A stretch of 64,000 bases of DNA from Gemmatimonadales bacterium (GCA_965250155.1 OZ252291.1:1804024-1868023); one strand, 5' to 3'. Positions 1-64,000 are shown, counted from the stretch's first letter. Notes: generated from the letters alone by a model not told the origin. Program-made: numbers and translations.

Positions 1-2
1 CC

Positions 3-758
3 CACAACATCGCGATCAACGAGGAAACCGGTTTTGCCTACACGATTGGTAACAGCGCCGGCGGCGAGACGTGCGGCGGCGGTTTTCACATGGTCAACAT
101 TCAGGATCCCACGCACCCCACCTTCGCCGGTTGCTTCTCGGATCCCTCCACAGGTCGCGCCAGCACCGGTTACAACCACGATGCCCAGTGCGTCACATAC
201 CATGGCCCTGACACCGAGCATGTCGGCAAGGAAATCTGCTTCGGCTCCGCCGAAACCGCGTTGAGCATCGCCGACGTTACGGATAAGGAAAACCCTGTGG
301 CCCTCGCGGCTGCGTCTTATCCCAACGTTGGTTATGCGCACCAGGGTTGGCTCACCGACGATCACCGCTACTTCTACATGGACGACGAGTTGGACGAGAT
401 CGTCGGCACGGCCTCGCGCACGCGCACGTTGATTTGGGATGTGGAAGATCTCGACGACCCCATACTCGTCAAGGAATTCATGGGCACGACTGAGGCCACC
501 GATCACAACCTCTACATACGCGGCAACTTGATGTACCAGTCGAACTACGTTGCCGGTCTCCGGATACTCGACATCAGCGACCCGGTCAATCCCGTGGAGG
601 TCGCCTACTTCGACACGGTACCCTTGGGCGACAACGGGCCGGGTTTCGCCGGAACGTGGAGCAACTATCCCTACTTCGAGAGCGGGATCATCGTGGTGAC
701 GAGCATGAGGGAAGGGGTCTTTATCCTGAAGAAGAGGGCTACCAGGGTGGTGTTCTGA
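3..758 (+). CDS. choice-of-anchor B / LVIVD-repeat-like secreted protein, 5' end cut by window edge
   Basis: The frame is open from nt 3 (HNIAINEETGFAY precedes the first Met of ORF 90..758). Motifs HDAQCVTYHGPD, HQGWLTDDHRYFYMDDELDE and ILDISDPVNP match my memory of this family. Confidence 0.6.
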   Translation, partial: HNIAINEETGFAYTIGNSAGGETCGGGFHMVNIQDPTHPTFAGCFSDPSTGRASTGYNHDAQCVTYHGPDTEHVGKEICFGSAETALSIADVTDKENPVALAAASYPNVGYAHQGWLTDDHRYFYMDDELDEIVGTASRTRTLIWDVEDLDDPILVKEFMGTTEATDHNLYIRGNLMYQSNYVAGLRILDISDPVNPVEVAYFDTVPLGDNGPGFAGTWSNYPYFESGIIVVTSMREGVFILKKRATRVVF

Positions 759-867
759 GGAGGGAGGACCTCCCCACCAGGCGTCGGGTATGTAGAGTTC
801 ATATATCCATCCACCAGCGGCGGCCTCGCCCTGGGCCTGGCTGGCGCGCCAGACAGGAGTTCCCTCC

Positions 868-2379
868 ATGAAACCTCTCATGTCGGCTGTAACCCGTGGT
901 TTCACCCTCGTCCTCGCGCTCGCGGCGTTGCCCAATGAGGCCGCAGCGCAACTCATCTCACTCAAGACCGTGCCGGTGGCTGCGGGAGATCAGTTTCTGA
1001 TCTACCCTTCACGAAACCTCGGCATGGGTGGCGTGTCCATAGCCCTCGATGACGCGCTGCTGGATCCATTCGTGAACCCGGCCAAGGGCGGGCGAGTGTC
1101 CGAGTCGGAGTTTTTCAGCGCGCCCACCTTCTACAGCATCTCCCAAAACAGCGGGGCCGCACGCACGCTGCCTGTGGGAGCGCTGTTCAGCTCGAGCAGT
1201 TGGTTCGGGGGTGCCGTGGCTGCACTCCAGCAGATCGAGATGGGCGGCCGGTTCTTCGGAGGACCCGTTCCGCTCATCGATCGGCCGATCACGGCTTCCC
1301 CCCTGCCCCCACAGAACACGTTGAGCGAGCAGTCGGCCACCAACAAATACGTCCAGGCTATCGTGGGCCGGAAGTTCGGCGGCGGGCGCTTCGCCATTGC
1401 CGGAAGTGCGATGCTGGCCGACCTCAACGCCATCGACGGGGTCGAGCACTTGTATGCCGACGCGTCGAGCGTCGATCAGTATGGTCATTTGGAGGACTAC
1501 CGTCTCGGATTCACGGCGGAGCTGGCCGGCAGCCGCACGTTCGAGGCGATTCTGTTGCACAACCGGTACAGCATGACGCATGACGTGACGTATGTGGATT
1601 GGTTCGTCACCGACTCGCTCAATTGGTTTCGGGAGCCGCGACTCCGGGAAGAGACCAACCCGGACAAAACGCGTACCTGGGGATTGCACCTGGGGTATGT
1701 GCAACCCATTGGCGAGGACGGCTGGCGCATCGGTGGCATTCTCACCGGCAACCGCAAACAGCATCCCAAGATCCCGAATTACGAGCTGCAGAACATCCCC
1801 CGGGATCCGGGACAAAGTTGGGCGTACAATCTGGGTGTCGGTATCTCGAAGATCTCGGGCCCCACGACGTTCGGGGTCGATCTCGTGTACGAGCCTGCCG
1901 TGAGTCACACATGGGCCGACGCCGCCGAGCCGGTGATCGCCGCCGACAGCATCATCATCCCCGTCGGCGGCAAGACGGTGGAGAATCGTTTCAACTTCTC
2001 CAATGCGTCGGTCAACATCGGTGTGAGCCGGTCGGTGGACAAAGCCGCGTTCCAACTGGGTCTGCAAGTTCGCGCGTACGACTATCGGCTGCGCCAAAAG
2101 GACAACGTCGCGATGACCCGGCGCACGCAGGACGAGCAGTGGATGGAGTGGACGCCGAGTTGGGGAGCGCGGGTCACGTTTGGTGATCTCGAGCTGCGTT
2201 ACATCGGGCGGGTGACCACCGGCAGCGGCCGGCCGGGCATCGCGCGGAATCGGTTTGGGGAGCGTGCCCTCGCACTCTCCAGTGGGGGCGACATCGTGCT
2301 GGCACCCGAAGGGCCGTTGACCCTGCAGGAGGCGAGCGTGTTGACGCACCGGATCGCGATCTCTCTGCCTATCCGCTGA
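868..2379 (+). CDS. outer-membrane beta-barrel-like hypothetical protein with signal peptide
   Basis: 503-aa ORF. N-terminal signal LVLALAALPNEAAAQ, alternating Gly/aromatic-rich composition, C-terminal aromatic-rich strands. No enzyme motif. Confidence 0.55.
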   Translation: MKPLMSAVTRGFTLVLALAALPNEAAAQLISLKTVPVAAGDQFLIYPSRNLGMGGVSIALDDALLDPFVNPAKGGRVSESEFFSAPTFYSISQNSGAARTLPVGALFSSSSWFGGAVAALQQIEMGGRFFGGPVPLIDRPITASPLPPQNTLSEQSATNKYVQAIVGRKFGGGRFAIAGSAMLADLNAIDGVEHLYADASSVDQYGHLEDYRLGFTAELAGSRTFEAILLHNRYSMTHDVTYVDWFVTDSLNWFREPRLREETNPDKTRTWGLHLGYVQPIGEDGWRIGGILTGNRKQHPKIPNYELQNIPRDPGQSWAYNLGVGISKISGPTTFGVDLVYEPAVSHTWADAAEPVIAADSIIIPVGGKTVENRFNFSNASVNIGVSRSVDKAAFQLGLQVRAYDYRLRQKDNVAMTRRTQDEQWMEWTPSWGARVTFGDLELRYIGRVTTGSGRPGIARNRFGERALALSSGGDIVLAPEGPLTLQEASVLTHRIAISLPIR

Positions 2380-2383
2380 TGCT

Positions 2384-2462
2384 CCTCCGTCCTTCCCTCC
2401 TCCCTCCTCCCCGGGGAGGGGGGAGGGGGGAGTGCCCTTCCGCCTTACCGCGCAATCTGCGG
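2384..2462. repeat. C-rich/G-rich hairpin element (copy 1 of a dispersed intergenic repeat family)
   Basis: CCCTCCTCCCTCCTCCCC (2395-2412) is followed by GGGGAGGGGGGAGGGGGG. The 17-mer CCCTCCTCCCTCCTCCC recurs at 5478-5494, and the tail GCCCTTC..TACCGCG resembles 5561-5588. Confidence 0.6.
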
Positions 2463-2531
2463 CTCCCTCTTCCCATAGCAGTCACGTGGGATTATCTCCC
2501 CCTACGGTAAGTCTCACTACGGGGAAACCAC

Positions 2532-2822
2532 ATGCCGATCGAAGAAGACGTCATCGTCGGATCAATAGAGAAAAACAAGCGTGAGGAGATTCGTGTCACG
2601 CTGTCGAATTTTAAGGGTCACGACCTGGTTGGCTGTCGTGTGTGGTTCAAGGCCGGTGACTCCTATAAGCCAAGCAGCAAGGGAATTGCGGTCAACGTAA
2701 GAGTCCTGCCCCGGTTGATCGGGTTGTTGGAGCAGGCGGAGAAGAAGGCGATCGAGTTGGGTGTGTTGAATGTGGATGGCGAGGTGCCGCCGCCGCCGGA
2801 GCCGGAGGGCGAAGAGCAATAG
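2532..2822 (+). CDS. PC4/YdbC-like single-stranded DNA-binding protein (transcriptional coactivator p15 fold)
   Basis: 96 aa. EEIRVTLSNFKGHDLVGCRVWFKAGDSYKPSSKGIAV fits the bacterial PC4 pattern (..f.G...dIR.W....g...pt.KGi). Acidic/Pro-rich tail. Confidence 0.55.
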   Translation: MPIEEDVIVGSIEKNKREEIRVTLSNFKGHDLVGCRVWFKAGDSYKPSSKGIAVNVRVLPRLIGLLEQAEKKAIELGVLNVDGEVPPPPEPEGEEQ

Positions 2823-2899
2823 GTGGGGAGGCACTCCCCGGGCCTGCAAGAGGCTCTCGGGCCATATCGCGTATACGACATAAGAATATAGTGTATACG

Positions 2900-2913
2900 G
2901 ATATTGTCAATAT
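2900..2913. promoter_or_regulatory. operator-like palindrome GATATTGTCAATAT
   Basis: ATATTG-T-CAATAT is a perfect 6+1+6 palindrome. The identical 14-mer occurs at 53233-53246, directly upstream of an XRE regulator gene. Confidence 0.5.
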
Positions 2914-2928
2914 AGCATCTATGCTATA

Positions 2929-2958
2929 CCACTCCCTACTCCTTGAGGCGGGGAGGGG
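2929..2958. repeat. short C/G-rich hairpin element related to 5526-5554
   Basis: CCACTCCCTACTCCTTGAGGCGGGGAGGGG versus CCACTCCCCTAAGGCGGGGCAGGGAGGGG at 5526-5554. Confidence 0.5.
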
Positions 2959-2966
2959 TACAACAT

Positions 2967-2976
2967 TTGACAATAT
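2967..2976. promoter_or_regulatory. inverted half-copy of the 2900-2913 operator
   Basis: TTGACAATAT is the reverse complement of ATATTGTCAA. It lies about 20 nt upstream of the 2997 start codon. Confidence 0.4.
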
Positions 2977-2996
2977 CTCCATAGCGTAAACAATAT

Positions 2997-3509
2997 ATGC
3001 TTAAAAAGATCACCTTGGCATTAATTGTCTTTACAGCCGCAACATACAGTAACGGCTTCCCTTTAGTGAAACCCATTAAGGATGGAGACCCACCAGTAAT
3101 ATCCGATCTCAAGGTAGATCCCCAGGCAGGCCCTGTAGGAACTACCTACACAATAACCCTCCACATTACAGACCCTCAGGGGCCAGATGATATTGTAAAT
3201 ACCCTCTACCAGGTTAGAGAGAGGTCTGAAGTTATTGAGGTGTTAATCAATGATGAGGGAGTGGATGGTGATATATCGAAAGGTGACGGCATCCATACAG
3301 GAAAAAGTATTGTTCCAAGGACTGCAGCAAAGATAACCCATCTTTTTGAAGTCTTTGTTTTAGACAAAGAAGGGCACAAGAGTAACGTCCTTGAATACCA
3401 TTTCACGGTTCTGGAGGGGTTAGAAAATGGAGTTCCCCCTTCTTCGTGGACGGTTTACAGCTTGAGAATCAAGCAGCAGCGTAGTATTGGCCTCAGCTCA
3501 GGGTTCTAA
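2997..3509 (+). CDS. AT-rich hypothetical secreted protein
   Basis: 170-aa ORF, visibly AT-richer than its surroundings. N-terminal signal-like MLKKITLALIVFTAATYS. The last ~26 codons run into the 85-bp repeat, so the true C-terminus is uncertain. Confidence 0.55.
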   Translation: MLKKITLALIVFTAATYSNGFPLVKPIKDGDPPVISDLKVDPQAGPVGTTYTITLHITDPQGPDDIVNTLYQVRERSEVIEVLINDEGVDGDISKGDGIHTGKSIVPRTAAKITHLFEVFVLDKEGHKSNVLEYHFTVLEGLENGVPPSSWTVYSLRIKQQRSIGLSSGF

Positions 3510-3516
3510 CTGCAGG
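3432..3516 (+). repeat. 85-bp direct repeat, copy 1
   Basis: GTTCCCCCTTCTTCGTGGACGGTTTACAGCTTGAGAATCAAGCAGCAGCGTAGTATTGGCCTCAGCTCAGGGTTCTAACTGCAGG. Identical to 4353-4437 except one base (3436 C vs 4357 T). Confidence 0.95.
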
Positions 3517-3711
3517 CGCAGGCGCGAGGACTTGGGTGAGTGGATGAGCCTTGAGCCACTCGGCCACCTGTCCAAAAGGGCCCGTAGAACAGAACGCCCC
3601 GCCAAAGAGTCCAAGCTCCTCGCGCTAGCTCGTAGCCCCGAGCCGATCGATCAGGTGGAGCAGCTGCTCGGGCCCGGGTCCCGCGGAGAGGCGCATATGC
3701 CCGCCCCAGGA

Positions 3712-4350
3712 TCACCCTCCCCTCTCGTCTTTCCACAGCGTCTCCCCCTTGATAAGCCAGGAGACACCGAAGGCCCACAACGCCACGGACTCCAACAAGA
3801 GCACGGGCTTGATCCTGCCGATGCCAGTGTCCTCGAGAAGTGTGTAGTACAGGGCGATCAAAGCAATGCACGCCAGCATGATCATGCCGCATACCACGTA
3901 GATCTTGTTCCGAGTCCTCTTCTCCGGGGTGGGGGTGCCGCCTTGCTTGGTCTTGGTAAAGAGGAACAAGGAAAAGTACGACAACACGAGGAAAAATGCC
4001 GCTGCGGACGCGAAGTGCACGGTCCGTATCAGCTCGTTCTCACTGGTGGTTGGAAACAGAGCCACACCCAGGACGAAGAGGCAGCTCAAGTCGCCGGCGA
4101 CGTCGTCCTTGCGCTCATAGCCCCTGTACGAGAACAAGAACCACCCGATGACGAACAGGACGCCCACGAAAACATCGCGCATCCTGGTGTCGTAATAGTC
4201 GCTGATCGAATCTCGGAGCTCGGTGCACGAGCCCAGAACGAAGCAGCCGACCGCCAACAGCACGGGCAGCAGAACGCCCAGGATCCCCACCATCCGTCTC
4301 AGGGTCAGATAGGATGCGAGCACCCGCGGGAGGTCATTGTTCTCATACAT
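3712..4350 (-). CDS. multi-pass integral membrane protein, unknown function
   Basis: 212 aa with about 6 hydrophobic segments and the motif SISDYYDTRMRDVFVGVLFVIGWFLFSYRGY. The whole gene sits between the two 85-bp repeat copies. Confidence 0.65.
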   Translation of the reverse strand: MYENNDLPRVLASYLTLRRMVGILGVLLPVLLAVGCFVLGSCTELRDSISDYYDTRMRDVFVGVLFVIGWFLFSYRGYERKDDVAGDLSCLFVLGVALFPTTSENELIRTVHFASAAAFFLVLSYFSLFLFTKTKQGGTPTPEKRTRNKIYVVCGMIMLACIALIALYYTLLEDTGIGRIKPVLLLESVALWAFGVSWLIKGETLWKDERGG

Positions 4351-4352
4351 AG

Positions 4353-4437
4353 GTTCTCCCTTCTTCGTGGACGGTTTACAGCTTGAGAATCAAGCAGCAG
4401 CGTAGTATTGGCCTCAGCTCAGGGTTCTAACTGCAGG
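4353..4437 (+). repeat. 85-bp direct repeat, copy 2
   Basis: See 3432-3516. It starts 2 nt beyond the start codon of the minus-strand gene 3712..4350. Confidence 0.95.
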
Positions 4438-4496
4438 AGTCTCAGGGATTCTATGCCACCGGGCGCCTGAGGGTTTCGCAGGTGATCCTCCGGTAG

Positions 4497-5243
4497 TTAA
4501 CGATAATCCGGATTGGAGTAATCGAACCGGCAGCCGGCTTCCCATAGCGACCGTTGGTTTCCGTGTGCCGGGATCCCGCCGGCATCCTTAATCATCCTTG
4601 CTAGGTGCATGAGATTCCACGTCATGAACGTGGTGTTGCGGTTCGTGAAATCGTTCTCCGGCCCGCCCGAGCCCGGATCGAGATACGAGGGTCCCGGCCC
4701 GGCTTCGCCGAGCCATCCGGCGTCGGCCTGGGGCGGGATGACGTAGCCGAGGTGCTGCAGGGAGTACAGGATGTTCATGGCACAGTGCTTGGCCCCGTCC
4801 TCGTTCCCCGTGATGAGGCAGCCGCCCACTCGGCCGTAGTAGGCATACTGACCCTGCTCATTGAGGTCACCTGAGGTCGAGTAGAGTCGCTCGATCACTT
4901 TGGTGCACATGGACGATTTCTCGCCCAGCCAGATGGGCGAACCAATCACCAGGATTTGGGCGCCGTTGACTTTCTCGTAGATCGTTGGCCAATCGTCTTT
5001 CTCCCACCCGTGCTCGGTCATGTCCGGATACACTCCGTATGCGAGGTCGTAGTCGACGGGGCGCAGCAACTGTACGGAGATTCCGCTCGTCTCCATGATT
5101 GCCTTGGAGATCTCGATCAGCCCCTCGGTGTGAGACAGTTCTGGCGATCGCTTCAGCGTGCAGTTGAGGAACACGGCGTTGAGATCAGAGAAATCCCAGC
5201 TACTGCTGGTGCACATCTCGAGTTGTTTGTCACTGAGGATCAT
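4497..5243 (-). CDS. flavodoxin-like NAD(P)H-dependent FMN reductase family protein
   Basis: 248 aa. LVIGSPIWLGEKSS and CLITGNEDGAKH are typical of the NADPH-dependent FMN reductase / flavodoxin_2 fold. Confidence 0.65.
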   Translation of the reverse strand: MILSDKQLEMCTSSSWDFSDLNAVFLNCTLKRSPELSHTEGLIEISKAIMETSGISVQLLRPVDYDLAYGVYPDMTEHGWEKDDWPTIYEKVNGAQILVIGSPIWLGEKSSMCTKVIERLYSTSGDLNEQGQYAYYGRVGGCLITGNEDGAKHCAMNILYSLQHLGYVIPPQADAGWLGEAGPGPSYLDPGSGGPENDFTNRNTTFMTWNLMHLARMIKDAGGIPAHGNQRSLWEAGCRFDYSNPDYR

Positions 5244-5472
5244 GACGGTCTCTCCTGGTGGGGCATGGGTACGAGGACTCCGGAGGGTCGGTTGTGTCGG
5301 GCCAAAAAAACGCCGCCCCCGCGTTCGGAAGAAGTGCGGCCGCGAGTCCGGTAGCGCAAGTAGGCCGCTTTACAGTCGATGGAGAGGAGCAAGAGCTAAG
5401 CCAATGAAGAGCATCGTCACGAGGCGGCTGCGAGCCGCTTGCCGCCCTGCCCAGTCGAGGTCGCCTGCTATA

Positions 5473-5601
5473 CCACCCCCTCCTCCCTCCTCCCTGGGGG
5501 TGGTGGGGTGCGGCGGTACTCCTCCCCACTCCCCTAAGGCGGGGCAGGGAGGGGGGGGCCGGCCCTTCTTCCCGTCGTTGGTACCGCGGGGCAGATTATC
5601 G
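5473..5601. repeat. C-rich/G-rich hairpin element (copy 2, composite)
   Basis: Contains the 17-mer CCCTCCTCCCTCCTCCC (5478-5494), then TGGGGGTGGTGGGG, then the CCACTCCCC..GGCGGGGCAGGGAGGGG hairpin, then a tail GCCCTTCTTCCCGTCGTTGGTACCGCGG resembling 2434-2462. Confidence 0.6.
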
Positions 5602-5658
5602 GACTGACGGGCTCGGTGTTATTTGCTAATCAGGGCCAAGCGTTCAAAAGGGGGTGTG

Positions 5659-6324
5659 ATGAGCGGCAAGAGCATCAAGACGCTGGCTGACCAGTTGTGG
5701 AAGAACCACGGCGTCTCGCTCATCACCACGTTCGACAGCGGGATCGTGCCGGGATCGGTGCTCGAGCGGCGGAGCTGGAACGACATCTCCCGGGTGGGGC
5801 ACCTGAAGGACGGGGTCAAGGCCGCAGATCTTCCTGACGTAGAAGGGCCCGTGCCCTGCATGCTGGCCGATTTCCGGCGCTCCCACGAGATGAACATCGA
5901 CGCCGCCCTGCGCCTGCTACAGCCCACCGACGCTGGCGCCGAGTCCCAGTTCAAGCGGGCCACCGAGGCCGTGGCCACGTTCGACGCTCCCGTCATCTAC
6001 AGCATGAGTCTCCTTGCTATCGAAGACGCCATAGAGTCCCAGCCGGCGCCCTTCTGGGACAGGGCGCTCGGCCAGTGGCTCAAGGACGGCAAGACGCGGG
6101 TCGTGTACCAGGTTATCCGGAGTCGGCTCACGTTCATCTTCCGCGGTGCGGGTGGCAGGGGACTCAACCTCAGGGCGGTGCTGGGGCCCCTCGGCGGCCT
6201 GGGCCTCGGCGGACAGTGGCGCTGGCGCAACGAGGGAACGATAGAGTCGAAGCGGGAGTTGGTGGTGGCGGTGGAGGCGGGGAAATACAACAATGGGAAG
6301 AAGCGGTTCGAGTCGGCTAGGTAG
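5659..6324 (+). CDS. gasdermin-like pore-forming protein candidate (tentative); otherwise hypothetical
   Basis: ATG at 5659 is preceded by AAAGGGGG. 221 aa with no enzymatic motif. Segment order GVSLITTFDSGIVPGSVLE / ADFRRSHEMNIDAAL / FKRATEAVATFDAPVIYSMSLLAIEDAI / VVYQVIRSRLTFIFRG / Gly-rich LGPLGGLGLGGQWRWRNEG / LVVAVEAGKY resembles bacterial gasdermin N-domains as I remember them. Confidence 0.35.
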   Translation: MSGKSIKTLADQLWKNHGVSLITTFDSGIVPGSVLERRSWNDISRVGHLKDGVKAADLPDVEGPVPCMLADFRRSHEMNIDAALRLLQPTDAGAESQFKRATEAVATFDAPVIYSMSLLAIEDAIESQPAPFWDRALGQWLKDGKTRVVYQVIRSRLTFIFRGAGGRGLNLRAVLGPLGGLGLGGQWRWRNEGTIESKRELVVAVEAGKYNNGKKRFESAR

Positions 6325-6368
6325 GGCGTGCGGAGCCGGGGCCGAGCGGTGGCGTTGGCTAACGGATG
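6106..6368 (+). repeat. proximal copy of a long direct repeat (3' end of gene 5659..6324 plus 44 nt); attL-like
   Basis: 6106-6138 and 6209-6368 recur at 22238-22429 in the same orientation. By my count there are about 8 mismatches and 1 indel over 193 aligned nt. Confidence 0.9.
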
Positions 6369-6582
6369 CCGACCCCATCATGAAGCTGCACCTCCGGGAT
6401 CTCACGGTCCTAGCGGAATTGAATGGGGTTCAGGGGGTCGCCGGTTGACGCCCGCTCCTCCCTCCCCCGCCGCTCGCGTCCGCTCTGTGCGCACTCGAAC
6501 CCGCGGTTCTCGGGCGCACGACGTGTCGAATCCGGCCGTCCCGACTGGGGTAAGTCAAACAATCAGAAGTAGTTACGAAATG

Positions 6583-6611
6583 AGCGGTCAGTGAATCGCC
6601 GCTCGTTTTTT
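6583..6611 (+). terminator. rho-independent terminator
   Basis: GAGCGG (6583-6588), an 11-nt loop, CCGCTC (6599-6604), then G + TTTTTT (6606-6611). Confidence 0.65.
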
Positions 6612-6617
6612 GTGCTA

Positions 6618-6635
6618 GTGTGCCAATAGTGTGCC
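6618..6635. promoter_or_regulatory. tandem motif GTGTGCCAATA-GTGTGCC, conserved at 24090-24107
   Basis: Identical 18-mer at two sites, each 100-135 nt upstream of a plus-strand start codon (res at 6769, K+ channel at 24210). Confidence 0.45.
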
Positions 6636-6768
6636 AAATTCCCTTGGCCGTCTCGCGGGTGACCGCGACCACTCCTATCTTAACCAACCATGCACCAGGG
6701 CGCCGGTTCTGGATTACCCTCGCCGACCGCCACAAGATCGAACGCATACTTAGTCGAAAAACAGCTCA

Positions 6769-9700
6769 ATGAGCGAATCCTTCTTCGAAAAACCAATCCT
6801 CAACTCTCCGTACGAGTACCCAGCCCGCCACTGGGAACTCGACGACTCCGGTCAACCCACCAGCCGCATTGTCGAAAAGCGCCGCCCCGTCTCCTTTATC
6901 ACCCCCATACCCAAACCCAAGAAACGCAGGCGGGATGAACAAAAGGAGATGGTCCTTGACGAGGGCAAAGGCATCTCAACCGAAGAGCAGCAGTACGACC
7001 CCACACCTATTATCAACGCGCTGCGCGTCCACGTGGACCGCTGGCGGGCGTTGCCCAACCCGCGGGACTGGAAAGTTACGCCCGAGACCGCGCGACTACT
7101 GGAATACTGGCGTAGTCATGAGTTTCAGAGCATCCGCCCGTTCTTCTGTCAGGTCGAGGCCGTCGAGACCGCGATCTGGCTCATAGAGGTGGCACCCAAG
7201 GCGGGCAAGACCGGAAAGGGCTTGTTGGGACATCTCGCCGCGGCCAACGAAGTTTCCAATCCGGGGCTCGCACGGCTGGCGTTGAAGCTGGCCACCGGCG
7301 CTGGCAAGACGACCGTCATGGCGATGCTGATCGCTTGGCAAACCGTCAACGCTGTCCGCCGGCCCAGCAGCAAGAAGTTCACGCGCGGATTCCTCCTCGT
7401 GACTCCCGGCATCACGATCCGCGACCGGCTGCGTGTCCTCCAGCCCAACGACCCGGACAGTTATTTCAAGACCCTCGAGCTGGTACCCAACGACATGCTG
7501 GGCGACCTCGACCGGGCGAAGATCGTGATCACGAATTACCACGCCTTCAAGCTGCGCGAGAAGTTGGAGCTGTCCAAGGGAGGCCGTTCGCTGCTCCAAG
7601 GCCGTGGTGCTCCCCTGGAGACGTTGGAGACGGAAGGACAGATGCTACAGCGGGTAATGCCAGAATTGATGGGGATGAAGAATATCCTCGTGCTGAACGA
7701 CGAGGCGCACCACTGCTACCGGGAGCGACCGGGGAGTGGGGAGGATGAAGCTCTGAAAGGTGATGACCGGAAGGAGGCTGAAAAGAACAAAGAGGTGGCC
7801 CGTCTGTGGATTTCTGGCATCGAGGCCGTAACCCGAAAGATCGGCGTGCCCCAGATCATTGATCTGTCCGCCACGCCGTTCTTCCTGCGCGGCTCGGGCT
7901 ATGCCGAGGGGACGTTATTCCCGTGGACGATGAGCGACTTCTCTCTGATGGATGCGATCGAGTGCGGCATCGTGAAGCTGCCCCGCGTGCCTGTGTCGGA
8001 CAACATACCTGGCGAGGACATGCCCAAGTTCCGTAATCTTTGGGAACACATCCGTAACAAGATGCCGAAGAAAGGTCGCGGAAAGGCGAAGACCTTGGAT
8101 CCGCTGAGCCTGCCCGTGGAGTTACAGACCGCGCTCCAGGCCTTGTACGGCCACTACAAGAAGACATACGAGCTGTGGCAAGATGAGGGAATCTCGATTC
8201 CTCCTTGCTTCATCGTGGTGTGCAACAACACGTCCACATCGAAGTTGGTGTACGACTTCATCTCGGGCTTTCATCGAGAGAACCCCGACGGCTCGACATC
8301 GCTAGAGAACGGGCGCCTCGCCCTGTTCCGGAACTTCGATGAGCACGGCAATCCGTTTGCTCGTCCCCATACGCTGCTCATCGACTCGGAACAACTCGAG
8401 TCGGGAGATGCCTTGGACAAGAACTTCAGAAACGTTGCGGCGGACGAGATTGAGCGGTTCCGGCGTGAGATCAGGGAGCGCGAAGGACCGCAGGCCGGAG
8501 ACAAGATTACGGATCAAGATCTCCTCCGCGAGGCGATGAACACGGTCGGAAAGAAGGATCGCTTGGGCGAACGCATTCGGTGCGTGGTATCGGTCTCGAT
8601 GTTGACGGAGGGCTGGGATACCAACACCGTGACTCACGTCCTCGGCGTTCGGGCCTTTGGCACCCAACTACTCTGCGAACAGGTGATCGGCCGCGCGTTG
8701 CGCCGTCAGTCCTATGATCTAAACGAAAAAAGTCTCTTCAATGTCGAGTATGCCGACATCTTGGGAATTCCCTTCGATTTCACGGCCGAGCCGATCAAGG
8801 TCAAGCCGATACCGCCCCGCGAAACGGTTCAGGTGAACGCCGTACGTCCCGATCGTGACCATCTCGAAATTCGCTTCCCGCGGGTTGAGGGGTACCGCAT
8901 CGAGCTTCCCGAAGAGAGGCTCACCGCAGAATTCAATGAAGATTCCGTGCTCGAATTAACGCCCGATCTCGTGGGTCCTTCGGTGACGCACAACCAGGGC
9001 ATCCTGGGCGAGGGAGTCGATCTGAGCCTCATGCATCTCGAGGACGTACGAGCCTCGACAGTGCTCTTCAACGTGACCAAGCGTTTGCTCTACACGAAGT
9101 GGCGGGACCCCGGCGAGGAGCCCAAGCTCCATCTGTTTGGCCAGCTCAAGCGCATCACGCGCCAGTGGTTGGACACCTGTCTGGTTTGCAAGGGCGGGAC
9201 GTACCCGGCCCAACTGCTCTACCAGGAACTGGCGGACATGGCGTGCGAGCGGATCACGATGGGGATTACGACAAGCATGGCGGACGAGACGCCTGTGAAG
9301 GCTCTCCTCGACCCGTACAACCCGGCGGGATCAACGAACCACGTCAATTTTAACACCTCGAAGCGGACCCGTTGGGAGACTGATCATCGGCGCTGCCACA
9401 TCAATTGGGTGGTATGCGACAGTGACTGGGAAGCTGAGTTCTGCCGGGTGGCCGAGTCGCATCCCAAGGTGCTCCGCTATGTAAAGAACCAGGGCTTCGG
9501 CCTAGAGGTGCCCTATCGGATGGGGTCAGAATCCAAGAAGTACATCCCCGACTTTATCGTGGTGGTGGACCTGGGGGACGGAAAGGAGCTGAACTTCATT
9601 GTCGAGATCAAAGGCTATCGGCGTGAAAATGCTAAAGTAAAGAAAGAAACGATGATGGCTTACTGGGTGCCGGGTGTTAATCATTCAGGTCAATTTGGCC

Positions 9701-9804
9701 GGTGGGCGTTCGCCGAGCTGAAAGACGTGTACGAGATCGCGTCGGAGTTCGGCCAGATCGTCGAGGACGCGTGCAACCAGACAGAGCCCGGGCGGCGGCG
9801 TTGA
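6769..9804 (+). CDS. res: Type III-like restriction enzyme Res subunit (SF2 DEAH helicase with C-terminal PD-(D/E)xK nuclease)
   Basis: 1011 aa. Walker A LATGAGKTTVMAMLIAW, DEAH box LNDEAHHCY, motif VSMLTEGWDTNTVTHV, motif VI QVIGRALRR, nuclease-like YIPDFIVVVD...FIVEIKGY near the C-terminus. Confidence 0.85.
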   Translation: MSESFFEKPILNSPYEYPARHWELDDSGQPTSRIVEKRRPVSFITPIPKPKKRRRDEQKEMVLDEGKGISTEEQQYDPTPIINALRVHVDRWRALPNPRDWKVTPETARLLEYWRSHEFQSIRPFFCQVEAVETAIWLIEVAPKAGKTGKGLLGHLAAANEVSNPGLARLALKLATGAGKTTVMAMLIAWQTVNAVRRPSSKKFTRGFLLVTPGITIRDRLRVLQPNDPDSYFKTLELVPNDMLGDLDRAKIVITNYHAFKLREKLELSKGGRSLLQGRGAPLETLETEGQMLQRVMPELMGMKNILVLNDEAHHCYRERPGSGEDEALKGDDRKEAEKNKEVARLWISGIEAVTRKIGVPQIIDLSATPFFLRGSGYAEGTLFPWTMSDFSLMDAIECGIVKLPRVPVSDNIPGEDMPKFRNLWEHIRNKMPKKGRGKAKTLDPLSLPVELQTALQALYGHYKKTYELWQDEGISIPPCFIVVCNNTSTSKLVYDFISGFHRENPDGSTSLENGRLALFRNFDEHGNPFARPHTLLIDSEQLESGDALDKNFRNVAADEIERFRREIREREGPQAGDKITDQDLLREAMNTVGKKDRLGERIRCVVSVSMLTEGWDTNTVTHVLGVRAFGTQLLCEQVIGRALRRQSYDLNEKSLFNVEYADILGIPFDFTAEPIKVKPIPPRETVQVNAVRPDRDHLEIRFPRVEGYRIELPEERLTAEFNEDSVLELTPDLVGPSVTHNQGILGEGVDLSLMHLEDVRASTVLFNVTKRLLYTKWRDPGEEPKLHLFGQLKRITRQWLDTCLVCKGGTYPAQLLYQELADMACERITMGITTSMADETPVKALLDPYNPAGSTNHVNFNTSKRTRWETDHRRCHINWVVCDSDWEAEFCRVAESHPKVLRYVKNQGFGLEVPYRMGSESKKYIPDFIVVVDLGDGKELNFIVEIKGYRRENAKVKKETMMAYWVPGVNHSGQFGRWAFAELKDVYEIASEFGQIVEDACNQTEPGRRR

Positions 9805-9826
9805 CGACGGGTGGTAAGGAAGGGTA

Positions 9827-12628
9827 ATGGCAAAGAAAAAGAGTAGCCGAAAGAAGGCCCCGAAGCAGGTAGAGACGCTCACCCACGACGAGGCGAAGCG
9901 CGCATATATCCCCACGGCCGAGTATCAGCCGATGATGGTGAAGGAGCCGCCGTTGCGTGTGGCGTACGAGCGGCGGAACCGGGACCTAGATCCCCAGCTC
10001 GTGTGGCGCGGCAAGGACGTTCAGAATTGGTCCGATCTCGTGGTGCATGCGCCGCCGCTCTATATACAGGAAAAGGTTCACCCCAAGGTGTTGGTTGACG
10101 ATCTGGTGAGGCGTACAACAGAAAGCGCCGGCGACGAGGCAACGGAGGAGCTAGATCTGTTCGCCGATTTCAACGGCGTGCCCGACGAGGTGAAGACGAC
10201 GGAGTTTTATCAGCACGACGCTAACTGGACTAACCGGCTGATTCTGGGGGACAGCCTGCAGGTGATGGCGTCGTTGGCGGAGCGGGAGGGATTACGAGGC
10301 AAGGTGCAGTGCATTTATGTCGATCCGCCGTACGGGATCAAGTTCAACTCAAATTTTCAGTGGTCGACGACGAGTCGGGATGTAAAGGATGGCAAGACTG
10401 ATCATATCACGCGTGAGCCGGAGCAGGTCAAAGCGTTTCGCGACACCTGGAGGGACGGGATTCATTCGTATCTTACCTACCTCCGTGATCGACTCTCCGT
10501 GGGTCGCGACCTCCTTGCAAACTCTGGTTCCATTTTTATCCAGATTGGTAATGAGAACGTACACAGAGTCCGTGCTCTTATGGACGAGGTATTCGGAATT
10601 GATAACTTTGTCAGCGAGGTGGCATTTTCGAAAACTACGGGTCAGACGAGTGAACTGCTTCCCTCCGCAGTAGATTTTTTGCTGTGGTATGCAAAAGATA
10701 GATCTCTCGTGAAATTTCGAAGACCACTTCGTCGAAAAATCGTTGGCGGTGAGGGAGCAGTGGTCTACACTCAGATCGAAGACGAGCGCTTGATGCGACG
10801 GCGGATGACCCTTGGGGAATTGAAAGAAGGAGGAAGCAGCGGGCGGATTTTTGCGACATCTGATTTGAGAAGCCAAAGTGGCGGAGAGGCTACTGCTTTT
10901 GAGGTCAAGTTCCAGGGTACAACGTTTACTCCCGAAAAGGGGTTCTGGAAGACAAGTCAATTGGGGTTCGAAAGGTTGATGCAGGCTAATCGAATTACTA
11001 CAAGCGGGTCGACGATACGATATATGAGATACTTTGAAGATAGTCCAGTCTATGGTTTCACAAATGTTTGGGGTGACACTGGGACCGGGAGCTTTACAGA
11101 GGAAAAGATATATGTGGTACAAACCGGTACGAAAACTATAGAGCGGTGTATTTCAATGGTCACGGACCCCGGGGATTTGGTTTTTGATCCCACCTGCGGT
11201 TCAGGAACCACCGCCTATGTTGCCGAACAATGGGGCCGCCGCTGGATTACGATCGACACGTCCCGAGTGGCTCTTGCTCTTGCTCGCGCCCGCATCATGG
11301 GCGCCCGTTACCCATACTACCTCTTGTCCGACAGTCGAGACGGACAACAAAAGGAAGCGGAAATTACGCGCACTGTTCCGTCGGAAGCCCCGACCCACGG
11401 AGACATACGCCACGGATTTGTATACGAGCGGGTACCACATATTACCCTCAAGTCGATCGCAAACAATGCCGAGATTGATGTCATCTGGGAGTCATACGAA
11501 AAAAAACTGGAACCATCACGGGAAAAATTGAACAAGGCGCTCAAGCAAGAGTGGGAGGAGTGGGAAATACCGCGGGACGCGGAAGCTTCCTGGGGATCCG
11601 AGGCCAATAAGCTCCATGCCGAGTGGTGGCAGAACCGGCTCGCTCGGCAAAAGGAGATCGACAAGTCAATCGCCGCCAAGGCGGAGTTCGAGTGTCTCTA
11701 CGACAAACCATACGGGGACAAATCCAAGGTCCGCGTGGCGGGACCGTTCACCGTCGAGAGTGTCTCACCCCACCGCGTGCTCGGCGTAGACGAAGACGAC
11801 GAACTGATCGATGAGGCCGAAAACAAGAAAGGCGGAGGCAGTGACCGCCTGGACTTTGCACAGATGATCCTCGATCACCTAAAAACTTCCGGCGTCCAGC
11901 AGGCCCACAAAGAAGACAAGATCGAGTTCGCGTCCATCGCCCCGTGGCCCGGGCAGTACGTCTGCGCCGAGGGCCGATATATGGAAGGCAACGGGAACGG
12001 CAGTGTGGAGAAACGGGCGGGGATATTCATCGGCCCTGAGTTTGGCACCGTGTCGCGGCCGGATCTGGTCGCGGCCGCCAGAGAGGCGGGGGACGCTGAC
12101 TTCGATGTACTCGTCGCGTGCGCATTCAACTACGACGCCCATTCTGCGGAGTTCGACAAACTCGGCCGTATCCCCGTGCTAAAGGCCCGCATGAACGCCG
12201 ATCTCCACATGGCCGAGGACCTCAAAAATACGGGCAAGGGCAATCTGTTCGTCATCTTTGGCGAGCCGGACATCGACATCTTAGACGCGGAAGACGGCCA
12301 AATCCATGTGAAAATCAACGGCGTGGACGTGTTCCACCCGCAGACGGGAGAGGTTCACAGCGACGGCGCCGATGGGATCGCTTGCTGGTTCGTCGATACG
12401 GACTATAACGAAGAGAGTTTTTTCGTCCGCCACGCATATTTCCTCGGCGCCAACGATCCATACAAGGCCCTCAAGACCACGCTTAAGGCGGAGATCAACG
12501 AGGAGGCGTGGGAAACCCTTCACAGCGACACGTCTCGGCCCTTTGATAAGCCGAAGTCGGGACGGATTGCCGTGAAGGTGATTAATCATCTCGGGGATGA
12601 GGTGATGAAGGTGTTTAAGGTGGAGTGA
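9827..12628 (+). CDS. mod: site-specific DNA methyltransferase (N6-A/N4-C, beta-class order) with a long C-terminal extension
   Basis: 933 aa. Catalytic IYVDPPYGIKFNSNF lies upstream of the SAM motif VFDPTCGSGTTAYVAEQWGRRWITID. About 430 aa follow the catalytic core. It begins 23 nt after the res stop. Confidence 0.85.
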   Translation: MAKKKSSRKKAPKQVETLTHDEAKRAYIPTAEYQPMMVKEPPLRVAYERRNRDLDPQLVWRGKDVQNWSDLVVHAPPLYIQEKVHPKVLVDDLVRRTTESAGDEATEELDLFADFNGVPDEVKTTEFYQHDANWTNRLILGDSLQVMASLAEREGLRGKVQCIYVDPPYGIKFNSNFQWSTTSRDVKDGKTDHITREPEQVKAFRDTWRDGIHSYLTYLRDRLSVGRDLLANSGSIFIQIGNENVHRVRALMDEVFGIDNFVSEVAFSKTTGQTSELLPSAVDFLLWYAKDRSLVKFRRPLRRKIVGGEGAVVYTQIEDERLMRRRMTLGELKEGGSSGRIFATSDLRSQSGGEATAFEVKFQGTTFTPEKGFWKTSQLGFERLMQANRITTSGSTIRYMRYFEDSPVYGFTNVWGDTGTGSFTEEKIYVVQTGTKTIERCISMVTDPGDLVFDPTCGSGTTAYVAEQWGRRWITIDTSRVALALARARIMGARYPYYLLSDSRDGQQKEAEITRTVPSEAPTHGDIRHGFVYERVPHITLKSIANNAEIDVIWESYEKKLEPSREKLNKALKQEWEEWEIPRDAEASWGSEANKLHAEWWQNRLARQKEIDKSIAAKAEFECLYDKPYGDKSKVRVAGPFTVESVSPHRVLGVDEDDELIDEAENKKGGGSDRLDFAQMILDHLKTSGVQQAHKEDKIEFASIAPWPGQYVCAEGRYMEGNGNGSVEKRAGIFIGPEFGTVSRPDLVAAAREAGDADFDVLVACAFNYDAHSAEFDKLGRIPVLKARMNADLHMAEDLKNTGKGNLFVIFGEPDIDILDAEDGQIHVKINGVDVFHPQTGEVHSDGADGIACWFVDTDYNEESFFVRHAYFLGANDPYKALKTTLKAEINEEAWETLHSDTSRPFDKPKSGRIAVKVINHLGDEVMKVFKVE

Positions 12629-14721
12629 TGGAATTCCGCATTGCGGATACCTTCACTGATAGCCTCGCCAAACTGACCGGCGACGAGCAGAAGGCCGTGA
12701 AGACCACGGCCTTCGACCTGCAATTGAACCCGGCCAACCCCGGCATGCGGTTCCACCGTCTCGACCGAGCCAGAGACCCCAACTTCTGGTCCGTTCGGGT
12801 CAGTGACGACATCCGGCTGATCGTTCACAAATCTGACGCCAACCTGCTGCTCTGCTACGTCGCCCATCACGACGATGCGTACCGCTGGGGCGGGCGTCGG
12901 AAGATCGAACGACACCCCAAAACCGGCGCGGCGCAGCTGGTCGAGGTCCGCGAGACGGTAAAAGAAATCACCGTCCCCAGATACGTAGAGGTGCAAGAGC
13001 CGGTTCCTCCGAAGCCCCTCTTCGCCGACGTTCCCGAGGAAGCTCTGCTCGCATATGGCGTTCCCGCCGAGTGGATCGACGATGTGTTAACGGTAAACGA
13101 GGACACGCTGTTCGAGCTGGCGGAACACTTGCCGGGAGAAGCGGCCGAGGCATTGCTCGATCTGGCCACGGGCGTGACGCCTCAGGTCGCCCCGAAGGTC
13201 GCGGCAGACCAGGATCCCTTCGAGCATCCAGACGCCCTCCGCCGATTCCGGGTGATGACAAACGTCGAGGAGTTGGAACGTGCGCTCGAAGCGCCCTGGG
13301 AACGATGGACAGTGTTTCTTCACCCCGCACAGCAGCACATTGTGGAGGGAAACTACAGTGGCCCGGCGCGAGTAGCTGGCTCCGCGGGGACGGGCAAGAC
13401 TATCGTAGCACTTCACCGTTCGGTGTACCTCGCACGGAAGCACGCCGACGCTCGCGTGCTCCTGACCACCTTCTCAGAGACCCTTGCCAACGCGCTGCGG
13501 CGTAGGCTCAACCTGTTGATCGGAAACGAGCCGAAGATCGCAGAGCGCCTCGAAGTGCACTCGATCAACGGCATCGGGCGACGGCTGTACGAAACCAATG
13601 TGGGTCCCGCGCACGTCGCCACACCGGAGCAGATCCGAACGATGTTGCGCGACGCATCGGCCGAGGGGCCCGTTCAGAAGTTCAGCCCTCACTTCCTGTC
13701 GAAAGAATGGTCGGAAGTCGTGGACGCCTGGCAACTCCGCACGTGGGAGCAATATCGCGATGTCAGACGCCTCGGCCGTAAGACACGTCTTGCGGAGACC
13801 CAGAGGGAAATCCTATGGGCGGTCTTCGAGAAGGTCCGGGCCGCGTTGGCGGACGCGGATCTCCAGACCCAATCGAATTTGTTAGATCAGGTGGCGGCCA
13901 AGTTGACCGACGCCCGCCACCCAGCTTTCGGGTTCGCCGTGATCGACGAATCGCAGGACATCGGCGTTGCTGAACTTCGCTTCCTCGCTGCCCTCGGCGG
14001 GGATCGGCCTAACGCCCTGTTCTTCGCCGGTGACCTAGGTCAGCGCATTTTCCAACAACCATACTCCTGGAAGGCGCTCGGCGTCGACGTGCGCGGGCGG
14101 TCCAAGAGGCTGCGTATCAACTACCGCACATCTCACCAAATCCGTCTATATGCGGACCGGTTGCTGGGGCCGGAGGTGTCGGATGTCGACGGTATCACGG
14201 ACGATCGTCGTGGGACGGTATCGGTGTTCAACGGTCCCAACCCCTCAATAGATCTCTTCGACAACCCAGGCGAAGAGGGTGAGGCCGTCGCCCGGTGGAT
14301 CGGCGACCGCCTGGCCCACGATCTGCAACCACACGAAATAGCGCTGTTCGTGCGCTCGCCCGGCGAAATGGATCGCGCCCGTGCGGCGGTGGAGCCTCTT
14401 GGCGTCCCCACGGTCTCTTTGGATGGAGGGATGCAAACCCGGCGGGGCTCCCTGTCCCTGGCCACGATGCACCTCGCCAAGGGGTTGGAGTTCCGGGCTG
14501 TCTGTGTCATGGCCTGCGACGACGAGATCATACCGCTACAGGAGCGGATAGAGTCGGTGACGGATGATTCTGATTTGGACGATGTATACCAGACGGAACG
14601 GCACCTGCTGTATGTAGCTTGCACGCGTGCGCGGGACAATCTGCTAGTCACTGGCGTGATCCCCGGCTCTGAGTTCCTACAGGACTTGGAGGGCAACGGA
14701 ATGAGCTCAGGATCTATTTGA
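12628..14721 (+). CDS. UvrD/Rep-type SF1 helicase with N-terminal RelE/ParE-fold domain
   Basis: ATG at 12628 overlaps the mod stop (TGATG); a GTG at 12625 is also possible. The N-terminal ~90 aa (FHRLDRARDPNFWSVRVSDDIRLIVHKSDANLLLCYVAHHDDAY) look like a RelE/ParE toxin fold. These are followed by GSAGTGKTIVALHR (Walker A), VIDESQD, and a UvrD_C end LHLAKGLEFRAV...LLYVACTRARDNL. Confidence 0.8.
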   Translation: MEFRIADTFTDSLAKLTGDEQKAVKTTAFDLQLNPANPGMRFHRLDRARDPNFWSVRVSDDIRLIVHKSDANLLLCYVAHHDDAYRWGGRRKIERHPKTGAAQLVEVRETVKEITVPRYVEVQEPVPPKPLFADVPEEALLAYGVPAEWIDDVLTVNEDTLFELAEHLPGEAAEALLDLATGVTPQVAPKVAADQDPFEHPDALRRFRVMTNVEELERALEAPWERWTVFLHPAQQHIVEGNYSGPARVAGSAGTGKTIVALHRSVYLARKHADARVLLTTFSETLANALRRRLNLLIGNEPKIAERLEVHSINGIGRRLYETNVGPAHVATPEQIRTMLRDASAEGPVQKFSPHFLSKEWSEVVDAWQLRTWEQYRDVRRLGRKTRLAETQREILWAVFEKVRAALADADLQTQSNLLDQVAAKLTDARHPAFGFAVIDESQDIGVAELRFLAALGGDRPNALFFAGDLGQRIFQQPYSWKALGVDVRGRSKRLRINYRTSHQIRLYADRLLGPEVSDVDGITDDRRGTVSVFNGPNPSIDLFDNPGEEGEAVARWIGDRLAHDLQPHEIALFVRSPGEMDRARAAVEPLGVPTVSLDGGMQTRRGSLSLATMHLAKGLEFRAVCVMACDDEIIPLQERIESVTDDSDLDDVYQTERHLLYVACTRARDNLLVTGVIPGSEFLQDLEGNGMSSGSI

Positions 14722-14937
14722 TCGGGCCTACGAGTACATCAGAACGTACTACTGATGCGGCACATGGAAGCGCGAGCTTCTAGAAGCGATACGGGTTACC
14801 CAATCGGGCACTGTGGAGGAGCCTTTGTTGGGCATAGCCACCCGTTGGGACCTCGTGGCACTTCACTAATTATGGCTCGTGGGATCGGTGAGACAAGATA
14901 TTTCCGCTGGTAGCTTTGGACAGCGTGAGGTGGCAAT

Positions 14938-15681
14938 ATGGCGATTTTCGAGGTTGGCGATGAGGCAATTCGACCTGTTGAACTGACGTCATTCGGAGCA
15001 GCAGGCCTGAAGGAACGAACCGATCTACAACGTCTGCTGCGTGACCAGGTGGGCGTGGTGGCCCCGGATGTGTTGGTGATCGCCGAAGAGTTTGGAGAAT
15101 GGACAGAGTCACGACGGAGGGTAGATCTGCTTGGCGTCGATAAAGATGCCAATCTCGTTGTTATCGAACTGAAGCGGACGGATGACGGTGGACACATGGA
15201 ACTTCAGGCGGTGCGATATGCCGCGATGGTATCAACCCTGACGGCAGAGCGCGCCGTTGAAATCTTCGGTCAGTACTTGCATGCACGGGGGCGTGAGGAA
15301 GATGCCCAACAGACGCTTCTCGATTTTCTGGAATGGGATGAACTGGACGAGGATAGATTTGGGCAAGATGTTCGCCTCGTGCTGGTTTCCGCCGATTTTT
15401 CGCGCGAGCTAACCACTGCCGTCATGTGGTTGAGTGAAAAAGATCTGGATATCTGGTGCGTACGCATCCGACCGTATACCTACGAGGGGCGAACGCTAAT
15501 CGATGTGCAGCAGGTCCTACCCCTCCCGGAGGCCGCGGACTACCAGGTTCAAGTGCGCGAAAAGAAGCGGCAAGAACGCCGTGCTCGAAAGGTGGTATCG
15601 ACTTTACACGCTTTGATCTCACCATCGCGGAAAAAACGTATGGGCATCAGTGGAAGCGCAACGCCATCTTGCTTGTTGTGA
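14938..15681 (+). CDS. PD-(D/E)xK (NucS/DUF91-like) nuclease family protein, N-terminal part of an apparently split gene
   Basis: RRVDLLGVDKDANLVVIELKR is a D..(D/E)xK core, followed by HMELQAVRYAAMVS. Family-like sequence continues in the frame of ORF 15456..16016 after the A-run at 15588-15590. Confidence 0.6.
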   Translation: MAIFEVGDEAIRPVELTSFGAAGLKERTDLQRLLRDQVGVVAPDVLVIAEEFGEWTESRRRVDLLGVDKDANLVVIELKRTDDGGHMELQAVRYAAMVSTLTAERAVEIFGQYLHARGREEDAQQTLLDFLEWDELDEDRFGQDVRLVLVSADFSRELTTAVMWLSEKDLDIWCVRIRPYTYEGRTLIDVQQVLPLPEAADYQVQVREKKRQERRARKVVSTLHALISPSRKKRMGISGSATPSCLL

Positions 15682-16016
15682 AGCACCTGCACGAGCGGGG
15701 TGTATCTCCACAGGAGATTGGTGAGGTGCTTACCCCAGCAAAGGGGAAACGGTCGTGGCGAACTGTCGAAGGTGAGATCAGAAATGTTGAGGAGTTCAAC
15801 CAGAGAGCTGCTGTCGACGCCGAGGCCGGAGGTGCAAGTTACAACCCTCGTCGTTGGCATACAGATCAGGGTGACCTCTTTGTTCACGACGGTAAGACGT
15901 ACGTGTTCAGCAACCAATGGGGTCGGTCGTGGCCGGGTGCAATGGAGCTGCTGAAGGAACGCTATCCTGACATTGGGCTTGAGTGGATTCCGACTAAGGG
16001 AAAGGGCGGCGAGTGA
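15456..16016 (+). CDS. C-terminal continuation of the 14938 gene (frame shifted by 1 nt); real start not at 15456
   Basis: From about 15592 this frame reads GGIDFTRFDLTIAEKTYGHQWKRNAILLVVKHLHERGVSPQEI...GKTYVFSNQWG, which looks like a genuine domain. Upstream of that the frame looks non-coding. Confidence 0.5.
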   Translation: MRTHPTVYLRGANANRCAAGPTPPGGRGLPGSSARKEAARTPCSKGGIDFTRFDLTIAEKTYGHQWKRNAILLVVKHLHERGVSPQEIGEVLTPAKGKRSWRTVEGEIRNVEEFNQRAAVDAEAGGASYNPRRWHTDQGDLFVHDGKTYVFSNQWGRSWPGAMELLKERYPDIGLEWIPTKGKGGE

Positions 16017-16165
16017 GGAGGGCCAGGCCGGGCGAAGGGCATGACGTTCGAAACCTGTCTTGGTTGCTGCGTGGTTGTATTGGCCGGTGAGATGGCTAGG
16101 AAGCGGTCAAATGTACGGACGTCGAGTGACTGATGTCTTGAACTTCTCTTGAAAGTAACTCGAAT

Positions 16166-16522
16166 ATGAGTCATCTGGAGAATCTCTTGTATCAGTATTA
16201 CGACTGGCAGGGCTACCTAGTGCGTCGGAACGTCAAGGTGGGTCGTTTGAAGCATGGTGGATGGAAGGGAGAGCTGGATGTTGTGGCATATCATCCAATC
16301 AACAACGATCTTCTGCACTTGGAGCCGTCCATTGATGCACATTCCTGGCAAATCCGGGAGGAGCGTTTTGAGAAGAAGTTCGCAGCTGGTAAGAGGTATA
16401 TCTTCACCGAAGTGTTCCCTTGGCTCGAACAAGACACCCCGCTGACTCAGAGGGCAATCCTTGTTTCGCGTGGCAAGGAACGAACATCATTTGGCCGGAG
16501 GCGAAATCGTTACCATCGATGA
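16166..16522 (+). CDS. small PD-(D/E)xK-like hypothetical protein, N-terminal part of an apparently split gene
   Basis: GELDVVAYHP...LLHLEPS resembles a nuclease core. The frame breaks at the T-run 16490-16492. Confidence 0.5.
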   Translation: MSHLENLLYQYYDWQGYLVRRNVKVGRLKHGGWKGELDVVAYHPINNDLLHLEPSIDAHSWQIREERFEKKFAAGKRYIFTEVFPWLEQDTPLTQRAILVSRGKERTSFGRRRNRYHR

Positions 16523-24209: not shown

Positions 24210-25916
24210 ATGAAGACCATCGGCTCCCATCTGGCCACGCTGCTCACGGGGGAAGCCAAACTGCGCCGGCAGCTCGCGCCGTTCGTGAAATACGTGGTCC
24301 TCCTCGTCGCGGTCGTTTTGCTCTACGGCTGGCTGTTCCACGCGATCATGGCGCGGGAAGGTCAGGACCACTCGTGGTTCACGGGAGTCTATTGGGCGCT
24401 CACCGTGATGAGCACCCTCGGCTTCGGTGATATCACGTTCGAGAGCGACCTGGGCCGCGCGTTCAGCACCCTCGTGCTGCTGACCGGCATGGTGCTGCTC
24501 CTCATCATCCTCCCGTTCCTCTTCATCCGCGTTGTGTACGCCCCGTGGCTCGAGCAGCGGAGCCGCGGCCGCATCCGCTCGCTACAGTCGGTGCCGGAAG
24601 GCCTCGCGGGTCACGTGCTGATTTGCGCCAACGATCCCATTGCGCCCGGGCTCATCCGCCGCCTTCAACTGGCGGACGTGCCGGTCTATGTGATCGAGCC
24701 CGACGCCGACCTTGCGATGCACATGCAGGATGTCGGCACGCCGGTCTTCATGGGCGAGGTCGACTCCGTCGAGACCTACCGAGCCGCCCGAGTGGCGCGG
24801 GCTCGCCTCGTCCTGGCCAACGTATCGGACACGGTCAACTCCAACATTGTCCTCACCGTGCGCGAGCTGTCCGAATCGGTGCCGATCGTCGCGCTGGCCG
24901 AAGTGGAAGACTCGATCGACGTGCTGGAGCTCAGCGGCGCCACGCACGTGCTGCCCCTCACGCACCAACTTGGCGAGCACCTCGCCAACCGGGTGAGCGC
25001 GGGGACGTCGCACGCCAACGTGATCGGCAAATTCCATGACCTGCTGCTCGCCGAGTTCCCGGTGCACGACACGCCGTTCCGGGGCCGGACCATCCGCGAC
25101 ACACGGTTGCGCGAGTTTACCGGGGCCACGATCGTCGGGGTGTGGGAGCGTGGGCGGTTCCACCCCGCCCGGCCGGACCTCGAACTGTCGCCGCTCAGCG
25201 TGCCGGTCGTAATCGGCACGCCCGAGCAGATCGCGGAGCTGGACGAAGTGCTCGTGATATACGACGCCAATCCGAATCCGGTGCTCATCGTCGGCGGCGG
25301 CAAGGTGGGGCGGGCCGCCGCTGCGGCTCTCAAGCGGCGGGAGGTCCCCGTGCATATGGTGGAACGCAACCCGGAACTGGAGCCACAGATCGTGAGCATT
25401 CCCGACCGGTTGTTTCTGGGCGACGCCGCCGACCGGCGCGTACTTGACGCAGCGGGGATCGCCGAGACACCGTGCGTCTTGCTCACGACGCACGACGATG
25501 CGATGAACGTCTACCTGACGGTGTACTGCCGGCGGCTCAATCCCGACGCGCGTATCCTCACCCGGGTCACGCACGAGCGGAACGTCGAGGCCATCCAGCG
25601 CGCCGGCGCCGACTTCGTCTTGAGCTACGCGTCCTTAGGGGTGCAGATGGTGTACTCGATCGTGCAGGGACGGGAGCTCGTCGTGCTGGGCGAGGGCGTT
25701 GATCTCTTCTACGTGCCGCTCCCGCCGTCGCTCGCGGACAAGACGCTCGCCAGCGCGGGGATCGGCGCGCGCACCGGCCTGAACGTGATCGGCGTCCAGA
25801 AGGACGGGCAGATCGTCACGAATCTGCCGCCCGACCAGCGGCTAGTTAAGGGCTCGATGCTCGTCGCCCTGGGCAGCGCGGAGCAGCGGGAGCGCTTCGG
25901 CGCCGTCTACGACTAG
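24210..25916 (+). CDS. potassium channel with two RCK/TrkA-N domains
   Basis: 568 aa. Selectivity filter TVMSTLGFGD, two Rossmann-like GxGxxG regions (VLICAND.., LIVGGGKVGRAAA). Confidence 0.8.
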   Translation: MKTIGSHLATLLTGEAKLRRQLAPFVKYVVLLVAVVLLYGWLFHAIMAREGQDHSWFTGVYWALTVMSTLGFGDITFESDLGRAFSTLVLLTGMVLLLIILPFLFIRVVYAPWLEQRSRGRIRSLQSVPEGLAGHVLICANDPIAPGLIRRLQLADVPVYVIEPDADLAMHMQDVGTPVFMGEVDSVETYRAARVARARLVLANVSDTVNSNIVLTVRELSESVPIVALAEVEDSIDVLELSGATHVLPLTHQLGEHLANRVSAGTSHANVIGKFHDLLLAEFPVHDTPFRGRTIRDTRLREFTGATIVGVWERGRFHPARPDLELSPLSVPVVIGTPEQIAELDEVLVIYDANPNPVLIVGGGKVGRAAAAALKRREVPVHMVERNPELEPQIVSIPDRLFLGDAADRRVLDAAGIAETPCVLLTTHDDAMNVYLTVYCRRLNPDARILTRVTHERNVEAIQRAGADFVLSYASLGVQMVYSIVQGRELVVLGEGVDLFYVPLPPSLADKTLASAGIGARTGLNVIGVQKDGQIVTNLPPDQRLVKGSMLVALGSAEQRERFGAVYD

Positions 25917-26079
25917 CCGCAGGGAGGCGGGTGCGCCACGCGGTTCTCGGAGGGGAATTCAAAACCTATCTCGTCCAAGCTGTGCTAGCGAGGGCAAAAG
26001 GTATGACCCCGGTGGCGTCCGGGCAACGAATTGGCGGGATGCCACTGGCGCTTGGAAGCCGGCGCGTTATGCTCCTCGC

Positions 26080-27150
26080 GTGAACGAGCGATGGATGATC
26101 TACGGCGCGTACGGATACACCGGCGAGCTGATTGCGCGAGAGGCCGTCGCTCGGGGGATGACCCCGGTGTTGGCCGGCCGGCGCAGTGAACCGGTATCGA
26201 GCGTGGCCAAAGAACTCGGACTCGAACACCGGGCTTTCGGTCTCGAGAATCCGGATCTCGTGACGAGCGGGTTGGAGGACATGACGCTTGTGCTGCACTC
26301 CGCTGGCCCATACTCCGCCACCAGTGGGCCAATGGTAGCAGGGTGTCTGAAGACGGGCGCGCACTATCTCGATATCACGGGCGAGATTCGTGTCTTCGAG
26401 TCGTTGCACGAGCGGGACGAGGAGGCGCGGAATGCGGGGGTGATCATCCTTCCCGGCGTCGGCTTTGACGTGGTGCCCACGGATTGTCTGGCCGCACGGC
26501 TTGCTTCGTGCATCCATCGACCCACTACCTTGGAGCTGGCGTTCCGTACCACGCGTAGTCTCACCCAGGGCACGGCCAAGAGTGTCGTTGAAAGCATGGG
26601 GTACCCCAATCTGGTGCGGCGAGGCGGGCGGATCGTTGAAGTGCCCATGGGCAGGCTTTTGCGCGATATCCCATTCTCGGACAAGACCCGGTTTGGCCTG
26701 GCGATCCCGTGGGGCGATGTCAGCACCGCGTATTACTCGACTGGTATACCAGACATAACGGTATACCGTACGATGCATCCCACGCGAGCCAGGAAGGCGC
26801 ACCTGATACGGCTCGTGCAGTGGGCGTTTCGGATCGGTCTGGTCCAGCGGTATCTGAAGTGGCGGGTCGAGCGCACCGTCAGCGGGCCGACGCAGCAACA
26901 GCTTACTGAGGGGATGGCACAGGTCTGGGGTGAAGTGCGGAACGCGCAAGGCAAAACGGCCACTGCGGAACTCACCACGCCGAACCCCTACGTGTGCACT
27001 GCCAACGCCGCCGTCTCTTCCGTAACGCGCGTATTCAATGGGGAGGTATCGGCGGATTCTGGTTTTCTGACGCCATCGCTCGCTTTCGGCGCCGATTTTA
27101 TATCTGGTTTGCACGGCGTCACGTGGACGATGGAGCCGGAACCGACGTGA
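26080..27150 (+). CDS. saccharopine dehydrogenase-like NAD(P)-binding oxidoreductase
   Basis: MIYGAYGYTGELIAREAVARGMTPVLAGRR N-terminus. GTG at 26080 or ATG at 26095. Confidence 0.65.
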   Translation: MNERWMIYGAYGYTGELIAREAVARGMTPVLAGRRSEPVSSVAKELGLEHRAFGLENPDLVTSGLEDMTLVLHSAGPYSATSGPMVAGCLKTGAHYLDITGEIRVFESLHERDEEARNAGVIILPGVGFDVVPTDCLAARLASCIHRPTTLELAFRTTRSLTQGTAKSVVESMGYPNLVRRGGRIVEVPMGRLLRDIPFSDKTRFGLAIPWGDVSTAYYSTGIPDITVYRTMHPTRARKAHLIRLVQWAFRIGLVQRYLKWRVERTVSGPTQQQLTEGMAQVWGEVRNAQGKTATAELTTPNPYVCTANAAVSSVTRVFNGEVSADSGFLTPSLAFGADFISGLHGVTWTMEPEPT

Positions 27151-27280
27151 GCACCGACGCACGCTGACAGTGTCGAGTTGCCCGCGCCCCACTCAGGGAG
27201 CGGCTTGCATTCGATAATCGGCTCATTGGCATCGACTCAGCGAGCCGCTCCGCCACCCCCGGGCAGGGGCCCCGGTCGCG

Positions 27281-28648
27281 TCACATATCGGGTCCCTTGT
27301 ACTGCACGCCGCCCTTGATCACATAGATCACGTTGTTCTGCTGCAGCGCGCTCATGTCCCGCAGAGGATTGCCGTTCACCACGATGATGTCGGCTAGCTT
27401 ACCAGGCTCCAGGGTTCCCACATCGCCGAATCTCCTGTAAAGCAAAGCCGGTGCCTTGGTCGCCATGCCGATCACCTTCATCGGAGGGATGCCGTAGCGA
27501 ACAAACAGGTCCATCTCCTGCCATGTGCTTTCGTAGTGAAAGTTCATGGGGGTCCCCGAGTCCGTCCCCACGACCATCCGCACCCCGTTCTCATACAGCT
27601 GCATCACCTTCGCAGCATGCCGCGCGTTCGCGTTCTTGGCGCCCGAGAAGTAGTTGAGCCGGCTGAAGTGGTTCAGCGACTCCCGCACGTCCTGATACAG
27701 GTCCGGAGGTAGATCCGCCCTCAGCTGTTGGTTGTCCAGACGCTCAGGGTATTCAGTGGTGATATCGTAGACCTTGCCGACCATCGAGGTGACGGAAGCC
27801 ACGATGCGGTTCTCCGCCATCAGGCGAATCATCTCCTCCGGATACAGCGGGGCCCCGCCACCCATGTGCTCGATGGAATTCGCACCCATCTCGGCGGCCG
27901 CACGCACCGTCTCGACCGAGCCCGCATGAACAGCGATGTGCATCCCTGCTCTCCGGGCCTCGGCCGCGATGGCGAGGCGCTCCTCCCGGGTGAGCTGGTT
28001 CAGCTGAATGACCTTCAACAGGTCCACTCCGGCGTCGATTAGCTGGCGAGCCTTCCTCGCGGCATCCTCCGGTCCGTCCACCGTCCAGCGGACGAAAGCC
28101 TGGGTCTCCATGTCGTATCTCGTCCCCCGAGCAGCGGGCAAGGTCTTTTGCAGGAACGGACCGGAAACGATGAGGCGGGGACCCAGCACCCGACCCGCTT
28201 CAATCTCGTCCCTGATCCAGAGAACGTCGTCGAGAGGAGCCCCGAGATCCCGGACGGTCGTCACCCCCGCCATGAGGAATTGGCGAGCCGAAATCTGCAT
28301 GATCTCCCGCCACCGCCCTTGATATCTAGGGAAGTATTCATCGTAGATCCCATGACCCGAGAGCAAGAGGTGGCCGTGGGCTTCGTTCAGCCCCGGCATG
28401 ACGGTGTACCCATTGGCATCGATGACCCTGGCCCCCGCGGGAATCTCGGTGTCCGACACCGTTCCCACGTGGGTGATGCGGTCCCCCTCTACCAGGATGA
28501 CCGAATTCCGGATCGGCACACCTTCTTGGCCGTCGATCAGGTAGCCACCCACGATGGCGAGTTGCTGCGCCTGGCCCGGCTCCGATCCTCCCGAGACAAG
28601 GAGGATGCCGATCGCCCAGAGTAACGTCCATAGTTGCACTTTCTTCAT
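27281..28648 (-). CDS. secreted amidohydrolase-family metal-dependent hydrolase
   Basis: Signal MKKVQLWTLLWAIGILLV (Met at 28648; the longer ORF runs to 28681). LNEAHGHL (HxH), HIAVHAGS, GTDSGT. Confidence 0.75.
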   Translation of the reverse strand: MKKVQLWTLLWAIGILLVSGGSEPGQAQQLAIVGGYLIDGQEGVPIRNSVILVEGDRITHVGTVSDTEIPAGARVIDANGYTVMPGLNEAHGHLLLSGHGIYDEYFPRYQGRWREIMQISARQFLMAGVTTVRDLGAPLDDVLWIRDEIEAGRVLGPRLIVSGPFLQKTLPAARGTRYDMETQAFVRWTVDGPEDAARKARQLIDAGVDLLKVIQLNQLTREERLAIAAEARRAGMHIAVHAGSVETVRAAAEMGANSIEHMGGGAPLYPEEMIRLMAENRIVASVTSMVGKVYDITTEYPERLDNQQLRADLPPDLYQDVRESLNHFSRLNYFSGAKNANARHAAKVMQLYENGVRMVVGTDSGTPMNFHYESTWQEMDLFVRYGIPPMKVIGMATKAPALLYRRFGDVGTLEPGKLADIIVVNGNPLRDMSALQQNNVIYVIKGGVQYKGPDM

Positions 28649-28784
28649 TCTGCACTCCGTTGGCTGGTAGCGACCCGGCACCCGAGAATCGGCGGTAGAA
28701 CTCGCCGACTAGCGTCGAGCCAGCGAGCCGCCGCGGATCGGTCGGACACGGGCCCTAGTCGAATGTCACACCGGTGCCGTCGGG

Positions 28785-28928
28785 TCATTTATACTGCACG
28801 CCACCCTTGATCACATGGATCACGTTGTTCTGTTGGAGGGCCCGCATGTGCGGCAAGGGATTGCCGCTCACCACTGATGATGTCCGCCAGCTTACCCGGC
28901 TCGATCGTGCCAAGCCCCCCGCCTGGGA
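28785..28928 (-). pseudogene. C-terminal remnant of a second amidohydrolase paralog
   Basis: LGTIEPGKLADII / GNPLPHMRALQQNNVIHVIKGGVQYK parallels VGTLEPGKLADIIVVNGNPLRDMSALQQNNVIYVIKGGVQYK of the neighbouring gene, with one frame slip. Nothing further upstream matches. Confidence 0.75.
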
Positions 28929-29044
28929 GGCCTGCACAGGAGCGGCCCCAGGGACTGCTAGCGCCGCCTGAGGCCTCTCCTCCTTACCCACCGCTGGGCT
29001 GTACGGCGGTGGAATGCGCTCCTTCACGGGCGCCTACCTGGCCG

Positions 29045-30256
29045 CTATAACATGCCTCCAGCCTCAGGCGCCACAACTCCCTTCTCGATCGTCTTCTGTC
29101 CCGCAACGTATGAGTCGCAGCCGAACATGGTGAAATGGCTGTGGTTGGGCGCTATGCGCGTAGAAGCTCCGCTACCTGAATACCCGGTCCCCTTGCCCCC
29201 AAGGCCGTGGCCGTAGTTCATTCCCAGGGCGAATAGGTGGCTTCCCAGGTGGTTGTGGGCGTAGTGGCCGAAGTCTCTGAGCCGGCTGGCCTCATGGGTG
29301 CCCCAGCCATAGTGACCGAGACCGTACGACTCGGGGTTGTTATAGGAGGCCAGACCGGCGTCGAACTCTGTGGCCCGCTTCCCCCCCTCGACCTTGGTGA
29401 TGTAGCCTCCCTCGAACGTGAGCTTGATCGACTCATCCAGGACCTGGGGATAGAGGTGATTGACAAGGTCGCCCGGTTGCAAGACCAGCGTGCCTTCCGC
29501 ACTGTCCTCATTGGGCATGAAGGCCACACAACCGTACCCAAAATTGTCCCAGCGCCCGCCCATATCCGCGATACCGTACTGGGCGTGGCCCGGCCGTCCT
29601 TGCTTCGTGCAGCTCCAGTCCGTTCCCGCGTCACTCGTGACTCGGAAGGGTCCGCCGGTGTTGTCACACAGGATCGCCCCCCTCAGAGTGCGCTCCCTTC
29701 TCTCCCGAGTGGGGAAGTATCTCCGTTGCCATCCCACGTCACCGCCGAGCGCCAACCACCTGGTCTTCGCGCCAGCCCGGTTGATGAGCTCGAAGTCGGT
29801 CCGGTAGGGGTGATCCCCCACCTTCGCGTTATAGGCTGTCGCAGCCCCCGGAACCCCCGGCGCATTGCCGATGCTCGAAGTGATCAGCAGGTCTGCGCCC
29901 GCGTACGTCTGCCAGTGCCAGTCCGTCAACCCTGGTTGGTACTCATTGCCACTGATCTTGGGAAACACGGTCAGGTGCGCCCCAGTGGCCCCGATCTCGC
30001 CGGCCGCTACCAGCATGGCGAGGAAGTATTCGTGATCGAAGACCATCGGCGTGGCAACCACGAAGGTCTCTCCGGCCCTCAACAGATTCTGTTCGAGGAT
30101 CTTCTTACAGTGACCTACCAGCAGGCCTGACGGCTCCGGAAGAGCGTTCAAGTCGTCCGTCGTGGCCACCGGGCTTGCGGACGTGGCAAGGGGCCCGAGC
30201 GCGGATCCAGCACCCACCGCGGCCATCGTCTTGGCGAAATCCCTACGTTTCATCAC
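29045..30256 (-). CDS. TAT-signal protein, aminopeptidase-T (M29) / NicX-like fold (tentative)
   Basis: MMKRRDFAKTMAAVGAGSAL twin-arginine signal. Paralogous to 30457..31563 (RVTSDAGTDWS.., IKLTFEGGYITKVEGG). Confidence 0.5.
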   Translation of the reverse strand: MMKRRDFAKTMAAVGAGSALGPLATSASPVATTDDLNALPEPSGLLVGHCKKILEQNLLRAGETFVVATPMVFDHEYFLAMLVAAGEIGATGAHLTVFPKISGNEYQPGLTDWHWQTYAGADLLITSSIGNAPGVPGAATAYNAKVGDHPYRTDFELINRAGAKTRWLALGGDVGWQRRYFPTRERRERTLRGAILCDNTGGPFRVTSDAGTDWSCTKQGRPGHAQYGIADMGGRWDNFGYGCVAFMPNEDSAEGTLVLQPGDLVNHLYPQVLDESIKLTFEGGYITKVEGGKRATEFDAGLASYNNPESYGLGHYGWGTHEASRLRDFGHYAHNHLGSHLFALGMNYGHGLGGKGTGYSGSGASTRIAPNHSHFTMFGCDSYVAGQKTIEKGVVAPEAGGML

Positions 30257-30456
30257 TGACCTCCTTAATTGTTGATTGTTGGCTGTGTCAAGCGACCCCC
30301 CGGTGAAACGCGTGCTTCAGCTTCTCCGAGAGGTAGGCAAACCGCTTGCTATCCGGGTCGTGGATTCGTTGGGCTCCAGCGGGTTCCGCGACAGCTAAAA
30401 GCCCACCCCCCTAACCGCTCTGCACATCTCCCTCACCGCTTCGTCGATCGCCTGCA

Positions 30457-31563
30457 CTAGGCGAGTTCAGGCGGGATGATCTTGTTGTTGTCGACGATCA
30501 GGTTGCCATCCAGGTACAGCCTCTTGTTCCGGCAGCAGATGTCGACATGGACCGGCGTGAAGTTCGCTCCGCCCAAGGAATCGAACAGGTTGCGCCCGAT
30601 GGAGACCATGACGTTTCCGTACATGGTCTCAACGTCCATGCCCATGATATGCCACTGGGCGCGGTGCTCGGCCCCCCACCCCGCGTGGGCGATCCGGAAC
30701 GGGTCCGAGAGACGGCCCCGAGGGTCCCTGACGTCTGCGTACAACTCAAGCCGCTCGCGGATCATGTCGGCATCCATGCCGCCCTCGATCTTTGTGAGGC
30801 GCCCCCCTTCGAGGGTGATCTTGACCTGAGATTGGCAGCGGTGCCGTAGACCCAGGATGACATCGCCCGGATGTACCATGTAGACGCCTTCGGCTTGGTC
30901 CTCGAGGGGCGCACAAGTCACCAAGCCCGAAGGCCAGTGATCCCAGCGGCCCGGTACGGCAGAGACTCCACACCCGTAGGCGCCCTTGCGGCCGTCCTTG
31001 CGCATGGTGAAGTCGGTACCCCGGTCATCCGTCACGCGGATCTCGTTCGCCACCTGTATGCGGCGGGCCCCGGCGGACGTCCGCCTGATGATGTCATCGT
31101 GGGGAAACATCCGGCGTAGCGTCTCAACGGGCTGCTGCACCATGAGCGTCCGTGTGCCCGAGCGCACGGCGAAATTGTGAGCTTCCGAGTAGAGCGGGAT
31201 CGCCCCGTATACGACGTCGGCCGCCACGAAGGCTTCCTGGAGCATCTCGCTCTCGCTCATCCCCGAGGTGGCAACCAGAGCAAACGCGTTGGCACCGAGA
31301 GCCTTCGCGGCTGCCAGCGACGCCGTGATGTATTCCGGCCGGGCGTAGCCCGTGGTCGAGTAGAACAGGAAGTTCTCCCCTTCCTTGACCTTGCAGAGGC
31401 GCATATGGCGCGTGAAGAGGCCGACGAGGTCCGCTACCTGCTGCGATTGCGGCTCCGGGTCCACTTCCTCCACCATCACGTTCTCTGCAAGCAGTGCGGC
31501 CGGAAGCGTTGAAGCCGCCAACGTCTGGACTGATACGTTTTTACAGAAGTCTCGCCGCCTCAT
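30457..31563 (-). CDS. TAT-signal protein, aminopeptidase-T (M29) / NicX-like fold (tentative), paralog
   Basis: MRRRDFCKNVSVQTLAAS signal. RVTDDRGTDFT, VKITLEGGRLTKIEGG, HAGWG, HVDICC. Confidence 0.5.
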   Translation of the reverse strand: MRRRDFCKNVSVQTLAASTLPAALLAENVMVEEVDPEPQSQQVADLVGLFTRHMRLCKVKEGENFLFYSTTGYARPEYITASLAAAKALGANAFALVATSGMSESEMLQEAFVAADVVYGAIPLYSEAHNFAVRSGTRTLMVQQPVETLRRMFPHDDIIRRTSAGARRIQVANEIRVTDDRGTDFTMRKDGRKGAYGCGVSAVPGRWDHWPSGLVTCAPLEDQAEGVYMVHPGDVILGLRHRCQSQVKITLEGGRLTKIEGGMDADMIRERLELYADVRDPRGRLSDPFRIAHAGWGAEHRAQWHIMGMDVETMYGNVMVSIGRNLFDSLGGANFTPVHVDICCRNKRLYLDGNLIVDNNKIIPPELA

Positions 31564-31622
31564 GGTTCTGGCACCTTACTGTGAAAGAGCGATGCAATAC
31601 AATCACACTCACCGTGAACCAA

Positions 31623-32981
31623 TTATCGTCCTGCCGTGCCGGTTTGATCAGGAGTGAAGACAAGCCCCGGGATGCCGTCGATCTCACTCTGGAGCAGCAG
31701 TCGGCACGTCGCATTTTGCACTTCGAACCCCTGGGGAATCTCGGTCTGGAACAAGTCCAGGCCGTGGTTGAAGATATAGAGGCGCGTGTCGCCCATCAGC
31801 GTCCCCTCAAACAGCATGGTGCGCCGGCGCTCGTCGATGAGCTTGTCCCTGATCTCGTTTTCGCCTGTTCCGGCAGGTGCCCACGCAATGTTCACTCCCC
31901 GCTGCGTCCGAATCTGGTTGATCATGGTCACCGTTTGTGTCGGGTCCGTCGCCAGAGCCGCCTCTGCCATGATGAACTGCATCTCCACACCCGACGTGAT
32001 AATCAGCAGAGTGGACCCCGAGGGTACCTTCAAGGGCGCATGGACGTCGTCAAATTGCCCGCGGGCTGGGACTGGGTTCACCTCCAACACTATGCGGGAA
32101 TCCTCGATTCCCGTGTCATCCACGGTGAGATTGCGAAAGGCCGGACTCACGCCGTGCTCCCCAAAGCCCCACGTCCGGAACCAGATGTGGTTGGTCTGCT
32201 CCTGGGTGTTGGTGGAGTACCTGGCAAGGAACTCAAAGTCGGGATCGACCTGCTCCGCGAACAGTCGGGCGGCATTCAGGTTCCCGAGGAGCCGGTTTGC
32301 CCGGGCCAGCCCCGCCAGCGCCGCCTGACGAATCTCACTCTCTGCGTTGGTCGCGTTCAGTGCGTTCTGGAACTGGTCTGCCGCAAGCTGATACCCCTCT
32401 ATGGACTTCAAGACGGGACCCTGGCCAAAAAGTACAAATTCACAATAGAAGTCCGCCATCCAGAGGGTTTCGAAGCCGTTGTACACCGAGACTCTGGCGT
32501 ATTCGGCCGAATTCGCAGGATCTGAAATATCCGGGAACTCGCCGGCCAAGATCTTCCCCTGTGCGGCGTTGGACGAATTGATGGCCACCTGAAGGAATGA
32601 GTAGTACGCCACACTGGGTCCGCGGGTTTCGCGGCCCCCACCCGTGAGCCCACCGGCCTCCCCACCACCGCGCGAGCCCAGCTGACGCTGGCTCTGTGTA
32701 TAACGCAGCAGGCTCACGGACGTCATCCCACCAGAGAACATGTTGGTTTCGTACATCCAGACGTCGTAGGAGAAGTACATATCGGCCTGGGCCCCCACCA
32801 TCGTCTCCGCCAGCAGGGCCGGGTTCACTTCAGGGTCGACGAAATGGGGATCAGCCGCCACCTCCAGCAGATCCTCGCAAGCCGTGATTGCGGTCACAAC
32901 AAGTACAAGCGAGAACGTCCGGGCGAAGAAGCGCCCCGTCTTTCGAGGGCTCGTCATTCCGCTAAGGCCCGTTATCATCAT
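31623..32981 (-). CDS. susD: SusD/RagB-family outer-membrane lipoprotein
   Basis: Lipobox LVVTAITAC. C-terminal SGVEMQFIMAEAAL...MINQIRTQRG pattern. Sits directly downstream of the SusC-like gene. Confidence 0.75.
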   Translation of the reverse strand: MMITGLSGMTSPRKTGRFFARTFSLVLVVTAITACEDLLEVAADPHFVDPEVNPALLAETMVGAQADMYFSYDVWMYETNMFSGGMTSVSLLRYTQSQRQLGSRGGGEAGGLTGGGRETRGPSVAYYSFLQVAINSSNAAQGKILAGEFPDISDPANSAEYARVSVYNGFETLWMADFYCEFVLFGQGPVLKSIEGYQLAADQFQNALNATNAESEIRQAALAGLARANRLLGNLNAARLFAEQVDPDFEFLARYSTNTQEQTNHIWFRTWGFGEHGVSPAFRNLTVDDTGIEDSRIVLEVNPVPARGQFDDVHAPLKVPSGSTLLIITSGVEMQFIMAEAALATDPTQTVTMINQIRTQRGVNIAWAPAGTGENEIRDKLIDERRRTMLFEGTLMGDTRLYIFNHGLDLFQTEIPQGFEVQNATCRLLLQSEIDGIPGLVFTPDQTGTAGR

Positions 32982-33047
32982 GATCAGACTCCTCTATATC
33001 GTTAGTGGGTTCACCGTTCCAATCGGCTGCTCACCTCCTCGGTCGTG

Positions 33048-36000
33048 TCAGAGCGCCAGCTGGACCCTGGTGAACCACCGTCTCGTTTGCGCCTGGCCGT
33101 AGAAGCTTTCGTTGGCCGGCAAATTGGCCCGCCCGCCCAGCACGGTGCCCTCCGGATCGACACCGTTGAAGCGGGTCCACGTAGCGAGGTTTCTCCCGCC
33201 TATGGTGATGCTGGCGGACTCGCCTCCGAACCAGCCCAAGACGCTGTTCGGCAGCTGATACGTCACGCTAAGCTCCCGCCACTTGATGAACGAGCCGTCT
33301 TCTACAAAGACGAACCTCCGGTATTGACTGCCATCGACCAGGGACTTCTCTAGCCCCGCCTGTTGTTCGGGGGTGACGATGTCCGACCCTCTTGCTTGAC
33401 ACCCGCAGTCCCCCCCCTCCCGGAAGACGTACTGCCATTGGCCCCCGAAGTCACGACCCACGGACACGTTGGTGTTGTCGTCACCGTTAACCTTATCCAC
33501 CGCTCCCTTACGGTCGAAGCGCGTGGCAACGCGGAGCCTTCCGCCGAACAAAGAAATGTTGGTGGACAGATTTTCGAAGTCGCGCGGCTGCGGGTTTCCG
33601 AGGAGCGATAACTCCGGGTTACTTGCCAGGCCCAAGTCCCCAGGCTTGATCACCACACTGCCTGGGACGATTTGGCCGTCGTGGTTCCGCTCCGCCCTCT
33701 CGACGATCGGGCCGTAATAGCTCCCGGGGGCTTGCCCTTCCATAAACAGTCCCCGATTTGTCCCCAAGAGGAGCGGGGGGAAACCACCCATATCCGTGAT
33801 GATGGGGTTCTGCGTGGAGAGAAAGAACTCAACATCCCACGTGAAGCTCGGACTGTTCACAAGGTTGGCGCCGAGGAACACCTCGAAGCCGTTGTTCTTG
33901 AGCCCACCGACGTTGATCCACTGCTCACCCCGGAATCCGAAGGAGGGCGGAAGGAACCGCGTGACGATGGCGTCTCTGGTCTTCTGTCTGTAGTGTGTTG
34001 CCTTCAACGCAAAGCGGTCGTCGAAGAACCCCACATCGAACCCGAACTCTATCTCTGACTTTCTCTCAGCCGTCAGCTCCGGGTTCCCCGGAAACGCCGT
34101 GGAGATCCCCGTGACCTGTTGTCCACCTAGCTCCAGACGGACAGGCAGGAGTCTCTGGAGGGCCGCAGAGGTCGGGGGTGCCTGAGCCGCCTGGCCCCAG
34201 GCAAGGCGGAGGCGGAGGCTGTTGATAGGGCCCACGTTCCAGAACGGCATCTCGCTCAGCACCGCTGACGCGTTGATGCTGGGCGAGAAGATCCCTCCCT
34301 GGTTGACGCCGAACGCGCTGTTGTCATCGTACCGGAGTCCGCCGGTGACGAACAGGTAGTCTCTGAACCCAAAGCGCTGCTGCCCGTACACCCCGAGCTG
34401 AATGTTCTCCTCGAGGTTGGAGAATCCTGAAAAGAGCAGCGCTGCATCGCAGGCCTTGGCCGTCGGACTCGCGAAGCCGCCCTCGCCGATGCAGCTAACG
34501 GTTTCCTTCCTCAAGCTGAAATACTGCGCCCCAAGCGTTGTGGTCGACGCCAGAACCCCCTCAGGATTCAACGTCACCGTTCCGGTGTACTCATAGGTGC
34601 GGTTCTGGTCGGTGATTCGCGCATCCCGTATGAAACCCAGGGAAAGCACCCCAAACGGGCGATCTTCGTCCAGCGGGAACTCATTGAGATCCCTGCTCTG
34701 TATGTAATCCACGCCGCCGACCAACCGGTTCGTCAGCCAGGAAACGGGCGTCCATTGGGCCGTGACGCTCCCTATGAAGCGCCCGGTTTTCTGGCCACCG
34801 AAGATGGTGTTGAGCTTATCGAAATTGGCGACGAAGTTCCCCTGAGTTGCCAAGCAGACGCTTTCAGGGTCGCCCCGTTCGAGGGTGGCTAAGCAGTCTC
34901 CGCGGCTACCGTCGGGACGAACTCCGAAGGATGTGAGGACATTTCCCACCCCGGCGTTCGTGGTATAGCCCCGAAAACTCCGGGTGGACTCTGGAAACTG
35001 AATGTCCGTCTCCAGGTAGTTCGTATTGACCGAGATCTGCAGAGTCTCGCTCGGTCGGGCGACGATATTGGCCCGCAGGGATGTTTGTTTGAGGTTGCTC
35101 ACAGGTATTGGGCCCCGAGCGCCCTGATACCTTGCGGAAACGAAGTATGACATTTCAGGCACACCTCCACTGACGCTCACGGTTGTGTTTGAGAAAAGGC
35201 CCGTTCGCATTGGGCCCGTCAGGGGATTTCTCATCGGATTGTGGAAGCCAAAAACGTGGCCGGTGACCGGGTTCAGGATCGCGTTCCACTGTTGGGCGAC
35301 GGGGTCGTTGACGTCGGTGATCCCCATGAACTTGGTGAAGTCGTACCACTTGTCCCAGTAGTGGGCCCGATCCTCCTCGATCCCGGCCTCTGTAGTCACG
35401 GTGACGCGGTGCTGGCCCGGGCGGCCCCTCTTGGTCTGGATAATCATCACGCCTGACGCCGCTCCCGCCCCATACAGAGCCGTTGCCGTCGGGCCCTTGA
35501 TGATCTGAACACTCTCGATATCCAGGGGGTTTAGATCGTCGAGACGGGAGATGGTTCGGCCCTCCGTCCAGTCGACCGACTCAGGGCCCAGGTCCGACTC
35601 ATTGCTCACCCGGATCCCGTCGATCACGATGATCGGATTCGCGGCCATGGAGAAACTGGTAACTCCACGGACCCGGATCGTGGATGCCGTTCCGACGGGG
35701 CCACTACCCTGCGTAACAATGACTCCCGCGGCACGCCCACTGATCAGATCGGACATGCTGGTAATGGCCGATCTCTCCACTTCGGCCACCGCATCGAAGC
35801 GTTCGATGTCCGTGCCGATCTCCAAACGCCTGGCCTCCACCCCGGCCACCGAGATGACGATCTCCTCGAGGTCAATCGCCCGTCGCGTCATCTCGAAGTT
35901 GACGGTGAGTTCTTGCCCGGCTCTGACGCTCACCGTTGCCTCGACGAGCCCATAGCCGATTATCTGGGCCCGGAGAACCACCGTTCCAGTCTGTACCCTC

Positions 36001-36254
36001 AAGAGCTGAAATCGGCCTTCGGAGTCGGTACTGGCCCTGGCGGCAGTCCCCGGGATGCGGATTAGCACCCCGCTAATAGGGCGCTGAGTGGCCTCTTCGA
36101 TCACAAGGCCCGTGATCGCACCTTGTGCTTGCTGTGGCGCCTCTCGCAGGGCCCAGCCACCTGTCGTGGCAAGAGCTTCTCCTGGATGCAGCGGCACTCC
36201 GGCCGTCAGCGCAAACAGGGCCACGGCCCTCAGACTCACAATTGAGAGTGTCAT
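33048..36254 (-). CDS. susC: SusC/RagA-type TonB-dependent receptor
   Basis: Start chosen at MTLSIVSLRAVALFALTA (Met at 36254; ORF open to 36614). CarbopepD_reg-like GLVIEEATQRPISGVLIRIPGT..TDSEGRF, plug IRVRGVTSF...IIVIDG, long barrel ending in ..TRVQLAL. Confidence 0.85.
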   Translation of the reverse strand: MTLSIVSLRAVALFALTAGVPLHPGEALATTGGWALREAPQQAQGAITGLVIEEATQRPISGVLIRIPGTAARASTDSEGRFQLLRVQTGTVVLRAQIIGYGLVEATVSVRAGQELTVNFEMTRRAIDLEEIVISVAGVEARRLEIGTDIERFDAVAEVERSAITSMSDLISGRAAGVIVTQGSGPVGTASTIRVRGVTSFSMAANPIIVIDGIRVSNESDLGPESVDWTEGRTISRLDDLNPLDIESVQIIKGPTATALYGAGAASGVMIIQTKRGRPGQHRVTVTTEAGIEEDRAHYWDKWYDFTKFMGITDVNDPVAQQWNAILNPVTGHVFGFHNPMRNPLTGPMRTGLFSNTTVSVSGGVPEMSYFVSARYQGARGPIPVSNLKQTSLRANIVARPSETLQISVNTNYLETDIQFPESTRSFRGYTTNAGVGNVLTSFGVRPDGSRGDCLATLERGDPESVCLATQGNFVANFDKLNTIFGGQKTGRFIGSVTAQWTPVSWLTNRLVGGVDYIQSRDLNEFPLDEDRPFGVLSLGFIRDARITDQNRTYEYTGTVTLNPEGVLASTTTLGAQYFSLRKETVSCIGEGGFASPTAKACDAALLFSGFSNLEENIQLGVYGQQRFGFRDYLFVTGGLRYDDNSAFGVNQGGIFSPSINASAVLSEMPFWNVGPINSLRLRLAWGQAAQAPPTSAALQRLLPVRLELGGQQVTGISTAFPGNPELTAERKSEIEFGFDVGFFDDRFALKATHYRQKTRDAIVTRFLPPSFGFRGEQWINVGGLKNNGFEVFLGANLVNSPSFTWDVEFFLSTQNPIITDMGGFPPLLLGTNRGLFMEGQAPGSYYGPIVERAERNHDGQIVPGSVVIKPGDLGLASNPELSLLGNPQPRDFENLSTNISLFGGRLRVATRFDRKGAVDKVNGDDNTNVSVGRDFGGQWQYVFREGGDCGCQARGSDIVTPEQQAGLEKSLVDGSQYRRFVFVEDGSFIKWRELSVTYQLPNSVLGWFGGESASITIGGRNLATWTRFNGVDPEGTVLGGRANLPANESFYGQAQTRRWFTRVQLAL

Positions 36255-36480
36255 TGAAGAAACCTCCGTTCTGAGGAAATTCGTTCTGGACAAATCAGCG
36301 CTTCTTCGTCTCTTCGTTTGAGGAACCAGTGCGCGGGGAGCCAGACTATCAACAATAAAGTTAAGCATATGACGCTCGCTACGCTCGGTGTCAAGGGCCG
36401 TCGGCCACCGGAGCGGGCACGGCGCGAGGCCGGAGAGTCGATGACCGCGGGATTTGGTGGAGGTCCGGGGGGTCCTGGTG

Positions 36481-36693
36481 TCACTTCTCACGAGGATGAG
36501 CCTCCTCAAACGTCGGCTCGAAGATCGGATCGTAGACGTCGGGCTTGGTGATCGCCGCCCGCAGGTTGTCGAGGATGAGCCGTCTGGGGACACCGTCAAA
36601 AAAGGCGAAGGCATCTTCCAGCCCGCCGATCAGATCCTCGAGCTTCTGCGAGCGCGTGACGTGGACGTACTGGTGCCGGCTGCGGACCAGCAA
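36481..36693 (-). mobile_element. internal fragment of an IS21-family transposase (IstA)
   Basis: LEDLIGGLEDAFAFFDGVPRRLILDNLRAAITKPDVYDPIFEPTFEEA matches the conserved IstA segment (..AfefFGGvP..il.DN.kaav). Only about 60 codons are present, with no flanking IS ends. Confidence 0.65.
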
Positions 36694-36789
36694 AAACCGC
36701 AGTACTTGACCGCGAACCGGTGCAGCGAGCTGTACGCTACCTCAACGCCCTCACGGGCGAGCAGGCAGTGGACCGCTGCAAATCGGCTT

Positions 36790-37288
36790 TCAATAATGCA
36801 CGCACCGAACGGCTCATCGGGTTTCTCCTCGCCGGCGTCTTCATGCTCATCGGCCTCGGCTTGCTGTACCTCGGCTGGAGCGTCTACTCCTAGCTGGCTC
36901 GGCTGTTGGCGACCGGTGAGTCGGCCACGGGTCGCGTCGTGGCGCTAGAACGCGTGGCAGGCAGCGCGGCTGGAGACGGGGACCGGGACGAGTTCGTGCC
37001 CCGCGTGCAGTTCACCACACGGGATGGCGTGCAGATTGTCTTCCTGGGGTCCATCACGAAGGGTTTTGGGCGTCCGGATACCAGGTGGGGGACACGGTGC
37101 GGGTGGTCTATGACCCGGCGGATGCGGAGAACGCGCGGATCGACGAGCTGGCCGAGCTGTGGTTCGCGCCGGCGTTGCTCGCCGTGATCGGCGCCGACGC
37201 GCTCATCATTCCTCCGTACACCATGTGGCGGGTGATCCGGGCGAACCCCCTTACCGCCCGCCATCATTCCAATTCAACAGCGCATTAA
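36790..37288 (+). pseudogene. DUF3592-like membrane protein, disrupted
   Basis: LIGFLLAGVFMLIGLGLLYLGWSVYS-TAG(36891)-LARLLATGESATGRVVALE...VQFTTRDGVQIVF, then a 1-nt slip at 37076-37077 before YQVGDTVRVVYDPADAENARIDE. No credible start codon. Confidence 0.65.
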
Positions 37289-40109
37289 ACACCATCGGCG
37301 CATCATGATGATTCAAAAACCGATGTAACGGATTGAATGTGAACACGATTACCCGCCCCGCGTCGTCCCGGCCCGCCGGCACAGCGAAGACCGCCCCGTG
37401 GCCCACTATGTGCTTGCTGTTTCGTACCATGCCACTGAGCACATAAGGCTGCCCGCGCGGCCGGGCGTCGGCTTCGCCGCCTGCGGTTTCCTGCGAGTCC
37501 TGCTCGGCCGTTACGGCCGTCGCCTCCGGCATGCCCATGATGTCGGTCACGACCGTATCCCGCTCGTCCGCCAGCGGCTCGGTGCCGTACTGCAGCACGA
37601 TGAGCCCGCGATCGCGCCGAGCGGTGCGCCACAACACCCCGTTGCCGCGGAACACGTGCGTGACCTCGGGGAAACCGTACATGATGGGATGGTTCGGCCG
37701 CCTGGCCTTGGTGCTGACCACCGAGCCGGGATGGAAGAGCTCCGATGGATTGTACTGCTGCAGCTCGCGCACCAGACCGGTCTCCGTCACGAACCGCGCA
37801 GCATTCTTGAGGGCAATCAGCGTCCCGCCCCCATCCAGAAAACGCTCCAGCTCGGCCATGCCCAAGAACCCCGGGCCGCCGGTCATGTCCGCAGTACTGC
37901 TTGGCTTGCCGTGGGAGGCGAACTCCGCCGTCTCGGTGAACGGCAGCGGTCCCCACTTCGCGTCCACCCCGTGGATCCACTGCGGGCCCCCGCCGCCCGC
38001 CGTGGGCACCAGGATGACGTCGAACCGGCGGCGCAGATTGCCTGCGTGAAAGTCGTCCTTATGTATGGAGGTGTACGGAATGCCGAGCTGCTCGAACCAG
38101 TACCGCACCCAGCCTTCGTTCTGGGTCGAGAACCAGGTGTGATAGATCGCCACCCGGGGCAAGTCCAACGCGTGACGCCGCACCCCGGGCGGGCCCGCCT
38201 GCACCAGCGTGAACCCGTACTCTCGAGCCAGCCACTCGGCCCCGCCGGCCGATAACCCTTCTACTAATACCGTGCCGGCAGCCCACTCTGACCCCGCGGC
38301 GGTGAATGTGGTCTCGGCCGCAAATGCCGCGGCACGTGCCTCCCGATGCTTCAAGGCATAGAGCGCCGGAAGCAGCTCGGCCTGCGCGGTGTACTTCAAT
38401 AACCAGGTGTTTTGCGCCTGACTCCCCGACCCGCTCGAGGCTGTTGTGCGGGTCGCCGTGCCGCGCCAGGCAATGGTGTCGCTGACGCGCTCCAGCCCCC
38501 GCCACGTGAGCACCGCGGGATCGTTCACCTCCTGCACCTCGACGCCGTACAGCAACCCCAGCGTCCAGGCGATGTCGTCGTACGGCGGATACCGGGCCGA
38601 GCTGGGATAGTCCTGCTTGGTGAGTAAGTTGACGGCCAGGTCGCGATAGGGCTGGTCCAGCTTGACTACAAAAGCGCCCGGCAGCGTGTCGGTCGTCCGG
38701 TGCACCTGGATGGCGTGCCGCATCAATTGATTCACCAGGTACGCCGCCCGCTTGGGGTCGCGCTGCGAGTCCAATGCCGGGATCACGAAACCGTGCGGCG
38801 GCTTGGTGCGCCCGCGCTCGATGGAGTTGGCACCCTTCTTCCAGAAGTTGACCAGCAGGTCCCGCGCGTTGCGCGCCGTGTAATCCAGCGACGCCAGCAC
38901 TCCCCCCTGCATGAGGTTGGTGTTGTTGCGCAACGACCAGAGCACCTTCTCGGTGGGCGGCCAGGGCCGGTACCACTGCGCCGTGGTCACCGAGTCGCCG
39001 GCGTAGGTCCGCCCCCGCAGGTCGCGCAGGTACGTCTCCGCACCGCTGTTCCCGAACGTCTCGTAGAACCGGCTGATGCCGTTGTGGTTGGTGGCCACCC
39101 AGGCGCCGTACCCCGGCCACCAGCCGTCGAAGAATCCCCACGTCCATACGCCCGGCACGCCCTGGGCGGTCATCGCCTGAATGTCCCAGTTGGCCAGCGT
39201 CTGCCACTCGGTGATGATGATGGGATCCACCGTCCTGTTGTACGGCCCCGTGCCGGTGGAGACGTAGAGCAGCGGCACCGACTCGTGCAGGTCGTGCACG
39301 ACGAGAGGATGCCACGCGTAATAGCTGCGATAGATCGCCTTGGTCAGCTCCTGAGAAATCTGTAGGCCGTCACGATTGTTGTCGTGGTAGACGTACTTCC
39401 CCCAATAGGGCGTGGAGCGCGGGAACCCGTCGTTCATCTCCTCCCGCCCCTTGGTGTAGCGGTAGTACCAGTCCACCTGGCGGTCGCGGCCGTCCGGCTC
39501 GGCCACGGGATTGATGAGCACCACCACGTTCTGCCGGATGCGCGCAACCGTGGGGTCGTCGGACACGGCCAGCCGGTACGCCAGCTCGGGCAGCATCTCG
39601 GGCGGCCCCATCTCCGGCGAGTGCAGTCCCCCCATCAGGTAGTAGACCGGCTTGATCTCCCCCACCAGCTGCTCCATCGCGGCGCGGTCCGTCGTGCGCG
39701 GGTCTGCCAGTTGAGCGAGTCCCTGCCGGATCCGGTCGAGATCGGCCATCGCCGTCTCGTCGGCGATGATGACCAGCAGCAGTTCCCGACCCGCCTCCGT
39801 CCGGCCTACGGTCTCCACCCGCACATGGGGCGACGCCTGCGCCAGGGCGCGGTAGTAGCCGTACAACTCGGCGCTCCGGTGCATCACCGCCGGCGCACCG
39901 GCGATGGTGCCGAAATGATCCAGCGGCGACGGCACGGTGGGGTGTTCCGGTATGGCGGCCACCGCGGCCGGCAGGAACCGCGTGTCGGTGGTGGCCTCGC
40001 GGATCATCCGCTCGTAGGTGGTGTCCCGCGCCTGTCCCTGTTGGGGGTCCGGGACAACGGGGGCGGCGGGGGCGGCGGCGAGGAGGACGGCGAGAACAGG
40101 AATAGTCAT
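37251..40109 (-). CDS. large M14-family zinc carboxypeptidase-like protein, secreted
   Basis: Start at MTIPVLAVLLAAAPAAP (40109; ORF open to 40181). MGGLHSPEMGPPEML (HxxE) and HDLHES regions. Confidence 0.7.
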   Translation of the reverse strand: MTIPVLAVLLAAAPAAPVVPDPQQGQARDTTYERMIREATTDTRFLPAAVAAIPEHPTVPSPLDHFGTIAGAPAVMHRSAELYGYYRALAQASPHVRVETVGRTEAGRELLLVIIADETAMADLDRIRQGLAQLADPRTTDRAAMEQLVGEIKPVYYLMGGLHSPEMGPPEMLPELAYRLAVSDDPTVARIRQNVVVLINPVAEPDGRDRQVDWYYRYTKGREEMNDGFPRSTPYWGKYVYHDNNRDGLQISQELTKAIYRSYYAWHPLVVHDLHESVPLLYVSTGTGPYNRTVDPIIITEWQTLANWDIQAMTAQGVPGVWTWGFFDGWWPGYGAWVATNHNGISRFYETFGNSGAETYLRDLRGRTYAGDSVTTAQWYRPWPPTEKVLWSLRNNTNLMQGGVLASLDYTARNARDLLVNFWKKGANSIERGRTKPPHGFVIPALDSQRDPKRAAYLVNQLMRHAIQVHRTTDTLPGAFVVKLDQPYRDLAVNLLTKQDYPSSARYPPYDDIAWTLGLLYGVEVQEVNDPAVLTWRGLERVSDTIAWRGTATRTTASSGSGSQAQNTWLLKYTAQAELLPALYALKHREARAAAFAAETTFTAAGSEWAAGTVLVEGLSAGGAEWLAREYGFTLVQAGPPGVRRHALDLPRVAIYHTWFSTQNEGWVRYWFEQLGIPYTSIHKDDFHAGNLRRRFDVILVPTAGGGGPQWIHGVDAKWGPLPFTETAEFASHGKPSSTADMTGGPGFLGMAELERFLDGGGTLIALKNAARFVTETGLVRELQQYNPSELFHPGSVVSTKARRPNHPIMYGFPEVTHVFRGNGVLWRTARRDRGLIVLQYGTEPLADERDTVVTDIMGMPEATAVTAEQDSQETAGGEADARPRGQPYVLSGMVRNSKHIVGHGAVFAVPAGRDDAGRVIVFTFNPLHRFLNHHDAPMVFNALLNWNDGGR

Positions 40110-40262
40110 GGCGTGATGCTGGCTAAGGGAAACGCAGCTGGTGGCGTAAACTACCCTGCAGCCAGCGGGCGTGTGAGCCACGGACCCCCGGGGCCCGGAT
40201 TGTTTCCTGGATCTCCCGGGCGTGTTATCAGCAGCCGAGGACGCGGTTGGCCCGTGTCAGAT

Positions 40263-40291
40263 AGAAAGGGTGGGCCATGCCCACCCTTTCT
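40263..40291. repeat. perfect 13-bp-stem hairpin in a divergent intergenic region
   Basis: AGAAAGGGTGGGC-CAT-GCCCACCCTTTCT. Confidence 0.85.
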
Positions 40292-40701
40292 TCCGCGTGC
40301 CCGCCCGACAGCGAGCCCCGCGCGGCATTCGAACACACCTGATCGCCGATCAGACGGCTGTGTCGATCCAAGTCGAACAGCCGGTGTTACGCGTTCATTA
40401 TCGTCGCAAAGTCGCGTAGGATAAGGAACCTCAAAAGAACCTAGGGCATCGAGCCTGGTTTCGTCAAGTGTCTCGTGTGCAACGCGCAGGTCGGCACGCG
40501 ATCGCATACGACCGAAGCTGACCCAATCCAGAGTTGGCTGCAAAATGGAGACAAACAACTGGCGAGATCTTGTCTCGCTCCATGGCGCGTACCTTCGCTT
40601 GCGTGTGTTTCAACGCCCGCTCCTCCGGATCGCCCCCCCGCTGGCGGACGACGCTGGAGAGGCGTATGGTTGCCCGGCGCTCACCGGAAGAGATTTTCAC
40701 T

Positions 40702-42123
40702 ATGACCGACATGACCCCCGGCGACTTCTTCGCCTTCGCCAAGGAACGCGACGCCGAGATGGTGGACCTCAAGTTCAGCGACCTCCTCGGCACGTGGCAG
40801 CACTGTTCGTTCCCCACCGATACCTGGGACGAGCAGACCTTCACCGATGGCGTCGGGTTCGACGGCTCGTCCATCCGCGGCTGGCAGGGCATCCACGTCT
40901 CCGACATGCTCGCCGTGCCCAACCCTTCCACCACCCGGCTTGACCCTTTCTTCCGGGAGCCCACGGTGAGCGTGATCGCCGACATCGTGGACCCCGTCAC
41001 CCGGGAGGACTACACGCGGGATCCCCGGCACGTAGCCCGGAAGGCGACCGAGTACTTGAAGGAGACGGGAATCGGCGACGTGTGCTTCATCGGCCCGGAG
41101 CCCGAGTTCTTCATCTTCGACCAGGTGCGGTACGAGCAGACCGAGAACCGGGGCTTCTACGAGATCGACTCCATCGAAGGGGCGTGGAACACCGCGCGCT
41201 TCGAGGAGCCGAACCTCGGCTACAAGCCCAGCTTCAAGGGCGGGTACTTCCCGGTGAGCCCCACGGACACGTACCACGACCTCCGGGGCGAGATGGTCTA
41301 TGAGCTTCGGAAGGTGGGGATCGTGGTGGAGGCGCACCACCACGAGGTGGGAACGGCGGGGCAGAGCGAGATCGACATGCAATACGCACCGCTCCTCGAC
41401 CAGGCCGACCAGTTCATGTGGTACAAGTACATCGTGAAGAACGTGGCGAAGCGCCAGGGGAAGACCGTCACGTTCATGCCGAAGCCGATCTTCCAGGACA
41501 ACGGCAGCGGCATGCACACCCACGTGTCGCTGTGGAAGGACGGCAAGCCCCTGTTCGCGGGCGAGGGATACGCGGGGTTGAGCGACCTTGCGCTGCACGG
41601 GATCGGCGGGCTCTTGAAGCACGCGCCGGCCGTGCTCGCGTTCGCGGCGCCGACGTCGAACTCGTACCGGCGGCTGGTGCCGGGCTTCGAGGCGCCCGTG
41701 AACCTGGTCATGTCGGCCCGGAACCGTTCGGCCGCGGTGCGGATCCCCATGTACTCGGAGAAACCCAAGGCCCGGCGGCTCGAGTTCCGGTGCCCCGACC
41801 CGAGCTGCAACGGGTACCTCATGTTCTCGGCGATGCTCATGGCCGTGCTCGACGGCATCCAGAACAAGATCGATCCCGGTGAGCCGCTGGACCGTGACAT
41901 CTACGAGCTGGAGCCGCACGAGCTCGAGCGGTACCCGCACGCCCCCGGTTCACTGCCGGAAGCGCTTCAGGCGCTCGAGCGGGACCACGCTTTCCTCACC
42001 AAGGGGCACGTGTTCACCGACGACCTGATCGAGACGTGGATCAGCTACAAGATGGAGAACGAGGTGGAACCGCTGCAGCTTCGGCCGCATCCGTACGAGT
42101 TCCACCTGTACTACGACAGCTGA
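40702..42123 (+). CDS. glnA: glutamine synthetase, type I
   Basis: [30 protein letters not shown].., [43 protein letters not shown]. Confidence 0.9.
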
Positions 42124-42508
42124 GGGGGCGTCCGCATCGCTGGCCCGTTTGCGAACTGCCTCCGGTTCATTCGCCATCTTGGCGAAGGCGGCATGGCAAC
42201 GATTGACGGCGCGATTCAGCCGGTGCAGGATCAACAAACGCTTTGGCTTAGGGGAGCCTTGGGAAAGACATCGATGTCGACCTGTCTCAGGAGATGGCCA
42301 CTGCGGTGAACGAAACCAGCCATAGTACGAGCGCCAAGCTCGATCCAAATCCCGCCGTCCCGACTCGTTCCGTCGAATTCCGAATTCGCGCCAGCGTCGG
42401 GACTCGAACCACCGGTCATTAGCCCGCTCATTGCCATGGGCACCTTTTCCCCCGCTGGGCGCTACCGGTTGTCGCGCAGCTGCTCAGCGGCTAAGCTAGG
42501 CCCTCAGC

Positions 42509-44062
42509 ATGTTCCTCGACCTCGGCATCATCGCCACCTACTTCGCGATCATCCTGGCAATCGGCATTCGAGCCCGCGCAAGACCGGACGTGAGCGCCGA
42601 GGAGTATTTCCTGAGCTCCCGCTCGCTCAAGTGGCCGGCCATTGCCATGTCAACCATCGCCACCAACATCCAGGCGGGCCATTTCATCTCGATGGCCGGT
42701 TCGGCGTACCTGTTCGGACTGGCCCAGGCGAACCTCGAGATCAACGCGATCTTCGGAATTCTGATCGCCACCTTCTTCTTCGTCCCGCTGTACCTCCGAA
42801 TGCGGGTTGTCACGATCAGCCAGTTCTTCGAGGCGAAGCTCGGATCCAATGTCGCGCTGGCGTACGCCGTGCTCATGATCATGCTGTACTCGCTCCTCTA
42901 CCTGGGGACGGCGCTCTTCTGGGCGGCATACGTGATCGACGGCGTGTTTGGAAGCATGGGCGGACTGCCGGAGCTCGATCCTGCCGTGCGACTGGGACTC
43001 CTGGTCGTGGCGACCGGCGTCTTCTCGGCGGCGTACACCTACCTGGGCGGGCTCCGGGCGGTCGTGCGCACCGACATCGTGCAGTTCGTGCTGCTCGTGG
43101 GCGGCGGGATTATCACGCTGAGCGTCGCGATTCACTATGTGGGCGGCTGGTCTCAGCTCTGGAGCTCGACCGGTCACCTGATGCATCTCCATCTCCCACG
43201 TGACCACGACACGCTCCCCTGGACCGCGCTGTTTGGCATGTTCCTCCTGAACCTCAACTACTGGGGTGCCAATCAGGTGATCTTGCAACGTGCGCTGGCA
43301 GCGAAGAGCCTCAAACACGCGCAGATCGGTCTCCTCATGGGCGGTGCGCTCAAGTACCTGATGGCGCTCATCGTCATCGTCCCGGGAATCGCCTTGGCGG
43401 GGATTCTGGGTGACCAACCACTCGATGACCCCGACCTCGCCTACCTCACGCTGGTCAACACCTACCTGCCCGCAGGCGTCCGCGGCCTCATTCTGTGTGG
43501 GCTCTTCGCCTCGATCATGAGCACGCTGGATTCGATCTTCCACTCCGTTGCCACCCTTTGGTCGGTGGACATTTACCGCCGCCACCTGCGACCGGACGCG
43601 ACCGACGCTCAGGTCGTGCGGAGCGGCAGGCACGCGATCGTCGCGGCGCTCGTCTCGGGCGTGCTCTTCAGTTTCGTCGTGATCTACGTCAAGTTCGGCA
43701 ATCCGGCCTTCCCACTCACCCATTGGTTCAATGAGCTGTCGTACTATGTAAAGAACGGGTTCGTGCTTCTCGTGCTGGCGGCGGTCTTCCTGCTCCGCCC
43801 GTCCCGGCGCCTCGTGCTGACGACGCTGCTCTCGAGCGTCCTGCTCTATCTGGCGCTCAACGTCGCCTTTCCAGAGATGAACTACTTCGTGCGGTCGAGT
43901 TGGGTAATCGTCGTGACGTTCGCCGCGGTGGCGATTCCCACGATTGTGCAGAACGGGTGGCGTCTGGACCAGGCCCTCCTCGTGGTGTCCCATCGGAGCG
44001 TGGCACGATTCGGCACGGCGCTGGCCGCTTCCCTCGTCGTGGTGCACGTGGTGTTCCACTGA
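42509..44062 (+). CDS. sodium:solute symporter (SSF) family transporter
   Basis: 517 aa with about 13 TM segments. EEYFLSSRSLKWPAIAMSTIATNI and GLRAVVRTDIVQF are typical of SSF. Confidence 0.75.
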   Translation: MFLDLGIIATYFAIILAIGIRARARPDVSAEEYFLSSRSLKWPAIAMSTIATNIQAGHFISMAGSAYLFGLAQANLEINAIFGILIATFFFVPLYLRMRVVTISQFFEAKLGSNVALAYAVLMIMLYSLLYLGTALFWAAYVIDGVFGSMGGLPELDPAVRLGLLVVATGVFSAAYTYLGGLRAVVRTDIVQFVLLVGGGIITLSVAIHYVGGWSQLWSSTGHLMHLHLPRDHDTLPWTALFGMFLLNLNYWGANQVILQRALAAKSLKHAQIGLLMGGALKYLMALIVIVPGIALAGILGDQPLDDPDLAYLTLVNTYLPAGVRGLILCGLFASIMSTLDSIFHSVATLWSVDIYRRHLRPDATDAQVVRSGRHAIVAALVSGVLFSFVVIYVKFGNPAFPLTHWFNELSYYVKNGFVLLVLAAVFLLRPSRRLVLTTLLSSVLLYLALNVAFPEMNYFVRSSWVIVVTFAAVAIPTIVQNGWRLDQALLVVSHRSVARFGTALAASLVVVHVVFH

Positions 44063-44205
44063 GACCTGTTAGAAGTTGGGTGGATGCTCGAGGCAGACAT
44101 CTGGATGTCGATGCAGCCCTCGAAAACCCAGTTCGTGGAAGAAACGCAGATCCCCCAAATCCCCATCGTATTTCTGGCCGCCGCAACTTCAAAAGCGTAT
44201 TCTAT

Positions 44206-44262
44206 ACAATAGATCACCAGCCGGACAATAGATCACCAGCCGGACAATAGATCACCAGCCGG
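44206..44262. repeat. three perfect tandem copies of a 19-bp unit
   Basis: ACAATAGATCACCAGCCGG x3 (44206-44224, 44225-44243, 44244-44262). Confidence 0.95.
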
Positions 44263-44273
44263 GCCAAGACGCT

Positions 44274-44345
44274 GTGTCAGAGCTCCTCGGCCGCCTAAAA
44301 TCCGCCCTATCCGACCGCTACGCCATCGAAGAAGAACTCGCCGCC
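44274..44345 (+). pseudogene. N-terminal stump of a Ser/Thr protein kinase
   Basis: VSELLGRLKSALSDRYAIEEEL matches the leader that precedes the GxGxxG loop in many Gemmatimonadota/Acidobacteria kinases (..AL.DRY.IEREL-GRGGMATVY). The kinase sequence itself never follows. Confidence 0.45.
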
Positions 44346-44504
44346 GTGCTCGGCGGTGCCGCTCTCATTCCCATCCTCGGAAAGCCCAAAACGGGCCCTT
44401 TCTGTCTCCGGGATGGATTTCAAAGCCGGGAGCTCGTCAAAGCCGATATCCAGAGACTCGGGTTCACAGGAAGTGAGGAACTCCTTCACGAATTCCCGAG
44501 AGGG

Positions 44505-44741
44505 TCAGGATTCGTCCAGGCCCTTCTCTTTGTCCTGCATCTCCCCTGGACTCGGCCACCCCTCCAGCGGGCGCTCCCTTTCGAGCGCCTTTTTCGTGGC
44601 TTCCTTCCAGTCACCTTTGAGCTTGAGGCGACCTGGTTTCGGGCCTCGTTTGGTGTCGTCCTTGATTAGCAGGGGAGACGACATGTCGTCTTCAGATGTC
44701 GTCTCTTGCTGGACCCGTTCATCCGTTTTATACTGAGTCAT
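44505..44741 (-). CDS. hypothetical small basic protein
   Basis: 78-aa ORF with KRGPKPGRLKLKGDWKEATKKAL. The same frame continues after a TGA into ORF 44307..44489. Confidence 0.35.
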   Translation of the reverse strand: MTQYKTDERVQQETTSEDDMSSPLLIKDDTKRGPKPGRLKLKGDWKEATKKALERERPLEGWPSPGEMQDKEKGLDES

Positions 44742-45135
44742 GGAATCTGTCGTCCTTCTCAGTGAAATCGACCAACAGCGGCAAACCCTGCGTGAACGAA
44801 TTGCCGCCTTTCAGGCTCAACTGGACTTGCTCGACAAGCTGGCAAAGTCGGCTGTGCGTGTCAACGGCAAAAGCAGCCTCAAAAAGAGAAGCGGGCGAGC
44901 GTTCCCCGCTCGCACCGGAGTAAACAAGCTCATCCGGCGAATTGTCGAGGATAACCCTGGCATCAAGGCAAAGCAGGTTGTTGACAGGATCATTGAAGCC
45001 GGGATCGAAACGAAGGCCGACGACCCCCGCAGGGCCTTCTACTCGTCGGTTGATACACTCCGACGGCGGGGGCACTTGGTGAAGAAAAACAGCAAATTGT
45101 TTATCGCCGAGAAATGGAAGGGAAAAGGGGGCTAG
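44740..45135 (+). CDS. hypothetical coiled-coil + winged-helix-like protein
   Basis: 131 aa. N-terminal heptad-like LSEIDQQRQTLRERIAAFQAQLDLLDKL, C-terminal IRRIVEDNPGIKAKQVVDRIIEAGI...VDTLRRRGHLVKK. Confidence 0.45.
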   Translation: MESVVLLSEIDQQRQTLRERIAAFQAQLDLLDKLAKSAVRVNGKSSLKKRSGRAFPARTGVNKLIRRIVEDNPGIKAKQVVDRIIEAGIETKADDPRRAFYSSVDTLRRRGHLVKKNSKLFIAEKWKGKGG

Positions 45136-45626
45136 GGGGACCGGCGCCTTAGCGCGACCGTTCCGCTCGACCAGGGCCATCCACCCACATAGGTTTCGTC
45201 CACTTCGACGTCCCCCCCTAGCTCGCCTGTTGGCTGGTCAGCCATCGCGAAGCGAATCCGATGCATGAGGAACAAGGCCGACTTGTAGGTCAGGCCGGTC
45301 TCCCGCTTGATCTGCAAGGCCGAGATGCCCTTCTTCGACGAGCAGGCCCGCCAGAAGGCCAAGCACCAGTATTTCAGGGGAATCCGGGAGTCCTCGAACA
45401 CGGTCTCGGTCCTGACGCTGTACTGCCGCTTACAGGCCCGGCAGCGCCACCGGAAGCCCTTTTCCCGCTCGCCCGTCTGGCGGTCCTTCATCTGGTACAC
45501 GTCGTCGGACTCACAGCGGGGGCAAACTGGCTCCTGGCACCACCGCTGCCACTCCATGAACTCCACGGCTTTGGCCTCGTCCGAGCAGGCTTCTGGGATG
45601 CGAGAAATGATGGTTTTCTTGCTCAT
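45132..45626 (-). mobile_element. truncated IS1595-family transposase (zinc-ribbon N-domain only)
   Basis: CPRCESDDVYQ...WRCRACKRQYSVRTETVFEDSRIPLKYW...ISALQIKRETGLTYKSALFLMHRIR...VEVDETYVGG. The ORF ends right at the first DDE aspartate region, and no catalytic domain follows. Confidence 0.65.
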
Positions 45627-45950
45627 TGGCGATGGGGGGCATCGGCTCGAGCTCCTGTTGAGCCTAAATATAGTCTATTCAATCGTTTGCGTCAAGTATA
45701 CAATTCCGCCAATGACTATCGGCAAGACGTCCTGAAGTAGACAGCGTTGCTCCAAACCGCAGTAGTTCCCATGGCTTGTGAAAGCGTATGAGATCTCTTA
45801 ATATTAGATCTATAGAAAAGCATACACCTGCGAGCATTTGAGTTCGCCTCTCACGCTCATCGCTCCAGGGTGTATATTGACCTAAAGGCTCGGGAGCGAC
45901 GGCCGATCAGGCCGCTGCCAGTTTTATGGTGGAGCCGAGCCGATGCGAGC

Positions 45951-46859
45951 ATGATGAGACCGACGCTACTCATTATCCTGGCCATGGCCATGTGTGCCAG
46001 CACGGAGGCCGTGGGCCAGCGGAAGAAGATCTGGGATCGTATCAGCTTCCGGGAATCGTTCTCGGACAAGAAGGGACGATCTCGGCCGGCGTCGTTTAGC
46101 GTCCTGCTACCAGGTGATACCACACCTTCGTACAGCATCCGCACAGCCATGCGGGTCGACCTCGGTTTCGGGAGTTTGGGCAAGAAGGTCGATATCGGCC
46201 CGTACGTCGAATACCGACGGCACACGAACATCAAGAAGGCGCAGAATGTCCTTATGCTCGGGCTGGCAATGGACTGGCAGACTCGGGAAGAAGTGGGGGA
46301 GAAGGGGAAAAAGAAACCGTGGAGTGCCGTCATGGTATTGCGCTTCAACTACAAGAACGACTTCATTCGCTCCACCAAGTCGGTGCAGACGAACCTGCTC
46401 TTCACGCCGGTAGCGCAGGGCCGCGGCGGCATTCTCCAAAGGCTCTTTCTGCCGAATGTCCCGACGAACTTTGGCACGGTGATGCAGTTCACCTACAGCC
46501 CGTACATCGGTCTCGAGCACGAGGGCGTGCTGAGCGCGAAGGCCGATTCCCTGGAAGGCTCCGTTTTCCGAGCAGTCACTAAGGTGCGGGCGGAGCTGCT
46601 TCCGCTTCCTGCGCAGTTGTCACGAAAGCTCGAACTGAACGTCGAGTACTCCTACGTCTACGACTTGATGAACCGTGCCGATCCCAATCGGCTCACGACT
46701 GGGCACCGCCTCGTGAAGGCGGACATGAACGCGTGGTTCGTGCGAACGGCTACCGGTAGGATGGCCGGCGTGTCACTCTCATACGTCAACGGCGAAAATC
46801 CAAGCGTCGGTTTCCGAAACCAGCGACTGATACAGATGACGTTTGCATATAAGTTCTAG
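45951..46859 (+). CDS. hypothetical outer-membrane beta-barrel-like protein
   Basis: Signal MMRPTLLIILAMAMCAST at Met 45951. Alternating strand-like pattern. Terminal ..MTFAYKF. Confidence 0.5.
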   Translation: MMRPTLLIILAMAMCASTEAVGQRKKIWDRISFRESFSDKKGRSRPASFSVLLPGDTTPSYSIRTAMRVDLGFGSLGKKVDIGPYVEYRRHTNIKKAQNVLMLGLAMDWQTREEVGEKGKKKPWSAVMVLRFNYKNDFIRSTKSVQTNLLFTPVAQGRGGILQRLFLPNVPTNFGTVMQFTYSPYIGLEHEGVLSAKADSLEGSVFRAVTKVRAELLPLPAQLSRKLELNVEYSYVYDLMNRADPNRLTTGHRLVKADMNAWFVRTATGRMAGVSLSYVNGENPSVGFRNQRLIQMTFAYKF

Positions 46860-46985
46860 CCGTACCATCTGAGGCGCTCGCATCTCACCTGGCCTGAGCG
46901 CCGTATTTCGGAAGTACGTCCGTGCGGCTCCCGGGACCGAGCCGCAACTCGTCGTCTCACCAGCAGAATGTGGCCCCTTAGATCT

Positions 46986-47275
46986 TCAGCACGACAGGCA
47001 TTCGTGATTGTTCTTGGCGCCCATGCTCTCCAACAGCGCGGTCGTCTCGGGGAAGGGTTGCACGCGCTGCTGTGGACCGTTTGCCATGTCGACCGTGGTT
47101 TGGCCCCGTCGGCTCACGAAGGTCACATCGGCCACGTGCTCGACGAGGAATAAGATAGCGTCGTTGTCCCCTCTGGCCGCGGCATGGTGAACTGCGGAGT
47201 ACCCGTCATGATCTCGCACGTTCAGGTCAACGCCCAGTTCTTCGACGAGATACCTCACGGCGGGAAGCCAGCCGT
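46986..47275 (-). pseudogene. C-terminal ankyrin-repeat fragment
   Basis: VRYLVEELGVDLNVRDHDGYSAVHHAAARGDNDAILFLVEH is one to two ankyrin repeats. Upstream in-frame sequence is Arg/Ser/Pro junk, and a different frame (47281-47358) reads a GHKL N-box. Confidence 0.5.
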
Positions 47276-47493
47276 CGGAAGATCTCGATGACGCTGGCGC
47301 CGGAATCGAGCGCGTTGGCCACCATCTCGGTGACGATCGTCTCCTCGATGGAGCCTGGATAGGCCTAGCGGACATCCTGTAGTAGATGAACGAGGTCAAC
47401 TCGGGTCTCTCCCAACGATCACCTCCGAGGTTCCCGGCCGGGGCGTCGGATGAGAATGGCGCGTGTGGTTTCTTGAGTCATGGGAGCGAAAAC

Positions 47494-47769
47494 TCAGAGC
47501 TTCACGTCACCGCCCGGATCTCGTTCCTTCAACTCATCTAGGATTTTCCGGGCTTCCTTGCGCGCCTCTTCCGCAGCCTCTTGGTCAACCCGTGCCTCGT
47601 ACCAGTTGGGGGTGCCGGAGCTGTTGACCGGTATGAACAAGATCATCCCTTCCTCGAGTGCAACACCGAGTCGGTTCTTTGGTATTGCGATGGTATGGCC
47701 GTTCTCATCGATGAGCACGGCCATAGCCGCATCGAGCCGGTCTACTGCATAGCGTTGCTCAGTGGCCAT
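47494..47769 (-). CDS. DUF3006-like small protein
   Basis: Start at MATEQRYAVDRLDAAMAVLIDENGHTIAIPKNRL..EEGMIL. Overlaps the end of the upstream MBL gene, which is its usual partner. Confidence 0.6.
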   Translation of the reverse strand: MATEQRYAVDRLDAAMAVLIDENGHTIAIPKNRLGVALEEGMILFIPVNSSGTPNWYEARVDQEAAEEARKEARKILDELKERDPGGDVKL

Positions 47770-48625
47770 AGCTAACTGCAGGAACCTCTCTTTGATCTTG
47801 CATGGGTGCACTCGTGGCCCGGCCGGTGTTGACGACGAACGTTCCGTCGACATTCCCCTGAATAGCAATTTCTCCATGCAGATCGGTGCGATAGATGGCG
47901 TCGCAGGCGGCGCGGTAATAGCGCATCGCCCATTCGTGAGGATGTCCATAGGGATTACCGCCACCGACGGAGATCACCACCACTTCCGGCTTGGTCCTCG
48001 ATAGCCAGGCCGGCGAAACAGCGTCACGACTTCCGTGATGAGCGGCCTTCAGCAGCGTCACATCGGACACACCCAAGGACATGAAGTGATTCAGCCCTGC
48101 TATCTCTGAATCACCGGTCAACAGAGCCTTGAACTCACCGTATTCCACCAGAAGACCGATGGACTGGTTGTTCAGCTTGTCGTCCTCAGGCATTGGGGGG
48201 AGGACGTGAATGTCTATGCTACCCAGTTCGATAGTGCGAGCCGTGGCTTCGAGGTAGGTAACGTCGGAATTCCTCACCGCCCAGAGCACATTTCTGTAGG
48301 TGGCCGTGGTGTGGGGAACGCCGTTGTCCATGTAGAAGCGAACGGGGAACCTCGCGAGCACGGCTGGCATTCCGCCGATGTGATCGGCATGGGGATGACT
48401 GGCGATGACGATGTCGATGGAGTCGATGCCGTGGCGGCGGAGCAGGTACACGATCCCCGGGTCGTTGCCGCTGTCGATGAGCGCGACTTTTCCTTCGGGC
48501 GACCGAACCACGATGGCGTCCCCTTGGCCCACATCGAGGAATATGAGTTCTACCGAACCCGTTTGCGCCGAGCTGCAATACGCGCCGCAAAGCACCAGAA
48601 TGGCGACCAGCAGGATGCTTCGCAT
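47759..48625 (-). CDS. secreted MBL-fold metallo-hydrolase (ComEC C-terminal-like)
   Basis: Signal MRSILLVAILVLCGA. LDVGQGDAIVV, ASHPHADHIGG, LLTGDSE, KAAHHGS. Confidence 0.8.
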   Translation of the reverse strand: MRSILLVAILVLCGAYCSSAQTGSVELIFLDVGQGDAIVVRSPEGKVALIDSGNDPGIVYLLRRHGIDSIDIVIASHPHADHIGGMPAVLARFPVRFYMDNGVPHTTATYRNVLWAVRNSDVTYLEATARTIELGSIDIHVLPPMPEDDKLNNQSIGLLVEYGEFKALLTGDSEIAGLNHFMSLGVSDVTLLKAAHHGSRDAVSPAWLSRTKPEVVVISVGGGNPYGHPHEWAMRYYRAACDAIYRTDLHGEIAIQGNVDGTFVVNTGRATSAPMQDQREVPAVSYGH

Positions 48626-48777
48626 GTGCTGAAGATGGCGCTACGGGCGGCAAGGCGGTAGGGCGGAAACTACGGGCGGTAGCCCCACCCCACAGCATTC
48701 GACACGGATCGACGGGTCAAGTCCCGAGTTGTGTGTAAAAGTATTTGAGCAAGCTCCTCGGCACGAACGTCTAGCAG

Positions 48778-49626
48778 CTAGGCAGACCGGTCTTCCGGCA
48801 GTGGCAGCGGTGGGTCACTGGCCAGAGGAGCCTCGCCGCCGCTGCTTTGTTGACCTCCCGTCCCACCGAGTGTCGTATCGGCGAGAATCGGTTGACCCCG
48901 TGCGAGGCGCGCCCCGACCGCCAGCACGACCCCCGCAAGGATCGCCACGACGATCATCCAGGTCGGTATCGAGAGCACCGATCCGATCCACGCGTAGAAG
49001 AAGAATCGCGGAAACCGCCCTATCGTCGTCGCCACCATGAACCGCGCGAGTGGGAATCCATGGAGAATAGCCAGGCAGCGAGCCACCCAGAACGGCAATG
49101 GGGTAGCCGCGAAGAAGATGGTGGTGGTCGCTGGCGCCCTCGCGAATCGGTTCACGGCCCACCGGACCGTTCGGTGATGTCGGATCGCCTCCAGCCGATC
49201 CCAGTTGAGCATCCACGAATAGATGTGCCAGTTCACGAACTCCATGTACATGTAGACTGCGACCGCTACGAGCGTGACCGTGATGGCAGGAGCGTACTTG
49301 CCGGCCGCGACGATCAAGGGGTCGAAAGTGGTTGGGAAGATGGGACTCAACGGCCCGTTGGTCGGGACTCCCACGATGGCAAGCCACACGAGGGGCACTG
49401 CTTTGGGAAACAACAAGGGGATCGGGATGAGCACGAGACCGGCCGCACCGGTGGCCCGCAGGAAGAGATCCCAGCGGCGGTCGCCTCGTGGCTTGGTGAG
49501 AAAGCGCCAGGCGTTCAACTGGTACCGTTCCAACTCGTGCCGTTCCAACGATTTCTTCCTCGAGAGACGGTGCGCCCCGGGGAAGCGGCGTCTGAAGCCC
49601 AATGAAAACCTTGGTAGGCGAAACAA
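48778..49626 (-). CDS. integral membrane protein (VTT/DedA-like, tentative)
   Basis: 282 aa with 5-6 hydrophobic segments and a Gly/Ser/Pro-rich tail. Confidence 0.45.
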   Translation of the reverse strand: MFRLPRFSLGFRRRFPGAHRLSRKKSLERHELERYQLNAWRFLTKPRGDRRWDLFLRATGAAGLVLIPIPLLFPKAVPLVWLAIVGVPTNGPLSPIFPTTFDPLIVAAGKYAPAITVTLVAVAVYMYMEFVNWHIYSWMLNWDRLEAIRHHRTVRWAVNRFARAPATTTIFFAATPLPFWVARCLAILHGFPLARFMVATTIGRFPRFFFYAWIGSVLSIPTWMIVVAILAGVVLAVGARLARGQPILADTTLGGTGGQQSSGGEAPLASDPPLPLPEDRSA

Positions 49627-49684
49627 ACTGGAACAGCACTAGCCTCCAATCGACCGGATGCGGATCCGATGGGTTGCACGAACG

Positions 49685-50692
49685 TCATGCGAACGGCGCT
49701 CTGGCACTAGTCGGCTCGAATCGCCCGGACTCCAGAGAGCGGTATGCGGCAAAGACAACTTCCATATCCCGGCGGGCCACTGCGAGGGACATGGCAGGCT
49801 CGCGTGCGTCGCGCACACACGCGAGAAAGGCCTTGAGCATGCTCCGGTAGCCCATGATGTCGAGCAAGCCGGGAATGCGGAAACGCTTACGCCGCCCCAG
49901 GACGAGGGCCCATAACCCATTGCTCTCGAACGTAATATTGCCGTGCGTGCCGTAGATCTTGGACGTCTGGAGCCCGCCGATTCGATTCAGCGTGTTCCAG
50001 GAGTGCAGCAGCTTGCCGATCGAGCCGTTTTCGAACTTGATCAGCACCTCCAGGTTGTCCTCGACCGGCGCGAGGGGCTTGTAAGCAACAGTGGGTCTGG
50101 CGGCGATGACCTCACGGGCGCGGCCTCCGATTCCCAGAACCATGTTGACCCAATGTACGCCTCCCTCCAGGAGCGCGCCTCCTCCCATCAACACGGCGTC
50201 GGCACGCCACCCCTGTGCCGGCCGACGACCTGTCTTGTTGAGCTCGGTGAAGATAGGATCCCCGACATCTCCGGCTTCCAAGTGACTGCGAAGCACGGAC
50301 GCGAGCGGTTTGAAGTAGAAGTTCTCAGCGATCATGCAGATCACGCCGGCCCGGTCCACCGCCGTTTCCATCTCGGTCAGTTCCTCGAGGCTCCGGGTGA
50401 CGGGCTTCTCGATGAGCATGGGCTTGTCGTGTTCCGCAGCCAGTCGTGCGTGATCCAGATGAAACGCCTGGGGTGTGCAGATGAAGACGGCGTCCACCTC
50501 GGGTGAGGCGCAGGCTTCTTCATAGCTGCCGAACGCGCGCGCACCCCTGAACCGGCGGCGATAGGCCTCCGCCCTGTCCAACGATCGACTGGCATAGAGA
50601 AGGTTGATCTTCGATCTGAGTGTGCGGGCAACCCGGCTATGCAGTTTCGCTATTGATCCGCATCCGAGAATGCAGAGATTGATGCGACTCAC
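49685..50692 (-). CDS. Gfo/Idh/MocA-family oxidoreductase
   Basis: GTG at 50692 in a GTGA overlap with the GMC gene stop. INLCILGCGSIAKLH Rossmann motif and EKPV motif (LIEKPVTRS). Confidence 0.75.
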   Translation of the reverse strand: MSRINLCILGCGSIAKLHSRVARTLRSKINLLYASRSLDRAEAYRRRFRGARAFGSYEEACASPEVDAVFICTPQAFHLDHARLAAEHDKPMLIEKPVTRSLEELTEMETAVDRAGVICMIAENFYFKPLASVLRSHLEAGDVGDPIFTELNKTGRRPAQGWRADAVLMGGGALLEGGVHWVNMVLGIGGRAREVIAARPTVAYKPLAPVEDNLEVLIKFENGSIGKLLHSWNTLNRIGGLQTSKIYGTHGNITFESNGLWALVLGRRKRFRIPGLLDIMGYRSMLKAFLACVRDAREPAMSLAVARRDMEVVFAAYRSLESGRFEPTSARAPFA

Positions 50693-52278
50693 TTCGCGTG
50701 CGAGCCGGCAACGGTGTCCCAATGATCCACAATGTGCTCTCCCACTCTGAGAGCGTTCGCCGCAATTGTGAGGCTCGGGTTCACCGCGGCGGACGTAGGC
50801 ATGAAGCTGGCATCTACCACAAAGAGATTGGGAATTCCCCCAAAACGGCACATGGGGTCCAGAACCGCGTTGGCCGGATCGGTTCCAAAACGGCAGGTTC
50901 CCATCGCGTGGGAGAACGTGCTGACGGGTATGCGCACCCGAGCCACCGCACCGGCTTTTCGTAGAATGCGCGCCGCTTCCCGATACAAGGCACGACGGCC
51001 CTGGAGGTCGCGCCGGTGGTTTTTGTAACGCACCTTGGCGATCGGTTGCCCGAATGGGTCTCGTTTCGTCGGGTGGAGTGTGACACGATTTTCGAAGCTC
51101 GGGATGTCCTCAGCGATGCATATGAGAAAGATTTGATGGGTGTGAGTCAGCGGTCCGATCACCGCCACGGGAAGGGGTCCCGTCTTCATGAACTCGGGCG
51201 GCGGCACCTGTAAACCCTGAATCATTCCCCACGGTCCCGACGGACGGCCACCGGTTGGGTGACCGAAGTAGAAGTCCGTGATGGCAAGCTGTTTGTGAAA
51301 CAGCTGCTCAGGGTTTGTCTTGGATCGGAAGAAACCGGATACGATGCCGCTGCAATGACGCATCAAGTAACGGCCGATGAGAGGACCGTTTGGCCGTACA
51401 TTGCCTAGTCCTGAAGCCAGCAGGAGCTTCGCCGAGCTGATGGCCCCGGCACTGACCACCACCAGATCACAGGTGACGGCAGATGTCTCGCCCGTCACGA
51501 GATCGAGACACTCCACGCCGGTGATCCGACCGCCCGTGCGGACGAGCCGTGTCGCGACCGTCTGGTCTTTGACCACGGCGCCACGTCGGATAGCCTCCGG
51601 CAGGATGGTCACCGAGAGATCGTTCTTGGCGCCGATCTTACACGGGAATAAATCGCAGGTCATGCATTGAATGCATTGCTTGCGGCCGTCCCGGCCATTG
51701 AAGTTGATCGCGAGGGGAATCGGAAATGGTTGTAGGCCCAATTGTTTGGCCGCTTCCGCCACGCGTCTGGCCGGCGATCCGTAGGACGGGGGCGCGGCGA
51801 TGTAGTCCGATTGTCGCGGCGGCTCTGTCGGATCGACACCGGCCACACCTACGACGCCCAGCATCTGTTCTGCCTGGTCGTAATAGGCGGCGAGGTCGGC
51901 ATACGAGATCGGCCAATCGACGAACGAAGCTCCCGACGGCGGCGCACGAGTGGCGCGGCTAAGCCTCTGGAAGTCCGCTTGACGTAGGCGGAACGAGGCG
52001 GCACCGTAGAAGACGGACTGTCCGCCAACCGTTTCGTTGGGGTACTGCAGCGCCGGTCCGAGGAGGCGATTTGTTTCGAACGGCGTTTTGCTTCGGTATT
52101 TCCGGTCGATGTGGATCGCCTTCGTGTCCCATGCACTATCGTCCCGGTCCGCCCATCGGCCCCGCTCCATCACCAGAACACGGATCCCGGCTTCGGCGAG
52201 CTTGAACGCGGTCATGCTCCCGCCGAATCCGCTTCCGATGACCACGGCGTCCCAATGCCGTTGCTGGGGGGCCGTCAC
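50689..52278 (-). CDS. GMC-family FAD-dependent oxidoreductase
   Basis: WDAVVIGSGFGGSMTAFKLAEAGIRVLVMERG FAD motif and C-terminal HAMGTCRFG. Confidence 0.8.
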   Translation of the reverse strand: MTAPQQRHWDAVVIGSGFGGSMTAFKLAEAGIRVLVMERGRWADRDDSAWDTKAIHIDRKYRSKTPFETNRLLGPALQYPNETVGGQSVFYGAASFRLRQADFQRLSRATRAPPSGASFVDWPISYADLAAYYDQAEQMLGVVGVAGVDPTEPPRQSDYIAAPPSYGSPARRVAEAAKQLGLQPFPIPLAINFNGRDGRKQCIQCMTCDLFPCKIGAKNDLSVTILPEAIRRGAVVKDQTVATRLVRTGGRITGVECLDLVTGETSAVTCDLVVVSAGAISSAKLLLASGLGNVRPNGPLIGRYLMRHCSGIVSGFFRSKTNPEQLFHKQLAITDFYFGHPTGGRPSGPWGMIQGLQVPPPEFMKTGPLPVAVIGPLTHTHQIFLICIAEDIPSFENRVTLHPTKRDPFGQPIAKVRYKNHRRDLQGRRALYREAARILRKAGAVARVRIPVSTFSHAMGTCRFGTDPANAVLDPMCRFGGIPNLFVVDASFMPTSAAVNPSLTIAANALRVGEHIVDHWDTVAGSHAK

Positions 52279-52338
52279 GTCACCCTACCTGACATCCACT
52301 TGCTGAAGTCGTCATTGGGGCAGGCGCAAAAACCCATG

Positions 52339-52794
52339 TCAGCTGTAGAGCGCATGGAGCCGGTACGAGAAGAATGCAATAACCGCACCTTCGAGCACCC
52401 AGGACATCGGTTGCCTGTAGTAGCCACTGTACATTTTCCACCCCCAATAGCCGGTGTCCTGGAATAAGCTGAGAGTGAATTTCTTCTTGGAGACGGGCCA
52501 AAGGAGCGGCTGGCCCACCGTACTGCCGATATCAGCCAAGTAGTGGGTGACGGTCGCGATGAAGGCAAAAAGTGCGTAGTGTGGAGAGATCACATAAACC
52601 ATCCCGGTCACGACGACGGCAAAGAGAAGGCTGTGTGTCACCGTACAGTGAAATGAGGGCTTAGCCAAGCCTGCCTTCACCAGAAGTACATCTGCGTTGG
52701 GGAGAAAGTGGACGCCGAGACAGAACACGGCCATTCTGGGATTCCAGTCGTAGGTCGCGATCGACAGCGCCAAGGGAACATGGCCCAACTGCAT
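52339..52794 (-). CDS. DUF457/YdjM-like membrane-bound metal-dependent hydrolase
   Basis: Start at MQLGHVPLAL (52794). LPNADVLL and TVTHSLLF motifs. The ORF is open further upstream to 53049, but that part does not look family-like. Confidence 0.55.
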   Translation of the reverse strand: MQLGHVPLALSIATYDWNPRMAVFCLGVHFLPNADVLLVKAGLAKPSFHCTVTHSLLFAVVVTGMVYVISPHYALFAFIATVTHYLADIGSTVGQPLLWPVSKKKFTLSLFQDTGYWGWKMYSGYYRQPMSWVLEGAVIAFFSYRLHALYS

Positions 52795-53232
52795 GCGTGA
52801 TCCTCCGTAAACGGGTGGTGTGGTCAATGTCCATAGCAATTTGCTTTCGCCTGTCCCAAGTATGTCCCGTGGTCCTGGTGGTGTCCAGCCGCCCGGACCA
52901 AGACGTCCGATGCACCCGTGACACGGTCTGCGTTCCCGCGTCGTCCAGTAGAACTGGAGGGAGCCGGGGTGCTCTGGGTTCGGTATCCAGTAGTCGAGGA
53001 GCCCCTGTGACGAATATTCGTCGTGCCACTCGGAGCAGCGCACGAACATGACTTCCTGCTGTCTTCGTAAACCGCCATGGTCGGCACGATCGCAAAGTCC
53101 AGGTCGAGCAACTCCTGCATCACGGCGTTCTACTCAATGGGCTATTGGTGCTCATGAAATCCTCAGGTCTGTCGGCCAGTCGTTCCAGCTCGCTTAATAT
53201 GGCGTGTACGCAATATAATATAGCTTATAGCT

Positions 53233-53246
53233 GATATTGTCAATAT
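53233..53246. promoter_or_regulatory. operator-like palindrome GATATTGTCAATAT upstream of the XRE gene
   Basis: Identical to 2900-2913. Its right edge is 24 nt before the ATG at 53270. The flanks (53215-53260) are also partially similar to 2883-2928. Confidence 0.55.
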
Positions 53247-53269
53247 GCTGATACGCCATATATTTCAGC

Positions 53270-53659
53270 ATGTCCCCGATCCAGATTCGACTGCGAGAAC
53301 TTCGTACCGCGAAAAGGCTGACCCAGGTCCAGCTCGCGAAGCTGTGCGGCATGCCCCAGTCTACCATCTCGCGCGTCGAATCGGGTTCCACCACAGGGGT
53401 GGATTTCGAGACGCTGGATCGGTTGGCCGCTGCCCTCGGCGTGCACCCATCAGAGCTGATCGTGTACGGACAGATACCGTTCGACTATCGAGGAAGGACC
53501 TACATCGTCCACGACGCCACCGCGCAAGCGGAGACCGTGCCGGCGGGAGTCACGGTCGTGTGGGGAATTCAAGGTGAGGGAATTACATTTCCATCGGAAG
53601 TTGGCGAGACACCGGGGGACATAATCAAGAGAGCGAAGCGAATCCTGGCGAAAAATTGA
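53270..53659 (+). CDS. XRE-family HTH transcriptional regulator with a C-terminal extension
   Basis: LRELRTAKRLTQVQLAKLCGMPQSTISRVESG. Confidence 0.8.
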   Translation: MSPIQIRLRELRTAKRLTQVQLAKLCGMPQSTISRVESGSTTGVDFETLDRLAAALGVHPSELIVYGQIPFDYRGRTYIVHDATAQAETVPAGVTVVWGIQGEGITFPSEVGETPGDIIKRAKRILAKN

Positions 53660-53820
53660 ACAAGACTGCCACCACCAAACAGATCGTCGTCGAGCCATAC
53701 ATAGTATCGGGCTCCTGGGTCTTTGACTTTCTGCCCGCGGGTGTGATTGCTCAGCCGTTCGCCCGGGGCATCCCCGAGATGCTCGACATGGTATTGGCAC
53801 GGAAGCACATGGAAACGTGA
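53656..53820 (+). CDS. small hypothetical protein, N-terminal half of an apparently split gene
   Basis: A TTG start overlaps the XRE stop. EPYIVSGSWVFDFLPAGVIAQPFARGIPEMLD matches a small family I remember (PY..G.WVFDD...GL..EPFV.G...MID). Confidence 0.35.
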   Translation: MNKTATTKQIVVEPYIVSGSWVFDFLPAGVIAQPFARGIPEMLDMVLARKHMET

Positions 53821-54023
53821 GGGAATTCCGGCTCAGCTTTTCCAGCGGTTCCGTTCCGGAATGGGATGGTGAACTGGTGCTGGTGGAGACCGAACCGGGG
53901 GGGCCTCGCTATCGGTTGACCGGCGTGGAAGGCGAGCCCAGCGGGAGGCTCTTCCTCTTGGACTTCTTTTTCCCCGAACCGCCTCAGAAGCTTTACTTCC
54001 GGGTCGAGCATATCGAGGAGTAA
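53817..54023 (+). CDS. C-terminal half of the same small gene
   Basis: FRLSFSSGSVPEWDGELVLVETEPGGPRY...FFFPEPPQKLYFRV continues the same family pattern. It joins if the A-run 53813-53815 gains one A. Confidence 0.4.
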   Translation: MREFRLSFSSGSVPEWDGELVLVETEPGGPRYRLTGVEGEPSGRLFLLDFFFPEPPQKLYFRVEHIEE

Positions 54024-54036
54024 GGGTCGGCGGTCG

Positions 54037-55239
54037 ATGAAGCCTTACACCACTGCGCTGGGTGTCTTCCTCACCTTTCTTGGCTCCGGCGCAGGTACGG
54101 CAGGCGGGTTTCAAGTTGACCAGCTCCCGCGGCCTACTGGTCCGTTCGGTGTGGGTACTACCATCAGGCATTGGAAGGACTCGACGCGCCAGGAGCACTT
54201 CACGGGTGATCCGCACGATCTTCGCCGGCTCGACGTGTACGTGTGGTATCCGGCGGCGTTGCGTTCCGGGCGATCGCCAACGCCCTATGTTCCCAACATC
54301 GACCGCACGGAACGTGTCATGGGATCCGATTACGCAGCACGGGTCCGCGCTGTCAACACGAATTCGACTGTCGAGCCGGCCCTTTCACGCCAACCGGCTC
54401 GTTTTGGGGTCGTCGTCTTCTCGCACGAACTCGGTTCGCTTCCCATGCATTACACGGCGCTGGCGGAAGAGCTGGCCAGCCACGGCTACTTGGTCGCTTC
54501 GGTCAACCACAGCTTTGGCAGCGCGGCGACGGTTCTAGGCAGGAGAGGTGCCCAACCGCTACACCGATCGTGGCGTTCCGCGTTCGCAATTACGCCGGAG
54601 GCGGACCGATTCTTGGGGGAGGCGATCACGGAGTGGGCCGCGGACATCATCTTCGTCATCAATCAACTCGCCGCCGAACATCGTGTACCGACGGAATTCT
54701 TTGGTGGCCGGCTGGATCTCTCCCACATTGTTGCGGCGGGCCATTCACACGGCGGGTCGGCGGCCTTGTTTGCAGGCCAGATCGACCCGCGAATCAAGGC
54801 CGTGATCAACCTGGGCGGTCCCGCGCGTAGCATACACGCGGGGTTTTCTCTGAATGTCCCGGTCTTGTGGATGCTTCAGGATCGTTCCTCGATGGACAGC
54901 ACGTCGGCGGCTCAGAATCTCAGGGCGTCGGCAGTGCAGTTCAGGACCTTCATGAGGCAGTTGGATGCCTACCGGGATACCCTCATGAGCCGGGCGCCGG
55001 AGGGGAGCTACGTCGTTTCGATTGCGGGATCCCGGGGCAGCCACTTCTCAGACTTGCCGGTGGTGTTCGGCGAGCCCCGGAGTGCGGCCGGGGTTATCGA
55101 CCCCAGCCGCGTCGTGGACATAGTCCGTACGTATGTCGTGAGATTCCTAGCGGTCCAGGCTGGTCTGGCCAACGCTGGCGAGCTGGAGCGACTCGCCCAA
55201 CGTTATCCGGAAGTCGAGTTGGTCAAGCGTCGGAAATAG
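54037..55239 (+). CDS. secreted alpha/beta hydrolase, PAF-acetylhydrolase-like esterase/lipase
   Basis: Signal peptide. VVVFSHELGS, nucleophile elbow AAGHSHGGSAAL. Confidence 0.65.
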   Translation: MKPYTTALGVFLTFLGSGAGTAGGFQVDQLPRPTGPFGVGTTIRHWKDSTRQEHFTGDPHDLRRLDVYVWYPAALRSGRSPTPYVPNIDRTERVMGSDYAARVRAVNTNSTVEPALSRQPARFGVVVFSHELGSLPMHYTALAEELASHGYLVASVNHSFGSAATVLGRRGAQPLHRSWRSAFAITPEADRFLGEAITEWAADIIFVINQLAAEHRVPTEFFGGRLDLSHIVAAGHSHGGSAALFAGQIDPRIKAVINLGGPARSIHAGFSLNVPVLWMLQDRSSMDSTSAAQNLRASAVQFRTFMRQLDAYRDTLMSRAPEGSYVVSIAGSRGSHFSDLPVVFGEPRSAAGVIDPSRVVDIVRTYVVRFLAVQAGLANAGELERLAQRYPEVELVKRRK

Positions 55240-55330
55240 CCCCAAAGTTGTGACCCGGCTCATAGAGCGCCCCTGCTCCGCCCGCCAGATTTGAGGTGTA
55301 TCCTACCAATCTCAACCGCATTGGTGGCGC

Positions 55331-55753
55331 ATGACTCGTACGACGACTGATTGGGCGAAGTTCAACCCCGGAGCGTGGGCCCGGGTCTGGCTCGCTGTTA
55401 AGCCTGCAGTTTCCCGCAATCTCCGCAAAGGAGCCTGGTATCCCGTCCTTCAAGGCGGAGAGTCCACGAAGGTGGTCCTGGACATAGGGGGTCGACCCGT
55501 TGCGGTTCCCCGGCGACTTCTGGAGATCAGGGAAGGTGGTCCAAGGCCAGACTTTTTCGTAGTTGTCTACCGAACCAGGAAGGATTTCAAGCGGACACGC
55601 ACCGCCAAGGGCGACTTGGGGCATGGCTACGCCGTGTGTCCGCGGTGCAGTAGTCGACAGCCACTTCATTCGCACGAAGTGGAGGCTGAGTGCCCGCGGT
55701 GCAAGTTCTTGGGCCGGGTAGGGTGGTGGGAGATCGAGTCGTCTGTCAGGTAG
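55331..55753 (+). CDS. hypothetical protein with C-terminal zinc ribbon
   Basis: 140 aa. CPRCSS..(13)..CPRCKF. Confidence 0.45.
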   Translation: MTRTTTDWAKFNPGAWARVWLAVKPAVSRNLRKGAWYPVLQGGESTKVVLDIGGRPVAVPRRLLEIREGGPRPDFFVVVYRTRKDFKRTRTAKGDLGHGYAVCPRCSSRQPLHSHEVEAECPRCKFLGRVGWWEIESSVR

Positions 55754-55910
55754 CCCAGCTGGGCAGAGGCGCTGCCGAATCCCCGTCACGCCGCCGGTTT
55801 CTCGTTGCAGTGAAGATGTCGTTGCCCTTGCGTAGCCCTCCCCGAAACCGCATTCTCTGCGTGCCAACAAACAACCTTGTTACTCCAGACACATTTGAGG
55901 AGGTCGGGCA

Positions 55911-56327
55911 ATGGATTTCCTGGTTTCCGACGGTTTCCGCACCGCGATTCACGTGGTGGGGCGGGTGCTGTTCTCCATGATGTTCATCATGAGCGGTATG
56001 AACCATCTCATGAAGCTCAACGACATGTCCGCATACGCGGAATCGAAAGGGGTGCCCGCACCCAAGGTGCTGACAGCTGTAAGCGGACTCATGATCATGG
56101 TGGGCGGAGTGCTGGTACTGCTCGGATGGCACCGGTTCATTGGGGCGGGGCTGATCACGATCTTCCTCTTTTCCACAGCGATGCTCATGCACGCGTTCTG
56201 GAAGGAGACCGATCCCCCCGCTCGGATGAATGAAATGGCGCACTTCATGAAAGACATGGCCATGGCGGGTGCGGCTCTGTTAATAGCGTTTTACTCCGCA
56301 GCGGCTTGGCCGATGAGCTTGGGGTAG
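55911..56327 (+). CDS. DoxX-family membrane protein
   Basis: 138 aa, 4 TM. GRVLFSMMFIMSGMNHL and HFMKDMAMAGAALL. Confidence 0.7.
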   Translation: MDFLVSDGFRTAIHVVGRVLFSMMFIMSGMNHLMKLNDMSAYAESKGVPAPKVLTAVSGLMIMVGGVLVLLGWHRFIGAGLITIFLFSTAMLMHAFWKETDPPARMNEMAHFMKDMAMAGAALLIAFYSAAAWPMSLG

Positions 56328-56376
56328 AGTGCGTGGCCAGGATGAACGAAGCTTCATGAAGACGTAGAGCGACTTG

Positions 56377-56402
56377 CCCCGGGCGTGCCGCCCGGGGTTT
56401 TT
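56377..56402 (+). terminator. rho-independent terminator after the DoxX gene
   Basis: CCCCGGGC-GTGCC-GCCCGGGG followed by TTTTT. Confidence 0.8.
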
Positions 56403-56544
56403 GTTGCGAGCCATGATCGCTAACCTTCACGCAGCTCTTGAAGGGTTGCGAACCAACTTTCCAAACGCGCGGGTTGACGAGCGTGTCGTGGGGGTTCACG
56501 ACCGCCACCTGTCTCTCGCCGGATATCGCGCGCCACTCAATCCG

Positions 56545-57675
56545 TCACGCAGGGACGAAGAAAAACGCCACCGCCAGGATCGCGTACACGGCGAGGAGCT
56601 GTACGCCTTCCATCCAGTGTGTTTCTCCATCCTGTGAAATGACGGCCATGATTCCCACTGACGCGGCGATCGCCACGACTTCCATGGTGGTAAACAGCAG
56701 GTCCATGGGCTGCGGGCCGATAAAGTAACTCAGGAAGACGAGCAGCGGGGCCACGAAGAGTGCTATCTGCAGCGATGAGCCGACCGCAATGTTGATGGAC
56801 AGGTCCATCTTGTTCTTGAGGGCCACGATAACAGCGGTCGAGTGCTCGGCTGCATTGCCTATGATTGCCACGAGAATGACACCGATGAAGACTTCGCTCA
56901 TCCCTGCAGCTTCGCCGGCCTGTTCAACTGACGACACCAGCAGCTCGCTCATCACCCCAATGGCAACGGCGGATGCGAGGAGCACCCAAACGGATCGTGT
57001 CACGGACCAAACCGCCCCATGGTCTGCGCCGTTGTTGCTGGGTTCGGCGGACCCGGTGTAGAGGTGGGAGTGTGTCTTGAGGGTGAAGACCAGGGAAAGT
57101 AGGTAGGTAACGAGCAGTACCACCGCGATGAGGAGACTCATGCGATGTTCGCTCAGAGGCGCCGTTTCTCCGGCAATCCGATGGAATATCGCGGGGATGA
57201 TCAGGGAGATGGTACCCAAGAGGAGCATCGTGGTGCCCATGGCCGCCGCAGTCCGGTTGAAGCGGAGAGTGCCGCGCCGTAGGCCTCCGGCCAGGGCGGC
57301 CAAGCCGAACACGAGGAGTATGTTTCCGATGATCGAGCCTGTGATCGAGGCCTTGACTAGGTCGTGCAATCCGGCCCGCAACGCTACGATCGCAATGATC
57401 AACTCGGCGGCGTTTCCGAAGGCTGCGTTGAGGAGTCCGCCGACTCCTTCTCCGACATGGGACGCCAAGTGCTCCGTGGCCCGGCCCATCCATCCGGCTA
57501 AGGGAATGATGGCGACGGCTGACGCGATGAATACCACGATTCCGCTCGCGTGGATCGCGAAGTCCAGCACCAAGGCAAGCGGCACGAAGGCGAGCATGAG
57601 GAGCAGAATGTGGTCGGCAGTGAGAACTCGCTTCACCGGAACCTCGGGGGGAAGGGTCGCCTCCAATTTCCTCAA
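56545..57675 (-). CDS. cax: Ca2+/H+ antiporter (CAX family)
   Basis: Duplicated signature GNAAELIIAIVAL / GNAAEHSTAVIVAL, about 11 TM. Confidence 0.85.
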   Translation of the reverse strand: MRKLEATLPPEVPVKRVLTADHILLLMLAFVPLALVLDFAIHASGIVVFIASAVAIIPLAGWMGRATEHLASHVGEGVGGLLNAAFGNAAELIIAIVALRAGLHDLVKASITGSIIGNILLVFGLAALAGGLRRGTLRFNRTAAAMGTTMLLLGTISLIIPAIFHRIAGETAPLSEHRMSLLIAVVLLVTYLLSLVFTLKTHSHLYTGSAEPSNNGADHGAVWSVTRSVWVLLASAVAIGVMSELLVSSVEQAGEAAGMSEVFIGVILVAIIGNAAEHSTAVIVALKNKMDLSINIAVGSSLQIALFVAPLLVFLSYFIGPQPMDLLFTTMEVVAIAASVGIMAVISQDGETHWMEGVQLLAVYAILAVAFFFVPA

Positions 57676-57767
57676 CCTCAGGCTTGATCGCTAGTGGAGA
57701 TCTCCGATGTAAGGACGCGAGTCGATCGGTAGGTTCGATCGACCTGCCCGGGTACATTCCCTCCACC

Positions 57768-58406
57768 ATGCACACCCAGCCCAAATCCATCCGGCTTTGG
57801 CCGGCGCTGAGCGAAGCAATCAGGGGATCGCAGCAGGACTATACCACCGGTCCTATCGGTCGGTCGATTCTCCTTCTCGCGGTGCCGATGGTGCTCGAAA
57901 CCGTGATGGAGTCGATCTTCGCCGTGGTCGATATCTTTTTTGTGTCACGGCTCGGTGCGGAAGCGGTTGCGACGGTGGGTCTCACCGAATCGATGATGGC
58001 GTTGGTGTACACCGTGGCGATGGGATTGAGCATCGGTGTAACGGCAATGGTTGCGCGTCGGATCGGGGAAAAGGATCCGGACGGTGCTGCCCGCACGGCC
58101 GTACAGGCGATCGGACTCGGCGTTGCGATTGCCGCCGTGCTGGGAGTCGTCGGGGCTACCTTCGCCCCCCAGCTCTTGGGGGCAATGGGCGCAACACCGG
58201 AGATCATTGCCCCCGGCGTGAGTTACACGAGAGTCATGCTCGGCGCTAATGCGACAGTCCTCTTGTTGTTCCTGATAATGCTATCTTTCGAGGGGCTGGG
58301 GACGCAGCGACGGCGATGCGGGTACTGTGGTTGGCCAACGGTATCAATATCGTGCTCGATCCGATGCTCATTTTTGGTTTGGGTCCCTTCCCGGAACTGG
58401 GCATAA
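57768..58406 (+). CDS. MATE-family efflux transporter, N-terminal part (apparent frameshift)
   Basis: PIGRSILLLAVPMVLETVMESIFAVVDIFFVSRLG. The frame breaks at GATAATGC (A-run 58276-58277). Confidence 0.75.
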   Translation: MHTQPKSIRLWPALSEAIRGSQQDYTTGPIGRSILLLAVPMVLETVMESIFAVVDIFFVSRLGAEAVATVGLTESMMALVYTVAMGLSIGVTAMVARRIGEKDPDGAARTAVQAIGLGVAIAAVLGVVGATFAPQLLGAMGATPEIIAPGVSYTRVMLGANATVLLLFLIMLSFEGLGTQRRRCGYCGWPTVSISCSIRCSFLVWVPSRNWA

Positions 58407-59170
58407 GGGGTGCAGCCATCGCCACCAATATCGGGCGTGGCACGGCCGTGTTGTTCCAGTTTTATGCGCTGTCCCGAGTGTCAGGTCGTGTTCGGGTTGT
58501 GGCTGGTCAGATGAGTGTCAACCTCCACGTCATGTGGCAGCTCATACGGTTGTCCGGCACCGGCACGTTCCAAGTGTTCGTGGGTACGGCGAGCTGGATC
58601 GGGCTGATTCGGATCCTCTCGGCGTTCGGGAGCGATGTGTTGGCGGGATACACCATCGGGATCCGGGTGATCATCTTCGCGCTGCTTCCTAGTTGGGGCA
58701 TGAGCAATGCCGCGGCCACGATGGTGGGACAAGCGCTGGGTGCGGGGAAGCCGGAGCGTGCGGAACGCGCCGTATGGATTGCGGCGTTCTACAATATGAT
58801 ATTTCTTGGTGCTATCGGGTTGCTGTTCATCATCTTTGCACCGGAAATCGTAGGCATATTTACGTCCGATCCGGGACCGACCCACTATGGTGTTAGTTGT
58901 TTGCGCATTGTGAGTACGGGTTTTCTCTTCTACGCGTACGGCATGGTGCTCACCCAATCGTTCAACGGAGCGGGTGACACGTGCACGCCGACCATCATCA
59001 ACCTCTTCTGTTTCTGGCTTCTTGAGCTCCCATTGGCTTACGCGTTGGCCCATCCATTTGGGATTGAAGCGCGAGGAGTATTCCTCGCCTTGACCATTGC
59101 CTTCTCCTCGCTCGCCGTGGTCAGCGCAGTACTGTTCCGGCGGGGGAGGTGGAAGACGAGGAAGGTGTAG
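58316..59170 (+). CDS. MATE-family efflux transporter, C-terminal part
   Basis: With one extra A at 58276-58277 the reading becomes [34 protein letters not shown], a canonical MATE segment. The rest is 6 TM, ending ..[10 protein letters not shown]. Confidence 0.75.
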   Translation: [284 protein letters not shown]

Positions 59171-62143
59171 GTGCTTCACCAACCACTCGCTGCCCAGCGC
59201 CGCGCCATCGAATCGGGGATGGGGCCCGTTCTGGTCATCGCAGGTCCCGGGGCGGGAAAGACCTTTTGCCTCATCGGCCGTGTCATCCACCTCATCACGA
59301 AAGAGGCGATGCCGCCGGAGCGCATCTGCGCGGTGACTTTCACCAACAAGGCGGCAGAGGAGATTGCCGCCCGACTCAAGCATACGTTGGGACCTCGGGC
59401 AGAAGACGTTACCCGAGGCACGCTTCACTCACTGTGCGTGACGATTTTGCGCGAGCATGGGGAATCCATCGGCCTGGCGCGAGGGTTCGGGATCGCAGAC
59501 GAGAGCTACCAGCAATCGGTCTTGCGGCGTATCCGCGTGTATTCCCGCAGGCGGTTCAATCTCCTGACTTTGTTCGGCCGCCACCGGCTTCAGCATCATC
59601 CGCTGTCTGCTGAGGACGAGACGGTGTTTCTGCGTTACAACGCAATCCTCACCCGCCGAAACATGCTCGACTTCGATGGCATCATAGCGCGCACTGCCGA
59701 ACTGTTTGAGAAGCACCCAGGAACAGCGCGTCTGGTGGCTTCTCGGTGGGACTACGTGCTAGTGGATGAGTTTCAGGACCTCAACCCAGCCCAGTACTTC
59801 ATCCTAAAGCAGCTGGTTCGAAACCACGGCAACTTTTTCGCTGTGGGCGACGAAGAGCAGTCGATTTTCTCGTGGACCGGTGCGGATCCGGAAATCCTCG
59901 TCCGGTTCCAGGACGACTTCGATATTCTGGAGCCGATTGTGCTGGACAGTAACCGCCGTTGCTCGCGGCAGATTTTCGCAGTGGCGCGAGCGCTCGTGGC
60001 GCAAAACCCGACCCTCTTCGACAAACATCTACGTGCTGAGAAAGAATCTCGTCACCTCGTGACCGCATATTCCTTTGAAGATGAAGCGGCGGAGAGTACG
60101 TGGCTCCTTTCCGATCTCCTTGCGGACCGCGAAAGCGACGGGGAAAGAACGTGGGGAGATTACGCTCTCCTCTACCGCCAGCATCGAGTCGGCGAGCAGC
60201 TCGAGCGGTGGCTGGTCCGCAATGGTATTCCGTGTCGCTTTGCAAGGGGGCGATCGTTGAGCGACGACAAGGTCATCAGATATGTCGTGGCTTCGTTGCG
60301 TCTGGTGAGCGTGCCGGACGATCCGATTGCCGTGGAGGTGTTCGCCGAGCAGGTGCTGCCGGATTCGTTGATAGCTCAGGTGCGCGCGGGGGGTGCGAGC
60401 GAAGAAAACCTGATCGCCACGATGCGCACATTTGCGCAGCAACGTCCCAAAGCCGATCCGGACGCGAAGAAAGCATGGAGGTTCATCTATCATGTCGAGA
60501 ACTTGGGGGCCCTCTACAAGGCGCACTCTACTCTCGGCGGCTTCGTGGAAGAACTCCTGGCGCAAAGGGTGGGCAAGTATCGCAACGCGCTCGAAGAGCG
60601 CCATGACGAGTTGAGCGATCCCGCGGGTCATCCTCAAGTAGTGAAGCTGGCCGAGCGGCTGATAGACGCCGTGGCCAGGAGTGCTCGCATCCAGATGAAA
60701 CCCCAGCGAGGATTGGAGATTGCGCTACGTGGCATGTTGGTGTCCGCCGGGATCTCAACGACGGTCGCTGGCATTGACGGCGACGTCGGACCTTCTGTTG
60801 ACGACATGGTGCTGCAGCCGGGAGAGGGCGGGCCCCTTGGCTCGGCGCTTTGTTTGTTCAAGGCCCTCCAGCTCATTCAGAGCCGCGATTTTGAAGAAGT
60901 GCTGGAGGATTACGTTGCTCTTGACCTGGAGACGACGGATAAAGACGTTTCAGAATGCGAGATAGTTGATATCGGTGCGGTCAAGGTGCGTGACGGAAAG
61001 GTGGTGGATCGGTTTCACTCACTTGTTTGTGCCGCGCGCCCCATTTCATCGGGGGCCCGCGCAGTTCATGGCTACTCTCAGGAGGACCTCAGTGGCGCAC
61101 CGGTGTTCGCCGACGTGTGGCCTAGAATCCGGGAGTTCGTGGGCGACGACATACTGGTGGCCCACAACGGGCAGAGATTCGATGTGCCGGTTCTCAGACG
61201 GGTCGTCGGCCCGTTAGGTGGGACGGGGACCATGGTCTTCTTCGACACCCTGCCCCTTGCACGTTCGTTGTACGAGGACAGTGCCCGCCTGACTGATCTC
61301 GCCGACCGGTTCGGCGTGAGCACGGGCCGGGCGCATCATGCCTTGGATGACGCAGAGACGCTTGCCGCGGTCTGCAGCCAGTTGGCCAAGCAAAAAGTGA
61401 TTCGGTCACGCAAGTCCACGCTCGTGAACTTGCTCGATTATCTCGGGCTCGGACTGGCGCTCGATTCGGAGCTAAGGAAGTCCGAAGAGCACAAGATTTT
61501 GGAAGAGATCGCCCGGCCCTTCGCGCTCGGCCGATTCTCGGACTGTCTCGAATTCTACCAAGCCGAGCGGGAACGAACTGGTGCGACGGCTGCTCCCACG
61601 GTAGAGGAGTTGATCAGGCGCCTTGGAGGCAAGGAGCTGATGGACAAGATACGAACGACCAAGGATGCCGCGCAGCGGTATCCCGTGGCAATGGCGCGGC
61701 TGCAAGCACTTATTGACGCTAGCGAGGCCGAATCGCTGGATGAGAGCGTTCGATCTTTTCTCGAACGAGTTGCGCTCTCGACATCGCAAGGTGCAGAAGT
61801 CGATCCGCACCGCGTCAATCTGCTCACTCTCCACTCCACCAAAGGACTGGAATTCTCGCGTGTGTACGTGATTGGTGTGGAGGATTATCAAATACCGGGC
61901 TATTACGCCGTTAAAGAGAATCGTCAGTCGGAGATTGAAGAGGCGCGACGGTTGCTGTACGTGGGTATGACGCGGGCTGAAGATCGCCTGGTACTCACGA
62001 GAGTTGACCGGCGGAGCGGTATCGAGTCTGGGGGAAGTCGTTTCCTCGAAGAAATGGGGATCGATCCTACGAGAATTACTGCTCCTCGAGCGGGTGTGGA
62101 GCGGACGGAGCAGGGGAGCGAGGAAGGCCAGGGGGACCGGTGA
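59171..62143 (+). CDS. UvrD/PcrA-type SF1 helicase with an inserted DEDDh (DnaQ-like) 3'-5' exonuclease domain
   Basis: VIAGPGAGKTFCL, VLVDEFQDLNPAQ, VGDEEQSIFSW, then YVALDLETTD / AHNGQRFDVPVL / HHALDDAETLA (Exo I-III), then LTLHSTKGLEFSRVYV and LLYVGMTRAEDRL. The GTG start abuts the MATE stop. Confidence 0.8.
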   Translation: MLHQPLAAQRRAIESGMGPVLVIAGPGAGKTFCLIGRVIHLITKEAMPPERICAVTFTNKAAEEIAARLKHTLGPRAEDVTRGTLHSLCVTILREHGESIGLARGFGIADESYQQSVLRRIRVYSRRRFNLLTLFGRHRLQHHPLSAEDETVFLRYNAILTRRNMLDFDGIIARTAELFEKHPGTARLVASRWDYVLVDEFQDLNPAQYFILKQLVRNHGNFFAVGDEEQSIFSWTGADPEILVRFQDDFDILEPIVLDSNRRCSRQIFAVARALVAQNPTLFDKHLRAEKESRHLVTAYSFEDEAAESTWLLSDLLADRESDGERTWGDYALLYRQHRVGEQLERWLVRNGIPCRFARGRSLSDDKVIRYVVASLRLVSVPDDPIAVEVFAEQVLPDSLIAQVRAGGASEENLIATMRTFAQQRPKADPDAKKAWRFIYHVENLGALYKAHSTLGGFVEELLAQRVGKYRNALEERHDELSDPAGHPQVVKLAERLIDAVARSARIQMKPQRGLEIALRGMLVSAGISTTVAGIDGDVGPSVDDMVLQPGEGGPLGSALCLFKALQLIQSRDFEEVLEDYVALDLETTDKDVSECEIVDIGAVKVRDGKVVDRFHSLVCAARPISSGARAVHGYSQEDLSGAPVFADVWPRIREFVGDDILVAHNGQRFDVPVLRRVVGPLGGTGTMVFFDTLPLARSLYEDSARLTDLADRFGVSTGRAHHALDDAETLAAVCSQLAKQKVIRSRKSTLVNLLDYLGLGLALDSELRKSEEHKILEEIARPFALGRFSDCLEFYQAERERTGATAAPTVEELIRRLGGKELMDKIRTTKDAAQRYPVAMARLQALIDASEAESLDESVRSFLERVALSTSQGAEVDPHRVNLLTLHSTKGLEFSRVYVIGVEDYQIPGYYAVKENRQSEIEEARRLLYVGMTRAEDRLVLTRVDRRSGIESGGSRFLEEMGIDPTRITAPRAGVERTEQGSEEGQGDR

Positions 62144-62156
62144 GTGCCGCGCTCGT

Positions 62157-62189
62157 GCCGGCAGTCACTGCCTCCAACTGGCTGCCGGC
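62157..62189. terminator. hairpin between convergent genes (possible bidirectional terminator)
   Basis: GCCGGCAG-N17-CTGCCGGC. No U-tract on either side. Confidence 0.35.
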
Positions 62190-62192
62190 TCC

Positions 62193-63086
62193 CTACTGTC
62201 CGCTAGCACTCACTTCCAGCAGATGTCGTAGCCCGGCTCCCTCGAGCGTTTCTCGCTGAACACGAGCGGCAGTTTTGTTGATCCGTCTGACGCCGTCGCC
62301 CATCCGGTCCACGACGGTTCGCAGCGGCCGCCGCCCCGCTGGCGTCTCGACCAGACCTACTATGGTGTCGGCTACGTCCTGGGGGTCCGGAGCTTCATCG
62401 CTGGCCACGAAGGCCTCGAGGCCACCGAGGACTTGTGCTTCGAGTTCGGCCAGAGGCGCATACTCCGCCCGGCGATCTCGGTCGGCCGGTACGACCTTGT
62501 TCCGGAATACCGAGGTCGGAAACGCGCCCGGCTCGATGATGACGGAGTCGATGCCCAGCGTGGCGAGTTCGTAACGGTAACCTTCGGCGAACGTCTCGAG
62601 TGCACTCTTGGTCGCTGCATATGGCACACTGAATGGAAAGGGCGTGCGTGCGGCGACGCTCGACACGTGCACCAGCAGGCCCGATCCCTTCTCTCGCATG
62701 TGGGGTAGCACGGCGCGATTGACGCGCAAGGCGCCATACACGTTGGTATCGAAAATTTGGTGAATCTGCTCCACGGGATATGCCTCGAGGGAGCCCCCGG
62801 TGAAGACACCAGCATTGTTCACGACAACGTCCAATTGGTCGGTTTCCTGAAAAAGCGCGTCAATAGCAGCTCCCACCGACGTGTCATCTGTCACGTCCAT
62901 CTCGAGCGGCTCGATCGTACCCGACAGAGACCCGGCGAGTTCGCGTAGCTGGCTGGAGCAGGCGGCGTTTCTATCGTCCATGCTCCGCATGGCAGCGAAC
63001 ACGGTGTGCCCGCGGCGGGCGAGTGCTTCACCGGTGAGACGGCCGAACCCGCTGCTGCTGCCGGTAACGAGAATCGTCTGTTGCAT
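62193..63086 (-). CDS. short-chain dehydrogenase/reductase (SDR)
   Basis: ILVTGSSSGFGRLT (TGxxxGxG), NNAG, YAATK. Confidence 0.85.
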   Translation of the reverse strand: MQQTILVTGSSSGFGRLTGEALARRGHTVFAAMRSMDDRNAACSSQLRELAGSLSGTIEPLEMDVTDDTSVGAAIDALFQETDQLDVVVNNAGVFTGGSLEAYPVEQIHQIFDTNVYGALRVNRAVLPHMREKGSGLLVHVSSVAARTPFPFSVPYAATKSALETFAEGYRYELATLGIDSVIIEPGAFPTSVFRNKVVPADRDRRAEYAPLAELEAQVLGGLEAFVASDEAPDPQDVADTIVGLVETPAGRRPLRTVVDRMGDGVRRINKTAARVQRETLEGAGLRHLLEVSASGQ

Positions 63087-63195
63087 GATGGCCCCCGTTC
63101 CTTACGTGACCGGCCGCGCCCAACAGCGTGCGCTACGGTGCGGGGTAAGCGGCCCCCGCACGGCAACGAAAGGGATGTGAGACTCGAAGGTACGG

Positions 63196-64000
63196 CTAGA
63201 CTATATGACTAGCCATGTCGTCCACTGGGAACAGGCTAGGTGAGTCGGGCGGCACGGCCTCACAGAAGAAATGACCCTGTGCACGTTCGCAGCCCAACTC
63301 ACGGAGCTTCGCTAGTTGGTCCGCGGTTTCGACGCCTTCGGCGATTATCTGCATGCCGAGTTCGTGGGCGAGGGCGGCGATCGACCGAACGATCTCTACG
63401 TTCTTTTGGTCGCTCAGCATGTCACGGATGAAGGAGCCGTCGATTTTGAGCGTGTCTATCGGGAAGCGGTGGAGATAGCTCAGCGACGAGTACCCCGTTC
63501 CGAAATCGTCGATCTGTAGTTGGACGCCCACCGACCGCAGCTGTTCGAGCATCTCCGCGGCAGATGCAGCGTTATCCATGACGACACTCTCGGTGATCTC
63601 CAGCCCCAGTCGGTTCGGCTCGAGTCCGACGCGGTCGAGGGTGGCGCGTAGGTTCTCCACGAGGTCAGGGTGCCGGAATTGGCGTCCAGACAGGTTGACG
63701 TGCATCGAGACCAGTCGATCGGCCGGTAGATTCGGCAACCACTCCTTCATCTGGCGGCAGGCCGTTTCCAGAATCCAGTTTCCGATCGGTATCACGAGCC
63801 CGGTTCCTTCGGCGATCGGTACGAAAATGCCTGGGGGGACCATGCCACGCTCTGGGTGTCTCCAGCGCACGAGAGCTTCGAAGGCTACAATGCTTCCGTC
63901 TGAGATGGAGACGATAGGTTGGTAGTAGACGCTGAGTTCGCCACGATCGAGAGCTCCGCGCAAATCGGTCTCCAATTCGAGGCGAAAGAGCATGTGATGC
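63196..64000 (-). CDS. EAL-domain cyclic-di-GMP phosphodiesterase, N-terminus outside the window
   Basis: [44 protein letters not shown]. The frame is still open at nt 64000. Confidence 0.8.

Follow-up and report, generated by a model that had tools for sequence, protein, structure and literature searches.

We examined a 64,000-nt stretch of DNA from Gemmatimonadales bacterium (GCA_965250155.1 OZ252291.1:1804024-1868023), which we refer to as the window. It contains three intact, same-strand open reading frames that encode a Type III-like restriction enzyme (Res), a long DNA methyltransferase (Mod), and a UvrD-like helicase (Hel). The features of this locus are listed in the table below. A first-pass annotation of the sequence had described these three genes as a single operon, and this observation was confirmed: the genes, the res-mod spacer, and the overlap between mod and the helicase gene are exactly as it described, and its domain calls hold. 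One small correction is that the helicase gene was listed as starting at a GTG at 12625, which gives a protein of 698 amino acids. Because every homolog begins with MEFRIADTF, the true start is the ATG at 12628 (697 amino acids). We did not find any promoter-like site on the + strand inside the operon, and terminator-like sites were no more frequent than in shuffled sequence (10 found versus 8.6 expected).

Features of the res-mod-helicase locus. Positions are counted from the first nucleotide of the window; aa, position in the encoded protein.
Position	Strand	Feature	Evidence and details
6106..6368	+	Left copy of a ~260-nt direct repeat	Repeat search and alignment; the right copy (22238-22429) is 98-100% identical and has a 70-nt deletion
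6616..6637	+	Tandem 11-nt repeat TAGTGTGCCAA x2 in the 170-nt leader upstream of res; candidate promoter or operator element	2 matches in the window versus 0.05 expected; a terminator-like hairpin of the preceding unit is at 6584-6599
6769..9804	+	res, 1011 aa: SF2 ATPase plus PD-(D/E)xK endonuclease, BPTD_3080 family	NCBIfam NF046055, 1354.9 bits versus a cutoff of 800, residues 6-996; Pfam ResIII (127-371) and RE_endonuc (880-962); Walker A TGAGKT (aa 176-181, nt 7294-7311); DEAH (aa 311-314, the first four residues of the DEAHH match, nt 7699-7713); nuclease PD...EIK (aa 927-949, nt 9547-9615)
9805..9826	+	22-nt res-mod spacer; cargo slot 1 in other loci	AAGGAAGG Shine-Dalgarno sequence before the ATG of mod
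9827..12628	+	mod, 933 aa: beta-class N6A/N4C DNA methyltransferase	PADLOC MTase_III PDLC03632 (983 positions), matched almost end to end, 1425 bits, covering 48-932 of 933; Pfam N6_N4_Mtase (160-484); motif IV DPPY (aa 166-169) and motif I FDPTCGSGTT (aa 453-462); EcoP15I Mod (PDB 4zcf), E 9.6e-13
10637..11086	+	Hypervariable target-recognition region of Mod (aa ~271-420)	Identity to 65 homologs of 0.22-0.39, versus 0.82-0.95 in the flanking catalytic motifs
11309..12625	+	Conserved C-terminal extension of Mod (aa 495-933)	Identity of 0.45-0.93, mostly above 0.7; outside any Pfam model
12626..12630	+	TGATG overlap of the mod stop (TGA, 12626-12628) and the helicase start (ATG, 12628-12630), by one base; cargo slot 2 in other loci	
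12628..14721	+	ArmD-like helicase gene, 697 aa	
12628..12951	+	Predicted RelE/ParE-fold domain (aa 1-108)	AlphaFold pLDDT ~90; Foldseek versus PDB, TM up to 0.75, prob 1.0; Pfam HigB-like, E 0.029; R63...H81-D82-x-A84-Y85 conserved in this clade and in ARMADA ArmD
12952..13323	+	Linker plus a small helical module (aa 109-232)	AlphaFold helices 137-180, pLDDT 85-90; linker 110-124, pLDDT below 50
13324..14655	+	UvrD-type SF1 helicase core (aa 233-676)	Pfam UvrD-helicase/UvrD_C; Walker A GSAGTGKT (251-258); Walker B DESQD (440-444); motif VI CTRARD (665-670)

Both Res and Mod belong to families that have already been curated (NF046055 in NCBIfam and PDLC03632 in PADLOC), so these two genes are not novel in themselves, a point that the first-pass annotation missed. 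In Mod, the hypervariable region lies between conserved motifs IV and I, which is the signature of a diversifying restriction-modification (R-M) specificity. In contrast, the C-terminal extension of about 440 residues (the first-pass annotation estimated about 430) is conserved, and it is not the recognition domain. The AlphaFold model of this extension was too poor to use (pLDDT 45.6).

The first-pass annotation also missed the N-terminal domain of the helicase. The top Foldseek hits for the predicted structure of this domain are RelE, YoeB, YafQ, and ParE, with the TM-score of 0.75 being to RelE from Thermus thermophilus, and Cami1 was a hit as well. As in the RelE/YoeB/YafQ/HigB toxins, there is a basic residue on strand 3 and a His...Tyr pair at the start of the C-terminal helix. 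However, sequence similarity to these toxins is marginal, and the domain is fused to a helicase of 590 amino acids instead of being a free-standing toxin of about 90 amino acids. There is no separate antitoxin gene; the start of the helicase gene overlaps the stop of mod. All of the SF1 motifs of the helicase are intact.

To test if the helicase is linked to Res and Mod, we examined the genomic neighborhoods of its homologs. The first-pass annotation had proposed that a random distribution of these homologs relative to res-mod pairs would argue against its view, and this is not what we found. Of the 47 helicase-anchored genomic loci with at least 8 kb of upstream sequence, 45 (96%) have Res, Mod, and Hel in this order on one strand, and these loci are from at least 15 bacterial phyla. 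This linkage is far beyond chance. The two exceptions are degraded loci: one has an IS transposase directly upstream, and the other has only a cargo remnant left. Among 29 Mod-anchored metagenomic loci, the helicase lies downstream in 23 (at least 79%), and Res lies upstream of Mod in 26 of 26. About a fifth of the Mod-anchored loci show no helicase within 7-10 kb. More distant members of the BPTD_3080 family (31-48% identity) lack the helicase, and therefore Res-Mod can stand alone. The same compact trio is found on a conjugative plasmid of Pseudomonas avellanae, where the overlap between the Mod and Hel genes is again one base. Furthermore, the divergence of the helicase tracks that of Res (r = 0.70) and Mod (r = 0.65) at least as well as Res and Mod track each other (r = 0.58; Mantel p = 0.001), although this statistic is inflated by the shared ancestry of the loci.

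In 85% of the loci, the two gene junctions hold embedded defense genes such as IetAS, SIR2-HerA, and GmrSD. These embedded genes turn over freely (212 ORFs fall into 129 families), while the helicase stays fixed at the 3' end. In the window, both slots are empty, and it is the minimal form of a scaffold that usually carries cargo, which the first-pass annotation did not notice.

The helicase is a full-length homolog of ArmD, the last gene of the ARMADA type II system (bioRxiv 10.1101/2025.09.15.676423; mBio 2026, PMC13463889), and this relationship was also missed. By BLASTP, it aligns collinearly (over 5-676, 33% identity, E 8e-105) to the fourth gene, which is the position that ArmD occupies, of a plasmid SNF2-methylase-DEAD helicase-Hel operon in E. 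coli. Relatives at 30-39% identity are the last gene of such operons in E. coli, Thermus, Pseudanabaena, and Tsukamurella. The helicase in the window belongs to a separate clade. Relatives at 47-72% identity lie beside Res-Mod wherever we inspected the flanks. In ARMADA II, deleting armD or mutating its Walker A lysine abolishes defense (PMC12458937; PMC13463889). ARMADA II also combines an SF2 motor, a nuclease, and an adenine methylase, but its other components are not present here. We did not find an ArmC (a YprA-like DEAD/DEAH helicase with DUF1998 and a nuclease) in the operon or its flanks; Res is a ResIII-type protein. Similarly, no SNF2 gene (ArmA, which is BrxHII/Snf2-like) is present, and Mod is a beta-class methyltransferase and not of the Eco57I/PglX type (ArmB is PglX-like). 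Res and Mod are not homologous to ArmA, ArmB, or ArmC.

We also compared the locus to four other kinds of systems. It shares the two-subunit logic of classical Type III R-M (EcoP15I, EcoP1I, and StyLTI): Mod is a beta-class methylase with DPPY before FxGxG and a variable recognition domain between them, and Res has SF2 ATPase motifs followed by a C-terminal PD-(D/E)xK nuclease. The differences that the first-pass annotation listed, which are the res-mod gene order, the long Mod, and the additional SF1 motor, are all real, and there are also the two cargo slots. We found no phase-variation repeats. Res is not recognizably homologous to canonical Type III Res over its length: it matches these models only locally, at the nuclease domain (NF012027 at 17 bits versus a cutoff of 564, E 8e-4; PADLOC REase_III at 16-26 bits, E 7e-7 to 4e-4), and it had no sequence hit in the PDB. 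The best PADLOC hit for the helicase is GajB of Gabija (PDLC00132, 80 bits), which is also a UvrD-like SF1 NTPase that is partnered with a DNA-cutting enzyme. However, the GajB models match only in part, GajB lacks the RelE-like N-terminal domain, and we found no GajA (OLD-family ATPase with a TOPRIM nuclease) among the ORFs scanned between 90 and 22005 or at 24210-25916. Hma is another three-gene scaffold (HmaA helicase, HmaB methylase, and HmaC ATPase) with same-strand defense cassettes nested between its core genes, and its cargo overlaps with that of Res-Mod-Hel (GmrSD-like HEC-05 and ABC-ATPase cassettes). But HmaB is an m5C methyltransferase, Mod is of the N6A/N4C class, and no Hma model was among all three PADLOC hits for Res or the best 25 hits each for Mod and the helicase. 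The study of embedded genes by Payne and colleagues (bioRxiv 10.1101/2024.01.29.577857) reports embedding in Hma, BREX, DISARM, and Type I R-M, but not in this family. Lastly, the N-terminal domain of the helicase shares with RelE-type toxins the fold and the residues described above.

The first-pass annotation suggested that the operon is a composite defense system, and our results support this interpretation; the homology to ArmD strengthens it. With moderate confidence, we propose that the three genes form one co-transcribed anti-phage operon, in which a Type III-like R-M enzyme has an ArmD-like protein as a dedicated accessory and not as a passenger. In this view, Mod would read an asymmetric site through its variable central domain and methylate host DNA, and Res would cut unmethylated incoming DNA. 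The motor would behave like GajB: it would engage the nicks or ends that Res creates in foreign DNA and use ATP to unwind that DNA, which would turn a repairable cut into irreversible loss. Engagement of the motor would license the RelE-like domain to act on RNA, most plausibly invader transcripts or translating mRNA. The gene junctions would double as slots in which other defense genes are carried and co-expressed. The gene structure, the intact catalytic motifs, the conserved synteny, the co-divergence, the homology to ArmD, and the (predicted) RelE fold are what our analysis shows. Physical or functional coupling of the helicase to Res-Mod, activation by DNA ends, and any RNase activity, including ribosome-dependent cleavage of mRNA, are inferred. 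By analogy with Type III R-M, the enzyme may show ATP-dependent cleavage that requires two inversely oriented unmethylated asymmetric sites, with hemimethylation by Mod. The specific roles that the first-pass annotation suggested for the helicase (acting on restriction products or sensing anti-restriction) are only suggestions. Some evidence does not fit this explanation well. No experiment bears on this family and no mechanism for ArmD has been published. ARMADA II was reported to be a direct, non-abortive defense (PMC12458937), which sits awkwardly with a toxin-like RNase output, and the RelE-like residues may serve binding rather than catalysis. Also, because the partners of ArmD are not homologous to Res or Mod, any protein-protein coupling would have had to evolve twice. 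And as noted above, Res-Mod can occur without the helicase.

Another possibility, which we consider unlikely, is that the helicase is a back-up suicide module that resembles PrrC. In this scenario, it would be held silent by the intact Res-Mod complex, and only if a phage anti-restriction protein disabled the enzyme would it cleave mRNA and abort the infection. There is a precedent in PrrC-EcoprrI, and RelE-like effectors such as Cami1 are used elsewhere in immunity. The RelE-fold domain with conserved candidate catalytic residues and no antitoxin gene, the tight linkage and co-divergence with Res and Mod, and the translational coupling to mod are consistent with this idea. However, loss of ArmD abolishes the primary, non-abortive defense of ARMADA II and not just a back-up layer (PMC12458937; PMC13463889), and nothing in our data shows toxicity or a trigger.

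It is more doubtful that the helicase is an independent single-gene defense, that is, the most successful passenger at the 3' end of the operon. The operon does host many autonomous defense systems, the same helicase family attaches to a non-homologous host system (ARMADA II), and Res-Mod occurs without it. But the helicase is fixed in position and co-diverges with Res and Mod while the cargo turns over rapidly, none of the 47 informative helicase loci is free-standing (the two exceptions look like decayed operons), and ArmD alone is not sufficient in ARMADA II, where all four genes are needed (PMC12458937). A role in self-protection or control, in which the helicase would limit autoimmunity (restriction alleviation) or help the system to establish in a new host, for example by stripping Res-Mod from host DNA or by repressing expression through cleavage of mRNA, is improbable: UvrD-type motors do displace proteins from DNA, the helicase has weak NCBIfam similarity to the HelD/HelR RNA-polymerase recycling motors, and the res-first gene order poses an establishment problem that needs some control, but armD deletion strains are viable and simply lose defense (PMC13463889) and our domain searches gave no sign of a regulatory DNA-binding domain.

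More speculatively, and we think this is unlikely although it is not excluded, ArmD-like RelE-UvrD helicases might be portable second-stage effectors that plug into unrelated methylation-based restriction machines (a Type III-like R-M here and ARMADA II elsewhere), sense the DNA ends that those machines make, and couple DNA cleavage to an attack on RNA or translation. The Res-Mod-Hel operon might also be a dedicated carrier of defense cassettes, with the unusually conserved 3' end of mod and 5' end of the helicase gene acting as recombination anchors through which cargo is swapped between distant bacteria.

As for the surroundings of the operon, the two copies of the direct repeat bracket an island of about 16 kb with lower GC content that holds the operon (the GC content dips to 0.52-0.59 within 10-19 kb). 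The only other copy in the window of the tandem repeat from the res leader is at 24090, upstream of a TrkA-type channel gene.

All three ORFs that the first-pass annotation reported are present as it described, on one strand (see the table). The res-mod spacer is 22 nt and contains an AAGGAAGG ribosome-binding site, and the stop codon of mod shares its A with the start codon of the helicase gene, giving TGATG. One start codon needs correction: automated ORF calling begins the helicase one codon earlier, at a GTG, but every homologue starts with MEFRIADTF, so the real product is 697 amino acids. We found no promoter-like site on the + strand within the operon, and terminator-like hairpins are no more common than in shuffled sequence. 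We also found no simple-sequence repeats of the kind that make some Type III mod genes phase-variable, so we rejected a phase-variable mod.

Coordinates of the operon and of neighboring features in the window
Feature	Position	Strand	Remarks
85-nt direct repeat, first copy	3432-3516		99% identical to second copy
ORF flanked by the 85-nt repeat	3487-4386		299 aa; no Pfam match
85-nt direct repeat, second copy	4353-4437
~260-nt direct repeat, left copy	6106-6368		98-100% identical to right copy
Shorter collinear repeat	6423-6441 and 23864-23882
Shorter collinear repeat	6618-6641 and 24090-24113
res	6769-9804	+
mod	9827-12628	+
mod stop codon	12626-12628	+	TGA
Helicase start codon	12628-12630	+	ATG
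Helicase gene	12628-14721	+	697 aa; GTG at 12625 in automated ORF call
ORF directly after the helicase gene	14938-15681		weak NucS_C/HSDR_N-like (PD-(D/E)xK) match
HTH-IrrE/M78-UPF0175 protein	17076-18302		408 aa
DUF2779 / RNase_H-like protein	18849-20327	-	opposite strand
AbiEi antitoxin-like regulator	20477-21106		overlaps the AbiEii gene
AbiEii nucleotidyltransferase toxin gene	21022-22005
~260-nt direct repeat, right copy	22238-22429		70-nt deletion

Res scores 1355 bits, end to end, against the NCBIfam model NF046055 (“BPTD_3080 family restriction endonuclease”), whose cutoff is 800 bits. It carries the Pfam domains ResIII and RE_endonuc, and its Walker A (TGAGKT), DEAH, and PD...EIK motifs are intact. 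Res resembles canonical Type III Res proteins only locally, at the nuclease domain, and a sequence search of the PDB found no relative of known structure.

Mod matches a 983-position Type III methylase model from PADLOC (PDLC03632) at 1425 bits over residues 48-932, so the “long Mod” is an already catalogued form. DPPY is at residues 166-169 and FDPTCGSGTT is at residues 453-462, which is the beta-class order, and the protein aligns to EcoP15I Mod in the PDB. Across 65 complete homologous loci, residues ~271-420 are hypervariable (identity of 0.22-0.39), while the flanking catalytic blocks are 0.82-0.95 identical. This is what a target-recognition domain under diversifying selection looks like, and it argues that this is a working restriction-modification (R-M) system. 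The C-terminal 440 residues are strongly conserved (mostly 0.7-0.93) and match no Pfam family. A structural model of this extension from an alignment of 11 close homologues was too poor to use (pLDDT of 45.6). Many database proteins that cover the whole extension are only ~490-590 amino acids long, even on contigs of 0.5-5 Mb, so in some genomes the mod gene may be split, frameshifted, or called from an internal start.

Residues 233-676 of the helicase are a UvrD-type SF1 core with all motifs intact. The N-terminal 232 residues did not match any Pfam family above threshold; the only hit was a marginal HigB-like one (E = 0.029). Sequence searches of the PDB with the N-terminus, as a single sequence or as a profile, gave nothing relevant. 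However, an AlphaFold model built from 15 homologues is confident for residues 1-108 (pLDDT ~90), and when we compared this model to the PDB with Foldseek, the best hits were the toxins RelE, YoeB, YafQ, and ParE (probability of 1.0, TM up to 0.75). Further down the list is the ribosome-bound CRISPR effector Cami1. JGI annotators had also labelled several homologues as “RelE... / superfamily I helicase.” This predicted domain was missed by the first-pass annotation.

To test if the linkage is real, we ran the check that had been proposed beforehand, which asks whether the helicase occurs at random with respect to res-mod pairs, and we ran it in both directions. First, a scan of one genome per species identified 228 relatives of the helicase, and we retrieved 80 of these loci. 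By our reading of their taxonomy, these come from at least 15 phyla, including Pseudomonadota, Desulfobacterota, Acidobacteriota, Chloroflexota, Planctomycetota, Verrucomicrobiota, Cyanobacteriota, Bacteroidota, Bacillota, Deinococcota, Armatimonadota, and Gemmatimonadota. Of the 47 loci with at least 8 kb of upstream sequence, 45 carry Mod and then Res upstream on the same strand, always in the order Res..Mod..Hel. The two exceptions look like decayed operons: one has an IS transposase directly upstream, and the other retains only a Gabija-like cargo remnant next to a transporter gene. Second, we anchored on Mod in metagenomes. Res was upstream in 26 of 26 loci with enough sequence, and the helicase was downstream in 23 of 29, which is a lower bound because in one locus it lay 8.4 kb away. 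A conjugative plasmid from Pseudomonas avellanae also has the same compact trio, with the same one-base overlap of Mod and Hel. In contrast, on a Tistrella mobilis plasmid (NC_017958.1, 748063-753318; an unannotated record), the helicase homologue lies immediately after Res but on the opposite strand, with no Mod between them; this is a rearranged locus. No relative of the helicase was found in viral contigs, so there is no evidence that phages carry it.

We also asked if the three proteins diverged together. In 65 complete loci, the pairwise divergence of the helicase correlates with that of Res (r = 0.70) and of Mod (r = 0.65), which is at least as strong as the correlation between Res and Mod (r = 0.58; Mantel p = 0.001 for each). 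These values are inflated by shared ancestry. Even so, the helicase has clearly travelled with the other two genes as a unit.

The association has limits. More distant members of the BPTD_3080 family on plasmids (31-48% identity) do not have this helicase. One has Res-Mod alone, one has a toxin-antitoxin pair between Res and Mod, and one has the classical mod-then-res order. Two have other SF1-type genes after the R-M genes (two DUF2075 proteins on a Hymenobacter plasmid and a 1937-aa DUF3320 protein on a Sphingobium plasmid), which hints at a recurrent pairing of this Res family with SF1 motors. Res-Mod can therefore exist without the helicase.

In most loci, the three genes are not adjacent. 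Gaps between Res and Mod range up to 3.7 kb, gaps between Mod and Hel range up to 8.4 kb, and the gaps are filled with same-strand genes. Of 91 loci in which both junctions could be scored, 14 are compact like the window, eight have cargo only between Res and Mod, 24 have cargo only between Mod and Hel, and 45 have cargo at both. The cargo is extremely diverse: the 212 ORFs of at least 120 amino acids fall into 129 families, and 92 of these families were seen just once. It is dominated by recognized defense genes, namely IetA/IetS, SIR2-HerA, GmrSD-like (HEC-05), AbiL, Schlafen/DUF4062 proteins, STAND and NACHT NTPases, a reverse transcriptase, NERD-UvrD, an MmeI-like methylase, and PIN and HicB toxin-antitoxin genes. 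Many of the cargo ORFs have no match in Pfam or PADLOC, and these are candidates for new defense genes by guilt-by-embedding. A recurrent spacing of ~3.5 kb between Mod and Hel looked like a conserved fourth gene, but we rejected this because it is an IetA/IetS cassette that is present in only six of the first 80 loci. Nesting of defense genes within multi-gene systems has been described for Hma, BREX, DISARM, and Type I R-M (bioRxiv 10.1101/2024.01.29.577857), but not for this family. The contrast between the fast turnover of the cargo and the fixed helicase is the main reason that we consider the helicase to be a core component.

We then asked what the helicase is related to. On plasmids, relatives at 47-58% identity lie beside a Res match in the same record in nearly every case. 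We inspected relatives at 30-39% identity in four records (plasmids from E. coli, Thermus, Pseudanabaena, and Tsukamurella). In each, the relative is the last gene of an SNF2 - large methylase - very large DEAD helicase - Hel operon, which is ARMADA type II. The window protein aligns collinearly, over residues 5-676, to the product of the fourth gene of the E. coli plasmid operon (33% identity, E = 8e-105). Within the RelE-like domain, F9, P35, R63, L75, H81, D82, A84, Y85, and G100 are conserved in both clades. An Arg on strand 3 and a His...Tyr pair at the C-terminal helix would be expected of a retained active site, as in RelE and YoeB, although catalysis is inferred from sequence alone. 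In ARMADA II, deleting armD or mutating its Walker A lysine abolishes protection, and the defense was reported as direct rather than abortive; no mechanism for ArmD has been published. A profile of the N-terminal module identified 2,489 clusters (at 50% identity) with E ≤ 1e-10. The module is N-terminal in nearly all of the listed proteins, and full-length proteins are about 690-720 amino acids.

We also considered whether the operon belongs to another described system. It is not Hma, whose methylase is m5C, nor Gabija, as no GajA was found among the ORFs scanned between 90 and 22005 or at 24210-25916, nor DISARM or ARMADA proper, as there is no YprA/DUF1998 helicase in the operon or its flanks.

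The explanation that we favor, and consider to be somewhat more likely than not, is that Res-Mod is a Type III-like enzyme that marks self DNA and cuts unmarked DNA, with the ArmD-like protein as its dedicated accessory. In this view, the accessory is a GajB-like motor that engages the nicks or ends that Res makes and unwinds the invader's DNA, so that a single cut becomes irreversible, and its RelE-like domain would act on RNA only once the motor is engaged. Our analysis establishes the architecture of the operon, the intact motifs, the conserved synteny, the co-divergence, and the homology to an essential component of ARMADA, while the coupling of the helicase to Res-Mod, its activation by DNA ends, and any RNase activity are inferences. 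An alternative, which seems unlikely but survives best, is a PrrC-style back-up that fires when anti-restriction proteins disable the enzyme; this is disfavored by the phenotype of the armD deletion in ARMADA. It is a little less likely that the helicase is an autonomous passenger, given its fixed position, its co-divergence, and the absence of free-standing copies. A self-protection or establishment factor is very unlikely.

Overall, the suggestion in the first-pass annotation that this is a composite system is supported. Res and Mod individually belong to catalogued families. The new elements are the obligate-looking partnership with an ArmD-like RelE-UvrD helicase, the link that this makes between a simple R-M system and ARMADA II, and the cargo-carrying architecture. 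We found no description of any of these in the literature available to us: a search for BPTD_3080 returned nothing, and a review of R-M biology does not mention a Type III-associated helicase. ArmD-like helicases were described only in 2025-26, as the fourth gene of ARMADA II. Finding the same module fixed to a much simpler restriction enzyme reduces the problem to three genes with well-understood partners, so the role of the helicase should be easier to dissect there. The trio is also abundant (228 species-level genome hits and more than 587 metagenome hits), yet current annotation treats it as an ordinary R-M system plus a “3'-5' exonuclease,” which is a large blind spot. Finally, the two cargo slots are a new hunting ground for defense genes and extend the published guilt-by-embedding approach to a host system that it did not cover.

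The operon sits in a ~16-kb stretch of lower GC content that is bracketed by the ~260-nt direct repeat and by the two shorter collinear repeats. An 18-nt motif upstream of res recurs upstream of the gene that follows the island. This suggests a recent insertion or duplication. Searches with Rfam and ARAGORN over 1-26 kb found nothing, so the repeat is not a recognizable tRNA or tmRNA attachment site, and we found no integrase. The rest of the island carries more defense-type genes. The AbiEi/AbiEii genes form a type IV toxin-antitoxin or abortive-infection pair. The HTH-IrrE/M78-UPF0175 protein combines an XRE-type HTH, an IrrE/M78 peptidase domain, and a C-terminal UPF0175 domain, which is the architecture of damage- or phage-responsive regulators that often control neighboring defense genes. 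The weak PD-(D/E)xK-like ORF and the DUF2779 protein are uncharacterized. The 85-nt direct repeat and the ORF that it flanks may be a small mobile or duplicated unit.
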